The notes under the pieces were generated by a model. That model saw nothing but the letters and a program-made list of their open reading frames with translations. It searched no databases and was not told the DNA's origin. A stretch of 64,000 bases of DNA from Selaginella moellendorffii (taxonomy: Eukaryota; Plantae; Lycopodiophyta): NCBI RefSeq assembly GCF_000143415.4, contig NW_003314287.1, positions 1,571,514-1,635,513 of the forward strand. Direction: 5' to 3'. Position numbers and translations under genes: made by a program. This document shows, piece by piece, positions 1 to 64,000 of the stretch; position 1 is the stretch's first letter; every line of letters begins with the position of its first letter.

Positions 1-86
1 ATTCTGTTCAAAAGGTGGTGGCTCCGTTTCCTGCAAACCAGGGCAATTAGAACAAGACAGTTGACAAGAACAAAACTTGTCACCTT

Positions 87-1398
87 TTAGCACTTGAGTG
101 TGACTCGGCTTGGATAGAAGAGTAACAGGTCGAATAGAACTCGCCAGCATTCGTAGTTCTCCTTGACGGACTTCGTTTCGTGGTCTGCCATCTCCTTGCA
201 ATGTACCACCAGACTCGGGATTTTATGAACTTCAAGAAAAGCCTTGAACAAGCTGATATCAGGCGCCGCATAGCGGAAGTCCAAGTCCGCCCAGAGATGG
301 ACATGGAGCGCCTCTAATCTCATGTCTCCTCCTACAAACGACTGCAAGAGCCAAGGGAATCATAAAAAGAAGGAAAAGGGAAAGAAAAATGAAGCATACC
401 ATCATAGCCAGGCCATAGAAATGGATCCTCTTCAAGTTGATGAGTGGAGCCAGGAAATTGTCAATCCTTGTCTTTCCAGTGCTCCTCAGCCCAAGGTGGA
501 GCACCGTGACCATGGGCGTGAACTGGAACACGTTCGCAACATTCTCCAGCGCCCAGTTTCCAGTTATCCTCAAGCTTTGCAGCAAATCACACCGGTTCTC
601 GAGCTCGCAGGAGGAGAAGAGCTCCAGCGAGCTCAAGTTCTTCGATAGGAAATGGATGCTCAGCCTGGCGCTTCTCGAGGGAAGGTTGCCAAACACAAAG
701 CTGGCCAGCCTTGGCGCGTTGAGAACCACCTTGAACGCATCGCCATCCCTCCAGCAGCCGAAAAGCCTGAGAGTTCTCAAGCTGGCGCTCGAGACCGTGA
801 GAGCTGGCCTGGAAACGTCCCCAAAGAAGTCGACGCTCAGATTCTCCAGAGCCGGGGACGCTGCGAGGAGCGCCTCGAGCAGCAAATTCGTCACGTTGAT
901 CGCCTTGGAGAATCGGCAGTAGCGCAAGCTCTGGAAGGGAGATTCATCCACCACCGGCAGCAAGTTCTTGCTGTAAAACCTCCCGACTATCTGGACGCCC
1001 CGGAGAGTGTCCAAGCGCAGCACCGAATTCCATACAGCCGGCCCCCAGCGCAGAGAAACGGTGGCCTCGAGCCAAAGAGCAGTGAGGGAATCGGCCCACA
1101 TAAGCCAGTGCCCGGTAGCTTCGGACGGCTCATCGCACCTGAGAGAGACCTTGAGCGTCTTGAGGCATCCGGGAGCTCTGTTCTTGGTGCGGCGGAGCAC
1201 AGCGGCGATGACGTCTTCCTTCTCCCTCACCTCCTCCTTGCTGCGAGCCCTAAAATCGAAATGCAAGCCTGTGACAGCCCAGCGCAGCTCCTGCCATCGC
1301 TTGCACACCAGCGAGCACTGCGCAATCCGCCGCGCATCCGCGACCCTGGACAAGATTTCGACGAGCGCGCCATCGTCCAGCTCCACGCTTCGCCGCAT
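87..1398 (-). CDS. F-box/LRR-like protein, 2 exons (1398-400, 341-87)
   Basis: N-terminal F-box (LDDGALVEILSRV...CSLVCKRWQEL) followed by degenerate LRR-like repeats; GT-AG intron 342-399 joins the two ORFs in frame. Confidence 0.8.
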
Positions 1399-1434
1399 TT
1401 CCTTCCCAAAAGAAAAAGTAAAACGACTCCAACC

Positions 1435-1443
1435 AAAAAAAAA
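1435..1443 (-). terminator. Pol III oligo-T terminator of tRNA-Asn
   Basis: T9 on the minus strand starting 16 nt after the tRNA 3' end. Confidence 0.8.
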
Positions 1444-1459
1444 GGATCAATTTATACTT

Positions 1460-1533
1460 CGCTAGAAGGAGGGCTCGAACCTCCGACCTTGTGGTTAACA
1501 GCCACACGCTCTGACCAACTGAGCTACTCCAGC
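1460..1533 (-). tRNA. tRNA-Asn(GTT)
   Basis: Reverse complement GCTGGAGTAGCTCAGTTGGTCAGAGCGTGTGGCTGTTAACCACAAGGTCGGAGGTTCGAGCCCTCCTTCTAGCG: 74-nt cloverleaf, GTT anticodon, A and B boxes. Confidence 0.97.
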
Positions 1534-1682
1534 TTTTTGTGACATCCCCTACAACCATTTAAAATTTAAATTTCTCTCAACCTTCACAAAGTTTAAATGG
1601 TCATAATCTTTAAAAATTCTACGAGTAAAACCTTATTGTGATCATTTCTTTTGCTATGGTACAAAATAAACATATGGGTTGA

Positions 1683-2729
1683 TCATAGGTAGATTGCTCC
1701 TGCGACTCCCACTGCCGGGCCGATAAACGTTGTTGGAAGCAAAACGTCCACAAAGCATCCCAGCGGGCCACCGATGAACGGGACTTTCTTGACGACGCTC
1801 TTGGCCATATGGACGAGCATGACGCCGCCCAGCATGAACAGTCCCAGCCTCTTGCCTCGATCCAAAGCTACCCGCTTGATCAGCCGCCGGGCCAGCTGCT
1901 CGAATCTGTCGATGTCGATTGGCACGTCCACGATCTCTGGCGAAGTGTCGTACTCGAGGATCGCTTCCAGGTCCTCCTGCTCCACCGGCCGGAAGAGAAG
2001 CTTGCCGGGCTTTGGATCCAGTTCTTCCGCGAGCGTCTGGAAGGAGATAGAAGATCGTCAGTAAGGAATCTAAGCACTACTACCAAGCAAGCAAGGAATT
2101 GGATCTGATTTGTAAAACCCAGCTTCAAACATAAGCAAGACCATCCTGGAGTTCTGCAAAAGAAAGGCATCCTAGAAAGGAGAAAGAGCTTCAATGCTTC
2201 CACGACACAGTTCCAATGTGAAAAACACTCTAGAACTACAACAATCTTGCAATGTAAGACGCGAAACACGAAATAAGCAAAGCATCGAAGAAAAAATCCA
2301 GAGAAGAAAGAGCTTGAATGCTTCTACAACACAGAATGGAAGGTTCCACTGTGGAAAAGCTCGAGAAGTACAACAATCTTCCAATGTGAACTACGAAAAG
2401 AAGACGCGGGAGAACAGAGAACACGAGATCAACAAGCCCGTGAAGCAAAGAGCACGGATTTTCACGAAAGAAAGACATCTAAAACTGGATTTCGCGAGAT
2501 TTACCTGGAGAAAGAGGCGCAGAGCTGACAGGAGGCATTCCTTGGGGATGACCGACGCCGGCGGCGGCTCTTGGAAGCGGATGAATGCGGCGTGGACGGC
2601 GGTGAGGTAGCGCGTGGAGCCATCGAGCAGGCGGTCGACAGCATCCGCCACGCTCCCGCTTCCCTGGAAGAATGGCGCGCGCTCCTGCTTCTCCGTGTCG
2701 TCCTCCTCGTCTCTCACAGACGACGCCAT
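1683..2729 (-). CDS. Uncharacterised protein with hydrophobic, Gly-rich C-terminus, 2 exons (2729-2505, 2036-1683)
   Basis: MASSVRDEED...LRLFLQ spliced (CAG|GTAA...TTCCAG|) in frame to TLAEELDPKP...GVAGAIYL*. Confidence 0.65.
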
Positions 2730-2961
2730 GATCAAGAAGAAGATTTTAGGGCTTTTTCCCCCTCTCCGACGTGGCAAAATAAGCCTATGACATGGCGTAA
2801 AGCTCACCCCTAAAAGATCTCCACCTCTATGACATGGATTGCGTGTATAAAAACGTTGAATGACGTGGCGGCACAAGATCGCCTGGCGTGGCAAAAGCGC
2901 GCCAGCTCAGCGTATAAGACGCATATTCACGAGGGATTCTATCTCTTTGGCCAGAGGACCT

Positions 2962-4953
2962 ATGGCGCATCCTCTACTGGCGCTATCGATTCCATCGGCG
3001 CCCGTCTCGGCTTCCTCCTCCTCCTCCTCCGACGCTCACATTCTCCACTCCACAGGTTCGTCGTCGCCGCTCCTCACAGCGTTTCAATCGCCGGCTCCAT
3101 CCGGGAGGATTGCTGCTGCTCCGGGCCCTTCCAGGGTTTCGCTCGCAGGGTTTTGCCCGTGCGCTAGGCAGGGGATTAGGGTTGATGCGGCCGCTGGTGG
3201 CCGCGGCAGGGTTTCGGCATTCCTGGACAATGACGCTGTCGATCTCAATCCCTCCTCGATGGTGCCCGTGATGAGGAAGGAATTTGGTGCCTTTGGCGGT
3301 GGCGCGACGCTGGAAAAATCCAAGCTTGACCTCTCGTCCACGTCTTCGACCAAGTCCAGGCCTCAGGCAAGCGAGCTCTTTTTTATTCTTTCGTAGCTGA
3401 TGAAGAAGAAAAAAATGTTGTTGTTCTTTTCAGCTAGAGGACGGTGACAATGGTGGAAACATTGGCAAAGGAAACAGGCATGGCGGTGGTGATAGCGGCG
3501 ACGATGGTGGAGACGACGACGCTTATTTCGGTGATGGTGACGAAGAAGAAGATGGTGGAAACGATGGTCTCTTTGGCAAACGAATAATTGTTCCAGAGGT
3601 ACGAGAGATCCTTGGAATGAGAAAGCTGACTTTGTTCTCTTCCTAAACAGATTTTCGACCGGAAAATCCTGGAGGCAGTGATGAAGGAATGGTACCGAAC
3701 TATGAGTGACTTGCCTCTTGGTTTCAAGCAGGCTTTTGAGCTGGTAAGCAAAAGCTTAAATGGTCGCTCGCTCGTCTGACTGTCTGTGTCAAAAGGGATT
3801 GGTGAGCTCCGCGCAACTCGTGAGATTCTTTTCAATGAGTGCCAGGCCAACGTTCTCAAGGGCGCTCTACAGACTGTTTCCTCCATCGCTTCCAAGGTTG
3901 TAACTTACCATTTCTTTCTCTCTGAACTTTGTTTTTCTGAGCCTGTTGTCTTGGTTTTTGACAGAATGCTTGCAGATCCAAGCTGGTATCCTTACAAAAT
4001 ATGCTTGGAGCAACTCGCTACCATTGGTTACGGATGTTGGTGGGAGTACCAGCGTCGGGGTGAAAGGTGAGCTCGTCGCTCTTCTTCTTTTTCTGTGTAT
4101 GTTTGATTGAATCAATTTTTGTGCACAGGATCAAGGACGAGTGGGATTTGGCTCTATGCAACGTCCTCACTCTCGCGGCTTGTAACTTAGCCGTTGTTTG
4201 GTCGCTCGCGCCGACAAGGTCCTACGGCTCAACCTTCAAGTACGAGTTTCAGAACGTTCTACAGAAGCTTCCCAACAACATCTTCGACAAGAGCTACTCC
4301 ATGCGGAATTACAACATGGGGCAGAGGCTCTGCAGCTTTTTCTACAAGGCAGGTGTGCTTGGCTTTTTCGGTGCCTTCCTTGGAGCTGCTGGAGCGGGAT
4401 TGTCAAAGGCTTGCATTACTTTGAGAAAGCAGCGGTATGGTTTCCAAGACTTTTATGTTTGGTTCTGATGTACATATCATTGGCTGGCCTGTCTGTAGTG
4501 GTGCGAGCGACGAGTCTTCGGTGCCTTTGCCTTCGGTCCAAACAAGTGCTCTCGGCTATGGTGCTTTCCTTGGCTTATCCGGAAACTTGAGATACCAGCT
4601 GGTCTACGGAGCGGAACGCGCGATGCAAGAGCATCTCAATCACCTGGGCGTTGTGATCCTTTGCAGCTCCGCTTTGAGGTACGCACAAAAGCATGGTTTG
4701 TGAGTGGAAATTCAACTTTGTTTTTTTTCTGTATAGGCTGCTGTCGATTCGCGTAGGCGATGCCAGTCGAGTAGCTCTCCTCGGTTTGGATTCCGACGCG
4801 AAGAAGGCCCGAGATGGGAAAGCGTACCGCCGGCCTTCTCTCCCGTCCATGGAGTCCCTCAAGAACGGCTTCTCCATGTCCGGTTTGCTCGATGCCAAGA
4901 AGGATATCTTCGCAAAGAGGAAAGTCAAGAGGAGAGTTATGGCCGTGCAATAG
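2962..4953 (+). CDS. DUF3411 / RETICULATA-related plastid envelope protein, multi-exon
   Basis: Ser-rich transit peptide, Gly/Asp-rich linker, motifs IFDRKILEAVMKEW, RMLADP, IKDEWDLALCNVL, LQKLPNNIF, ALGYGAFLGLSGNLRYQL; short introns, first one GC-AG (3367-3433). Confidence 0.88.
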
Positions 4954-5763
4954 ACGAGGATCCACCACCGCCGGAAGAGGTGCTACGTTTATTTCTCTTT
5001 ATTTCTTACGGCCAGCTTTTTCTCATCGTCTGGCCGCCGCAAAGAACGTGAGGTGTTTTCGCTGCGCAACTCTTCTTTTTTTTTTTTTTGTGAAATAAGA
5101 GAGGTGTTCTACGTGGAATTAAATCCACCGGCCATGCAAGTGATGGAAAGTTTGGAAAGTCAAGAAAAGGAGGAAACAGTTCGATCGACGTTGGCCAGTC
5201 GGCGTTTCATGAAGTCACAGCTTTTTACGTGGAAATACGTACTTCTATTCTTTTTTGTTAAGAGTTTGCCGAATCACCAGCTCTAAGACACTACGGTCTC
5301 TGTCCTAAGCTTGAATGATGTAATCACGACTCTTTCGTGGAGTAGCGCTATAGCCGAAGAATCGGCCATAGCTGGAAGCACAGTGCCAAGTTCCCGGGAA
5401 GAATTTCACTTCACTACGAATTGGACGAAGCAACGAAACGTGTTCTTGACCACAAAAGTAAAAAGCTCGTTCGCGCGAACGTTCGCTCCGAAGGCTCAAT
5501 CCAATCCAACAAGCGTGCAACAAAAAGGTGGTGGCGGCCATCGTCATGGAGCACAAGTAAACCCAAAATGTACGATCGATGGGATTGATCCACCACAACC
5601 ATGGAAGACAAATAAAACTTTGACGTTATGGAGGGACCATAGCAAAGAATCTCTTTCTTTTGGTGGGGAGAAAAGAATCATCTATGTACAAATTTGTTGT
5701 TCCCCCGTGTCCACAGCTTAGAAACTTATCTTCTCGAAACTTTTCTTCCCGCAAATCGAACGC

Positions 5764-7818
5764 TCAATGCCGCAACTGGACGGTAGTCACGCCACTCAGC
5801 GCGGTGCTAAAGCTCCTCTCCGACCTGTGGAGGATCCTCAGCAGCGAGCTCGCCTTCCTCTTAGCTCGCGGCGTCCCAACCGTGATGAGATTGTAGAGCG
5901 CCGGGACGGTGGCCGAGATCTTGAGCAGCTGGTTGACGATGGTGTCACTGCCACTCCGGCACAGCGCCAGGAGAACCGCGGTGGAGTTCTCCTTCCCTTT
6001 GGACGATCCCATCCTCAGCAGTCCCACCAGCAGAGGAATCGCCCCTGTTCCACTTAGTGCCAGGAGTCCCTCGGAGGAGCTGGCCAGTAGAGCTAACACC
6101 GCCAGCGCGTCGTCGGTGATGTCCGCGTCCTCGGTGAGTAGCTCCACCAGCAAAGGCACCGCGCCAGCCGCGATGATCCTGCCTTTGTTGCCGTGGTACA
6201 CTGCCAAGTTGAAGAGCGCGGTCGCGGCATCGCGCTTCCCCCGCGCGCTGCTCCCTTCTCGCAGCAGCGCGATGAGAGACGTGAACGTTTCGCTCTTGCT
6301 GCCGATCAGGACCTTGTACTCGTCCACCACGGACAGGCTGAACAGCGTCGCCGCGGCATTCTCTCGAGACTCCACCGTGCTGCCCGACTTGAGCACCGCC
6401 AGGATCGGATCCACTGCCCCGGCCGAGACGATGAGCTTCTTGTTGGCGTCGCAGATGGATAAGTTGAGGATGGCCGTGATGGCGTTCTCCTGCGTCTTCG
6501 CGTCCCGCGATGAAAGCAGCGGCACCAAGAACGGGATCGCTCCTGCCTCGGCGATGCAAACCCGGTTGTCCGTTCCACATTTGGCCAGCAGCCTGAGCTC
6601 GTATGCCACTTGCTTTTGGACCTCTGGCGGGCCTGACGCAAGCTTGCCAACCAGAAAAGCTGCCGTGAGCTTTGTAGCTTCCAGAGCAGCTCGTGTGCTC
6701 ACGAGATTGTCCACCGAGAGCGTTGGCTTGTTGCCGCTGGCGTGGGAGTTGTATGGAACTTTGTGATCCTCGCACCACTGCCGAATCAGACTCCTCAGCG
6801 CGTGATTCGGAATCACGTTGACGTGCGCTAGCTTCTGTCCGCTCTTCGGGCACGTCGAGTGGCCCGAGTCGATCCACCTCTGGATAGATACGCGGTCGTA
6901 TGTCTGGCCTGACGAGATGATCACCGGGTCTTGCATCAGCTCCAGGCTTATCGGGCATTTGAATTCGTCCGGGACGTCGGATCCGGTCGCTTGTACCGCT
7001 GCGTCGTTGCTGGCCTCCACAGTGGTGGCCTCCACTTCGAGAGTCTCTTCTATGCACACGCCGAAGAGCACGCACTTGCAGTAACGCCCAAAGCTGATCA
7101 AGTTCTTGATGCTGATGAGCGCTGCCATGTCGCCACCCGTGGACAAGCTCTCCATCTCCTCCTCCAAAAGATAGAGCTCCCTTTGGAGCTCGGAGCATGT
7201 GTCGATCTGGAGGCTCTCGAAGAAGCTCCTCACTCTGACCTCGTCGGGCGTTTCCTTGCTCTCCACTTCACTCAGCATGCCCAACACCTCGGCACGCATC
7301 TTCTCGTCGGACGCCTCGTAGATGGGCGTCGATCGCTTGGACTGCAATCTAAGCAGCTCCACCTGTTCCTTCACCTCCACGGAGATCTCCAAGAGATCAA
7401 GAGGGAGCCCGGATAGCTCCGACGCGATCTCCTGCGTGAGCTCGTAGAATTGCTCCGACACCCTTCGTGTTTGCATGAGCAACCATAGCCGGCTTCCTTC
7501 CCTGCACTCGTCAAGGAGCAATTTTGCCCTCTGGATCGTGAGATGGAGCTCCCGGAAGGCCAACACCGCGGAGGGCGGCAGCGTTGGATGGCAGTCCTTG
7601 ATCTCCTCGAACAGAGGGCCGAGGAGCTTGATCCGGCGCACGATGTTGGACTGATTGCGCTGCTGGATCATCCTCGGCCGCTCGTAGAACCCGACCTCTT
7701 GCGCGAGATTATAGAGCTCCTTGACGAGGCTGAGCGCGCTGGGACTGGGAGGCGGCGGCATCAGCGCCATGACCAGTCGCCTCCTCTTGCTAAACGGCGA
7801 TGGCTTCCGTTGCATCAT
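5764..7818 (-). CDS. U-box/ARM-repeat E3 ubiquitin ligase (PUB16/17-like), intronless
   Basis: UND N-terminal domain, U-box (VPDEFKCPISLELMQDPV...GQTYDRVSIQRW...TCPKSGQ), ARM repeats (ELRLLAK, ENAAATLFSL, GKRDAATALFNL). Confidence 0.93.
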   Translation of the reverse strand: MMQRKPSPFSKRRRLVMALMPPPPSPSALSLVKELYNLAQEVGFYERPRMIQQRNQSNIVRRIKLLGPLFEEIKDCHPTLPPSAVLAFRELHLTIQRAKLLLDECREGSRLWLLMQTRRVSEQFYELTQEIASELSGLPLDLLEISVEVKEQVELLRLQSKRSTPIYEASDEKMRAEVLGMLSEVESKETPDEVRVRSFFESLQIDTCSELQRELYLLEEEMESLSTGGDMAALISIKNLISFGRYCKCVLFGVCIEETLEVEATTVEASNDAAVQATGSDVPDEFKCPISLELMQDPVIISSGQTYDRVSIQRWIDSGHSTCPKSGQKLAHVNVIPNHALRSLIRQWCEDHKVPYNSHASGNKPTLSVDNLVSTRAALEATKLTAAFLVGKLASGPPEVQKQVAYELRLLAKCGTDNRVCIAEAGAIPFLVPLLSSRDAKTQENAITAILNLSICDANKKLIVSAGAVDPILAVLKSGSTVESRENAAATLFSLSVVDEYKVLIGSKSETFTSLIALLREGSSARGKRDAATALFNLAVYHGNKGRIIAAGAVPLLVELLTEDADITDDALAVLALLASSSEGLLALSGTGAIPLLVGLLRMGSSKGKENSTAVLLALCRSGSDTIVNQLLKISATVPALYNLITVGTPRAKRKASSLLRILHRSERSFSTALSGVTTVQLRH

Positions 7819-8404
7819 CGATCTTGCTTTGCTTTAGAACCCTACCTCCGCGCAATCTAGAGAACCCCTGCAGCCAAATGTACCTCGATCGATCGATTCT
7901 AGCGGCTAGAACATCGATTCACTCCAGAGCAGAGCTAGCAATCTGCGCGGCAGCGCGTGTGGCGGCGGCCCTCTTCCTCTTGGGAAATATTTGAAATGGG
8001 CAAAGGAGAGAAAGCCCTCTCTATATAAATGATCCCATACGTTGAATAGAGCGGCGATTGACGGCTGGGATCCTTCCCAGCGGCGGTGGCGATTTACCGC
8101 GCCCACGTCGATCCGACGGCTGGCGCTCGCTAAGGTCGGCTATGTGCGACATGGCATGAAATTTGGGCCAGGTCCCATGCACTGTTTGCTTTACATCGCG
8201 TGGAGGGCCGGGCTTGCGAATTGTGGCCCACCTAGATTTGGCCAATTCCAACACCCCCTGGAGCGGCGTCCAAATGGTAACGTTTGGAGGCACGATCGAT
8301 TAAAAATAGCATAACCCGCGCATAAACCACGTGTTGTAAGGCGTGCGCCCACGTTGTGTATGGATACGCTCGTTTAGTAGCTCGACGTGCTTAACAATGC
8401 CCCG

Positions 8405-8540
8405 GAATTATTTTAATGTAATGCGTGGTTAGCCACAACGTGGAAGCGTTCCATGACGGGATTATTCTAAATGTGATGCGTGGAAGCGTTGCATGACGGG
8501 ATTATTTTAATATAATGCGTGGTTAGGCACTACGTGGAAG
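8405..8540. repeat. Degenerate ~40-55 bp tandem repeat upstream of the PUB gene
   Basis: Three units starting attatt(t/c)taa...tgcgtgg; two end in aagcgtt(c/g)catgacggg; two carry ACGTGG. Confidence 0.7.
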
Positions 8541-9242
8541 ACGAGAGCGCAAACCTCCAGGAGGAAAATGGAGAAGGCCCGGACAAGCAAAGCCAGTCCA
8601 AATGCAAGAAATCTTAGTAAGCAAACAAGAGAATAGTGGAAGATGGCATTTGGGCGTGACAATTGTCGCATGGGTTGATGAACCCTAATTGGCGGCCGGC
8701 AAGTTGGCCGTCGGTGGTTTTGGTCGACGACACCGACCATGTTGGTTGAGACGTGATTTGCATCTTCTTTTTCCTTTCCGCGCAATTGACGGATTGATCT
8801 GGTGTTGTTGGATTGCACTTTTGTTTGCTGTGGCACCAAACTCAAACAGTTGACCTTGATGATCTTGAGCAAAAGTCAAAAACACGTCTGCAAGCCACAA
8901 ACATTTACAGAAGCGATTGTCAAATGTCAACTGCGTGAGGCTTCGCTCCGAGGCGCACTAGACTCTAATAGCCGACTTCAACCACGGTTGAAGTCAACGT
9001 GGCGCCACCCCTGTTTCAAACGTGGGGTCAAAGAAACAGAGATTCCATTCAAGATGCTCTGATTCCCTTGCGAATGTCTGTACAAAAAACTTGGAAGACC
9101 TGTGGAGGGCAGCAGGGAATCGCAGTGATGGAGCAGCAAGAAACCACAGTGTCGATGGATTGCCACAAGTTTCTTACGAGATCCTCATTGTAGGCCCGAC
9201 ATTGATCCAAAGACTAGCGGAAAAAAATCGTTTGTATCGTGA

Positions 9243-10295
9243 TCACGAAGATGTTCTGATCAACACAAGTGTCTGGAGCATTATCTGGACAAGGGCGCCG
9301 TACACAGCACTCGCGTAGTGCATGCCATCGCCCGTACACCCTCTCCCACACAAGGAGCTCACCTCCTTCACGTCCAACACCCTGAAATCCCCGCCGGGGA
9401 GCGTGAGATTGCTCCTGCCCAGCTCCTCGTCGTAGCGAGACAGCAATGGCGCAGTCATCTTCTCGCGCTTGGCCGCGGTGTTGAGAAGCCCGGGCACCAG
9501 CACCGGAAGATTCAGCCAGAACAAGTGTGGCGCGCGTAGCGATCGAGCTGCCGCCGCCAAATCTCTCAAGCTGGCGCCGTAGTCGGATGGATCCGAGACG
9601 TGCAACATGTGCCACAGCCCGGCTCCCGCGATGATCACGTCCGGAGAGCGAGAGCGCGCGCTTGATCCTGATCCATTCCCGGAATGCTGGAGCTCGAGAA
9701 GCTTGCTGGTTAAGTTGGCGGCGTATGGAGCCCAGAAGAAATCCACTCTGAGGTGCTCGTCTTCCAGGGTGTGGGAGAAGTCACTGTGGAACTTGAAGAG
9801 CTGGGATCTCAATGGCGCCGGATCCTCCAGCAGCAGCTCCAGCAGCGAGAGAAGGAAGTACCGAGCTTGGGAGTCGCCAGCCACGACAATCCACGTCCCG
9901 GACAGGAACTCGAGCGCCTCCTCCCTGTGGAGCTCTCGGAACTTGCAGGCAGAGATGGCGGCGGATCTCTTCCTCGTCCAGGCCCAGCGGATCTTCTCCT
10001 CGTCGTCGCTATCGTCGAAGAAATTGATGGCGTAGAGGGAGTGGAGGCAGCCGAGATTGGAAGAAGGCGAAGAGGAGGAGGAGAGGACGAGCGAGGAGAT
10101 GGTGGAGTGGAAGGAGGAGACGAGGCGCGAGAGGGATGGCGCGTAGGGAAGAATGTGGACGGCGGCGGCGAGGATGATGAAGAAGATGGTGCTGAAGAAG
10201 AGGACCCTGTTGCGTGTGATGTGCCAGCCCGCCATGGCGAGCGGCGCGAACACCACAATGCTGGCCGCCAGCAGCCCCGCCGCTGCCATCACCAT
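9243..10295 (-). CDS. AXY9: ALTERED XYLOGLUCAN 9-like polysaccharide O-acetylation factor (SGNH-like)
   Basis: Two N-terminal TM segments (PLAMAGWHITRNRVLFFS), GDSQAR motif, GLWHMLHV, LFWLNLP, C-terminal DGMHY (DxxH); intronless. Confidence 0.85.
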   Translation of the reverse strand: MVMAAAGLLAASIVVFAPLAMAGWHITRNRVLFFSTIFFIILAAAVHILPYAPSLSRLVSSFHSTISSLVLSSSSSPSSNLGCLHSLYAINFFDDSDDEEKIRWAWTRKRSAAISACKFRELHREEALEFLSGTWIVVAGDSQARYFLLSLLELLLEDPAPLRSQLFKFHSDFSHTLEDEHLRVDFFWAPYAANLTSKLLELQHSGNGSGSSARSRSPDVIIAGAGLWHMLHVSDPSDYGASLRDLAAAARSLRAPHLFWLNLPVLVPGLLNTAAKREKMTAPLLSRYDEELGRSNLTLPGGDFRVLDVKEVSSLCGRGCTGDGMHYASAVYGALVQIMLQTLVLIRTSS

Positions 10296-10389
10296 CGATA
10301 CATGAAAGAATTTCACCTCCGATCCAGATCACAAGAAACCCTAGGAGGAAGAACCCTAGAACTCTAGCACAGAGAATCCCCATTGATTC

Positions 10390-11817
10390 ATGAGTGATCT
10401 CCACGCCCAGGAGCTGATTCGATCGTGCCGGGGCCTCGCGGAAGCGGTAGCGCTGCATTCCTCGCTGTGCGATCGAGTGCATCTCGGCGTCTATCTCTCC
10501 AATCTGCTCGTCCAGATGTATGGGAAATGCGGGAGCCCCGATCGCGCGAGGACCGTCTTCGATGGAATTCGACTCAAGAATCGCTTCTCCTGGTCCTTGA
10601 TGATCACGGCGTATGTGCAGAATGGATGTTTGATCCAAGCGCAAGAGCTCTTCGATCGAATGCCCGAGAGAGGCCGAACCGCGTGGAACATCATGATCTC
10701 AGCATATGCCCAAACTAGGGATCTGGAGGAAGCCCAAGAACTCTTTCAAAGGATGCCCGACAAGGATATCGTGTCGTACGGTGCCATGCTGGCGACATAT
10801 GCTGAAAACGGCCAACTGGCGCGAGCCACCGAAATTTTTAGAACCGTGCCGTACAGGGACATGCTGATGTGGACGAGCATGCTGACAGGGTATGCCCAGG
10901 CTAGGCAAATGGGCTTGGCGAAGAATCTGTTTGGTGGCATGCCCGAATGGGACATGGTGAGCTGGACAGCCTTGCTGTGTGGATATTCTCAGAACAATGC
11001 CTCGGAAGACGCGTGGCAAGTATTTACGGCAATGCCGCGGAGGGATCTAGTCACCTGGAACGCGATGCTTGCAGCATATGCCCACAGCGGGAATCTTCTG
11101 GAGTTTGAGAGATGCTTTTGGAAGATGCCCGAATGGAGCATTGCTTCTTGGAACACGATGCTTGCCGCGTACTTCCAGGCCGGAGATTTGCAGCGTGCGT
11201 CTCAAATCTATGACTCGATGCCGCGACACGATTTAATCTCGTCGACTACAATGCTGGAGGTGTTTTCTCAACTGGGGCATCTGTTTTCCGCGAGGAAGCT
11301 CTTTGAGAAGATGGAGGAACGAAACTTGATCTCCTGGACAGTAATGGTGAGCGCGTATGGACGGTTGGGATTTCTTGACGACGCGAAAGCTCTGTTGGAG
11401 AGCATTCCGGAACGAAATGTGATGCCTTGTACCGCTATTCTTGCTTGTTACGCACAAAACGGGCATCTTGACAAGGCCAGGAGAGTTTTGGACGAGATGC
11501 CCGAGCATGACGTGGTGCCGTGGAATGCCATGCTAGCAGGATATAGTCAAGGTGGGAGGCGTGACCTGGCAAGCGAGCTCTTTCAAGAAATGCGGCTGCA
11601 AGGACTCAAATCCGACCAGATCTCTTTTACGTGCTTGCTTCTGGGATTTAGTCACGGCGGAAAGATGGAGGACGCTTTGAGATGCTTCCTTTCGATGCAA
11701 AGTGATGATGGATTGGAGCCAGTGTTGCAACAATACTGCTGCATGGTGGATCTCCTGGACAGGGCTGGACGAGAAAAGGATGCCAGGAATTTAACTGCGA
11801 GCATTCCCTTCAGGTAG
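10390..11817 (+). CDS. PLS-class PPR protein (PPR-A), E domain truncated
   Basis: Tandem ~31-aa PPR motifs (W..M...YAQ.G....A...F..MP); ends QYCCMVDLLDRAG...SIPFR* at the start of the E domain. Confidence 0.88.
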   Translation: MSDLHAQELIRSCRGLAEAVALHSSLCDRVHLGVYLSNLLVQMYGKCGSPDRARTVFDGIRLKNRFSWSLMITAYVQNGCLIQAQELFDRMPERGRTAWNIMISAYAQTRDLEEAQELFQRMPDKDIVSYGAMLATYAENGQLARATEIFRTVPYRDMLMWTSMLTGYAQARQMGLAKNLFGGMPEWDMVSWTALLCGYSQNNASEDAWQVFTAMPRRDLVTWNAMLAAYAHSGNLLEFERCFWKMPEWSIASWNTMLAAYFQAGDLQRASQIYDSMPRHDLISSTTMLEVFSQLGHLFSARKLFEKMEERNLISWTVMVSAYGRLGFLDDAKALLESIPERNVMPCTAILACYAQNGHLDKARRVLDEMPEHDVVPWNAMLAGYSQGGRRDLASELFQEMRLQGLKSDQISFTCLLLGFSHGGKMEDALRCFLSMQSDDGLEPVLQQYCCMVDLLDRAGREKDARNLTASIPFR

Positions 11818-11820
11818 AGT

Positions 11821-12265
11821 AACCGGTCACTGGCACAAGACAAAGAACGTATTCAGTGACGACATGCCAAAGCACAACTTAATCTTGTGGAATATGTTTT
11901 GTTGTCTGGGGGGCTTGGACGAAGCAAAAGAAGTTTTCGCAAGCGTCAAAGAGAATCTTCGATGCGATGCCAAACCATGGCTTGGAACCATGTTGTGTTG
12001 ACTGGACTCTTCATCTGGAAGAGGCGAAGGGCCTGTTCAATCGAATGCCATGTGGTGACCTGGTCTTATCGCCGAGCATGCTACACGCAACGCGCGTACG
12101 CGGAATTAAGAAGCTAGCCGGTTCTTTGCAAGTATGCCAGAGCTAACTTATACTACGCCCATAATGCCACCTCGGGCAAGCTCTTGGATTTCGGAGTCTA
12201 CCATGCTTGCGGCTTATGCAAAGTGTCGGGGATTCTTCCAGGCCAAGAGTTTGTTCAATCGATTT
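11821..12265 (+). pseudogene. Deletion-riddled copy of the central part of the PPR at 34038-35996 (PPR-B)
   Basis: Colinear matches to reverse complement of ~35215-34530, e.g. gacaaagaacgtattca, atcttcgatgcgatgccaaaccat, gaagctagccggttctttgca. Confidence 0.8.
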
Positions 12266-12544
12266 AGTTGTACCTACTCTTAAGACTCAACCAGAACTAA
12301 GTGAACATGACTCTTAACAATTAGAGACGATCACTCTCTTTGCCGCATCGCTGAGATGACAGTGAGGAAAAGCCACTCCTTCGTGATCTTAGTCGCGCAT
12401 CTCCATTGTTTTTTTATAAAGTATTGTCAAATAATAAAGTTATTAGCTAATAAAAGATCTGACAAAATCAAAAATAAGTCCACTTAATATCCTTCACATA
12501 AATAGAAGTCAAAATAAATTTTAAAGCATAAACTATCGCCTCCA

Positions 12545-12970
12545 TTCCAAGAAACAAGGTTTAGCTCTGGTAATCAATCGAACAGACTCTTTGCAGCAAG
12601 CATGGTGTTCCACACCACAGAGTCCTTTTTGGCCAACACAAGCTCAGGTTTTAAGACGAGAAAAAACACGAGGAGCGAGTTCCAAGTGACCATGGATTCA
12701 AATTCCCAAGAGCTTGCTTGAGGTGGCCATTCTGGGCGTAGACAAAAACCATGGCAGTTCAGTAAGCTCTGGCATATTTAAAGAACTTCTTTAATTCTGC
12801 AACACAAAAGTGTGTCGATGGATTTTAGCTTAGTACATTTTGGTGAGGTAAAAGGCCTGTTCATCAAATGCCATTTGATGTCACTCATCCACAGTGACTA
12901 AATCCCAGAAATAGAGATCTGGTCAGCTTTGAGGCCTTTCAGCCGAAAAGATGCCCATTTTGCAGGTAAT
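12545..12970 (-). pseudogene. Second decayed PPR-B fragment, mostly in opposite orientation
   Basis: Matches 34495-34830 in the same sense (gctctggtaatc..atcgaaca, gagttccaagtgacca, gtggccattctgggcgtag). Confidence 0.7.
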
Positions 12971-13382
12971 ATTGAATCATGGCATCACATTTTGCTCCGG
13001 ATGGTCTCCAACAGGGCTTTTGTGTCATTATCAACACCCATACGCGCTCACCATTACTGGAAGTTGCATCTTCTTAAAGAATCTAAGAAAAGACCTAAAA
13101 CATTGTAGTCAACAAGATTAAATTGTGCCACAGCATTACCAATTTCTGGCATGGAAGTACGTGGCTCATGTAAGAAACAATGCTTCCTTGGAAGTCTAAT
13201 AGACTCAATCTGAGTATATTTACACATATTTTGCACATATAGGATAACTTATATTTGATATTTAAACACTTAATTTGAGAAAATCGTGTGGAAGAAGTTA
13301 CTTTAGGAAATACCGGGAGGCGGTGGAAGGCGTGAGAGGGAAAGAAGAGGACCAATTGTGATAAGTTGCACAACTACAATTT

Positions 13383-13772
13383 TTTTGTCACAAACCAACC
13401 TCCCAAAGGGTGTTTTATATTTTTTGGACTATTAGTTCATGTTGGTTGGCTAAATAGTTCTGTGAATCAAAAAGTGTACAAGGTAATAAGCAATTTTTTA
13501 AAAGAAATGTCTTAAGTTTGTATAGTGGTGACACTGGTTGATACCACCCCTTGCAACACTATGTCTTACAAATTAAAGGCCAGCCCTAAACTATTTAACA
13601 AATCAGCTAGTTTAATTCCAGTTTTTGTGTCAGTTAGTAGCCTAATGCAATTCATAACAAAAAAAGACCAATATATTAATCGAGTTGAATTAAACAACTT
13701 AGAAATTGTTTAATCAACCAAAGAAAACCTTTGGAGGTTAATCCACAACAACTTGTTGGTTTTGTGACAAAA
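13383..13772. mobile_element. Possible MITE / non-autonomous DNA transposon remnant
   Basis: Inverted termini ttttgtcacaaaccaac / gttggttttgtgacaaaa plus subterminal inverted match aacctcc.aaagg; AT-rich non-coding interior; no TSD identified. Confidence 0.35.
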
Positions 13773-14268
13773 ACCAACAATTTAGGTGCCCTGTAAAGGC
13801 AAATTAATCTTGGAGAAAAATATCTGGCAAGCTTTTTATAGAACACGTCAGTGGAAAGCTTGTTATAAGCGACAAAGGATCAAGTGAAAGCTATATCTTT
13901 TCACATTGACCGAGATTCCAGTTTTTGTGAAGAAGTCTATAGTCCAAAGTGATGCGATGCATGGAAAATATGGATTCACCAATAACAATCTTGCATAGGT
14001 GCCTCTTTTGACTACTGGACTGTCTCTCACAATCACAACGAATTCGAATGGAGGTGAACCAGATCGGTAATGTACTGAGATCAAAGAATCTAACAGGATC
14101 TTTGATCTCAGCCATTGGGAGAAAAAGGTTCGTTCCCTTATATATAACTCTTGCGGAAAGGAAAGTTATGTTAGGTCATTTCGTCCGTGATTAATCGCTG
14201 TCAAAAAGACTGCTGGCGCTGAAAGGATTGTATCTGGTTTAGGGTTTAGGGTTAAAGAATTAAAGTGA

Positions 14269-15071
14269 ATGATTTTCGGAGACAAGGGACGAGCGCACAA
14301 AGAGTCGCGTGATTCGCCTCCAGGAACTTGACAATGCAGTAAAACAGTGTCTTTTGTCAGACTTTATTGGTGGCGGTGGTGGTCGGGTCTTGGATCTGGC
14401 TTGCGGTAGAGGAGGCGACATCTTCAAGCTGGATGGACTAGGAGTGCACAAATATTTGGGGGTGGACTTCTCCATGAAAAAATCAGGGAGGCCGAGGCGA
14501 GAGCTCAAGCCCTAAGAGCTATGACAGCCAAGTTTGTGGAGTACGATTGTTTCTCGTCACGTTTGCCTCAAGATGTCACAGCGGAGGGACCGTATGACGC
14601 TTGCAGCTGCCAGCGTGCAATACATTATGCATCCAACGAGGCTACTGCACGTACAGCCCTGTACAACATCTCGTCCTCGCTAAAGCGGGGCGGATGGCTT
14701 GTAGGCACCACCGTGGACTCGCGGGTGGTTTTGGACAAGCTAAGGAGGGGTGTCCAACAGTGTACAGCTTGAAGAAACCCGTGAACAAAGAGCTGGTGTT
14801 TGGCAACGAATACGACTTGGTAATTCTTGCAAATTCTTGGTAATTGGCATGCATGACCAGCTCCAGACCATACTCCCTTGCAAGCTTCTCCCACGCATCA
14901 AAAAACACAATGTACTCAGGGCAGTCATTGACCGCGCCCTCCAGTGCTGGCAAGCACAGGCTGGGCAGGAAGGTTGGCGGGCTCACAGCCACGAAGGCAG
15001 AGGATTTCCCCCTGTATTGCGTCTTTGCTTTCCAAAAGCTCCCCTGTATGAGCAAGAACAAACGAAACTAA
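14269..15071 (+). pseudogene. mRNA cap guanine-N7 methyltransferase-like pseudogene, copy 1 (intronless)
   Basis: SRVIRLQELDNAVK, VLDLACGRGGDIFK, YDACSCQRAIHY, LKRGGWLVGTTVD, LYCVFAFQK; frameshift near 14475; internal inversion 14829-14947. Confidence 0.8.
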
Positions 15072-15559
15072 TTTGGTGAAATGAATGTATAAAAGCCTCT
15101 CAATCAAATCTTGTTGTTTGCAAAAGGCAGCGCTCCCTACTTTCAAAGTCCCACTTCTTGGAAGCTTGCCTCCATTCCATAGCATCTTCATAAAAGGCAC
15201 GTCGAATTGTCTTAACAATGCAGCAAAGTGCTTTAAATTCAAAGTCCACGACCATCAGCCTTGGAAGAACCTAATGGTTGAAATGAAGCTGATTGATGAT
15301 TTAAATTGATGGAAAAATGAAAACTAAAGTACATGTGTGCAGGTTACAGTGCAAGATGCTAGCACATAAGGTTTCAGCCTCTGCAAGTCAAAAGAGCACA
15401 GAACACAGATTGTTTTCCTCGTGATCTATGTTGTTCTCTGATCACTCGCAGCCGCTTGACACCAGCAGCTCAGATTGCTGAAACAACCACAATCCAAGAC
15501 ATTTGGTGACAAAAGAGGGTATAGCCTCTTACCAGGAGAGCTACGTCGAGAGTAACTTG

Positions 15560-16562
15560 TAGGTGAGACGATCAGCTTGGCAAAATCGAGACTCGTACGG
15601 CATGTCGTCCACCCCCAGATCACCGTAACACCCTCCAACACCAACTTTAGACACCGGGCACTCGCGCTCCGTCACAACTCCACCACGCAACAAGTGGAGT
15701 AGCTGGGTGGTGAGGTCGCTTCCAAAGCTGGACACCCTACCAGCAATCCCGCTGTAAACCTGGATGCTTCCGGAGTTCGACCTGGTTCTCACTCCTCGGC
15801 TCGAGCCTCAACCCGTCCAACTCCAATTCCATCACCTTGGAGCCATCGTAGAGCGTCGATCGCCTCGCCGCGTCCTCGTGGATGGAACAAGGAAGCTGGA
15901 GACTCCACTCTCACAGGCAGGCAGTCGAGAGCAGAGAAGAGGAGGAGATGGTCCTGCTCAAACACAAGAATCCCCGTGTCGTCGAGTGCGACTAGCTCTG
16001 GCACGCGAGTCGACCCTGTCTCCTGTCCGTGGCAGAAGCTCCACCTCCTGTCGGCTGCGTCCCAGGCAAAGAGCTCGAAGCTACCGGTGCACACGTACCC
16101 GGCAACCAAGGAGCCACAGAGCACAGCCAAGCACTTCACCTCCCCATTCTCTCGCTGCTCGCAGGGAAGCTCGCCCATATAAGGTGCCAGTGGCTCGCCC
16201 GGATCACATCAGGCACGTGGACAGCGCGACACAGAAGTAGAGGGAGCCAGCGCTAGAAAATACCCCGAATCTCAACTCCCACACAGTGTTGTCAGCGAAA
16301 GAGAGAGCTCTCACACCGGACAGTCGCGAGAATGGGGGAAGCTCGAACCACTCGTCACAGTAGCCACAACGTGTGTACGCACTCCATGAACCATAAGAAC
16401 CACGCAATCCACTGGAATGGTGGAAGCATCAAACTGTGTCATAAATTGCTCCCAAGCTCTTGATACTAGCCACAAGTGTTCTAATGTTACTTTTGGAGAT
16501 AGATTATGTTTTTTAATGCTTGGCAAAAGATGGTTTTTTTTATTGCTCATAAGGTTATACAA
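15560..16562 (-). pseudogene. Probable degenerate F-box (kelch-like) gene
   Basis: F-box-like LPSIKKHNLS...LWLVSRAWEQFM, then fragmented GC-rich ORFs with Trp-ended beta-repeat-like segments (ELFAWDAADRRWS); several frame breaks. Confidence 0.4.
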
Positions 16563-16599
16563 TTAAGAGCCATTTATAGTGCCATGACTGCCTTTTCAT

Positions 16600-19000
16600 T
16601 ATAGAGTTCCTAGTTAGCTTTATTATGTTATGGTAATTTCATTGTTCTCAACTAAATTGACTTTTGCCATAATAGCAAGTTACTTGATAGGCTTTAGAAT
16701 AATTTCATTATTCTCAAGTTGATTGGCTTTCGTTGTAATAGTTAATTGTTTGATACTTTGTATGAACCTTGATGGTAAGTTGGTGAAGTATCTAATTCAT
16801 TATGTGATTGTGAGCATAATTTTTTTCCATTAAGAGTATAATTTTTAAATTGGCATGGAATGCATAAATAAATTTTTTTGTCTCCTTGTTAATATGAGAA
16901 AAATTTTAAGTAGCAAACTACATATCTATATAAAAAAAATTATAAAAGTTAAAATATTAATTCACTTATGAACTTTGTTTTCATTGAAAGTACATCCATG
17001 GCACCTGTGGTAAAATGTAGGTCCTCTCAAACTTTGAGGGTAGACCTGGAAGAAGTTAACTCCCCTTCATATCGAAACAAAAAAATATAAATTTAAAGGG
17101 GATGTTATGTTGTAAATTTTAAAAGTTTACATTTTAAAAATTTTTAATTGTTATGACGAAATGTATTTATCTCAATTTTTTCTTTGGCTTATTTAAACTA
17201 GTCTATAACTTATAAAAAAAACCATAAAATTTAATTATATAAATTCCAATATAAATTTTTATGTACTTATAACAATCAATTTAATTTTTTTAATGTTATT
17301 TTAGATCTTTTTTATCTTTCTACTTAGTGTGTGCTAATTTATCCTTGATAGCATAAGAATGCACTTTCAATATTAAATTAAAACTATGCAATCTTCATGA
17401 TTTTGGTAAGTATGGTCATATTAGGTTTTAAGTGAATACACATTATAGTTATTATTGATAAAGGGTTTTTCTACTTTGCTCGGTGTTAAAATGTAAAATT
17501 ATTTTTACTTTACTTGGTGTTAAAATGTAAATCCCTCAGTGTAGATGATAATAAACGTCGAACTCTCACCCAACTCATTATGCCAAAAAGTAGAAGTTAA
17601 GAAACCCTTCATTGAATCACTCTCATACATTTCAACAATTAGATTTTACGAAATGCTTATTTAAACAAAAAATCTTTCTCCCACATATTGATGTTAAATG
17701 TTTATTTTAATAAAAAATGAAGATTCAAAATTGATGGTATATTGGTGAATGAGGGTTGTGCATTTTCCCTCCCCAAGACTTTATAATTAAGTTAACTTTG
17801 ATAAGAGTGCATGGAGATTGATTATTTGATTTATAATATGTTATTATTTTATAAATTTATTGTGGGTAGCTGCATAATAGCCATAAAAAGTTAGATAAAC
17901 AAAAGATTTAATCTATGTTTTAATTGGAGACTTTTGATCATAAATTTGCAAATTTTTTAATTGTTTTATTTTTGATTTTGTATGTTTATTTTAAGCTCTC
18001 ACATTACTAAAAATAAGTGGTTCTAATTGTTGTTAAGGAATGCTCAGATTTTCAAGAGTACTATCAAAAGGTTCATGCAACATTAGTTAATTTAGTGTTT
18101 ATATTTTAAATTTGTTTTAGGTCTTTTATTATATTGGTCAATGTATGTTTAAATTATCTTCTATTACCATATATTGCTATCTATTTAGTTTTACATCATG
18201 CGGTGGAGCAAATTATAAGTAACAAAAAAATTAGGGTTTAAATCTTTTTTCAATTAGTTAATTATCTTAGAATATATTGAGGTAATCTATATACTACTCT
18301 TTGAGTTGAGTAATATTAGTTTGAATGACTTATTAGGAAATTTTTGGTTTAATTTACTCATACTATACTAAATACAATGGTGGGAAATTTTTGATTTAAT
18401 TATGCTTTTAAAATTTTTAACTTATATTTATGAGGGCATGAATTTATAAGGAAGCATAATAAATTATAAATAACCAAAGAAAATAACTTAAAAGTAATTT
18501 ATAAGAGTTCAAACAATAAACTACAATCCAAAACAAGAAGTTAAAATGTCATTGGGTTTAAATAGTACTAAGTTGGGTAAACTAAATTTTCTATAAAATT
18601 TAAATTTAAGAATTTATACCAATCTTTATTTTTATTGCATGTATGCAAGATGAAATAAATTTAGCAACAGTGGGTGAATGAGATTGGGTAACTTGTTATA
18701 AAGTTCAAATTTAAAAATTTATACCAATTTTCATTTTCTATGCATCTGTGCAAGAGGAGATAGAGTTAACAACAACTATATGTATACATATGACACACCT
18801 AGCCAAGACTTAGCTATGCATGTACATAATCATTACACATTATATATTTCCTTATATCTTTTCCATTTATCTCATTTTATGATTTTTTGTTTGTACCTTT
18901 TTTTTAATAATGTAAATGAGTCACATAATATGTTATATTTATGAATTTGATTTGCTAAGTTACAAAATTGAATGGTTTGCACCTTGCTCTTTACCATTTT
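16600..19000. other. AT-rich island, probably decayed transposon DNA
   Basis: No ORF of 60 aa or more, very low GC, several short degenerate duplications (about 16630-16760, 17465-17530, 18590-18775). Confidence 0.45.
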
Positions 19001-19139
19001 TCTTTTATACTCTTGCATTGCTCTTTGAATCTCTTAGATGATCTTTGTGAGACAACAAATGATTGGCTTAAGAAGGAGTATCTGAATTCCTCACTTCAAC
19101 CATAGAATCCATAGTCATGGGCTTCCTCCAAGGGAGAAA

Positions 19140-20200
19140 ACATTTAGCCGGGGTGACTAATAGATTCAGCAACCAGACTATTTTCCTCCATTGTCTTCAC
19201 CTAGCACTTGCCACTTTAAACTGAGATAGAGATCCTTACATCTGCCAGAGCTCTGAAAGAGAAGATCACCTCCAAGTCAAGCTCCTTCTCCAAATGTTCA
19301 ATAGATAGCACATTTCTACCAAAAGGCATTGCCATCAAAGCTCGATCTGCTAAATAAGATTAGTAACTGAAACAACATGGTTGTGCTATTTTGTTCACCT
19401 TTCTTGTTACACAAGAGACTTTGAACAAGTATATCATCTCGTATAGCTGCCGCTCACTCAAGTACTAACCAACAAAAGATTGCAGCATACCATTTTATCC
19501 ATGCTCTTCACCATCTGACAAAGAAGACCAAAATTACCTTGAAGAAACAGCAAGAGCTCATTTCTTTTAATCATTACTGTAAGCGCATCCATAGGACATA
19601 AAATGTAGCTCAGAGTCTCACCTATTCAGATAATTGCCAAGTGTAAGTTCCGGGAAACAGTGGGACTGGACGAGTAGGCGAACAAGTAATTGATCTCCAC
19701 GGACTTGTGACAAAAACCAGTTTTCATTTTCACGGCCGGATCTCTGCCATGCCACAAAAGATACTCATATGGCAAAAGAACTCCCAGCACCTTCAGCATC
19801 TATGGTACCACCACGGAGTCAAGTAGGTTTGAAAACCGAAGTACCTGCGGCACAAGAATCAACGCGTTGCAAATTTGCACGGACAGTACCTCTGGATCAT
19901 ACGTATCTGGCATGAATGTTCCGTATTGTAACTTGAGAACCTGTACCTGTGGATGAAAGTAGAGTAAACAAACGCAAAAGAGCATAGAAATGGCCAGCAC
20001 CTTTGCAAGAAGATAAGAAAGAGAACCCTCACATAGCGCACGAGAATCATTGGCATACCGGGCCCTGCAATCAATCAGCTGCAAACGTTTTCCAGAAGCA
20101 CCGTAGAAAAACCGCAGAGCTTTATGAGCGAATAGAGAAGTCCATGTCACCGCTCCACAGGCCGACGGCAAGAGATGTTCCAGCTTATGCCGCTGACAGA
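19140..20200 (-). pseudogene. Decayed multi-exon gene fragment, family not recognised
   Basis: Exon-like blocks with GT/AG ends (QVLKLQYGTFMPDTYDPE; WFLSQVRGDQLLVRLLVQSHCFPELTLGNYLN; RNVLSIEHLEKELDLE) interrupted by stops. Confidence 0.4.
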
Positions 20201-20209
20201 TACCTGTGT

Positions 20210-21560
20210 TGGGCAATAGAGATTTTCGACGTCCATGCCATCCGGTTGTGCTTTTGAATGTTCCCGTAAGTGCTCTTCAAATCTGTAACACCAACGTAAA
20301 GCATTCCAGGACACGACATTTCTCTCTGGCATGTGGGCAAACGTTTTCAAAGCTTTATCGATATTCCCGCAATCGGCATAAGGTGACAGCATAGAGTCCA
20401 TGCCAGGCGATTTCTCTCCAGCATAGAGTCGAGCACAAGCTCAGATTGCTTGAGGCTGCTGTTTTGGGCGTACGCAGCCAACATGGCGTTTCTGACGGAT
20501 GCCCTCAAACATTTCTGGGGATGTCCTGAACAAGGTGCCAAATGTAGACATTCCTGGCGAGCTTCTCGCCGTAGCAAGAGTGTCTTCTCGCGCTTGGTTG
20601 AGAAGCCCAAGCAATTGCGCTTGATCCTGATCCATTTCCAGAGTGTGGAGCTCGAGAAGCTCGGTGGTTAAGTTGGTGCTCGTCGGACGAGCCTCGTCCT
20701 CCAGGGTGTGGGAGAAGTCACTGAAGGTGCGAGAGGGATGGACTACAAAGAAGAGGACCCTGTTGCAGGTCATGTGCCAGCCGCGGCGCAAACACCACAA
20801 TGCTGGCCAAGACATGAAAGACTTTCACAGATCTGGGGAGGACGAGCAACCCTGTGATTCGTGATTGATCAGGAGCTCATTTGCATCTCGGTGTCCATAT
20901 CTCTCCAATTAGCTCGTCAAGATGTATGGGCTATGTGGCAGCCGCGAGGGGTGGAATTCGACCCAAGAATCGCTTCTCCTGGTCCTCAAAATGCTTGCTG
21001 CATATGCCCACATCGGGGATCTGGTAGACTTTGAGACATGCTTCTGGAAGATGCATTGCTTCTTTGAACACGATGCCTACCGCGTGAGATTGGCCAGCGT
21101 GCGCCTCAAATCCATGACTACCTCGAGCATGGTAGTCGACGAGATTAATCGTGCCGGACAGTAATTACGAGCGCGTATGGATGTTCGGGACTTGATGACG
21201 ACACGAAAGCCCTGTTGAATGAGCAGAGTGTGATACCGTGATTGCATGTTACTGGCATCTACAAGGCCTCAAATCTCTTTTACGTGCTTGTTTCTGGGAT
21301 TTAGTCACTGCGGAAGGATGGAAGACGCTTTAAGATGCTTCCTCTCGATGCTCGTGGAACGCTCTAAACGGGAGCAAAAGAAGTTTTCGATCGCAAACCA
21401 TAGCTTAGTAACTTAGAACTCCATTTTGGCTGGGTTTGTCATCTGAAAAAGGCAAAGCCTTCTTATCTTGGAACTCGCTCCTCTGTCGTCGCAAAACAGG
21501 ATGCTGTGAAATGCTGAGCTTGTGTTTGAAGAGATGGCCGAGAGACTCTGTGGTGTGACC
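20210..21560. pseudogene. Collapsed mosaic: PPR-B N-part (-), AXY9 (-), PPR-A (+), PPR-B C-part (+)
   Basis: 20210-20520 matches 35404-35757; about 20523-20830 matches AXY9 (GWHMTCNRVLFF, FSDFSHTLEDE); 20860-21350 matches PPR-A; 21350-21560 matches PPR-B; all with large internal deletions. Confidence 0.8.
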
Positions 21561-21574
21561 ATGCAGATGAGAGC

Positions 21575-22220
21575 AGGGAACGCTGCCTCTTGCAAACAAC
21601 GAAGTTTAATTGAGAGGCTTTGCGCTTCTTATTCTTGCTCATACAGGGGAGCTTTTGGAAAGCAAAGACGCAATACAGGGGGAAAACCTTTGCCTCCGCG
21701 GCTGTGAGCCCGTCACCCTTCCTGCCCAGCCTGTGCTTGCCAGCAAATTCTTGGAAATTGGCAGGCATGACCAGCTCCAGACCATACTCCCTTGCAAGCT
21801 TCTCCCACGCATCAAGAAACACAAGGTACTGCAGTCAATGACCACGCCCGCCAGTGCAAAGTCGTATTCGTTGTCGTGTTGCCCACCCTCTTAAGCTTGT
21901 CCAAAACCACCCGTGGTGCCTACAAACCATCCGCCCGGCTTGAGCGACGACGAGATGTTGTACAGGGCTGTACGTGCGGTAGCCTCGTTGGATGCAGCGT
22001 AATGTATTGCAAGCTGGCAGCTGCAAGCGTCATACGGTCCCTCCGCTGTGACATCTTGAGGCAAACGTGACGAGAAACAATCGAACTCCACAAACTTGGC
22101 TGTCATAGCTCTTAGGGCTTGAGCTCGGCCTCCCTGATTCTTTCATGGAGAAGTCCACTCCCATATATTTGTGCACTCCTAGTCCATCCAGCTTATGGCC
22201 TCCGGCCAGATCCAAGACCC
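21575..22220 (-). pseudogene. mRNA cap guanine-N7 methyltransferase-like pseudogene, copy 2
   Basis: Near-identical to 14390-15130 in inverted orientation (MTAKFVEFDCFSSRLPQDVTAEGPYDACSCQ; FLDAWEKLAREYGLELVM); frameshifts; lacks the internal inversion of copy 1. Confidence 0.82.
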
Positions 22221-22994
22221 TCAGCTAAAATAAACATCAGCAATATCTCAAACCTAAAAGAATAATCTAAGACACAATATATAATCAAGCTATAAGCCAT
22301 CAATGACTAAAGATTGTCAATCACCCCTTTATTAAAGATGCATAATTATTATTGAAAAATAATTCACTATATGGTGAATGACAAATTATTCATTATCAAT
22401 CAAGAAAGACCTCTAATAAAAATAATTAACTATCCTAACGATAATCAATCATCACCAAAAATAGCAAGATGAGGAAATTAACTCAAACATCAAATCTAAT
22501 GAGCTATCCATAAAAGCACAATGATAAACTAGATGATCTGTAAAATATCAGGAGCCAAAACATTTAGAGTCTTGAAAAGCCACTATAGAGACAACAATTA
22601 TTGAACACTGCTCAGAGACAAAATTTACAATTGCAAAAAACATTACTAAGCCGGTGTTTAAGAAAGTTTATAAATTATAAACTGAAATAAATGAATTTCC
22701 ACCATTAGATGATAAAATATACTAGAATCCCATTTAGCCCTGTGGATGGCGAGGAGGGATTGAATGCCAAGGCGTGCAGTGGCAGCACTGATGCTGCAGC
22801 CATAACATTAACCCTGCGAAATATAAAATATTTGAAACCTCATACTTGCCTGTTGCCTTGTGTCCACAAAAATATATGTATATTTTAAGAACTCACTATT
22901 ATTCACAAAAATTTGTGTGGCCTATTCTCAAAATATCTTGAGAAAGGATGTTGATTTACATAGATTTTTGGCCTCTGCAGTTAGATTTCCCAAC

Positions 22995-23114
22995 CATTTT
23001 GACTGACCACATTTATTTTTTATTGACTCCAAGTGCATATGTATATTTCCTTGGAATCAAACATTTTGACTGACCATATTCATTATTCTATTGACTCCAA
23101 GTGCACATACATAT
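22995..23114 (+). promoter_or_regulatory. Duplicated ~52-bp element carrying four W-boxes
   Basis: TTGACT at 22999, 23023, 23066 and 23091 (two as TTGACTGACC), ending about 80 bp before the RLP ATG. Confidence 0.55.
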
Positions 23115-23176
23115 GCCAAATTGGAGGAAACCATACATAAAAAGGCAAGAAACTCAGAGTGTCTCTGCTTTGCTTC

Positions 23177-25232
23177 ATGGGTTCAGGCATAGTGATTGTT
23201 GTTCTCGTTTTTTCCTTCATCTTCTCGTTCTCGAATGCAAAAGAGGATTCATCTGTGCTTTTGAGCTTCAAAAACTCTGTGGATGATCCATCTAAAACTC
23301 TGTCCAGCTGGAATACAAGTGTCAACTTCTGCCGGCACTGGAATGGCATAGCCTGCACGGCGAAAGGCCGCGTTTCCGTTCTTGCACTTGAGAATTTAAC
23401 ACTTCCGGGGTCGCTCTTGGTTTCCACAATCAACTCTTTGCCCTTCTTACTCGAGCTATCTGTCTTGGGAAGCAACTTCACTGATGCTTTGAATTCCTCC
23501 AAACAAGCCTGCTCACTTGAGTTGATCGAACTGTCGGGTAATCAAAACATGTCTTTCACGACCAATTTTGATGCTATGCTAGTCTGCAAAGGTCTAAAGA
23601 TTCTCAATCTTTCAAACAATCAAATTGAGGGTAAGATTCAGGTGCCAATAGGCAGCGTTTTGGAAGTAATGGATCTCTCCAACAACTTCTTTAGTGGGGA
23701 GCTTCCCCACTTACTGTTTTCACAGTGCAAGAGATTGAGATATCTAGACCTCTCCCACAATCATCTCACCGGAGAACTCCCAGAGGATCTTTTTAAAAAT
23801 TGTACTAATCTACAGCAAATCTCTCTGGCCTCCAACAGCTTCCGTGGCACGTCATTTCCCTCTATTCACTCCTTACCATCGCTAGAATTTCTCGACGCTA
23901 GCTTCAACAACTTCACAGGTCCGGTTCCTGCAATTCATGAGAACCTCAAGCATCTTAATCTTAGCTCAAACAATTTCAGCACAACCAGGGAAACCTTATG
24001 TCCATCGCTCAACTCCTCGAGGCTGGAGAGCTTGATCCTGGTCAACAACAAGCTCACCGGAAGGGTATTGGACAGCGTCATGAATTGCTCTAGCCTTAGG
24101 ATGTTGGATTTGAGCTTCAATTCGTTAACAGGAGAGATTCCAAGCAGCATATGCAAACAACTTCCCAAGCTCGAGCACTTTCTCGCGTGGGTAAACAACC
24201 TCCAGGGGCAGCTTCCCCAAAACCTTGCATCGTGCAGTAACCTCACCGAGATCATCCTCACTTTCAACAATCTCAGTGGAAACATTCCACCTGAGCTGTT
24301 GTCCAGCACAAAGGGCCTCCAATGGTTATGCTTGAGTAATAGAGTTGCCTGATTCATTGGAGCACGCAAAGGAGATGCTAGTGCTTCAGCTGAGCAACAA
24401 CAGCCTGCAGGGCAAACTGCCCAGCAACATGACCATGCAGACGATAGATCTCCGTGGAAACAGCTTGAGCGGGAGGATTCCAGCTTCTTTGAGTGGTTTC
24501 ACAGGCACCAAATCTGCCAAATCCAACGTTGCTGGGACGAGCTTGAAGCTAGCAGCAGGGATAAAAACATGTGGTTGCATCGACAACACTTTTATCCTAC
24601 AAGGAATCTCTTTGGAAGAAATGGAGAGCCTACTTTCTGCCAAGAGCGGTGGCTGCAAATGCTCCATAAGTTTCCTTCCAGCAAGCTTTTATGGTTTCTC
24701 CACCACCAGCCCTGCGTTCATCGATGTTTCATTTAACAGACTGGTGGGAGACATCCCGCGGGAGCTTGGGAGCATGCAGGACGCCAATTACCTCAGTGTT
24801 GCACATAACTTCCTGTCCGGAACAATCCCCGTGGAGCTCGGGTATCTCAAGAAAATGATAGGGATGGACTTGTCATTCAATGATCTCCAAGGAAGCATTC
24901 CAAGCTCGTTTTCGTCTCTCCAGTCCCTCACAGGGTTGAATGTGTCGCATAACAACTTGTCCGGTCCAATTCCACAGGGTGGTCAGCTTTGGACACTTGA
25001 TCCGAGCAGCTATGCTGGAAATGCCGGTCTGTGTGGTTTCCCTCTAGCATCATGCATCACATCACCACCAACAGCAACGAATCGTGCTGACCATGGCGAT
25101 GGCGATGGTGGATTGGGAGCAGTTCTTGCGGTGAGCTTTGCAATTGGGGTGCTGGTCTCGGTTATCTCCTGTACAATGGTAGTCACCATTGATAGTAGGA
25201 AACGCTTTGTGGAGAGAGCTTGCTATGGATGA
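23177..25232 (+). pseudogene. BRI1/BRL-like LRR receptor-like protein (island domain, TM, no kinase), one frameshift at ~24340
   Basis: Signal peptide, Cys-pair N-cap, plant LRRs, ~70-aa island (24492-24710), 4 further LRRs, GNAGLCGFPL C-cap, TM, 14-aa tail; two overlapping ORFs 23159-24352 and 24345-25232. Confidence 0.8.
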
Positions 25233-25870
25233 TGGACACACCGAATAAAAAAGAGAGCCCTCAGACTAAGGCCATGTTTTCTCCACACACAACCGAGCGC
25301 TCTCTTTCTCGACAAATCCATTCGCAGCAAAGAGACGAGACCCACAAAGGAAACGACCCAACACTCGTTCTCGAGCCCAGTCTCGTAAGGAGACCAAACA
25401 AATGCTCGATCAAACAAGCCAGGGCCGCCGCCAATGCGAAACCCCTCTTACCGCAACTTCATCCCTGCCGAGAAAACGAGAGCGCCCAGCCACAAATTCG
25501 GTGTGGTTAAGACAGTGGTCATCACCGGGCTGATGAAATAGATCTCAGCGAAAAGGATTTCCTCACGCTTCCAGGAGCACTGGGAAAGATAACGCAGTGA
25601 AAAAACCATCACAGATCTGCTAGTAAAAGGGGCATCTCAGAAACCAGGATTAGCAGCTGGTATACCGTGCATCTGCATCGGATCCACAGAGAGACCCATG
25701 AAAGCGCAAGGATAAACAAGGAAATCCTCCCCGATGCCCAAAGAACCCTAGCTACTGACCAAGAACCCTAGTCCCAATAGCGAATTTTATACAGCCAAGA
25801 ACCCTAATTCAAGGGCCTCCAAAATTGGAGTAAGAAGATATTTAAAAACGAAAGTTTCTTCGGCCGAAAG

Positions 25871-26514
25871 TTATCCTCTCCCTCGCAGCAATTCCTCGAT
25901 GACATCCAATCGCGTCTCCACTCCGGAGATTCTTGACATGATCGCCTGCCAAAGAGAGCTAGATCGAAAGAGAAAAAAGAAAAACCCATGGATCATACCT
26001 CTTCCTTCATCCTCCTCTCGTCTTCCTTCCTCGCCTCCTCCTTTCTCTTGGCTTCCTCCGAGCGCGCGTTCCTCGACACCTCGAAAATCACCACTGCTCC
26101 TCCAACCTGGAAAGAATTTTTGGGAAGAATCTCTCAATGCGAAAAGGAATCGAATCGAAGAGTGGCACTTTACTGACCCCAAAAATGAAGAACTCGCCCA
26201 GCATCTCCGACGCGGCTTGCACGGCCTTCTCCTCGTTGAGCGGCCGGATTTCCACATCCGTGGCGTGGCCATAGATCCGCCTTTGCAGATTCACGCTAAA
26301 CCTGTGGTTGAGCTGCAAGAAATCGCGACAACAAGCGCGAGGAGCCAGAGATTTCGAGCGAAATATCGCAATGCCACCGCCATACCTGCGCCATTTTGCT
26401 GATCGACTCGCGAAACCTGGGATGATGCGCCGCCGTCTTCTTCAACCGATTCGCCACGGGCTTGCTCAGCGTCCGCAATGCCAGAGTGGCCAGCTTCATC
26501 AATGGGAAGATCAT
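25871..26514 (-). CDS. OPA3-like protein, 4 exons
   Basis: MIFPLMKLATLALRTLSKPVANRLKK; IRPLNEEKAVQAASEMLGEFFIF; coiled-coil EARKEEARKE. Confidence 0.9.
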
Positions 26515-26662
26515 CGCACCGCATTGACCGGATCGGCCGCGCCAATTCAATCTATACTCGCTACTAGCGCCATCCCAGCAGCTTCTACCATCGCTTCCAA
26601 CATAAACCCTAAACTTCGAGAGATTAAAGAGTAAACACATTTATTAGATTAAGCTATCGCGT

Positions 26663-29238
26663 TTAAGCCAGCGTTCTAAACCATGACAGCGTTTTGCTCA
26701 GCGCTTGGTCCAAAATCCGTGAGCCTTGCTCGATGCCTGGCAGGAAAACCCAAGATTTTTGTCAAGTTTTTCGCTTAGATTTCTTGCTTCGATCGATTGA
26801 AAAGGAAGAACTTACCGAGATCTACAGCCACTCTGTGACCACACATCATTCCAGAGAAGGCTACCGCGATGACTCCTTGGCCGGGAAAGCAGCTATCTCC
26901 AACGCAGTATAGTCCTTCCACTGCCTGGAACATCGACTGTGATGAATCCAACCTATCTTCCAGAAGAAAAAGCTCTAGAGGTTTTTCGCAAACTCACTGT
27001 TGTGTTGAATGGCATCCCGAGAAGTCCTTTGGGTTTTCCAACAGGGATTGGTCCGTAAGTTCCTTGGTCTCGAGCGAGAAAACGTCTGTGAGTTTTAGGC
27101 GTCCCGACCTTTGACACACGAAAGTTACAAAGTCTAGCGTGAGAGAAATGAAAACAAGGAAGGAAACTTGAGAGCCTGCTCGTACCTCTCGAAGAACTGT
27201 TGCGTCCTTGAGACCGGGAAATAGTTTCGCTTCCAGTCTCTTAACGATCACATCGGCCACAGCCTCCTTCTTGTCATTGTACTCCGAGCTACTTAACCCC
27301 TGCGATATCATCAGAAATTTTAGTTCTTTCCTTTGAAAGCTTGTGTGAAAGCTATGGAGCTCCACGTACTTGCCAATCATCGGCCCATGCGGTGGTAAAT
27401 ATGTGAAGAATATGGCGATCCTCTGGAGCTAGCGAGGGATCCAAAACAGTGGGAATGCTCAAGAAGATCGTACCATAAGGCTTCTCGAGGTTATCCCACG
27501 AGTCCTACAAGAGAAAACCAAAGACTCAAGCTAGGAAAAATGAAAAGCCCGAGTAGCATACCTCGAGAACGAGATGATGGCACTCGGTTCCTTGAGGCAA
27601 AACTTCGGCTCTCACTCCCATATGTATTGAGAGAAACGATGGAGCTTTCTTGTAGACTTTCTGGAAGCGTCGTTCTTCGTCTGGCATTTCAGAATCGAGC
27701 AGCTTTTCTGGTGATCGAAGCAAACGCAAGGTCATATTCTAGAAACCAAATTCACCATGATAGTCGAAAACAGTACCAAAAGTATCCCATCGCGTAGCAT
27801 TGGAGATAACTGTTTTGCCAAGTAATCGTGTTCCATCGGCTAGTTGCACGCCAACCTGAACACCTGAAGCGATCTCACACTCGTTAAACAATCTTGCAAA
27901 CCAACAGAAGCGCCAGAAGGAAAAAATATATACAAAGTGGAACGAAAAGAGTGAAAGCTCACCGCTTTGTTTTGCTCCATCAAGATTTTCTTCACGTTGG
28001 ACTTGTAGCGAATTTCGCCTCCTCTCTCAATCAGGCCGTCTGCCAGCTCTTGTGCTATCAATCCGACACCTCCAACGGGATAGTTGATCCCTCCGAAGTG
28101 TCGATCGCAAATCACCTACAAAGCAAAGAGTGTTTGCTATAATCTGTTCGTCTTCTTTGGAAAGAAGTGTTACCATGCTCGCATTGATCATTGGTGTACA
28201 CAACGCGTCGACGGTACTGACGAGGAAGCACTAGAACAAAATCACAGTTAAGCCGAAACTGGAAAAAAAAAAAGTTCTAAAGCTTACTTCGGTATCTATA
28301 AACGACAGCAAAACTGGATCTTTGATGTACTTCCTCGCAATATCACCAGCATTTTGGGGAAGATAGTACGCTGCGCGAAACAAAAAATGAGAAAAACCAA
28401 TGTCTAGAATCGAGTTTTTAAACTCACCAAGAGTCAAGCAAGCCAGTGGGTTTCTGAAAAACTGGCCGAAAAGGTAGAGCGGCTCCTCGAGAGATTTAAG
28501 CTCCAGCGAATTCAATGCGTTAAAAACCTGTGCATGGATGGTTCGTCGACGAGGAAACAACGAAAAGCGAGCAAACAAAACCTTCCAGCATTCTCCGTAG
28601 AAGCCTCGTATTCCTTTCTCTTCGTGTGGAAACTGGTCGACAAGCTCGCCGATGAAATCCTCGTAGTCTCGATGAACTCTCACGGACAAGTTGTTTGGCA
28701 TATGGTAGTGGACAGTGGTGGGATCGGGTATGAGCTCCAACTTTCGTCCGACAGCAGCCAAGGCACGAGTTATCAGATTGATCGACCCCTGGATGGAGCA
28801 AGAACAAAAAAGAGTTGGAACGCTTCTCAAGAACAAACTTTGTCCACTTGCCTTGTCGCTGAAACCAAACATGACGGACGATCCAACATCGAAAGTGTAG
28901 CCATCTCGCTTGAAAAACCCAGCACTTCCACCAGGAATCACGTACTTCTCTAGCAGCAGCACCGAAGCGCCACGGATTGCGAGTTGACTTGCTGCAACCA
29001 AGCCCCCGATTCCAGCGCCAACCACAATCGCATCGTACCTCTTCTCCGCGAAGAATCCCTGGCTTCCATCGCTAGGAGCTGCCGAGACGGAAGCTTGGCT
29101 CGTGGAAACAGCCGCCGCAGCAAAACCGGCGTGGGTGCCAAGACGCACGGATCTCTGCTTGCTTGGAGCTCCAAAACAAGGCAAAGGATTCGTGGGTCTT
29201 GCGGAGACTCCACAAGGAGCGAGAATTGCCGGTGCCAT
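26663..29238 (-). CDS. CRTISO: Carotenoid isomerase (prolycopene isomerase), multi-exon
   Basis: Transit peptide, FAD-binding [72 protein letters not shown]-terminal LSWFRTLA*. Confidence 0.95.
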
Positions 29239-29496
29239 CGTCGTGACGAGTGGACACTACCGCACCATTGCGAGAGATTTTGAGTGACCCAACAAAGTGG
29301 CCTCCACCTTGAAGATAAAAAAATACCCAAGGAATCAAGCAAACACCGAGATTCCATCAAGAACAAGACGAGCTCTTAGTTTGTCCTCCGAAAGAGAAGA
29401 CTTGTCAGTTAGTTTTTTCCTCTTCACGTCCAAGAACACGACGACACTGGAGAAGAAAAGTGTGAAGAAAAAGATTAGTTTTGCGAGGAGCGAAGC

Positions 29497-30997
29497 TCAA
29501 ATGGAAGAGATTTGATCTCTCAAAAGCCGGAGCAGCGGTTCCAAGGCGTTGGGCGAGAACTTCCTCGCAAAGAAGAGGCACGTACCGACGGTGTGGCCAT
29601 TGTAGGAGCAATCTCCAGCGCGCCGGAACCTGTCCAAAAACTCTGGAGTCACGTCGTCGCGGCCAAACATGGCCGGGTGCGCGCCACCCCGAGACCAATC
29701 CACCGCCGTCAAGCTCCGGTTGGCCAGCGCGGAGCCAAACTCGATGCTCAGCATCGTCGGGATGTAGTGCTCGTCGACGTAGCACGCGGGCCGGCAAAAA
29801 TCCCGAAACTTTGGATAGTACTTGTTGTCCGCCACCAAATGGAGCGCCAGCTTCCGCTCCATCTCGAACCACTGCGAGCCTTTCCTCCACTGCTCGAGCG
29901 TGACCTCGGGCAGCATGTTTGTGCTGTATCGCCCGCGTCCAAACGGGCCCGGATCGTCGAAAACTCCCACGAAGCTGTGCTGGGAGTTGATCACGTAGCG
30001 GTAGAAAGTGGTGAAGTTGTGGAGCGGGGCGCAGCTCTCCGAGAGGAGCACGAACCTGTGGTTGGAGTGGTCGAGGAGAGCGTTGGCTACGAGCCGCCTC
30101 TCGGCGTCACACATTGTGATCTCTCCCCACTGCGTGTCCTGGAAGAACGAAGTTGCACAAACACTTAGTTCCCGAGTAAGAAGAACACACAAAAACGAGA
30201 TTTTGGAGGTGTGATCCATCCATGTTCACTCTCTGGATCGAAACCAAGGAGTGTGGAGGAAGAAAACCATCAGCTTTTCAGTAAACGAAGTTCGAAGAAC
30301 ACACAAAAACGAGATATTGGAGGTCTTCACTGTCTGGATCAAAACCAGAGAGCGTGGAGAAAGAAAAATATCAACTTTTGAGGAAAAGAGGCCTGGAAAC
30401 ACACCGAGAAAATCATCCACGAACTTACCTCACGGAGAAAAGATGGTATAGCAAACACACTCTAGCAAGCCAAACAAACAAGGACGCGAAAAAGAACAGT
30501 GAGAGAGCTTGTCGCCATACCTGGCTTGGAATGTGCCGACCATAGAAAACCGAAGTTTTCGGAAGATCCATGGCGAAGCCCGGCAGCGCATGGATGTAGA
30601 TCGAGTAGCGGCCTTCGTTCCCCCGGAAGAACATCTCCCACAGCGGGGCCAGAGGGAGAGGCCCCCTCGTCATGAACAAAAACGCCACCTTGCGGATCTT
30701 CTTCACTGGCGGACCCTGGCGCAGTGGAGCCAACGAAGCCAACCACAAGAGCTCCGGATCGGAAACGTTGTGCTTCACGGGAAATCCCCCCCACAGCCAC
30801 TCCCTGGCGAACTTCAAGCTGTCGATCGGGGAGGAGGAGGTGTAGCAGCCACTGCCTGGATTTGCCGAGAGAAAACCACGCCGGAGGTTGAGATAGTCGG
30901 ACATGTGAAGGCTGGCCAGGACCCCCAGGAGCAAACCTGTGAAGAGCGCGATGCATAGTAGCATGAACTTTGCGAGTCCTTGCGGCCACTTGATCAT
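29497..30997 (-). CDS. Core-2/I-branching beta-1,6-GlcNAc-transferase family (DUF266), 2 exons (30997-30521, 30138-29497)
   Basis: N-terminal TM, KVAFLFMTRGPLPLAPLWE, AERRLVANALLD, FVLLSESCAP, WRKGSQWF, CYVDEHYIPT, FFARKF. Confidence 0.92.
30147..30375. repeat. Degenerate tandem duplication inside the DUF266 intron
   Basis: gaagaacacacaaaaacgagat.ttggaggt...ttcact.tctggatc.aaacca occurs twice. Confidence 0.7.
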
Positions 30998-31391
30998 GGT
31001 GGCGGTGGCGGCGCCCTGGAATCTGGAAGTCAGCAGCCTCTCACACCACTACTGCCGGCGCAGCTAAATCTTGAGTCATGGACTGGAAGAAGAACCAAAA
31101 CTATTTTTTTTTCTCTGCAGCTCTCAGCACCAATTCAGCTCATACCCACTGCGAAAAATAGGGCGCTGGGAGAAAGAGCTCCTGGATCACTGCTCCACAT
31201 TCTCTCACTCGCTCGAGAGAAAAAAATCGAGGAAACCTGGAGAATTGCTTGCGCTGCTGGGTTTGCCCAGTATCGCTCCTTGTATCCTAGCTTAGCGCTA
31301 AGTCCCTGCTTTACCTCTCTTTTGACATCTCGTGATTCCAGCCCTTACGCATATTCCACAGGATATTTCCCCTTAGATCTTACCGAAGTCA

Positions 31392-33260
31392 ATGGTTCTT
31401 TACCTTCCAATGGATAGAACCCAATGCTACGGTTCCATTAGGCTTTGCAGTAGCGTAGACGCTCTCGCTCGTCTTCACTCTACCATCAAACACCACCTTC
31501 CAGATGACCTCAAGATGGCTAACATGCTGCTCCAGAAATATGCCCAGCTTGGGCATTTGCAGCAGGCTATACACGTCTTTGACTCTATTCTTCACAAGGA
31601 CAGTTTCTCTTGGAACTCGATGCTCTCCGCGTATGCCCGTGCCGGAAAGCTCGAGCAAGCGGAGCGGATCTTTACCCAGATGCCAGATCCAAACCTTGTG
31701 TCTTATAACGCAATGTTGTCTTCATATGCCATCAATGGGCATATTAGAGATGCGGAAAAACTCTTTGATTCCATCCCTCTAACAAACCAAGTGACTTGGG
31801 CAGCTATCCTTGGCGCATATGCCCGAAACGGGCATATGGAAAAAGCTAAAGGAATCTTTAGCACGATGCCGGAGTATAGCCTTGTCTCGTGGAACTTGAT
31901 TCTCTCTGCCTATGCCGATAGAGGGCATTTGAAAGAGGTGGTGGAAGTTTTCCAAACAATGAAAGAAAGAAACGTGGGATCTTATAATGCATTGCTCTCT
32001 GGGTATGCTTTTGACAGAAGCCAAATCTCAAAAGCAAGGAATATACTTGATACGATGCCAGAGAGAGATTTGGTGTCGTGGACTGTCATGCTAATAAGCT
32101 ATGCCCAGAAAGGGCATCTGGACGAAGCTCAGGTGATTTTCGAGAATATGGAAGAGCGGGATGTGGTTACGTGGAATGCAATGTTAGCTGCCTACTCTGC
32201 AAATGGCCGCGTCAAGGAAGCCAAGACAATGTTTGACAAGATGAAAGAGCACAGCCTTGTGTCGTGGACCACGCTGATATCAGCATATGGCCACAATGGA
32301 CGCGTTGACCAAGCGCTTAATTTGTTTAACCAGATGGAAGAGCATGATTTGACTACGCGTAACACTGTATTGGCGATGCTTGTTCAAAACAATCAATTTG
32401 AGGATGCCAAAAGAATCTACGATCGTACTCCAATTCTAAACGAAGTAAGCTTGACTATTATGGTGGAAGCATATGCCCAGAAAGGCCATTTGGAAGAAGC
32501 AAAATGCATGTTTGATCGCCTGAAAGTCAGAAGTTTGATATCTTCAACGGCAATGTTGTGTGCATACGCTTTGTTCGAATTCACAGAAGAAGCAGAAAAC
32601 ATGTTTCATTCCATGCAAGAGCACGATATTGCCTCGTGCAATGCAATGGTGTCAGCATATGCCCAACATGGGCATATCTGTGAAGCTAAGTTCTTATTTG
32701 ATGCGTTGCCCTTTCGAGATTCGATCTCCTGGAACGCAATGCTCTCGGGCTACATCCAAGCCGGGAAGCTCCAAAAGTCTTGGCAATTCTTCACGAAAAT
32801 GCCAGAAATAGATTCTTTCTCGTGGAACTCATTCCTTGCCGGCTATGCCCAGCGCGGAGAAATCGATTCCCTCGCCACCCTGCTTCACTCGTTGGCCTTA
32901 ACGCTCCTCCCAGACGAGATCTCTTTCGTGTGTGTGTTCTTGGCACTCAGCCACAGTGGTAATCTCTTCTCGGCCTGGAAATACTTCCTGTCCATGAGCA
33001 GTGACTACAACTTGGTTCCAACAAAGCAGCATTTTTGCTGCATGGCCAATTTGCTGGGTCGAGCCGGTTACCTGAAAGAAGCCGAGGATTTAATCGCGAC
33101 CATGCCGTATGTGGGCGACGATTTGGACTGGACATGTGTGCTTGCGTCTTGCGGCTTACACAAAAACATGGAGCTCGCTAATCGAGCTAGCAAATGTGTG
33201 CTTGGCTTCAACAGCAAATACGCTCCAGCATACTTATTAGTAGCAAACATGGCAGGATAA
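31392..33260 (+). CDS. PLS-class PPR protein ending in E domain (no DYW)
   Basis: Tandem 31-aa motifs; C-terminus HFCCMANLLGRAG...WTCVLASC...YLLVANM; start may be the ATG at 31410. Confidence 0.92.
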   Translation: MVLYLPMDRTQCYGSIRLCSSVDALARLHSTIKHHLPDDLKMANMLLQKYAQLGHLQQAIHVFDSILHKDSFSWNSMLSAYARAGKLEQAERIFTQMPDPNLVSYNAMLSSYAINGHIRDAEKLFDSIPLTNQVTWAAILGAYARNGHMEKAKGIFSTMPEYSLVSWNLILSAYADRGHLKEVVEVFQTMKERNVGSYNALLSGYAFDRSQISKARNILDTMPERDLVSWTVMLISYAQKGHLDEAQVIFENMEERDVVTWNAMLAAYSANGRVKEAKTMFDKMKEHSLVSWTTLISAYGHNGRVDQALNLFNQMEEHDLTTRNTVLAMLVQNNQFEDAKRIYDRTPILNEVSLTIMVEAYAQKGHLEEAKCMFDRLKVRSLISSTAMLCAYALFEFTEEAENMFHSMQEHDIASCNAMVSAYAQHGHICEAKFLFDALPFRDSISWNAMLSGYIQAGKLQKSWQFFTKMPEIDSFSWNSFLAGYAQRGEIDSLATLLHSLALTLLPDEISFVCVFLALSHSGNLFSAWKYFLSMSSDYNLVPTKQHFCCMANLLGRAGYLKEAEDLIATMPYVGDDLDWTCVLASCGLHKNMELANRASKCVLGFNSKYAPAYLLVANMAG

Positions 33261-33415
33261 AAAATCTCTCTAAAGAAAATCTTTGGTAAAGTTGTTCGTT
33301 GAAGATTTTTTCCAAGGCATGGAACACATGTCTCTACATGGTTCCCGCCTTACACTGTAGAACTCTTGTTCTTTTTTTTTTTTTTTTATCGCAATCCCAG
33401 AAGAGGGTTTCGGTG

Positions 33416-34014
33416 ATGGCGGCCTTGACAACAATCTGGCAGCCTGCTACTTCGGAACGATCAGCCACTCGAAGATCTTCCATGGTATGTATGAGCATCT
33501 GTTTGTAGGATACATCGAACGAGCGCATTTCCAGATCCACACGGGATTCCGCCGACTCACACCAAGAGCCAAGAGAAACTCTACAAGGTGCTCAGTGTCA
33601 CACCAAGAGCAAAGCTGCTCGAATAGAGTTCCAACATTCTGGGAGCGTTTGTTGCTTGCCTGGCAAGTTCTCTTCCCGCCTTCAAACTCTAGCGCAGAGA
33701 CAAGTGCCAACATCGCGAAGCAGCGGTTGAAGATGGTTCTCATCGCAGATAGGTGTGCTGTAAGCGACGCAGCGAAGCGGATGATCGTCTCCAACGTTGT
33801 TGGAGCAATGTCTCATTTTGTCGAGGTTGAGTCGGAGGAGAAGGTCCAGCTAAACGTGACGACCGATTCCGAGCTTGGCACCATTTACTCCATCACTATT
33901 CCGGTGAGAAGAGTAAAGCCAGAGTATCAGCTTTCCTCCAAAGATTTGGAGGGCGTGGAGCTAGCGGAAGGATTGACTTGCAACATTGTTCTCGATCCTT
34001 CTCGGGAACCATAG
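33416..34014 (+). CDS. MinE1: Plastid division protein MinE, 2 exons (33416-33484, 33535-34014)
   Basis: FWERLLLAWQVLFP, SANIAKQRLKMVLIADRC, FVEVESEEKVQLNV, LGTIYSITIPVRRVKPEY; 50-bp GT-AG intron restores the frame. Confidence 0.92.
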
Positions 34015-34037
34015 CCAGCAGCATCCAACTCTTGTTT

Positions 34038-35996
34038 CTACCTCGTTGTTTGCAAACGAGGTAGTTTGATTGGAGCAAGGAAGTTTGACACCAGCACATA
34101 GTTTGCAGCTTCTTCTGTTTGTAGAGAAGCTACGTCCCCTGCTACTCGACTCCCTCCACGGAGATCATTCTTGGAAGCTCCAAGAACACATCTCCATTCC
34201 AGAGCATCCGGCACAAAAGGCATGTTTTTTACCAGATCGTGGGCCTCGTCGAGGTGTCCAGCCCGTCCTAGCACGTCGATCATACAGCAAAAGTGCTGCT
34301 TCCCAGGTCTAATCCCAAAGTCCACCACCATCGAAACGAAGAAACCGATAGCAATCTCCACGGTGCCCCCGTGACAGCACGCAACGTAAACGGACACAAA
34401 GCTCGTCTCGTCCGGCATCGCCAAGAGCTTCATGGTGCTGAAAAAGTCGAGAGCATCGCCAAAGAGTCCATTACAAGAGTAAGCGACGAGCATGGCATTC
34501 AGAGCAACAAGGTTCTGCTCTGGTAATCGATCGAACAAACTCTTGGCCTGCAAGAACCGCCCACACTTTGCATAAGCCGCAAGGATGGTGTTCCACGACA
34601 CAGAGTCCCTGTCGGCCATCTCTTCAAAAACAAACTCGGCGTGTCGCAGCATCCCGTTTTGCGAGAAGCCGCAGAGCAGCGAGTTCCAAGTGACCACATT
34701 CTTCTCGGGCATTTTCCCGAGCAATCCAAGAGCTTGCTCGATGTGGCCATTCTGGGCGTAGGCAGTAAGCATGGCCGTCCAAGTAACTACGGTAAGCTCT
34801 GGCATGTTTGCAAAGAACCGGCTAGCTTCTTCCACGTACCCGCGCGATGCATAAGCGTGTAGCATGCTCGTCGATGAGACCAAGTCCCCAAATGGCATTC
34901 GATCGAACAGACACTTCGCCTCTTCCAGATGATCAGCTTGGACGAATCCAGCCAACATGGAGTTCCAAGTTACCAAGCTATGGTTTGGCATCGCATCGAA
35001 GATCTTCTTTGCATCGCGGAGATGCCCGTTTTGAGCGCTCGCTCCAAGCATCGTCGTCCAGGACACAAGATTCTTCTCCGGCATGCGCTTGAAAACCTCT
35101 TTTGCTTCGTCCAAGCCACCATTCAGCGCAGTCGCAGACAACAAAGCGTTCCACGAGATTAAGTTGTGCTTCGGCATGTCATTGAATACGTTCTTTGTCT
35201 CGTCCAAGTGACCGTTTTGGCCATATCCAGTAAGCATGGCATTCCACGACGCCAAATCCCTCGACGCCATCTCATCAAACAAGCGCTTGGCGCCCTCCAC
35301 GTCGGCGGCCTGGGAATAAGACGAGAGCATCGCGTTCCAGCTTACCAGGTTCTTCTCCGGCATGCCGCTGAACAAGGCACTCGCCTCCGACAGATGCCCA
35401 CGCCGGGCAAGTGCAGAGATCATCGATGTCCACGTCACCTGGTTGTGCTCCGGCATTTTTTCGTACGTGCGCTTTGCATCTTCAAAGATGGCGTGCTGGG
35501 AGTAGCAGCAAAGTAGAGCATTCCAAGATACCACGTTTCTTTCTGGCATGTGCGTAAACGTTTTCTCAGCTTTATCGAGATGCCCACAATGGGCATAGGC
35601 TGACAGCATCGAGGTCCACGTCAGAAGATTCCGCTCCGGCATCGTGTCAAACACCCCTTCGGCCTGATTAAGTTTGCTGCTTTGGGCGTACGCAGCCAAC
35701 ATGGCATTCCACGTGATCACGTCTCTAACCGGGACGCCCTCAAACACCTCTCGGGCGTTTTGCAGATGCCCGTTCTGGGCATACGCAGCCAGCATCGCCG
35801 TCCACGTCGTCACGTCCCGGCACGGGCACTGGTCAAAAATCTCCTTCGCCCGCTCGACCTGCCCAACTCGGGCGTAAGACGATATCATCGAATTCCAGTT
35901 CAGCGGATCGCTGTTAGAGCTGTCGGAGAGAACCCGGTTCGCCATGCCCAAGCTCCCAATCTCGCCTCTCTTGAGATGGGCAGCTGGGTCGCCCAT
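34038..35996 (-). CDS. PLS-class PPR protein (PPR-B) ending in E domain (no DYW)
   Basis: Tandem 31-aa motifs; HFCCMIDVLGRAG...MPFVPDALEWRCVLGAS...YVLVSNF. Confidence 0.92.
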   Translation of the reverse strand: MGDPAAHLKRGEIGSLGMANRVLSDSSNSDPLNWNSMISSYARVGQVERAKEIFDQCPCRDVTTWTAMLAAYAQNGHLQNAREVFEGVPVRDVITWNAMLAAYAQSSKLNQAEGVFDTMPERNLLTWTSMLSAYAHCGHLDKAEKTFTHMPERNVVSWNALLCCYSQHAIFEDAKRTYEKMPEHNQVTWTSMISALARRGHLSEASALFSGMPEKNLVSWNAMLSSYSQAADVEGAKRLFDEMASRDLASWNAMLTGYGQNGHLDETKNVFNDMPKHNLISWNALLSATALNGGLDEAKEVFKRMPEKNLVSWTTMLGASAQNGHLRDAKKIFDAMPNHSLVTWNSMLAGFVQADHLEEAKCLFDRMPFGDLVSSTSMLHAYASRGYVEEASRFFANMPELTVVTWTAMLTAYAQNGHIEQALGLLGKMPEKNVVTWNSLLCGFSQNGMLRHAEFVFEEMADRDSVSWNTILAAYAKCGRFLQAKSLFDRLPEQNLVALNAMLVAYSCNGLFGDALDFFSTMKLLAMPDETSFVSVYVACCHGGTVEIAIGFFVSMVVDFGIRPGKQHFCCMIDVLGRAGHLDEAHDLVKNMPFVPDALEWRCVLGASKNDLRGGSRVAGDVASLQTEEAANYVLVSNFLAPIKLPRLQTTR

Positions 35997-37589
35997 CCAC
36001 CTAGCATTTAGTTTCCCCTCTCTTAAAGCTCTTGATTTGATGACATCATAAGCCTGTAATGCATAGATCCTTCTTCCTTGCTCCCAGGCAGAAAGCCAGC
36101 GTCACTGTTCATCCCCACCACTTTTCGCCACGCACACGGCATCGCCCCCTTTCGTAGCTTTCTCCTTTCCAGATGGTGCCCTCCAATTGATGAATCATCC
36201 TCTACACCCAACACGTCTCTCCCAAGAAATCAAGAAAAATTCCCAAATTTATCTTTGGGACCCAAGACTGGAGAGATCTCTCCACCAACAACAAACACAG
36301 ACACACACGAGTGATGGATCAAATAGCCGCCGCGCAAAGATTCCTGGGATCTTATTTTTTCTGACCACCAAACCAACAACACACCACCCTAGTGTGATGG
36401 AATCGAGGACGAAGACGTCTCTTTCCAAACGATGAGATGCAAAACGGGAAGGGTTAGCGTGATTAAACGAATAATGCGTCAACCAAATGCCAGCTGTGGG
36501 TATATGGGCATGTTTCACATTGTCGCGTTGTTTACTTCTAGGAACTGCAAATTAGTGAATAAACTAATTACCTGGATTAACATATAAGAAAAGGTGACGC
36601 AGCCGATGATGACGACACATGGTATGATTTCACGAACTAAAAAATAGTACGTAGTAAAAGATTGATCGCTTTGCATGGCTTTGCGCTTGGGAATGGGAAG
36701 ATGGACCGAAGCACATTTTTTGCAAATTTACCATGTATTTATTATTTGGGGGAGATTTACAATGGTTATTTGTCATGTTGGTTGATCCACAAAGTCCATG
36801 ACAAGAAATATAATTTACTAAGTCTAAACCCTGTACTTTTTAGCATGGGAGGAGTGGGCACTGCTTTGAAAAGATCGCGAATCCAAATCACGAGCTCTCG
36901 AGGAGGAGGAGATGTGAATCCCCGATGATTCAAGTCATGGCTGTTGCATTGTACGAAAGATCTGACCATGTAAGAAGAAACTTTTTAAAAAAAAATTTCC
37001 CAGCTGATACTTGAGATCAACCAAGTCCAATTGCAAACATTCTGTCCTGTCTGGAAAATCTATACACAATTCGACGCTGTCAGGAAGAATAGAATATAAA
37101 TAAAGGTAAAAAAGAGAACTAAAAGGGATAAGAAAAAAAACCATGGATGGATCAAAAACCATCCAGGCAGGGAGGGGAGAAAGTGGATCAATCCATCTCT
37201 CAATTGTTGTGTTGTTGATCCCTTTTGGCAAAAGTTTTGCTGGCAAGTTGCTGTTGCTATCACAGCAAACATAGAGCAAGCAAACAACAACAGCACAGCA
37301 TGGGACAATATACAAATCAATAATTTCATATACTCGCAAGTCAAAGATTAAAACGCAAAGATTAGAATTCTATCGCAAAAGTGCGGCATTTTCATTTCTG
37401 TGGGCTGAAATTTCCGTCGTGCATGTACGGGGTTGGTTGGCGAATATTCCAACAGGGGTAAAATCACCCATTTAAAAGCTCGAGGGTGGTAACAATTCGT
37501 TGTCATGGTTCCGGGATAATGCATTTTGTACCCGCCCCGTTTGACCAATCAATGCATTACAGCGTCGCCTGGAAATACCAGAAGGATAC

Positions 37590-37755
37590 GGCGGACGTGG
37601 CATCGACCAACATACGTGGATTTGCGCCTAATCGCGCTTTGCTTAGCCAGAAAGAGAAAAGGAGGCTGCCTGGCCGAAGGAAAAAAAAAAAGAAAAGAAA
37701 GAGAGAAGAGAGAGAGAGTGTGTGTTGTGTGTGTGTGTGTGTGTGTGAGCGAGAG
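37590..37755 (+). promoter_or_regulatory. ABRE-like motifs plus GA/GT microsatellites upstream of the clade-A PP2C
   Basis: GACGTGGC near 37594 and TACGTGG near 37613, followed by (GA)n(GT)n; clade-A PP2C genes are typically ABA-induced through ABREs. Confidence 0.5.
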
Positions 37756-38481
37756 AAAGGTCATAGGGAGTTCTTCAATCCAAGAGATTTGTAGTGTGTG
37801 AGGGATTCCTGGGCTGTGGAGCGCGCGCGAGAGAGAGAAGGAGCTAAGCTTGAGGTTCTCCTTTTTTTTTTCCTCCTCTCCTCGCTTTCTCGTGTGCTTG
37901 CTTGCTTGCTTGCGCTTGCTCGCTCGCTTCCAGCGGATTCCACAGCGTTCTCTCGTGCACACACACTGACACACCCCATTTTCCCATCCCTTTCTTCTCT
38001 CTCTCTCTCTTTTTCTCTCCTCTCCTCGCATCTCTAGCACAAGCCCTCGTTTCTTTCTTGCTCCCAGTGCCAATTCTTCGCGGGCGAATCCGGCGCCCTC
38101 CTCCTGGGCTTTAGGGATTGGAGCCGCGGCAATGGCGAGGCGAGCAGCGCATTGGGCTGCATTGGGCGCGCTCCAAATCAGGTGAGACTCGTCCCAATCC
38201 CAGCTCCGCCGTAATCCCAGATGGGTTCCACGGAATTCCTCCCCCAGGGCTCGTGATCTGCTCCACTAGACTGGAATCGCAGCGTGGGCTCGCTCCAGGA
38301 CATGCGGCGGGCGTACTTTTGATCCCCGGGGCTGGATTCGCCGGGTGGAAGCATTTTAGGCTGGATTCGCAGGGTCGCAGCAAATGCCCAGTGGCGGCAT
38401 TTGGAGGTGTCGTCCGAGCTCCCGCGAGTGAACAACGATGAGAGATGGGAGAAGAGGAGGAGGAATGTGTAGTGGTGATGG

Positions 38482-40164
38482 ATGCCGCTGGGGGTATGTG
38501 ATATCGCGGCCGGAATGTCTGGGCTCGTTCCATCGTCCTCGGAGACAACACCATCTTTGTCAACGCCGCCAGCCTACGAGAGCGATCTCATCTCTTCCGA
38601 GAGACACGACAGGAGGAATGCCAGTAGCAGGACTAGTAGCGGCAGCAGCCTGAGCAGCGCTGGGAGCTCCGGCGCGCTGCTCGATCAAACGCAGCAGCAC
38701 AGGTTACTCCCGGAAGAACAGGCGTCGCGCGACCAGGGTGGCGAGGGTGGCGAGGGTGGCGATTGCGTGGCTGCCAACGATGGCTTCCCGAGCTATGGAT
38801 TGGTGTCCTTCATCGGACGCCGCAAGGAGATGGAAGACGCTGCTACCATCGCTGGAGACTTCCTGTCACTTCCCTGTGACATTGCCCGTCACTCCAGCCA
38901 AGATGGTCACCATAGCTCGCACCACTTCTTCGGTGTTTACGATGGGCATGGCGGATCCCAGGTAGTGGCACTCTTCTTCATTGTTTGTTCTTGATCGTCT
39001 TTCCAGGTAGCACACTTTTGCAAGGATCGTCTCCACGTCGCTCTAGTGGAACAGATCAAAGAGTCGATAGCTCTGGCCGGGTTTGCCAGTGCAAACGAGG
39101 TGACGTGCTGGGACACCGTGTGGGAGAAGGCTCTGGAGTCGTGCTTCCTCAAAGTTGACGGCGAGATCGACTCGATGTGCCTGCGGCCAGGCAACTGCGA
39201 CAAGTGCGAGGTGAACACGGGCGTTTGCTGCGAGACGGTCGGATCCACCGCGGTCGTCGCCGTGGTGAGCTGCTGCCGGATTGTCATCGCAAACTGCGGG
39301 GACTCGCGGGTGGTGCTTTGCCGCGGTGGTCGGGCCATTCCACTCTCGGTGGATCACAAGGTACGTTCGACACACCCAACTTTGCGTTGATCTCTCGTGT
39401 TCCAGCCCGAAAAGGAGGATGAGATGCAACGCATCGAGGACGCCGGCGGTCGAGTCATCTTCTGGAACGGCTACCGAGTCATGGGAATGCTGGCCATGTC
39501 CAGAGCGATTGGTGAGCTTTGCCATCTTTCGCTTTGCTTTGCTATAAGTTCCATCGTTTGCTTGTTCTTCGCATTAGTTCCATCTTTGTTCTTCCATCTT
39601 TCGCTTGTTCTTCGCATGCTTGCTTGTGGATTGTTTTCGGAGTGAGTGACAGTCGCATTTATTTTTCCAGGCGATCGCTACCTCGACCGCTTCGTCATCC
39701 CAAACCCGGACGTCAAGTGCGTGGTGAGGAGCGACGAGGATGAGTTTCTAGTCCTGGCCAGCGATGGCTTGTGGGACGTTCTCACCAACGAGCAAGTGTG
39801 CGAGGTGACGAGGATGTGCCTGGCGGGGCGGTGTACCAGCAACCTCGACGCTCTCTCGGCACACACGCACGGCACCGAGACCTCCCACGCCCGCGTCGCC
39901 GCCGCCTACCTCACCAAGCTCGCCTACAATCGCCGCAGCGGCGACAACATCAGCGTGCTCGTCGTGGACTTGAGAAGCGGAGTTGCGGCGGCGGCGGGGA
40001 TGCTCTCCTCGGTTTCTATAACTTCCTCCTCCTCTAGCTCTAGTTCTTCGCCCGCGATGCCAGTTTCTACGATGACAAGTACTACTACTACTGCTGCTGC
40101 TGCTTCTACCGCTACCGTCGCTGCTGGATCAACTCCAACATCGGAAGTAGCAGCCACGCCTTGA
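38482..40164 (+). CDS. Clade-A protein phosphatase 2C (ABI1/HAB-like), 4 exons (38482-38961, 39007-39360, 39406-39511, 39671-40164)
   Basis: [71 protein letters not shown] (keeps the Trp that contacts PYL-ABA), [15 protein letters not shown]. Confidence 0.92.
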
Positions 40165-41669
40165 GAGATTTCTCTTTTCTTATCTACGTTTTCTTTTTTT
40201 CTTCCGCGATCGTTCTCCTCCTCCTTGGTCATCGTCACCTTCTTAAGTTTTGGATCTCCTTCCACACGATCTGGCCCAGAGAGACTCGTTCTCTTGTTAA
40301 ATCACTGTGGACTACTATTAACAAACGAATTTGTAAATTTATCTCTTGCTCTTTTTAGTGAGAGGTGCTGGTGGGCTGCCAACGCACACTTCTTTTACCC
40401 TTGACTCAACACAATCAATGCCAAGTATCGAAGAAAATAGCTTATCTTAGTCCAAATATCAAAGAAATTCTCTCTCTCTCTCTCTCTCTCAAAAATTGAT
40501 TCGTAGTCATAGTCGTAGTAAACAAGTGTCAATCAGCGTGGAGCTTTGATTTCTTGTCAAGACCTGGCCTGGCAGAAGAAAAACACAGCCACACAAAAAT
40601 GGACCTTCTCTCGGCAGCTCGGAGGAGAATTTGACCAGCAACTAAAAGCTAGGCTATTCCTCTCTCTTGGAGTTTTTAACTCTTCCAGTATCATCCTCCT
40701 TCGTCCGCGTAATTTCTTGTGCTCTGGGCCGAGGAGGGGCGAGAGGCCATTTTTTCAAATCGCCCCCATGGTCCTTGAGGCAAGCTTCGCCATAAACAAT
40801 GTTACAACCTCAGTTTCAAGAAGCCGAGCCTTTACAGATGCCCATTCCCGGTATGTGTCTCAGCGTGCGTGAACTATAAACAAATGGTTGCGGGCTGGCC
40901 GGATTAGATTAAGCATGACACTTGGGTACATTGGTTACTTTCAAAGCTGTACCATGAATCTTCAGCTATGGCGGCAAAGGCTTGCTGTGTCACATCTTTT
41001 CATTTATAAAAGCTGAAGTAAGCTCTTTGAGGTGATGGGCTTGCTGCGTGGTGGACTGATCCAAGAGGGGTGGACCAACATTTTGTACTGAACGATGTCC
41101 TTGTTTATTATTTATTTATATTTATAATTTATATATAATTATTATATTACTATTATTATTAGTAGTAGTATGCGAAAGAATTCCCCGTGGGGATCATCCT
41201 CCACCATTTTGTCTTGAGGATCCATTCATGGGAAAGTGAGCGCAATTTGCTAAGTTAAGCGCAGCTGGATTTCACACAACTCAAAGCTGCCGGAAAGATT
41301 AAAAACTTTCTCTCTTTCCTGGAGAGGAGCAAAGGTTCTCACATCCCCATGCAATGGCCGCCATCACCTCAAGCAGAAGAAACCATTAAAATCGAGAGAG
41401 GGATAGACAAGAATATGGTCATGTCATTGAGCGCATCTTCTAGCTTATTTATACCCGTGATTAGATTACGATCGATCCTCTCTAGGCTCTAGTTCATCTG
41501 CGGTGCTAATAGCTTTTGTTCTTACAGTTTCGAAGGCTATGGTTTATAGTATCTAGTGTGTCTGCGAGTGTTTGTGTGTGCTTGGACGCGAGCGTTCGTG
41601 TTCCTCTTTTGTGTTGTTTTTCACCGGTTCTTTAGCTAGAGAGAGGTCAACGCCGCTTCAGATCACTCG

Positions 41670-42314
41670 ATGTGCAACATGCCAAGGCGATATCTCTGCG
41701 AGATTGTTCTTGTTTTGCTCGCGCTGCAAGCGATCCTGGCTCACGGCAGATTCAATAGCGATGGTAAGAGCTGCAACCCGATAATCTTGTGACTCACACT
41801 CGCCTTGTGCTCTAGAGAAACTATGCTGCAGTGACGAGCCATCCGCGAGGAGCGGCGCCAAAGAATCCTTCCAGGTTTGTGTCTGGATCATCTATCAATA
41901 CGTACGGTGATCAATCGTCTATCTCTTTCGCAGAAGCACAAGGCAGCAAGAGCACCGAGAACATCGAGCACAGCTATGGACAAGACAGTGGTTGGATCAA
42001 CGCCTCCGAGCTGCCTGAACAAATGCGCCTCTTGCACACCGTGTCAGCTCGTCAAGGCTCTGGGGGAGGACAAGAAGATCGGATCGAGCCCCCCGAGCTG
42101 CAATAACAAGTGCAACGCTTGCGTTCCTTGCCAGGCGGTGCAAACACCCATGTCGTCCTCGAATCCCCGCGAAGAAGAACACCAAGAACAGCCGCGTGAA
42201 GAGCGCGATAATCAAGACGATCGCGAAGTCGGGGAGCACTTCATTGTTGGGTTCTCAAACTACATGCCCGAGACTTGGAAGTGTAAATGTGGCAACCAGT
42301 TCTTTAGTCCGTAA
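41670..42314 (+). CDS. EPF/EPFL cysteine-rich secreted peptide (EPFL1/2-like), 3 exons (41670-41763, 41816-41874, 41934-42314)
   Basis: Signal peptide (EIVLVLLALQAILAHG); IGSSPPSCNNKCNACVPCQAVQTP...NYMPETWKCKCGNQFFSP*. Confidence 0.88.
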
Positions 42315-42379
42315 GTAGAGCTTAGCTATCTCCAAAATAAAAGGAAACTTTGATAGAGTTTGATCTACCTCGCGCTTGC

Positions 42380-44550
42380 TAGAATGGCCATAGCTCCTGC
42401 GATCCTGCGTCTCCATCTCCATAGTGCGAGCAAGGATCCGCCCCCCACAACAAGCTCATCGATGCCTACGGCGGGTGTGGCTGTGCGAGAGCTGTTTCGA
42501 TGCCATGCCCAATGCGAGTGAGAATGCCTTCACCTGGATGCTCATTGTTTCGGCATACACGTGAAATGGACTTGAAAGTGGAGCCATGATCTTGGCAAAG
42601 AGCAAAATATCTAATTTACTATCATAAGATTAATTTTGTGTTTATAAATTATAAATTTGCTTATAATAATAAACTTTCAACAAACATACATTTTTAAGAT
42701 AAGTTTTATAACTAATTCTCTAACACTCTAAAGTATGAAATAGTAAAGCTGTGAAAACTTATAATATGATTAGTATATGGAAGCTATCTGATTACTTATA
42801 AAGATATAACTACATGATTACTCATAGAGATTGAAGAAAAATGTTACATTTAAAATACTCATTTGGCTTTCATATAAACTTCTTTTCTAGAAAATTTTAA
42901 GAATTCTTAATTAAATTAAACATTAATAAACTTAATTAATAATAATATTAAACAAGAAGTAACACATAACAAATTGTGTTGTATATTAGCTTATATAAAC
43001 ATTATTATCTATAATTAATATTGTCACTACAACAGCTAATAATACTAAATGACCAAAACCTTTGTAAATAAATTCATTTTATATAACCCTACCATAAAAT
43101 AATAGTTATCTAAATCATTTTTAAACACACCCTTAAAAAACAAAACAATATTTTAAAGTAATTTTTCAAAGTTATGCTGGTATTTTATTTATATAGCTAT
43201 ATAAGAAATTTATTTAATAGGGTTTCTTATGGTTTAACTAGTGCTTAATAACACTCATAGAAAAACATCCTATAAAACTTATTTATACTTCAATATCAGT
43301 TTTAATATTTCATATAGTTTAATAATTTTATTTTAATATAAAAATAAAAAAAAGACAAGGGTTTTAAAATTATACATTTGTTAGAATTGATTTTTAGTAG
43401 ATTGCATATATGTGACTTTGTGAGTATTTCATTAATTATTTTTATAAATTTTTTAATTTTGGGAATTTTAATTCATATATTTGAATGTATAAAGATTAAC
43501 TTTTAGTAAGTTTAGTTTTCCTAAATGATATGAATATTATATAAAAAATAATTTCTTTTATCTACGTTATTGAATTAATTCTATTCCTTGAATTCTTCTT
43601 AAGGAATAAATATGTTATAATTAAGTTTAAAAATTAATTAAGAATAATTAAATTTACTAATTGAGCCCATCAACATTAGATTTATATAGCTAAATTTAAT
43701 AAAGAATTATCTTCTTTAAAAAAGTTAAACATTTTTATTATGTAAAGTTAATTTGTTAATGTGATTAATCTTTATTTACATTCTTTTTGATTGCCTTCTA
43801 AAGGAGCCATAAATTCTTATTCCTGTTGAATTAATAAGCTTTCTAGTGGCAATAATTTTTTATGGTTGTGTATTAATTCACATATTAAATAATCATTTTT
43901 AAATATGTTAATGTTTATAAAAAAAAATTTAACTAAAAATTAAATATAGTGAGTAAGAGTATTAACATTAAAATTATGTTCAATTAAAAATAAAATATAC
44001 TTAAATATTCTAAATAATGTTTTATATTAAACCAATTTCATTTGTTATTCTAAATAACCAACATTGATAATCTTGACATGATCTCATTGACAATTCTTCT
44101 TATATAAAACAAGTATGTTCATGAAACTCAAGTTTTCCATAAGCTTCCCAGATTGAATATTTTGGAATGCCATTACTAGGACAATAGTCTTGTTAACCAA
44201 ACTGCTTAACTCAGCCAATGCTTATCTCATGTAACTCTAATAGAAAACACTGCAACATAAAAGGTCATTTCGTGTCAATAGCTTTTGACTTCTCCATGCT
44301 TTGCACCAAGCCACACTTCTGTGAATTTACAATTGTATGCTCCAACTTTACACATTACACATTTCTGTACAAACACTACATTTGGAGTTTGATAAAATAT
44401 AAATAAGTTTCAAAGAAGGGATTTTTTTGGCTGTTTCAAATGCACGTCATCAATTAAGTAGATTAGCTGGCTAGTTGATCACATCGCATTACGTGCTGGG
44501 CAAACTTGTATTCACTCGATCAACCACAAGCAAAAGTTGATTAAACTTTT
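42380..44550 (+). pseudogene. Decayed copy of the PPR at 46686-49238, split by an AT-rich insert (about 42610-44050)
   Basis: 42380-42600 matches 46672-46940 (cacaacaagctcatcgatgcctacggc); 44070-44320 and 44475-44550 match the PPR 3' end (gacttctcc.tgctttgcaccaagc). Confidence 0.78.
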
Positions 44551-45145
44551 TCACTTCAATGCTCTCCGTTCCATGTCCTGGACAAAAACTGGTGTGCGAG
44601 CTTCCGTCAGGTTTCACGGCTCCTTTGACAGTGTCGCTCAACTCCTTGGCTCTTTTTCGCAGCTCCAAAAGTCGCATCTATGTTGGTAGTGAATGAGCAA
44701 GGTTTTGTGTATGGAAGCGTTCATGGATTGCCAGCCGCCTCACGTTCTCGCGTTTCCATTTCCTGCCCAGGGTCATATGCCCGATCATGTCCGCAAGCTC
44801 GCCTCCATGGGATTCGTCATAACTTTCCTCAAAAGAAGCAATTCAGGTACCTATATATAATCTAGCTAGTTATTCCATTTACACGAGTGCCTTTCATCTG
44901 GCCGACTTGGAAGCAGTCTCCATGTATCTCGATGCGATGGAGGGCTTTCGAGAAAACCGTGGCGGAGCTCATGGGCGATTCCCAGCGGCCGCCATTCACC
45001 TGTATACTCAGTGACTCTCATTGGGTGGACTCAACAAGTTGGGATTTGTGGGTGAATTTTGGGACGGGCTGCGGGACACGGGGTCTCGCGTATCTCGTTG
45101 CTCGAAAGCAATGTCCTCCTCCCAACACGCGGTAAAAACCACTTC
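44548..45145. pseudogene. UGT pseudogene: 3' end on minus strand (44548-44670), 5' exons inverted on plus strand (44710-45145)
   Basis: [19 protein letters not shown] on minus; cctcacgttctcgcgtttcc...gggtca and [23 protein letters not shown] on plus; a further exon-3 scrap at 46581-46655. Confidence 0.8.
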
Positions 45146-45192
45146 AATCTAGGCAGACGAACTAGATAGTTAAGTTTTACACGTTTATATAA

Positions 45193-45893
45193 TCAGGGAT
45201 TAAAAAACTGGCTGCCACAGTTACACTTCCACGTCTCGAGCCTGTAATTGAGAACCCTTGAACAATGAAGTGCTCCCCAACATCGTGATGGCCTTGACCG
45301 CTGTTCTTGGTGTTCTTCTTCATGGGGGTTTCGAGGACGACATGGGTGTTTGCGCCGCCTGGCAAGGAAGCAAGCGTTGCACTTGTTATTGCAGCTCGGG
45401 GGGCTCGATCCAATCTTCTTGTCCTCCAAAGCCTTTGCGAGATGACACGGTGAGGAATTGATCCCATGTCCATGGCTGTGCGCGATGATCTTGGCGCTCT
45501 TGCTGTCTTAGGCTTCTGCGAAATAGACGATCATATACCTAGAATATACTTGAATATTTTAGGATTCGCCGGCCATGGAAACGTCAAGAAGAGCAGCAGT
45601 AGCGACTCCGCAGCCACGACAATCATCAATGCCGCCTGGCTTTGTTTTGCATGTTAGTTCTATTATTTAAGATGATACATACACGAACCTGGACGGATTC
45701 TTTGGCGCCACTCCTCGCGGATGGCTCGTCACTGCAGCATAGTTTCTCTAGAGCACAAGACGAGTGTGAGTCACAAGATTATCGGGCTGCAGCTCTTACC
45801 ATCGCTGCTGAATCTGCCGCGAGCCAGGGTCGCTTGCAGCACGAGCAAAACAAGAACAATCTCGCAGAGGTATGGCTTTCGCATGTTGCACAT
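45193..45893 (-). pseudogene. EPFL pseudogene (inverted paralog)
   Basis: Same exon layout as 41670-42314; exon 3 has deletions and frameshifts around the Cys motifs. Confidence 0.82.
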
Positions 45894-46685
45894 TGAGTGA
45901 TCTGAAGCGTCGCTGACCTCTCTCTGGGTTTTCGCTAGCTAGGCCCTAGGAACCGGTGAAAAACAACACAAAAGAGGAAGCACACACAAACACTCGCAGA
46001 CACACTAGATACTAAACCAAAGCCTTAGAAACTTGTGAAGGATCGACCGTAATATAAATACGCTAGAATGCGCTCATCTCTCGATTTTTATGGTAATTGA
46101 TGGCGGGGATTTGAGAACCTTTGTTCCAGAAAAGAGAGAGTTTTTAATCTTTCACCCCGGCAGCTTTGAGTCCAGCTGCGCTTAGCTTAGCAAATTGGGC
46201 TCACATTCCCATGAATGGATCCTCCAAACAAAATGGTGGAGGATGATCCCCACGGGGAATTCTTACGCGATGTAATGACGTGAATCCAACTTGTCCCAGT
46301 CTAGAATCTCCATGGATCGAAGACACGATCTATTTTTTCGCAACCATCTCTTACAGATGAGGGGCTCCAAAGCAGTGACTTGGCCAGGTTACAGAGAGGT
46401 CTGATCATCTCTTAGGCTCTCGAGTCAATGCTACCTCTAGATCACCATGGGTTGAAAGTTTTCTCAGTGCAATCGATCGCAAGCAGTGCTGGAATGAATC
46501 CGGAGTCTCGCATTGCGGATGGAACTCGAAGTTCCTATGCTGTGCTTGCCTTTGCTTTGCCGACCAAATTTTCTGGGTAGGAGCTGGAACCCAAACTTCG
46601 TTCCAATCGGACGAAGCCTCGCGATTCTCAGTCGCCGATCACGCTCCGTGGAGGTGGCCTAATTACAGTCTACTAAGAATGGGCC

Positions 46686-49238
46686 ATGGATCGAGAGGAT
46701 TGTCTCCGGCTCCTTCGATCCTGCGCTTCCATCTCCGCAGTTCGAGAGGTCCACGCTAGGATCCGCCCCTTTTTGGCGCCAAGCGATGCCTTCCTCCACA
46801 ACAAGCTCATCGATGCCTACGGCCGGTGTGGCTGCGCCCAGAGCTCGCGCGCTGTTTTCGATGCCATGCCCGACGCGACCAAGAATCCCTTCTCCTGGAC
46901 GCTCATCGTTTCGGCCTACGCGCGAAATGGGCTTGTTGACGATGCTCGCGTGCTGCTGGATGCGATGCCACATTGCAAAAGAGTGGCCTCCACCGCCATG
47001 ATCTCGGCGTATGCCAGAAACGGGCATATCGACCGTGCCTGGGACGTGTTTGAGGCGATGCTGGAGAAAGATCTAGTTGCGTGGAACACAATGCTAGATG
47101 GGTTTTGTTCTTGTGGCTTTACGCAAAGAGCAAAAAATTTATTCGATTCCATGCCTCGTAAAGATGCTGTATCTTGGACCACCATCTTTACCGCATATGC
47201 CAAGAAAGGGTATCTAGCGGAAGTTGAAGTTTTGTTTCAGGAGATGCCAACGAAAGACCTTGTTTCGTTCAACGCGATGCTAGCGGCTTATGCACGTAGT
47301 TTTTGCACAGGAGAAGCTAACCGCTGTTTTATCTCTATGCCACAGCATTGTTTTATTTCCTGGACAACACTCTTTTCAGCATTTGCCAGTCTTGGGGATG
47401 CTGATCACGCAAACAGCTTGTTTCAGAGGATGCCGGAGCACGACCTTCTGTCAGCAAATGCAATGCTGGCATTGATGAGCTCGCGTGGAGATACCATCGA
47501 AGTAGAAAAACTCTTTTTTTCAATGCCAAAAAGAGATTTGGCTTCGTGGACCTCCCTCCTTTCGACATATTCTCACGCGGGCGATCTCCAGCAAGCTAGG
47601 GCCACATTCGATCGGATGCCACAGCGGGATCTCTTCTCCTGGGCAGTGATGATCGCTGCTTACGGTCAGAGCTCACGGCCCCGGGACTCGCTAAAGATCT
47701 TCGAGGAAATGCCCGAGAGAGATATTGTTTCATGGAACTCGATGCTCTCGGCGTGTGCTCGATGTGGACGACCCCTCCAAGCAAAGATGGTCTTTGATCG
47801 AATGCCACAGCATAACGTCGTCTCGTGCACGGCGATGCTTTCTCTATATAGCGACATGGGTTGGATCGAACAAGCCAAGCTACTGTTCGATGGAATCCAA
47901 GAGAAAAATCTGGCCGTTTGGAACGCCATGCTTGCTGCTTATGCTCACAACCGGCTTCTGCCCGAAGCTAGCCAGATATTTCACTCGCTTCCAGAACATA
48001 ACATCGTTTCCTCGACAATCATGGTTTCGGCTTTAGGCCGAGAAGGGCATGTTGAGGAAGCAATGGACATATTTAACACGGCCGAGGACGACAATATCGT
48101 GCTTAAAAACTCCATGCTCTCTGTGTATGCCCAAAACGGGCATATCCTCAAAGCCAAAGACATGTTTGATAAGATGGGGGAGCGTGATCTTGCGTCGTGG
48201 GATATAATGCTATCCGGCTATCTTCGACATGGAAAGTTAGACGAAGCAAGGGATTTGTTTCATAGAATGCCCGAGCAAGACACTCTGTCGGTAACTTCAC
48301 TGTGCTGCGCATATGCCCAAGAGGGGCATATCGAAGAATCCAAGCGCTTGTTTAGAAGAACGCCTGGAATGGATCTGATCTCTTCAACATTGATGCTAAA
48401 GAAATTTTCGCAAAACGGAGATATCGCCAGTGTAAAGGAGATCTTTGATGCCATACACGAGAAAGACAGCGTTGCATGGAATGTGATGCTCGATGCTTAT
48501 GGCCGGAGAGGAGACTTGGAAGAAATGAAGCTCCTCTTTGATGAAATCCCTCGCTCCGAGGTATCAATGGCGAGTTGGAACACGATGCTCTCAGCTTACT
48601 CCCAGAGACGCCATTTAAAACATTCTCTCGAAGTGTTCCATAGGATTCCCGAGAAGGATGTGATCTCGTGGACGGCTCTTCTCGCAGCCTACGCTCAAAA
48701 CGGGCATTTCAGCGAAGCTCGCCGGGTTTTCTATGTGCTCCCAGAACCCGACCGAGTGTCTTGGAATGCCATGATCGCTTCTTACTGCCACAATGGTCTT
48801 ACGAAGCAAGCTCTCGATACCTTTCACTCCATGAAGATGGTCCAGATGCCCGACTCTGCAACCTTCGTCTCGGTGCTCATCTCGTGTAGCTCCCAAGGAA
48901 AGCTCTGCGACGCGAGACATCACTTTGTGTCGATGGCTCTCGACTTCTCCTTGCTTTGCACCAAGCAGCACTTTAGCTGCATGATCGATCTCCTCGGCCG
49001 GATGGGACGTGTGGAAGATGCAAAGGAGCTCATCAGTACAATGCCGTTTGTTCCAGACACTCTAGAGTGGGTTTGTCTCCTTGGTGCTTCGCGAAACCAC
49101 AGCGACGTGACAAACGCCGCAAGCTCCATCACTGCTTTGAGCAGCCCGAGTGGCCAGGCGATCACACCACATTACGTGCTGCTAGCAAACTTGTATTCAC
49201 TCGACCAACCAAGCTTAGTACAAGCAAAAGTTGATTAA
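46686..49238 (+). CDS. PLS-class PPR protein, 850 aa, ending in E domain (no DYW)
   Basis: More than 20 tandem 31-aa motifs; HFSCMIDLLGRMG...MPFVPDTLEWVCLLGAS...YVLLANLY. Confidence 0.93.
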   Translation: MDREDCLRLLRSCASISAVREVHARIRPFLAPSDAFLHNKLIDAYGRCGCAQSSRAVFDAMPDATKNPFSWTLIVSAYARNGLVDDARVLLDAMPHCKRVASTAMISAYARNGHIDRAWDVFEAMLEKDLVAWNTMLDGFCSCGFTQRAKNLFDSMPRKDAVSWTTIFTAYAKKGYLAEVEVLFQEMPTKDLVSFNAMLAAYARSFCTGEANRCFISMPQHCFISWTTLFSAFASLGDADHANSLFQRMPEHDLLSANAMLALMSSRGDTIEVEKLFFSMPKRDLASWTSLLSTYSHAGDLQQARATFDRMPQRDLFSWAVMIAAYGQSSRPRDSLKIFEEMPERDIVSWNSMLSACARCGRPLQAKMVFDRMPQHNVVSCTAMLSLYSDMGWIEQAKLLFDGIQEKNLAVWNAMLAAYAHNRLLPEASQIFHSLPEHNIVSSTIMVSALGREGHVEEAMDIFNTAEDDNIVLKNSMLSVYAQNGHILKAKDMFDKMGERDLASWDIMLSGYLRHGKLDEARDLFHRMPEQDTLSVTSLCCAYAQEGHIEESKRLFRRTPGMDLISSTLMLKKFSQNGDIASVKEIFDAIHEKDSVAWNVMLDAYGRRGDLEEMKLLFDEIPRSEVSMASWNTMLSAYSQRRHLKHSLEVFHRIPEKDVISWTALLAAYAQNGHFSEARRVFYVLPEPDRVSWNAMIASYCHNGLTKQALDTFHSMKMVQMPDSATFVSVLISCSSQGKLCDARHHFVSMALDFSLLCTKQHFSCMIDLLGRMGRVEDAKELISTMPFVPDTLEWVCLLGASRNHSDVTNAASSITALSSPSGQAITPHYVLLANLYSLDQPSLVQAKVD

Positions 49239-49244
49239 ACTTTT

Positions 49245-50813
49245 TCACTTCAATGCTCTCCGTTTCATGTCCTGGACAAAAGCTTGCAAGTTGGCATACG
49301 AGCTTCCGCCAGGTTTCACGGCTCCTTTGACAGTGTCGCTCAACTCCTTGGCTCTTTTCCGCAGCTCCTGTCCACTTTCCCCCATTACGAGCCTTACCAC
49401 TTTTTCGATGCGGTGAGCGCTGGTTTGCTTGTCATGCTCCTCGACCGTGGCACGAAGACCCACTTTAAGATGATCCACGACCAAGGCACAGTTCGTGATC
49501 TGGTCCCCAAAGCACGGCTTGCACAGCATTGGAACGCCGGTAGCCAAGGCTTCCGTGATGGAATTCCAGCCACAGTGTGTGAGGAATGCTCCCACAGACT
49601 TGTGCTCAAGAACCTGTCGATAAGAACTTTCTTATAAGCTTTCACTTAATTGTTTCGCATGGTTACCTCCAGCTGAGGAGCCCACGGGATGACGAGGCAA
49701 TTTTGGTTGTTCCTGACCGTAGCTAAGATCCTTTCTCGGGTGTCCTCGTCTTCAAAGAGATCCAGCCTCGCCACCCACAAGAAAGCACTGCCGCTCTTGT
49801 CCAGTCCGGCGAGAATCTCCTCCGCTTGATCGTGAGAAGCGGTTGCCAGGCTCCCAAACGAGATGTAGAGCACCGAGTTTGGAGCTTGCCGGTCGAGCCA
49901 GTCCAAGCAGCTTCGGTCCTGCCTCCACGGAGCGTGATCGGCGACTGATAATCGCGAGGTTTCGTCCGATAGACAGTACAAGGGCCCGATTGGAACGAAG
50001 TTTGGGTTCCAGCACCTGGAGATCTCCTTGATCTGCGATGGCTCCACCTCCAGGACGGAGTTGACGAGCACCCAAGCGTCGTTTCTCATTATCTCGTTCC
50101 TCTGCTTGCGTTTGAGAAAGCCTGGATCGTAAGGCTCCTCGATCTGAAGCGTGTCGGGAAGATACTTTGCAGCAAAAGAAGATGGCATTCCGGGGATGAA
50201 ATCCAGAACTCTGCTACTTCCTGCAAAGAAAGCTCGTGAATGGAAAATAGAAGTGGTTTTTACCGTGTGCTGGGAGGAGGCCATTGCTTTCGAGCAACGA
50301 GAAATGGCAATACGCGAGACCCCGCGTCGCGCAGCCCGTCCACAAAGTTGCCCTGCAAATCCCGAACTTGTTGGCCACTTGCTGAGTCCACCCAATGAAA
50401 ACGTCACTGAGTATACAAGTCAGTGGCGGCCGCTGGGAATCGCCCATGAGCTCCACCACGGTCTTCTCGAAATCGCCCCGCAAGCCCTCCATCGCGTCGA
50501 GATACATCTGGAGATTGTTTCCAAGCCGGCCAGATGGAAGGCACTCGTCCGAGATGCTCATGAACCTGTTACACAAGATCGAGAATCGATTCAAAGGGAA
50601 GATCGAGTAAGATTTAACACAAAAGAACTACATCTGTGTGAGGCACCTGAATTTCTCGTCACCAGTGGAGCTGCTTTTGTTCTTGCGGCCAATATTGAGG
50701 AAAGTTACGACGAATCCCATGGAGGCGAGCTTGCGGCAGAGATGCAACATCGGAGGTATGTGACCCTGGGCCGGAAACGGAAACGCGAGAACGTGAGGCG
50801 CCTGAGAATCCAT
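49245..50813 (-). CDS. Family-1 UDP-glycosyltransferase, 4 exons (50813-50647, 50565-50264, 50220-49667, 49613-49245)
   Basis: [32 protein letters not shown] box [29 protein letters not shown]...[12 protein letters not shown]. Confidence 0.93.
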
Positions 50814-51134
50814 GGCTTCCTCGATCTACCATACCCAAAACCTACATCTTTTCCAAATGGGAAAAGACACTCGAATAGAAAATTACTTTACGTTCGGCAT
50901 CCGTGTCCTCCTTGAAACATGGAACTCCGTCAACCACCCAGAAAATTTGCTGGGCAAAGCAAAGCAACGCAGGAAACTCCTGTGGACGCCGACTTGAGAG
51001 TCAAATTCCATTTGCAATGCAGTTAGAAAAAAAACTACAAAGTGAATATAATAAATATTAGTCCATGGAAAGGAGAACTTCAATGGAATACAAGAGAAAG
51101 ATTTTTGCGTATACTTGGTATTAATGAGAACTTA

Positions 51135-51535
51135 GAATACGGCCATTTAGAATATTCCTTGGACATGTTCCATAAGGCCGCAATTTCATCTTCTTACAGT
51201 CACCGAATTTTTCATGGGCGCCAGAGCTGGATCGAATGTCTTGGATGCCACAATGGTCTCACGATACAAGCTTTTTGACACCTTTCACTCCATAGAGGTG
51301 GTCCAGATGACCGACCTGTCTCAGGGCTAATCCAAGGAAATGCAAGAGTGGAGGAGTCTTTGTAGCAGTATATTCTTAATATTCTACAGCCGTTTGTTCC
51401 AGACACTTTGAAGTGCTCGTAGAGAACACAAGTTTGCTAGCAGCAAGTAAGTAATGCTATGCGATCGCTTGGCCACTCAGGCTGCTCAAAGCAGTGGCTT
51501 TTATCAGATCGCTGTGGTTTCGCGAAGCACCGCTT
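51135..51535. pseudogene. Third decayed remnant of the 46686 PPR 3' end, with internal inversion
   Basis: 51135-51415 matches 48608-49068 on plus (tgccacaatggtct, cctttcactccat, gccgtttgttccagacact); 51423-51531 is the reverse complement of about 49083-49198. Confidence 0.72.
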
Positions 51536-51623
51536 GTTCTTGGTGCACTTTCTCTGATCGAGGGACAAAGAAAGCCTATATTGCTGGTATAGATTGCAGA
51601 AAAGACTCGAAATATCACCTTTG

Positions 51624-53197
51624 TCAATTCAATGCTCTTCGTTTCATGTCCTCCACAAAAGCTTGCATGTTGGCATACGAGCTTCCGCCATGTTTTACGG
51701 CTCTTTTGACGGTGTCGCTCAATTCCTTGGCTCGTTTTCGCAGTTCCTGTCCACTTTCCCCCATTACGAGCCTCACCACTTTTTCAATCCGGCCAGCGCT
51801 GGTTTGCTTGTCCTGCTCCTCGTCCGTAGCACGAAGACCCACTTTGAGATGATCCACCACCAAGGCACAGTTCATGATCTGGTCTCCAAAGCAAGGCTTG
51901 CACAACATTGGAACTCCGGCGGCCAAGGCCTCCGTGATGGAATTCCAACCACAATGTGTGAGGAATGCTCCCACGGACTTGTGCTCAAGAACCTGTAGAT
52001 GTACAGAACTTGATTATGAGCTTTCATCCTATTGTTTCTGGTACCTCTAGCTGAGGAGCCCACGGGATGACGAGGCTGTTTTGGCTGTTCCTGACCGTAG
52101 CCACGATCTTGTCTCGGGTGTCGTCGTCTTCGAAGAGATCCAGCCTTGCCACCCACAAGAAAGCACTGCCGCTCTTATCCAGTCCGGCGAGAATCTCTTC
52201 CACTTGATCGTGAGAAGCGGTTGCCAGGCTCCCAAAAGAGATGTAGAGCACCGAATTTGGAGCTTGCCGGTCGAGCCAGTCCAAGCAGCTTCGATCCTGC
52301 CTCCAGGGAGAGTGACTGGCGACTGCTAATCGCGCGGTGCGGGTGTCATCCGTACTTAGACAGTGTAAGGGCCCGATTGGAACGAAGTTTGGGTTCTCGC
52401 TCCTGGAGATCTCTTCGATCTGCGATGCCTCCACCTCCAGAACGGAGTTGACGAGCACCCAAGCATCGTTTCTCATTATCTCGTTCCTCTGCCGGCGCTT
52501 GAGAAAGCCTGGATCGTAAGGCTCCACGTTCTGGATCGTGTCAGGAAGATACTTCGCAGCAAAAGAAGATGGCATTCCAGGGATGAAATCCAAAACTCTG
52601 CTACTTCCTGCAAAGAGTTTTGTATAATAGTAGCTATGGAAATGGTTCTTACCGTATGCTGGGAGGAGGCCATTGCTTTCGAGCGACAAGAAATGGAAAC
52701 ACGCGAGAGCCCACGTCGCGCAGCTCGTCCACAAAGTCGCCCTGCAAATCCCAAACTTGTTGGCCACTTGCTGAGTCCAACCAATGAAAGCGTCACTTAG
52801 TATACAAGTGAGAGGGGGCCGCTGCGAATCGCCCATGAGCTCCTCCACGGTTGTCTCGAAATCGCCCCGCAAGCCCTCCATCGCGTTGAGATACATCTGG
52901 AGATTGTTTCCAAGCCGGCCAGATGGGAGGCACTCGTCAGAGATGCTCATGATCCTGTTTACATGAAGTTCTCAAATGGGTGCTGATAATCGATTCAAAG
53001 CACTCTCCAAGAGCTCGAGCACGAAAAAAATACCTGAATTGCTCATCAGCAGTGGAGCTCATGTTCTTGCTGCCAATGTTGAGGAAAGTTACGACGAATC
53101 CCATGGAGGCGAGCTTGCGGCAGAGAAGTATCATCGGGTTTATGTGACCCTGCGTGGGAAATGGAAACGCAAGAACGTGAGGCGGCTGGGAATCCAT
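51624..53197 (-). CDS. Family-1 UDP-glycosyltransferase, tandem paralog, 4 exons (53197-53034, 52954-52653, 52607-52045, 51992-51624)
   Basis: Same motifs and intron positions as the 49245-50813 gene; intact PSPG box. Confidence 0.93.
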
Positions 53198-53249
53198 GGA
53201 CGCTTCCTGATCTACCTTACCCAAATACTTTGTTACAGAAAAAACAATT

Positions 53250-53302
53250 GGTTATTATATAGGCTAGTGGTTACGACATGAGTTCGAATCTCGGTGGGAC
53301 CT
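53250..53302 (+). pseudogene. tRNA-Gln-derived remnant lacking the anticodon arm
   Basis: ctagtggttacgacat joined directly to gagttcgaatctcggtgggacct, which matches the D arm and T arm/acceptor 3' strand of plant tRNA-Gln. Confidence 0.65.
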
Positions 53303-53340
53303 CGAAATCGTCACTTTCGTTTTAGGATGAAACCGGGGAA

Positions 53341-54428
53341 TCATTCGCGATCCTCACACTCGAGCAGGGCAAGTGTTTGGTTCCAACAATATCCAACCTC
53401 CAAAGCTATGCTGCAGCTGAAGTTTCCTTCTGCAAGAACATTACCAAGGGATCCATCTCCCGGCATCTCAGAAACAATGGCGACCTGGTAAACAAGTTCT
53501 ACGAGCGACTTTATGTGAGATTCATCCCGGGGAATCCATCTGACCTCCCACCTCATGTTAATCATTCAATGGCATTAGCGGGCATTTGGTTTTATCACCT
53601 CGTCAATGGTCCTGAAAAACCAAGGCATGCAGAACGTAGCATGAGTTTCGCGATCAATCAGTTCCTGCCGTAAAACAAGTTTGTCATGGTTCCAGAAACT
53701 ATATGCATGCGTACCTCTTCGACCATATCGTTCCATGCCAGCTCCAAGCGTGTAACATGCCAGTCCTCGAAGGACGTGAACTAGGGTTGGCAACTCGCAT
53801 CCGTGAGAACAATCAAGCAGAGAATTCCTCCAGGAACAATCTCTTGTGCTCGGCAGGATAAGAACCGGCAAAGATCCTCATGAGCTTGCACCACAAAGGC
53901 TTCATTCCTCGCCGTGAATGGACCACACCGATCATCCACGTTCCTCTCCGGAGTCTGGAGAGACGACCAAAATGCCCATAGAAGGAAGAACTAAATCGAA
54001 GGAATGAACTTGAATCCAGTCTCACCTTGGACAGCCAATGCGACGATATGTTACACATTACAATGTGGAGGCTGGAGCTGGGAAAGAGACGCTCGTAAAA
54101 GGATCCAGAGACAGCGGCAGTGAAGCGTCGCAGTGATGGCGATGACTGTTCTAGCTGCTGGAACAGCGTGTTGAAGTCATTGGAGCTCAAGTCCGAGAAG
54201 AAGGCTTGGATCTCGAGCATGCTCGAATTGCCTCGGCAACAAGCCCCACTACACGGATTGTGTTGTAGCCAGACGCACATCCCAGATCGGCTATGCGGAC
54301 CGAGCTCGTTTCGTCATAGCCAAAGTCACTTGCTGCTATCACATTCTTGAGAGCTGGAGCAATGAGCGAGAAACCCATCGCTTGCTTGGCGGAGTTTCGA
54401 GTGTATTGATTCCCACTCCGCCCAGCAT
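53341..54428 (-). pseudogene. SABATH (SAM-dependent carboxyl methyltransferase) pseudogene
   Basis: YTRNSAKQ, RIADLGCASGYNT, FFSDLSSNDFNTLF, VSGSFYERLFPSSSLH, SHWLSK; frameshifts near 54410 and 54220 and a fragmented 3' half. Confidence 0.85.
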
Positions 54429-57383
54429 TCTAACTCGCCAGAAGAATGTCCCTAGTTTATAGATCCTGTGAGCGCAAGGTCGAATGAAGAAGGACTAGTC
54501 CACAGTCCTTCGTTCTTTCTCGGCGAAATCTACCAAACTCGCATCTAAGTTGGTAGGAATCTCCAATCAACCTATATCACAGTGATGATGCTTTGGCAAA
54601 GTTGACGAGGTTTGCATGCGACAAACCATTTAGCTGGACGTTTCCTTTGGCTGCATGGCGCAGCTCTTTGGGCTCACGTCTCAAACTTGTTGGTCTCTTT
54701 CCATGACAAATCTCACCATATCTTCGACATGGCTTGCGATTTCGTGGTGTCCACCACCCACGCGGTGTTGAAAACTTGCTCGGCCCAGCAAGGCAAGCAC
54801 AGAATGGGAACTCCAGTGAACACGGACTCAAGTGCCGAGTTCCATCCGCAATGTGAGAGAAAAGCACCAACAGATTCATGCTTCAGCAATGAAAATCTTT
54901 CAAACCATGGAGAAAGAAAGAGGAAAATCTGGATTATTCATAAGAGATGATCAGCCCCTTCTCATTCTGGCTTGTCACTGGAGAAGATCGAAGAGGTTTT
55001 AGAGAATATACGCAATTATTCGTGAGTTTGTAAGAATATACTTAGAAAAAAAATCTATTTATAATAAATATATTCATAGATATATAAAAAAATTAAGAAT
55101 CTGTAGAGAAAGTTGCTTGTGCATTAAATCTGGATAAATAATTCATCCAAGCAGGTAAGTTTATTGTTGATGGAGATTGAAGAGTACAAGTGCCTTTTAA
55201 ATCCACAATAAGCAATCTAAGCATGTACAGCCATTCCATAGTTTCTCACAATCCAAACAGCACTGGCATTCAAGAAAACCAAAAGCTTTAATAATCTAAA
55301 AACAAAAAATACACTGGGAGAATTGTTTAATACTCTTAGAAAATAGAAAACCAGTGAAATGTGTATGTACATTCCCTAATGTCTCTAGGGACTAATACAA
55401 AAATTAGGTGTGCTACCCTCCTTGTAAAATTACACTAGTGATATGTCCTCGTGCTGGAGAGATGGATCTGGACACAGTTTGGCAAAACCTCTCCTTCTTG
55501 GCAGCAGTCACACCTTATTTGCTGACTTGAGGATCCCATCCAAGGGTCATTAGATCCCCTCTACCAGCCCAACGCACGGGAGCCATGCTCTACCACTCCA
55601 CAAGCCTTACTTGTTGGCCTTCGGCAGAAAACTAGTTAGCAATATTCCCAACTTGATCTAAAACCATATTAATGGTCCTTATACTGCACTGGCGAGGCTA
55701 ATGGCAGTTCTCTCCTTCTGGTGGTTACTTGTGCTAGGTGAAGCCCACCACATTTCACACCCAATTTCTCTGCCACAAGCAAATCCCTAGCATGAATTGC
55801 ACACCAAAACACCTTGTTTCTGCATGACACTCAATCACTTCTGCTCAATCCAAGAGCATATACCACAGCCATTTCCAAGATAAGAATAAGGTTTATATTA
55901 GTTCATGAAATTTTAGTATAAGAAATTGGATATTCTAGGAATACCCTATTCAAACAAAAAATTGTGCATAGCAAGAAAACAAAATGCATGATGGAGCTCA
56001 TCTCTACAATGGCAATGAAACGGTTTGGTGGTAACCTCTATGCTATCAAGGCAAAGATCGAATGCCACTCCACTCTGTAACACCATAATGTAAATAGCTT
56101 TGCACAAAACAACTGCCTCAATTAAGTATAGATTGATTGAGCCAAGGATTTTCTTGATTGCATACCTAAATGGGACTCTAACTTGCTAATATGTCAATTT
56201 ACCTTTTATGTAATGCCCAAGAATGATCTAATAAAATGTAATGCTAGATGGCTCTCAAAGAATGGTTGTCATGAATCATTTTAACTAATTCTAGTTTGAT
56301 GTAGTGATCCCAAATGAGATCTCCTTCCTTTGGGACTATGGCTGATGACATCCTTAGGTAGTTGATATGATGGTGGATTGGATGTTTGATTTTTTTTTCT
56401 TTATAAAGGGCTATTAAGCAAACCAAGCATTATTGCTAAGCACAAAAAATTATTATTTTCTAAACTTGTAGTGAAAATTATATATTTATATTAGTTATAT
56501 AATACTAGTAAATAATATAAATGTCAAGATTAGGGTACCTTGTCAGAAAAGGGAAAAGTGCATAAACATTACAATTTAAACCCCTAAATTACACCTTTGT
56601 ATCCCTGATTTTATATAGCCGTGGTATCTAAAGTTAATATAGCTCAACTTTATATAGCTTTATATATCATATGAGCTTATATGGTTGCAAAGCTTCGAAA
56701 GGAAATCTAAGTTGGATGCTTGTTTGTCCAGACACTCCAAACAGCCTGTATTTTTTATCTATAAAGATATGTTCAATTGTGTTTCCTCTTGTAGTGCAAA
56801 GGCCAATCATAATACAATTTGGATTCATGTATCAGACAGTATCCAAGGCCATCTTTTTGGAAGGAATTCACAAATACCCAAAAGTCGCATGTCATCCTTT
56901 CAAAGTGTTGCCTGGATTATACTTGTCCTCATACTATAGTGTGACTTGTGGGAAAAGAAGGAAGTTCATACATGAAAACTATTATATTTATCATATGATT
57001 TTTATTTTAAAATACTATTATAAATATGAGTTTGGTTTTGGATATGCAAGGTATTTAATTGTATGTCAATTTCTTACTATATATTACACTGCTGATTTGT
57101 GTATAATTTGATATATGGTACTGGATATAGAATATGCTTAAATATTCTATCATCTTATCTTGATAAAGAAATTTATATCTAATCATTAAAATGAGCTTAA
57201 GTTTTGGAATCATTAACTTCTTTTCTATTTTATTTTTTCACAAGTATATTCATTCTAGACTTTTTATAATTATTACAGTTGACAAGCTTTCTTGTGGAGA
57301 CCAAAGAGTTCCTTTCTTACCAATAGAGTTTTTACAAACTTTTCTTTTAGAATGAACAATGTTACCATTATTAACTTTGTCCT

Positions 57384-58034
57384 TATAAGCTTTTGAATCT
57401 AAATTTTTTAAGAGATCATTTAACTCAATATTATTCAAACCTAATGACATTTAACCCCAACTATCCCAAGACCCTTAACTAATTGGGAAATGAAGTGCAC
57501 TTTTATTCATAGGCCATTTCCCTTTATATTATGGATCGTTTCTCAAGTTGGTCTCTTTGATTGCTTATAATCCACCACACTTCCCTGCAAATTCACGCCT
57601 TCGTGAATGGAAGGTACAAGTTGTTCACTTTTATTGCTTACAATCCACTACACTTCCCTGCAAGTTCACACCCTCGTGAACATAAGGTAAAAGTTGGAAC
57701 TCTCTTGACACTCTTGACACCCTTAAGCTCTGCTCTCTTGACACCCTACCCCTTAGGTCGAGCCCAGTTGGAGCAAACTAAACCTACCAGATATTAATTA
57801 ACATGTGGTGCGATTCGTTTAGCCAATTAACAGAGTTCCTTTGATACCAAATGTAAGTTCTTGAATTTTAACTTCCCGGGAAGTTACCCAACCCAATATT
57901 ATTCAAACCCAAGGACACTTAATTTTAACTATCCCAAAACCTTTAACTGATTAAAAAAGGGGGTGCACTGCCTTTTTTCATTACATTTGAACTTTATGAA
58001 TCATTTTTCAAATCATTTTTTTTGGTTGCTTACA
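57384..58034 (-). mobile_element. TRIM-like non-autonomous LTR element (~650 bp)
   Basis: Two ~185-bp degenerate direct repeats (57384-57569; 57852-58034, bounded TGTAAG...CTTACA); tRNA-Met-type PBS TGGTATCAAAG (57839-57849); purine-rich tract AGGGAAGTGTGGTGG beside the 3' LTR; no ORF. Confidence 0.72.
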
Positions 58035-58907
58035 ATCATGTCCTTATAACTTCCACTATACTCACAATATTCCTTTTAAGGGCTATAATCTTGGTACTAA
58101 ATTGGCCATGATCATGCATATAAAGGGGGATGTAGTTAATCTTCCTCCATATGCTCAATTAGAAGTTCTGCTCAATTAGAAGCTCTTGTCAGATAAGATT
58201 GAAAGAGAGATAAAGTAATTTATACTGTCAAGGGTACAAAAAACTTATATGCCATCATTTCTACCTAGTGTCTACTTCCTTCAGCAGTATAAAGCTTGAT
58301 TGTTAGCCTGCAGAAAAGAAAGAAAAAATAAACATAAATATCTCTTTAAATGACTTAGATCCATTGCAAATGTTTATAATTGACAATCTTCCAAGCAAGA
58401 CACTCTACACTAACCCTATACCTTGCTCAATTGCTCATTTATTTCATTTCACTAGCTCAAAATTTTATAACTTAAATTCAAGTGAGGAAAACTAGTATGG
58501 AGTGGGTGGCTTAGTAAGAAAAGCATGATCCATAGCAACAACCACTATACCACCACCAGATGCTTTTGCACTTTTATTCAGCCAAAATTTATAATTTGTG
58601 TTTCCTTTTTATCAACACAGAGAGTTTTTGGTTATGGAGGTTTGGGTGTAATGGAGTAGAGCTTGATTTCTTCACAATCTTAAGGCTCATTAGGATTGTT
58701 ATTATATGTGTAAGTTATAATTTCTTTTTCTATCTCCACTTAAATAGAGTTTAATATTAGTTATAATAAGAAGAATAGAGAAGTAAAATTATCATTAAAT
58801 TGAGGTATATTCTATAATATACTTAAATATAACTCTATATGTTTTCTAAATCAAACCAAAAAGTAAACTACAATTAACAGTAACAAATATAGACAACTTT
58901 CTTTTAC

Positions 58908-58934
<27 letters not shown>

Positions 58935-58938
<4 letters not shown>

Positions 58939-59108
58939 AGTGCATGGAATATGGAAAGAGAATACAGAAATGTGCATATCAATTAGCCCAAAAACCCTAG
59001 CTTATATATAAGAGCGAGTGGTCCGGATTGAAATCAATCCGACGGCTACTAAAATCCACTACGCTAATATTAGTATACGGCATCATAGCCGTACACTTGG
59101 CCCTCACA
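58935..59108 (-). repeat. 3' LTR
   Basis: TGTGAG...CTCACA; 7 mismatches in 174 bp versus the 5' LTR; PPT AGAGGAGGGGATGA at 59109-59122. Confidence 0.95.
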
Positions 59109-59140
59109 TCATCCCCTCCTCTCAGAATAATGGAAGGCTG

Positions 59141-62100
59141 TCAAGGTTCTCTTGTAGATGGGCCGGGATCTGGAGGAACGTCAGGAGGAGGCATCGGCAG
59201 ATCTGTAGACGGTATTAACTGCTCCTGATCCCTTTGTATGAAGCGTTTTAACCGCTGCACATACACAATCTCTGGAGGATCGGTCTGCTGAACGTTATGC
59301 CGAACCTCATAAACTTGCGGTCCAACTTGCCGCAACACTTGATACGGTCCCTTCCACTGCACAAGGAGCCCCTTAGATAAACCACGTACCATAAGATGGG
59401 GAAAACGGACTAACACCAAATCATCCACTTTGTACTCCGCAGGTGGACGATGATGGGAGTTGTAGCGCCGTTGTTGTCCCACTTGTACGCGGCCTAAGTG
59501 TTCGGCAGACTCTACTCAGACAAGTGGAAGAATGCTTGTCAAATATTGATCCCATGACCTAGCATCAGGAGCTCGTGGCAATCGCGAAGGTAAACCCAGC
59601 TCTGTTAGTAATATTGGATCATGACCATATAGAAATTTATATGGTGAAGCACCAACAGAACTCTGCACCCCTGTGACATAGGCATACCGAAGAGACGGCA
59701 AATAACCATCCCAATCCGAATGCTGAAAGTTCACATACTTCGCAATCATCCCTTTGAATATTCGAACGAGCCGTTCCACTAGACCGTCTGATTGTGGATG
59801 ATAAACACTCGTAAAAGTGTGGCGTATCCCCAACCGAGATGTCAAAACATGAAATACCTCAGCCATAAATGCAGGACCATTATCCGAAAGAATTCGCTCT
59901 AGACAAGAATGCTGGAACACCACTCGATTGAGGAGGAAGTATCCAACAGCAGTTGCAGAGGCACTAGCAAGAGCACCAACTTCCACCTAACGAGTCAAGT
60001 AGTTAGAAGCAATAATAACATACTCATTGCCAGCAGTCGATCGTGGAAAAGGTCCCATAAGATCAAACGCCACCAACTCAAACGGACGGGAAACTGCAAT
60101 TGACTCCAACCGTCCTTCCGCAGCACAAGGGGGAGTATTCTGAGCTTGGCACCAAACGCAGCTACACACATACCGGATAATATCACGTCGCATCTCCGGC
60201 TAATAGAAAGACCTGTGCAGCTTCTCGGTGACACGACGGTGTCCCATATGCCCACCTAAAACAGGAGAATCATGGTAGGCATGGAGAAACTGCGGAATAA
60301 ACACCGAAGGCACCACCAACCGTAAATGATCATCAGGATCCGTCCCCACAAAATAAAGAAGGCCATCTTCAAGGCGATATTGAAAATGTAAATGCCGGAA
60401 AGGCAAGTCATCAGCAAGTGATGCAGGATTCTCAAACCCATCTCGAAGCCTTCGAATCCATGGCTCAATCTTTTGAACCTCACGAACCTCATCAAGAGAA
60501 GGTAGATTTTGCTCTACGCCCTGTGGACACTGAACGTCAAGGACAGCAACCGCCGATGGCACAGAATCCTCATCTAGAAAATCCACAGACGCTAGAACAA
60601 CAGGTTCGTCAGAAACATGAGAAGTGAGTGAAGAAGGAAGAGGAGCTCGAGAAAGGGCATCAGCATCAGCCATAGAACTCCCTGGGCGATGAACAACATC
60701 AAAATCATATATCTGAAGCTTCAAAGCCCATTGAGCCATACGACCAACCAGGTTCTTTCGCTTCAATAATGAAGTAATAGCAGCATAGTCACCTTCAAGT
60801 AACGTCCGAGAACCATGTAGATATGCATGAAGTTTCTCGAAACCCCAGACTGCTGCTAAACACTCCTTCTCCATCGTGGAGTAGTTTAGCTCCGCTGGTT
60901 GTAATGTACGGCTTATGTATGCAATGGGATGGCGCTGACCAGGCACACTCGAGCTCTCATGCATCAACACACCTCCAAGACTAATGTTAGAAGCATCCAC
61001 GCGTAAAATAAAAGGTCGAGTGTAGTTAGGATATGCCAAAACCGGAGGAGTTGTCAATAGCTCTTTGAGATCCACGAACGCCCGCTCACAATCCGGAGAC
61101 CAGATGAAAGATGACGTTGATGACTTCAGCAACGCTCGCAATGGTGTAGTGCGATCGGAAAGATGATCCACAAAACGACCGAGATACTGCACCTTACCCA
61201 AAAAGCACTGCACATCATTCACACACTTCGGAGTAGGGAACTTTAGAATAGCCACAAGTTTGTCAGGATCAACTTGCAAACCCTCACGAGAAATACAGTA
61301 CCCAAGATAAGTTGTGTCCTTGGACCCAAACACGCACTCTGACCGCTTCAGCTTTAAACCAACATCGCGTAGCCAATCCAACACTTTACAAACATCACGA
61401 ACGTGCTCCTCCCACGTCCCCTCCGAGTGGATCAAGACATCATCAATGAAGTCAGTAGTCACCTCCGGCATATCGCAAAGAACCTCGTCCATCATCCGCT
61501 GGAAAGTTGCTGGAGCATTGTTCAAACCAAACGGCATCACCAAGAACTCGTACAAACCAAATGGTGTACGAAAAGCAGTCTTAGGAATATCTTCTTCGGC
61601 CATCGGGACTTGCTAATACCTAGAAGCAAGATCTAGCTTGGTGAACCAACGACTTCGCCCCAGACGATCCAAGAGATCAGCAGTGTGAGGAAGAGGATAC
61701 ACATCTGGGATCGTCACTTCGTTTAACGGACGATAGTCGATGCAGAAACGAATACTCCCATCAGGCTTCGTCACAAGATGAGGTTCACATGCCCAAGGAC
61801 TCCGCGACTTCCGAATAACACCCTTCTCCAGCATTTCCTTGACATTTGCTCGTAAAATCTTGATCTCCTTAGGTGACCGACGACGAACAGGAACCTTGAT
61901 TGGACGAGCATCCCCGGTTGGAATCGGATGACGTGTGGCAATCTTGGCCCCAGACAATAGGTCAAATTCAAAGAGATCAGAATACTCCTTCATGAGCCGG
62001 TCAACTGCTGCAACACAAAGATCGTCGGAGGGATCGGAAAAGGGAAAAGCAGAACAAGATGGAAACACAGAAGGAAAGAGTGGGGGAACAAAAGTAATGG

Positions 62101-62625
62101 AAGCAGAGGTAGAAGTAAAGGGACGAAGGGGTATGGAAGTGAGAGGAATGGATGAAACATAAGGGAGTATGAGACAAGGGGGAGAAGCCTCAAAATCACA
62201 CTTGGCATGATTGCGCTGCAACCAATCCATACCAAGAATGAGGTCAAAAGCTTGACTCGGCACCACCCGCAACGACTGCAACTCAAGCTCGAGATCGCCC
62301 ACACGCACAACCAAGTCCACCTCATCCCGTATGCATGTGTACGGCCGTTGCCATAAAGAATGAAAACTGGTTCTGCCGCATAACGCAAGTGTAGACGACA
62401 ACATGTGGCAACAGGTCGAGCAATAGAAGATAAACTCGAACCTGTATCAACCAACACGGAGAGAATAATAAGAGACCTTTTGTTATAAAAACGAACTTGG
62501 AAAGTAAACACTGGATGAACTGGTGCCGAGTGAACCCCTTGATGATACTCCCAAAAGAAAGATGGAGGGGTCACTGATTTATTTGCGCAAGGTCCCTCCG
62601 TTACTCGCGCGACTCCTCGTTTCCC
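59141..62625 (-). pseudogene. pol: Retrotransposon Pol (PR-RT-RH-IN) in the -1 frame, with premature stops
   Basis: Frameshift near 62340; in-frame stops at 61613, 60200, 59987 and 59516. Confidence 0.9.
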
Positions 62626-63533
62626 GGATGCATTTCTGTGTCCAGACCTTCCACTGCAGCAGCACCCAGGGGACGTTGCTGACGCCAAGGTCTCCACCCA
62701 GGAAATGGAGGTCGCCAATCCGGAAAACGACGGCAATGCCGATAAGTATGACCAACTTCATCACACGCCCAGCAGCGAACATCACGGCCACGACCACGTC
62801 CTCGCGCTTGTCCTTGGACTCGAGCAGCAGCAGCATCAACCTCCATTGGAACAGGACCATCACCCATAAGAAGTGGAGCGGACGGACGTGCAGCGAGAAG
62901 TGGAAGAGGCGACATCTCATAACGTTGTGCCAAGCGAAGAGCATCGTCAAGGGTGCCAGGAGCGAGTGCATGCACAAGTCCGACAAGATCTTGATGAAGT
63001 GCTGGCCACAACATTCCTAGCTTGATCCGCTCCGACATATTTGGCTCCGCACGAAGCAAAAGACTTTGGAAACGAACGCCAAATTGCATCACCGACTCAG
63101 ATGGCCCTTGGCGAAGACGATGCAATTGTTGGAAAGCATCATCACAATCATCGGCATGTCCGAAGGCGCGTTTGAAGACGTCCGGGAGAACACTCCAATC
63201 CCCACGAGTGGCTGCGCTCAAACCATTGTACCACTGCAATGCCGTCCCTTGGAGACACGTGGGAAACTCACGCAACTGTCGAGCATCATCCCAAGAATGA
63301 TATGTGGCAATCACCGTAAAGTGATCGAACCAATGGTACACGTCATCCCCAGGATTCCCGCGAAAGAACTCCGGCCGAACGCGAGGATTGGCACCAAGAG
63401 CAGGAGGAGTTGTACAACGTGCCGTAAACGCCGCTATCAACTGAGTTTGGTTGTTCAATTGCAAGCGCATAGCATCAAGCAATTGAACCAACTGCTGCTC
63501 TAGAGTCAAAGGAGGAGATTGTGGATTGGCCAT
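62601..63533 (-). CDS. gag: Retrotransposon Gag
   Basis: Open frame from MANPQSPP; retrotrans-gag core (LQGTALQWY, LRQGPSESVMQF), PVPMEVD, CWACDEVGHTYRHC. Confidence 0.9.
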   Translation of the reverse strand: MANPQSPPLTLEQQLVQLLDAMRLQLNNQTQLIAAFTARCTTPPALGANPRVRPEFFRGNPGDDVYHWFDHFTVIATYHSWDDARQLREFPTCLQGTALQWYNGLSAATRGDWSVLPDVFKRAFGHADDCDDAFQQLHRLRQGPSESVMQFGVRFQSLLLRAEPNMSERIKLGMLWPALHQDLVGLVHALAPGTLDDALRLAQRYEMSPLPLLAARPSAPLLMGDGPVPMEVDAAAARVQGQARGRGRGRDVRCWACDEVGHTYRHCRRFPDWRPPFPGWRPWRQQRPLGAAAVEGLDTEMHPGNEESRE

Positions 63534-63767
63534 GAAGATGAACGAAAAAGAAAGAGCAAGAGAAGAGAAATGACAAAAAAGCTGGAAAGAAATGGTAGAT
63601 CTAGACAATGCAAAAAGCTAGATCTAAACCAAAATCCTGAAAGGAAAGAACAAAAGAAAGGAAATGGAAAAAGCTAAATCTAGACGATGCAAAAGCTAGA
63701 TTTAAACCGAAATCCCAAATCCAAGCACTCCCCAAGGACAATCAAAGGTGCCCCTCACCTCCACCAA

Positions 63768-63934
63768 TGTGAGTGCATGGAATATGGAAAGAGAATACAG
63801 AAATGTGCATATCAATTAGCCCAATAACCCTAGCTTATATACAAGAGCGAGTGGTCCGGATTGAAACCAATCCAACAGCTACCAAAATCCACTACGCTAA
63901 TATTAGTATACGGCATCGTAGCCGTACACTTGGC

Positions 63935-63941
<7 letters not shown>
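63768..63941 (-). repeat. 5' LTR
   Basis: TGTGAG...CTCACA, followed on the minus strand by PBS TGGTGGAGGTGAGGGG (63751-63766). Confidence 0.95.

Positions 63942-64000
<59 letters not shown>

Follow-up and report, generated by a model that had tools for sequence, protein, structure and literature searches.

The gene under study lies at 23177-25232 on the plus strand of the window, the 64,000-nt stretch of DNA that was analysed, and is intronless, encoding a signal peptide, ~16 leucine-rich repeats (LRRs), an island domain, four further LRRs, a cap, a transmembrane (TM) helix, and a 13-residue tail. The single LRR protein is split over two plus-strand ORFs (23159/23177-24352 and 24345-25232), and its Pfam matches were LRRNT_2 and many LRR repeats. 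In an intact allele the LRR register is regular to residue ~440 and is followed by a ~70-residue non-LRR insert (window positions 24495-24713), four LRRs, a cap (N.GLCG), a hydrophobic helix, and the 13-residue tail, with the stop codon at 25230-25232; the LRR total of the intact Selaginella moellendorffii protein is ~20. By tblastn, allele residues 1-388 correspond to window positions 23177-24340 and residues 394-689 to 24342-25229. The features of the locus are as follows.

23177-23239, plus strand: start codon and predicted signal peptide (MGSGIVIVVLVFSFIFSFSNA), from the ORF; start of the annotated 391-aa product P0001, with a hydrophobic N-terminus and then LRRNT_2
23240-24340, plus strand: N-terminal cap and ~14-15 LRRs in the first reading frame, ending at the deletion (Pfam LRRNT_2, LRR_1/4/8; LRR register of the intact allele)
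24338-24352, plus strand: junction left by a 14-nt deletion that fell between 24340 and 24341, plus the resulting premature TGA (24350-24352), within the LRR LQWLCLSNNRLSGELP (pairwise alignment to paralogue L001 and to allele L002; public-run contigs)
24342-24494, plus strand: two pre-island LRRs in the shifted frame (tblastn with the allele; LRR register)
24495-24713, plus strand: island domain of ~70 residues with conserved Cys...GI...Cys (position and length as in BRI/BRL islands; hhalign)
24714-25037, plus strand: four C-terminal LRRs (C3 region), in which the GQLWT (QxxT/S) loop occupies 24981-24995 and the NAGLCG cap motif 25020-25037 (LRR register, alignment)
25038-25112, plus strand: extracellular juxtamembrane stretch with an acidic end, ADHGDGDGG (net charge -2 over the last 15 residues)
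25113-25190, plus strand: transmembrane helix (hydropathy scan)
25191-25232, plus strand: basic cytoplasmic tail of 13 residues (DSRKRFVERACYG) and stop codon (ORF, hydropathy scan)

Pfam, the register of the intact allele, and hydropathy bore out every element of the architecture given in the original prediction (signal peptide, LRRs, ~70-aa island with Cys residues, four LRRs, cap, TM helix, and short tail). Downstream, the neighbouring gene is OPA3 (minus strand), as had been stated, and the scaffolds are those of S. moellendorffii GCA_000143415.2, in keeping with the lycophyte origin that had been proposed.

A 14-nt deletion interrupts the reading frame: AACAGATTGAGTGG, present in both the allele and the paralogue, is missing after 24340. 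Repair of the frameshift and a search for intact alleles had been recommended, and both were provided by the allelic scaffold GL377599.1, which carries an intact 689-codon ORF and is 98.4% identical to the window across 12 kb, with the same neighbours. An intron in place of the frameshift was rejected: the junction offers a single GT..AG pair, only 7 nt long, and both the allele and the paralogue keep one open frame across it. That the lesion is an assembly or sequencing error in a truly intact allele, as a single lesion within an otherwise constrained gene might suggest, is scarcely credible, since independent public-run contigs repeat the deletion exactly and the same data sets contain the intact form too. 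Among contigs from three separate studies, X1 was exact across the junction without the 14 nt (record 5 reproduced the deletion with zero mismatches over 24284-24408), X2 contained both forms (record 17 likewise carries the deletion), and X3 contained the intact form. The deletion is a real, natural lesion with an intact sister haplotype. It is recent and truncates the protein after 388 native residues, giving the annotated product of 391 aa, an exact look-up of which matched no contig. Because this truncated product is without the island and the membrane anchor, the window allele is most likely null; a natural null of this kind, heterozygous in the sequenced clone, is also of modest practical use for allele-specific studies. 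Comparison with the paralogue gave dS = 0.30 and dN = 0.068, with similar dN/dS ratios before (0.24) and after (0.21) the break, and by this measure the gene is under purifying selection (overall dN/dS = 0.23). Transcription of the gene is suggested; no public run was recorded as RNA.

The stop codon falls 13 residues past the membrane helix, and the protein has no cytoplasmic Ser/Thr/Tyr kinase. Pfam found no kinase domain in the window gene product, and tblastn with two BRL kinase domains found no kinase remnants (best E = 0.15) within the 64-kb window or at the loci of the allele and the paralogue, in agreement with the claim that no kinase precedes OPA3. Cytoplasmic tails across the Selaginella family, which comprises at least seven kinase-less loci with identities down to 35%, are 3-18 residues long, and that of paralogue P0002 is nearly identical to the tail of the window gene. 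The protein thus has the plan of a receptor-like protein (RLP): a signal peptide, an LRR ectodomain with an island followed by four LRRs, one membrane helix, a short tail, and no kinase.

In a maximum-likelihood tree covering seed-plant BRI1/BRL, PSKR/PSY1R, RLPs, and other LRR receptor kinases, but neither EMS1 and NILR1 nor sequences from ferns, mosses, or further lycophytes, the Selaginella family was sister to the seed-plant BRI1/BRL ectodomains with support of 100/99; when the island columns were removed the grouping still received 99, and the AU test rejected a clade joining Selaginella with PSKR/PSY1R (p = 0.0005). A region-restricted homologue search mostly brought up generic LRR kinases, an effect of the way HMMER adds up numerous weak hits to repeats; ranked by best single BLASTP HSP, ten near-full-length BRI/BRL ectodomains scored 228-301 bits versus 219 or less for every non-family LRR protein. 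The ectodomain is collinear with those of BRI/BRL proteins at 32-37% identity over 540-770 columns. Furthermore, the original prediction had quoted a set of irregular positions typical of BRI1/BRL receptors, and two of these proved discriminating: the AWxN Trp and the repeat Cys in LSSN..F....C are present in 7/7 members of the Selaginella family and 11/12 BRI/BRL proteins but in only 0/40 and 2/40, respectively, of other LRR receptors. The predicted BRI1/BRL relationship was upheld, and the grouping with PSKR/PSY1R or generic RLPs was not seen. On the evidence of these trees and alignments, the ectodomain is of the BRI1/BRL lineage and, as its lycophyte branch, forms the sister group to every BRI1, BRL1/3, and BRL2 ectodomain sampled from seed plants.

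The alternative that this is an ordinary immune-type LRR-RLP, its likeness to BRI1/BRL being convergence or generic LRR similarity, draws on the island-plus-four-LRR plan, the QxxT/S loop, and the acidic juxtamembrane stretch, all shared with RLPs (PMC10834447), as well as on the missing match to the Pfam Island model. We regard it as very improbable: the main RLP clade on the maximum-likelihood tree (15 RLPs, 100/99) is separate from the Selaginella-BRI/BRL clade (100/99), the signature Trp and Cys positions are common only to BRI/BRL proteins and the Selaginella family, and RLP islands are shorter and bear a KG motif that is missing here. With flanks the island spans 80 aa here and 78-84 in ten complete BRI/BRL islands, versus 42-52 in PSKR/PSY1R (~12 flanking residues included) and 40-65 in most RLPs, and the Selaginella range is 77-85. 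It sits between the fifth-last and fourth-last LRR, as in BRI/BRL, and in alignment the two island Cys residues and the G-I pair are common only to BRI/BRL and the Selaginella family. Profile-profile comparison by hhalign matched Selaginella islands to BRI/BRL islands at 84% (E = 8e-6, 70 columns), compared with 0.2% for PSKR or RLP islands and 99.4% for BRL2 against BRI1/BRL1/3. Against this similarity stand the Pfam Island model PF20141, which gave no match up to E = 10 in the window piece or in six family members (controls: 110 bits for an annotated BRL1/3-type protein and 66 bits for an annotated BRL2), island-only HMM-to-sequence searches between the Selaginella family and BRI/BRL, which gave ~6 bits or less in both directions, and phmmer of the island alone against the PDB, which returned nothing even at E = 10. 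The expected similarity to the BRI1 island is present at the profile-profile level, and the Pfam Island model does not recognise it.

Only BRI1 and BRL1-3 chains aligned in one stretch across the island. Two AlphaFold models were compared with known structures by Foldseek, and for both the top 20-22 PDB matches were all BRI1/BRL, whose structures they fit best. Island pLDDT was 29-51 in the model built from family sequences only, without BRI/BRL rows, and 49-78 in the better model, which was built with BRI/BRL rows and is not independent of them.

Tyr or Phe at island positions 597 and 599 define brassinosteroid receptors (Li et al. 2022, PMC9570414); in BRI1 all non-Phe substitutions at 597/599 impaired signalling, and Tyr/Phe at 597 separates receptors from non-receptors (PMC9570414). 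For the Selaginella protein, BRI1 numbering was transferred via BRL1/3-like and BRL2-like rows and the BRI1 sequence, which agreed with the published numbers Y597, Y599, G611, Y642, H645, S647, S662, and F681. Positions 597 and 599 are Leu/Leu, not Tyr or Phe, by the MAFFT alignments A1 and A4 as well as by hhalign; conservation is weak in this stretch and alignment reliability there is moderate. Because of these two residues, a BRI1-style steroid pocket is unlikely, and brassinolide bound as in BRI1 is probably not the ligand. Position 597 is I/L/M in BRL2-type rows, and the basal family member P0241 has a BRL2-like LVF in the 597-599 stretch; BRL2 is not known to bind brassinolide.

Epibrassinolide and propiconazole both elicit responses in Selaginella, and BIN2, BSU1, and BZR1 are present, although no BRI1/BRL kinase has been found in it (PMC3862569). 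The family might be the missing brassinosteroid sensor of lycophytes, its BRL-type island binding a Selaginella brassinosteroid or precursor via different residues and acting with SERK and another kinase on BIN2/BZR1. The BRI/BRL descent of the ectodomain, the equal size of the island, an aromatic residue at 642 (Phe), and a Phe at 658 as in BRI1 agree with such a role; against them stand not only the Leu/Leu pair and its resemblance at 597 to BRL2 but also Asn at 681, a 643-647 loop of different length, and the lack of a counterpart of Gly611, and we judge the proposal rather improbable. Slightly more doubtful still is the general form of the idea, in which lycophytes would perceive brassinosteroids or a sterol-derived signal by a split receptor made up of a kinase-less BRL-lineage ectodomain with a differently built pocket, SERK, and an adaptor kinase. 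If true, it would explain the brassinosteroid response of Selaginella without a BRI1/BRL kinase, and the steroid-binding ectodomain would predate the lycophyte/euphyllophyte split. Since the receptor-defining residues are missing, the family proteins are more likely receptors for something other than brassinosteroids, and their link to steroid perception is an evolutionary one.

The original prediction had left two readings of the gene, a relic of a lost BRL receptor kinase or a stand-alone ectodomain signalling through a partner kinase. The second fits better because of the dN/dS of 0.23 between paralogues, the intact allele, and the presence of multiple kinase-less loci, and the picture of a decaying relic fits less well. 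We consider it likely that the gene encodes a kinase-less receptor-like protein of the BRL lineage, held under purifying selection and signalling through partner kinases. The intact protein would act as a ligand-binding subunit at the cell surface, with ligand bound by the island and adjoining LRRs. By analogy with BRI1, PSKR1, and RXEG1, a SERK co-receptor may be recruited by the final LRRs, which are conserved and carry the GQxxT loop; output would then run via partner kinases, as the protein has no kinase of its own, and the acidic juxtamembrane stretch resembles that of RLPs using an adaptor kinase. The QxxT/S loop is a SERK contact, an acidic juxtamembrane stretch is a feature of RLPs, and GxxxG is linked to SOBIR1 association (PMC10834447). 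Of seven family members, five have Q and six have T in the loop column. Over the last 15 juxtamembrane residues the net charge is -2 for the window gene product and between -5 and 0 across the family, versus +1 to +4 in BRI/BRL. No GxxxG occurs in the membrane helix of the window gene, which has four small-xxx-small pairs instead, and P0241 is the only family member with GxxxG.

Another suggestion is that the proteins do not signal and are decoys or negative regulators sequestering ligand or SERK co-receptors. The absent kinase, the very short tails, and the lack of a GxxxG adaptor motif in the window gene would suit a decoy, and purifying selection is compatible with any retained function; the acidic juxtamembrane stretch and the conserved membrane helix and tail, however, look like those of signalling RLPs (PMC10834447), and we hold this account to be unlikely. 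Signalling through partner kinases is the reading we retain.

In the databases searched, the family is known only from S. moellendorffii. A six-island Selaginella profile run against 1.84 billion representatives returned only S. moellendorffii proteins and two spurious repeat proteins (one Haliotis, one ENA protein), with no kinase-bearing carrier and no other lycophyte among them. In two early gene models, P0003 and P0004, a spurious intron takes out a portion of the island.

Published work on how brassinosteroid receptors evolved either denies Selaginella a BRI1/BRL homologue or confines BRI1-like receptors to seed plants (PMC3862569, PMC9223546, PMC6744412, PMC9478962). The present comparisons place the BRI/BRL ectodomain lineage, island included, in a lycophyte, where it occurs only as kinase-less proteins to which kinase-based surveys are blind. 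The origin of the BRI/BRL-type ectodomain is accordingly pushed back at least to the common ancestor of vascular plants, and the family loci are concrete candidates for how Selaginella senses brassinosteroids.

Among known receptors, BRI1, BRL1, BRL2, and BRL3 (LRR-RLK subgroup Xb) are the closest, sharing the ~70-residue island that precedes the final four LRRs, its Cys...GI...Cys pattern, the AWxN Trp, the repeat Cys, and the GQxxT loop of the last LRR, and providing the top structural matches. They differ in having a kinase, a Pfam Island match, and a basic juxtamembrane stretch, whereas the Selaginella protein is kinase-less, gives no match, and is acidic there; its ~20 LRRs are fewer than the 25 of BRI1. 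The family is a lycophyte clade of its own, outside BRL2. PSKR1 and PSY1R belong to the same Xb subgroup and likewise carry an island before the last four LRRs, but theirs is 42-52 aa with flanks versus 77-85 here, does not match in hhalign (0.2%), and the joint clade was rejected. The immune-type RLPs RXEG1, RLP23, Cf-9, and EIX2 are alike in architecture, QxxT/S loop, acidic juxtamembrane end, and short basic tail, yet fall in another clade and have a GxxxG helix and shorter islands bearing the lysine motifs Yx8KG and Kx5Y; these motifs are absent from the Selaginella island, and KG is present in most RLP islands compared. Nearest in kind are the BRL-like LRR-RLPs, a kinase-less class of unknown function with ectodomains in the BRI1/BRL clade that was reported by Ngou et al. 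2024, whose main text does not mention Selaginella (PMC10834447). Those RLPs are very close to BRL1/BRL3 and retain the brassinosteroid-binding residues that the Selaginella proteins are without, and in contrast to them the Selaginella family is old and diversified.

The kinase-less gene comprises two open reading frames (ORFs) in different frames with an overlap of a few bases, and Pfam detected many plant-type LRRs in both pieces, as well as an LRR N-terminal cap. In the intact allele, a regular LRR series extends to residue ~440 and the island comes next. Behind the island lie four LRRs and the cap motif NAGLCG; an acidic stretch then precedes the hydrophobic helix, and a basic tail ends at the stop codon. 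The description and coordinates in the original prediction were thus right.

Features of the gene and its downstream neighbors.
23159/23177-24352, + strand: first ORF (ORF call)
24345-25232, + strand: second ORF (ORF call)
24495-24713, + strand: island, a non-LRR insert of ~70 residues (LRR register on the intact allele)
25113-25190, + strand: hydrophobic helix, after the acidic stretch
25230-25232, + strand: stop codon, after the 13-residue basic tail that follows the helix
25871-28115, - strand: OPA3-domain gene and amine-oxidase/NAD-binding gene, order kept on the allelic scaffold

The absence of a kinase also held: Pfam found no kinase domain in either ORF piece, and a tblastn search of the 64-kb window with two BRL kinase domains as queries gave no kinase remnant (best E 0.15). 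The OPA3 region's first minus-strand ORF (25871) lies about 640 nt from the stop codon.

The database proteins nearest to the window product were all from Selaginella moellendorffii. EFJ21464 (P0237), which sits in the product's own 90% cluster, is encoded on GL377599.1, and because this locus (L002) has the same neighbors as the window (mRNA cap methyltransferase upstream; OPA3, then amine oxidase, downstream) and is 98.4% identical to it across 12.2 kb, it is the window's other haplotype. The original prediction had proposed looking for an intact allele, and this locus holds one, with an unbroken ORF of 689 codons. Compared with either this allele or the paralogue, 14 nt (AACAGATTGAGTGG) are missing from the window after 24340, within one LRR; apart from this, the alignment with the paralogue shows a single indel, an in-frame 6-nt insertion. 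When contigs of public runs X1, X2 and X3 (three studies) were aligned to the gene, an X1 contig read through the junction with zero mismatches and lacked the 14 nt, an X3 contig contained them, and X2 contigs showed both forms. An assembly error as the cause of the frameshift was ruled out by the deletion in X1 and X2 and the intact form in X2 and X3; the sequenced clone is heterozygous for the deletion. The 391-aa product of the window's allele lacks both the island and the membrane anchor, and this allele is most likely null.

Upstream of the gene (window 14278-22964 versus L002 423-9810) identity between the haplotypes is just 88-90%; indels are numerous and some matches are inverted (e.g., L002 8830-9149 versus window 14711-14385, opposite strand), and a sharp edge separates this divergent block from the conserved one, 98.4% identical from 23058 on. 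Positions 18000-19000 are AT-rich (GC 0.23-0.26; surrounding region 0.4-0.55), and in one contig from X16, a DNA-like run, 51 nt (TA..AG) are missing at 22933-22985, probably a further, promoter-proximal haplotype indel.

Scaffold GL377590.1 (locus L001) carries the paralogue, XP_024535501 (P0002), a 687-aa protein with 85% identity. The DNA match (L001:9971-12092 versus window 23146-25260; 88% identity) is limited to the coding sequence plus ~30 nt on each side, and the neighbors differ, with no flanking synteny, a pattern suggesting that an intronless gene was duplicated to a dispersed site, possibly in a retroposition-like way. A 117-nt fragment 1.6 kb upstream of the paralogue (L001:8265-8381), 82% identical to the gene's 5' end (window 23146-23262), represents an additional, incomplete copy of the gene start. 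The pair has dS 0.30 and dN 0.068, and because the ratio of 0.23 is the same on either side of the break (0.24 upstream, 0.21 downstream), the gene has been under purifying selection and the lesion is recent. The runs holding the gene are small assemblies (24-57 Mb) not recorded as RNA; transcription is suggested because coverage in X1 and X2 begins near 23090-23150, with none immediately upstream, while X16 (210 Mb) covers the stretch just upstream.

At least seven such loci occur in S. moellendorffii, and most of them are paired with a second haplotype: the window gene (partner P0237), P0002/P0238, P0005/P0240, P0006, P0007/P0241, P0147/P0248 and P0244. The proteins of this family measure 641-788 aa, have tails of 3-18 residues and contain no kinase by Pfam. 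In an exhaustive search of 1.84 billion representative proteins, a profile built from six family islands matched nothing beyond S. moellendorffii proteins and two repeat proteins that were spurious hits; within these data the island type is lineage-restricted and never joined to a kinase.

Several independent tests agree that the family ectodomain and island are of BRI1/BRL type. In BLASTP with the intact allele, the top single collinear HSPs after the family were ten BRI/BRL proteins (228-301 bits; near-full-length ectodomains, all with a Pfam Island domain), several of them aligned over almost the entire ectodomain; the best HSPs of the remaining non-family LRR kinases and RLPs fetched reached at most 219 bits. 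In a maximum-likelihood tree of 59 ectodomains (LG+C20; ultrafast bootstrap/SH-aLRT), which contained no EMS1, NILR1 or non-seed BRLs, the family (100/99) and BRI/BRL (99/95) were each monophyletic and grouped together (100/99), with PSKR/PSY1R-like proteins weakly attached as the next group out. The 15 RLPs of the main RLP clade (100/99) lay well apart, upholding the claim that the ectodomain resembles BRI1/BRL rather than generic RLPs. The grouping recurred with island columns deleted (SH-aLRT 99), and a family + PSKR/PSY1R clade was rejected by the AU test (delta lnL 35.8, p 0.0005). Among PDB sequences, only BRI1, BRL1, BRL2 and BRL3 aligned to the window protein in a single stretch through the island. 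The irregular positions singled out originally proved discriminating: the Trp of AWxN and the irregular-repeat Cys occur in 7/7 family and 11/12 BRI/BRL proteins, and in 0/40 and 2/40 others, respectively; two island Cys and a G-I pair are common to family and BRI/BRL only. An EMS1- or NILR1-type relationship is less likely, because Ngou et al. (PMC10834447) report that an Xb kinase whose island precedes four LRRs is nearly always BRI/BRL or PSKR/PSY1R.

Between identical anchor columns, the island region spans 77-85 residues in the family, 78-84 in ten complete BRI/BRL islands, 42-52 in PSKR/PSY1R-like proteins and 40-65 in most RLPs; for other LRR kinases the figure is 12 or 36. Most RLP islands carry a KG motif, which the family island lacks. 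The proposed island likeness was borne out by profile comparison: hhalign gave 84% (E 8e-6, 70 columns) against BRI/BRL islands and 0.2% against PSKR/PSY1R and RLP islands (positive control, BRL2 versus BRI1/BRL1/3: 99.4%). The BRI/BRL reading is weakened by zero matches of the Pfam Island model (PF20141) among Selaginella proteins, by negligible direct HMM-to-sequence scores between family and BRI/BRL island sets, and by the tree's sampling. In a model from the family-only alignment, island pLDDT was 29-51 and the 20 best PDB matches were all BRI1/BRL chains. With BRI/BRL rows added, island pLDDT rose to 49-78 with a predicted strand-strand-helix-strand fold; this model, not independent of BRI/BRL, superposed as a whole on BRI1 at TM 0.83-0.86 (about 2.7 A), versus about 0.60-0.66 for MIK2 and RXEG1 and 0.32-0.59 for PSKR1.

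Brassinolide contacts of BRI1 are Y597, Y599, Y642, H645, S647 and F681; positions 597 and 599 tolerate Tyr or Phe only, and position 597 tells receptors from non-receptors (Li et al. 2022, PMC9570414).

Counterparts of AtBRI1 positions in the window protein (two MAFFT alignments plus hhalign pairing; stretch only moderately reliable).
597: Leu
599: Leu
642: Phe
681: Asn
643-647 loop: shorter
Gly611: no counterpart

Because receptor-defining positions differ, a BRI1-style steroid pocket is unlikely, as far as this moderately reliable alignment indicates. BRL2-type proteins of the set have I/L/M at 597; in P0241, the basal family member, this stretch reads LVF, a BRL2-like motif.

Selaginella is repeatedly described as lacking a BRI1/BRL homologue, or BRI1-like receptors as confined to seed plants (PMC3862569, PMC9223546, PMC6744412, PMC9478962), and we found no mention of the family proteins in the searchable literature. 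Two visible causes may account for the oversight: kinase-based surveys miss kinase-less proteins, and early models P0003 (SELMODRAFT_30948) and P0004 (SELMODRAFT_77688) removed ~40 island residues as a false intron; several other models are partial. The class itself is already known, LRR-RLPs of unknown function having been placed within the BRI1/BRL ectodomain clade (Ngou et al. 2024, PMC10834447), and NCBI's automatic names for the family are already BRI1, BRL2 or BRL3. The evolutionary interest is moderate, and the locus bears, in a way that can be tested, on how lycophytes perceive brassinosteroids.

By analogy, the intact protein would probably bind a ligand as a receptor-like protein, recruit SERK and depend on partner kinases for its output, because the GQxxT loop is kept and the juxtamembrane end is RLP-like; a decoy role is conceivable. 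The last four LRRs are the best-conserved part of the protein and retain the GQxxT loop, the SERK co-receptor contact in BRI1, PSKR1 and RXEG1 (PMC10834447). In the window gene, small-xxx-small pairs occur but a GxxxG motif is absent. The extracellular juxtamembrane end is acidic (net -2 in the window gene, down to -5 in paralogues), as in RLPs and unlike that of BRI/BRL proteins, which is +1 to +4.
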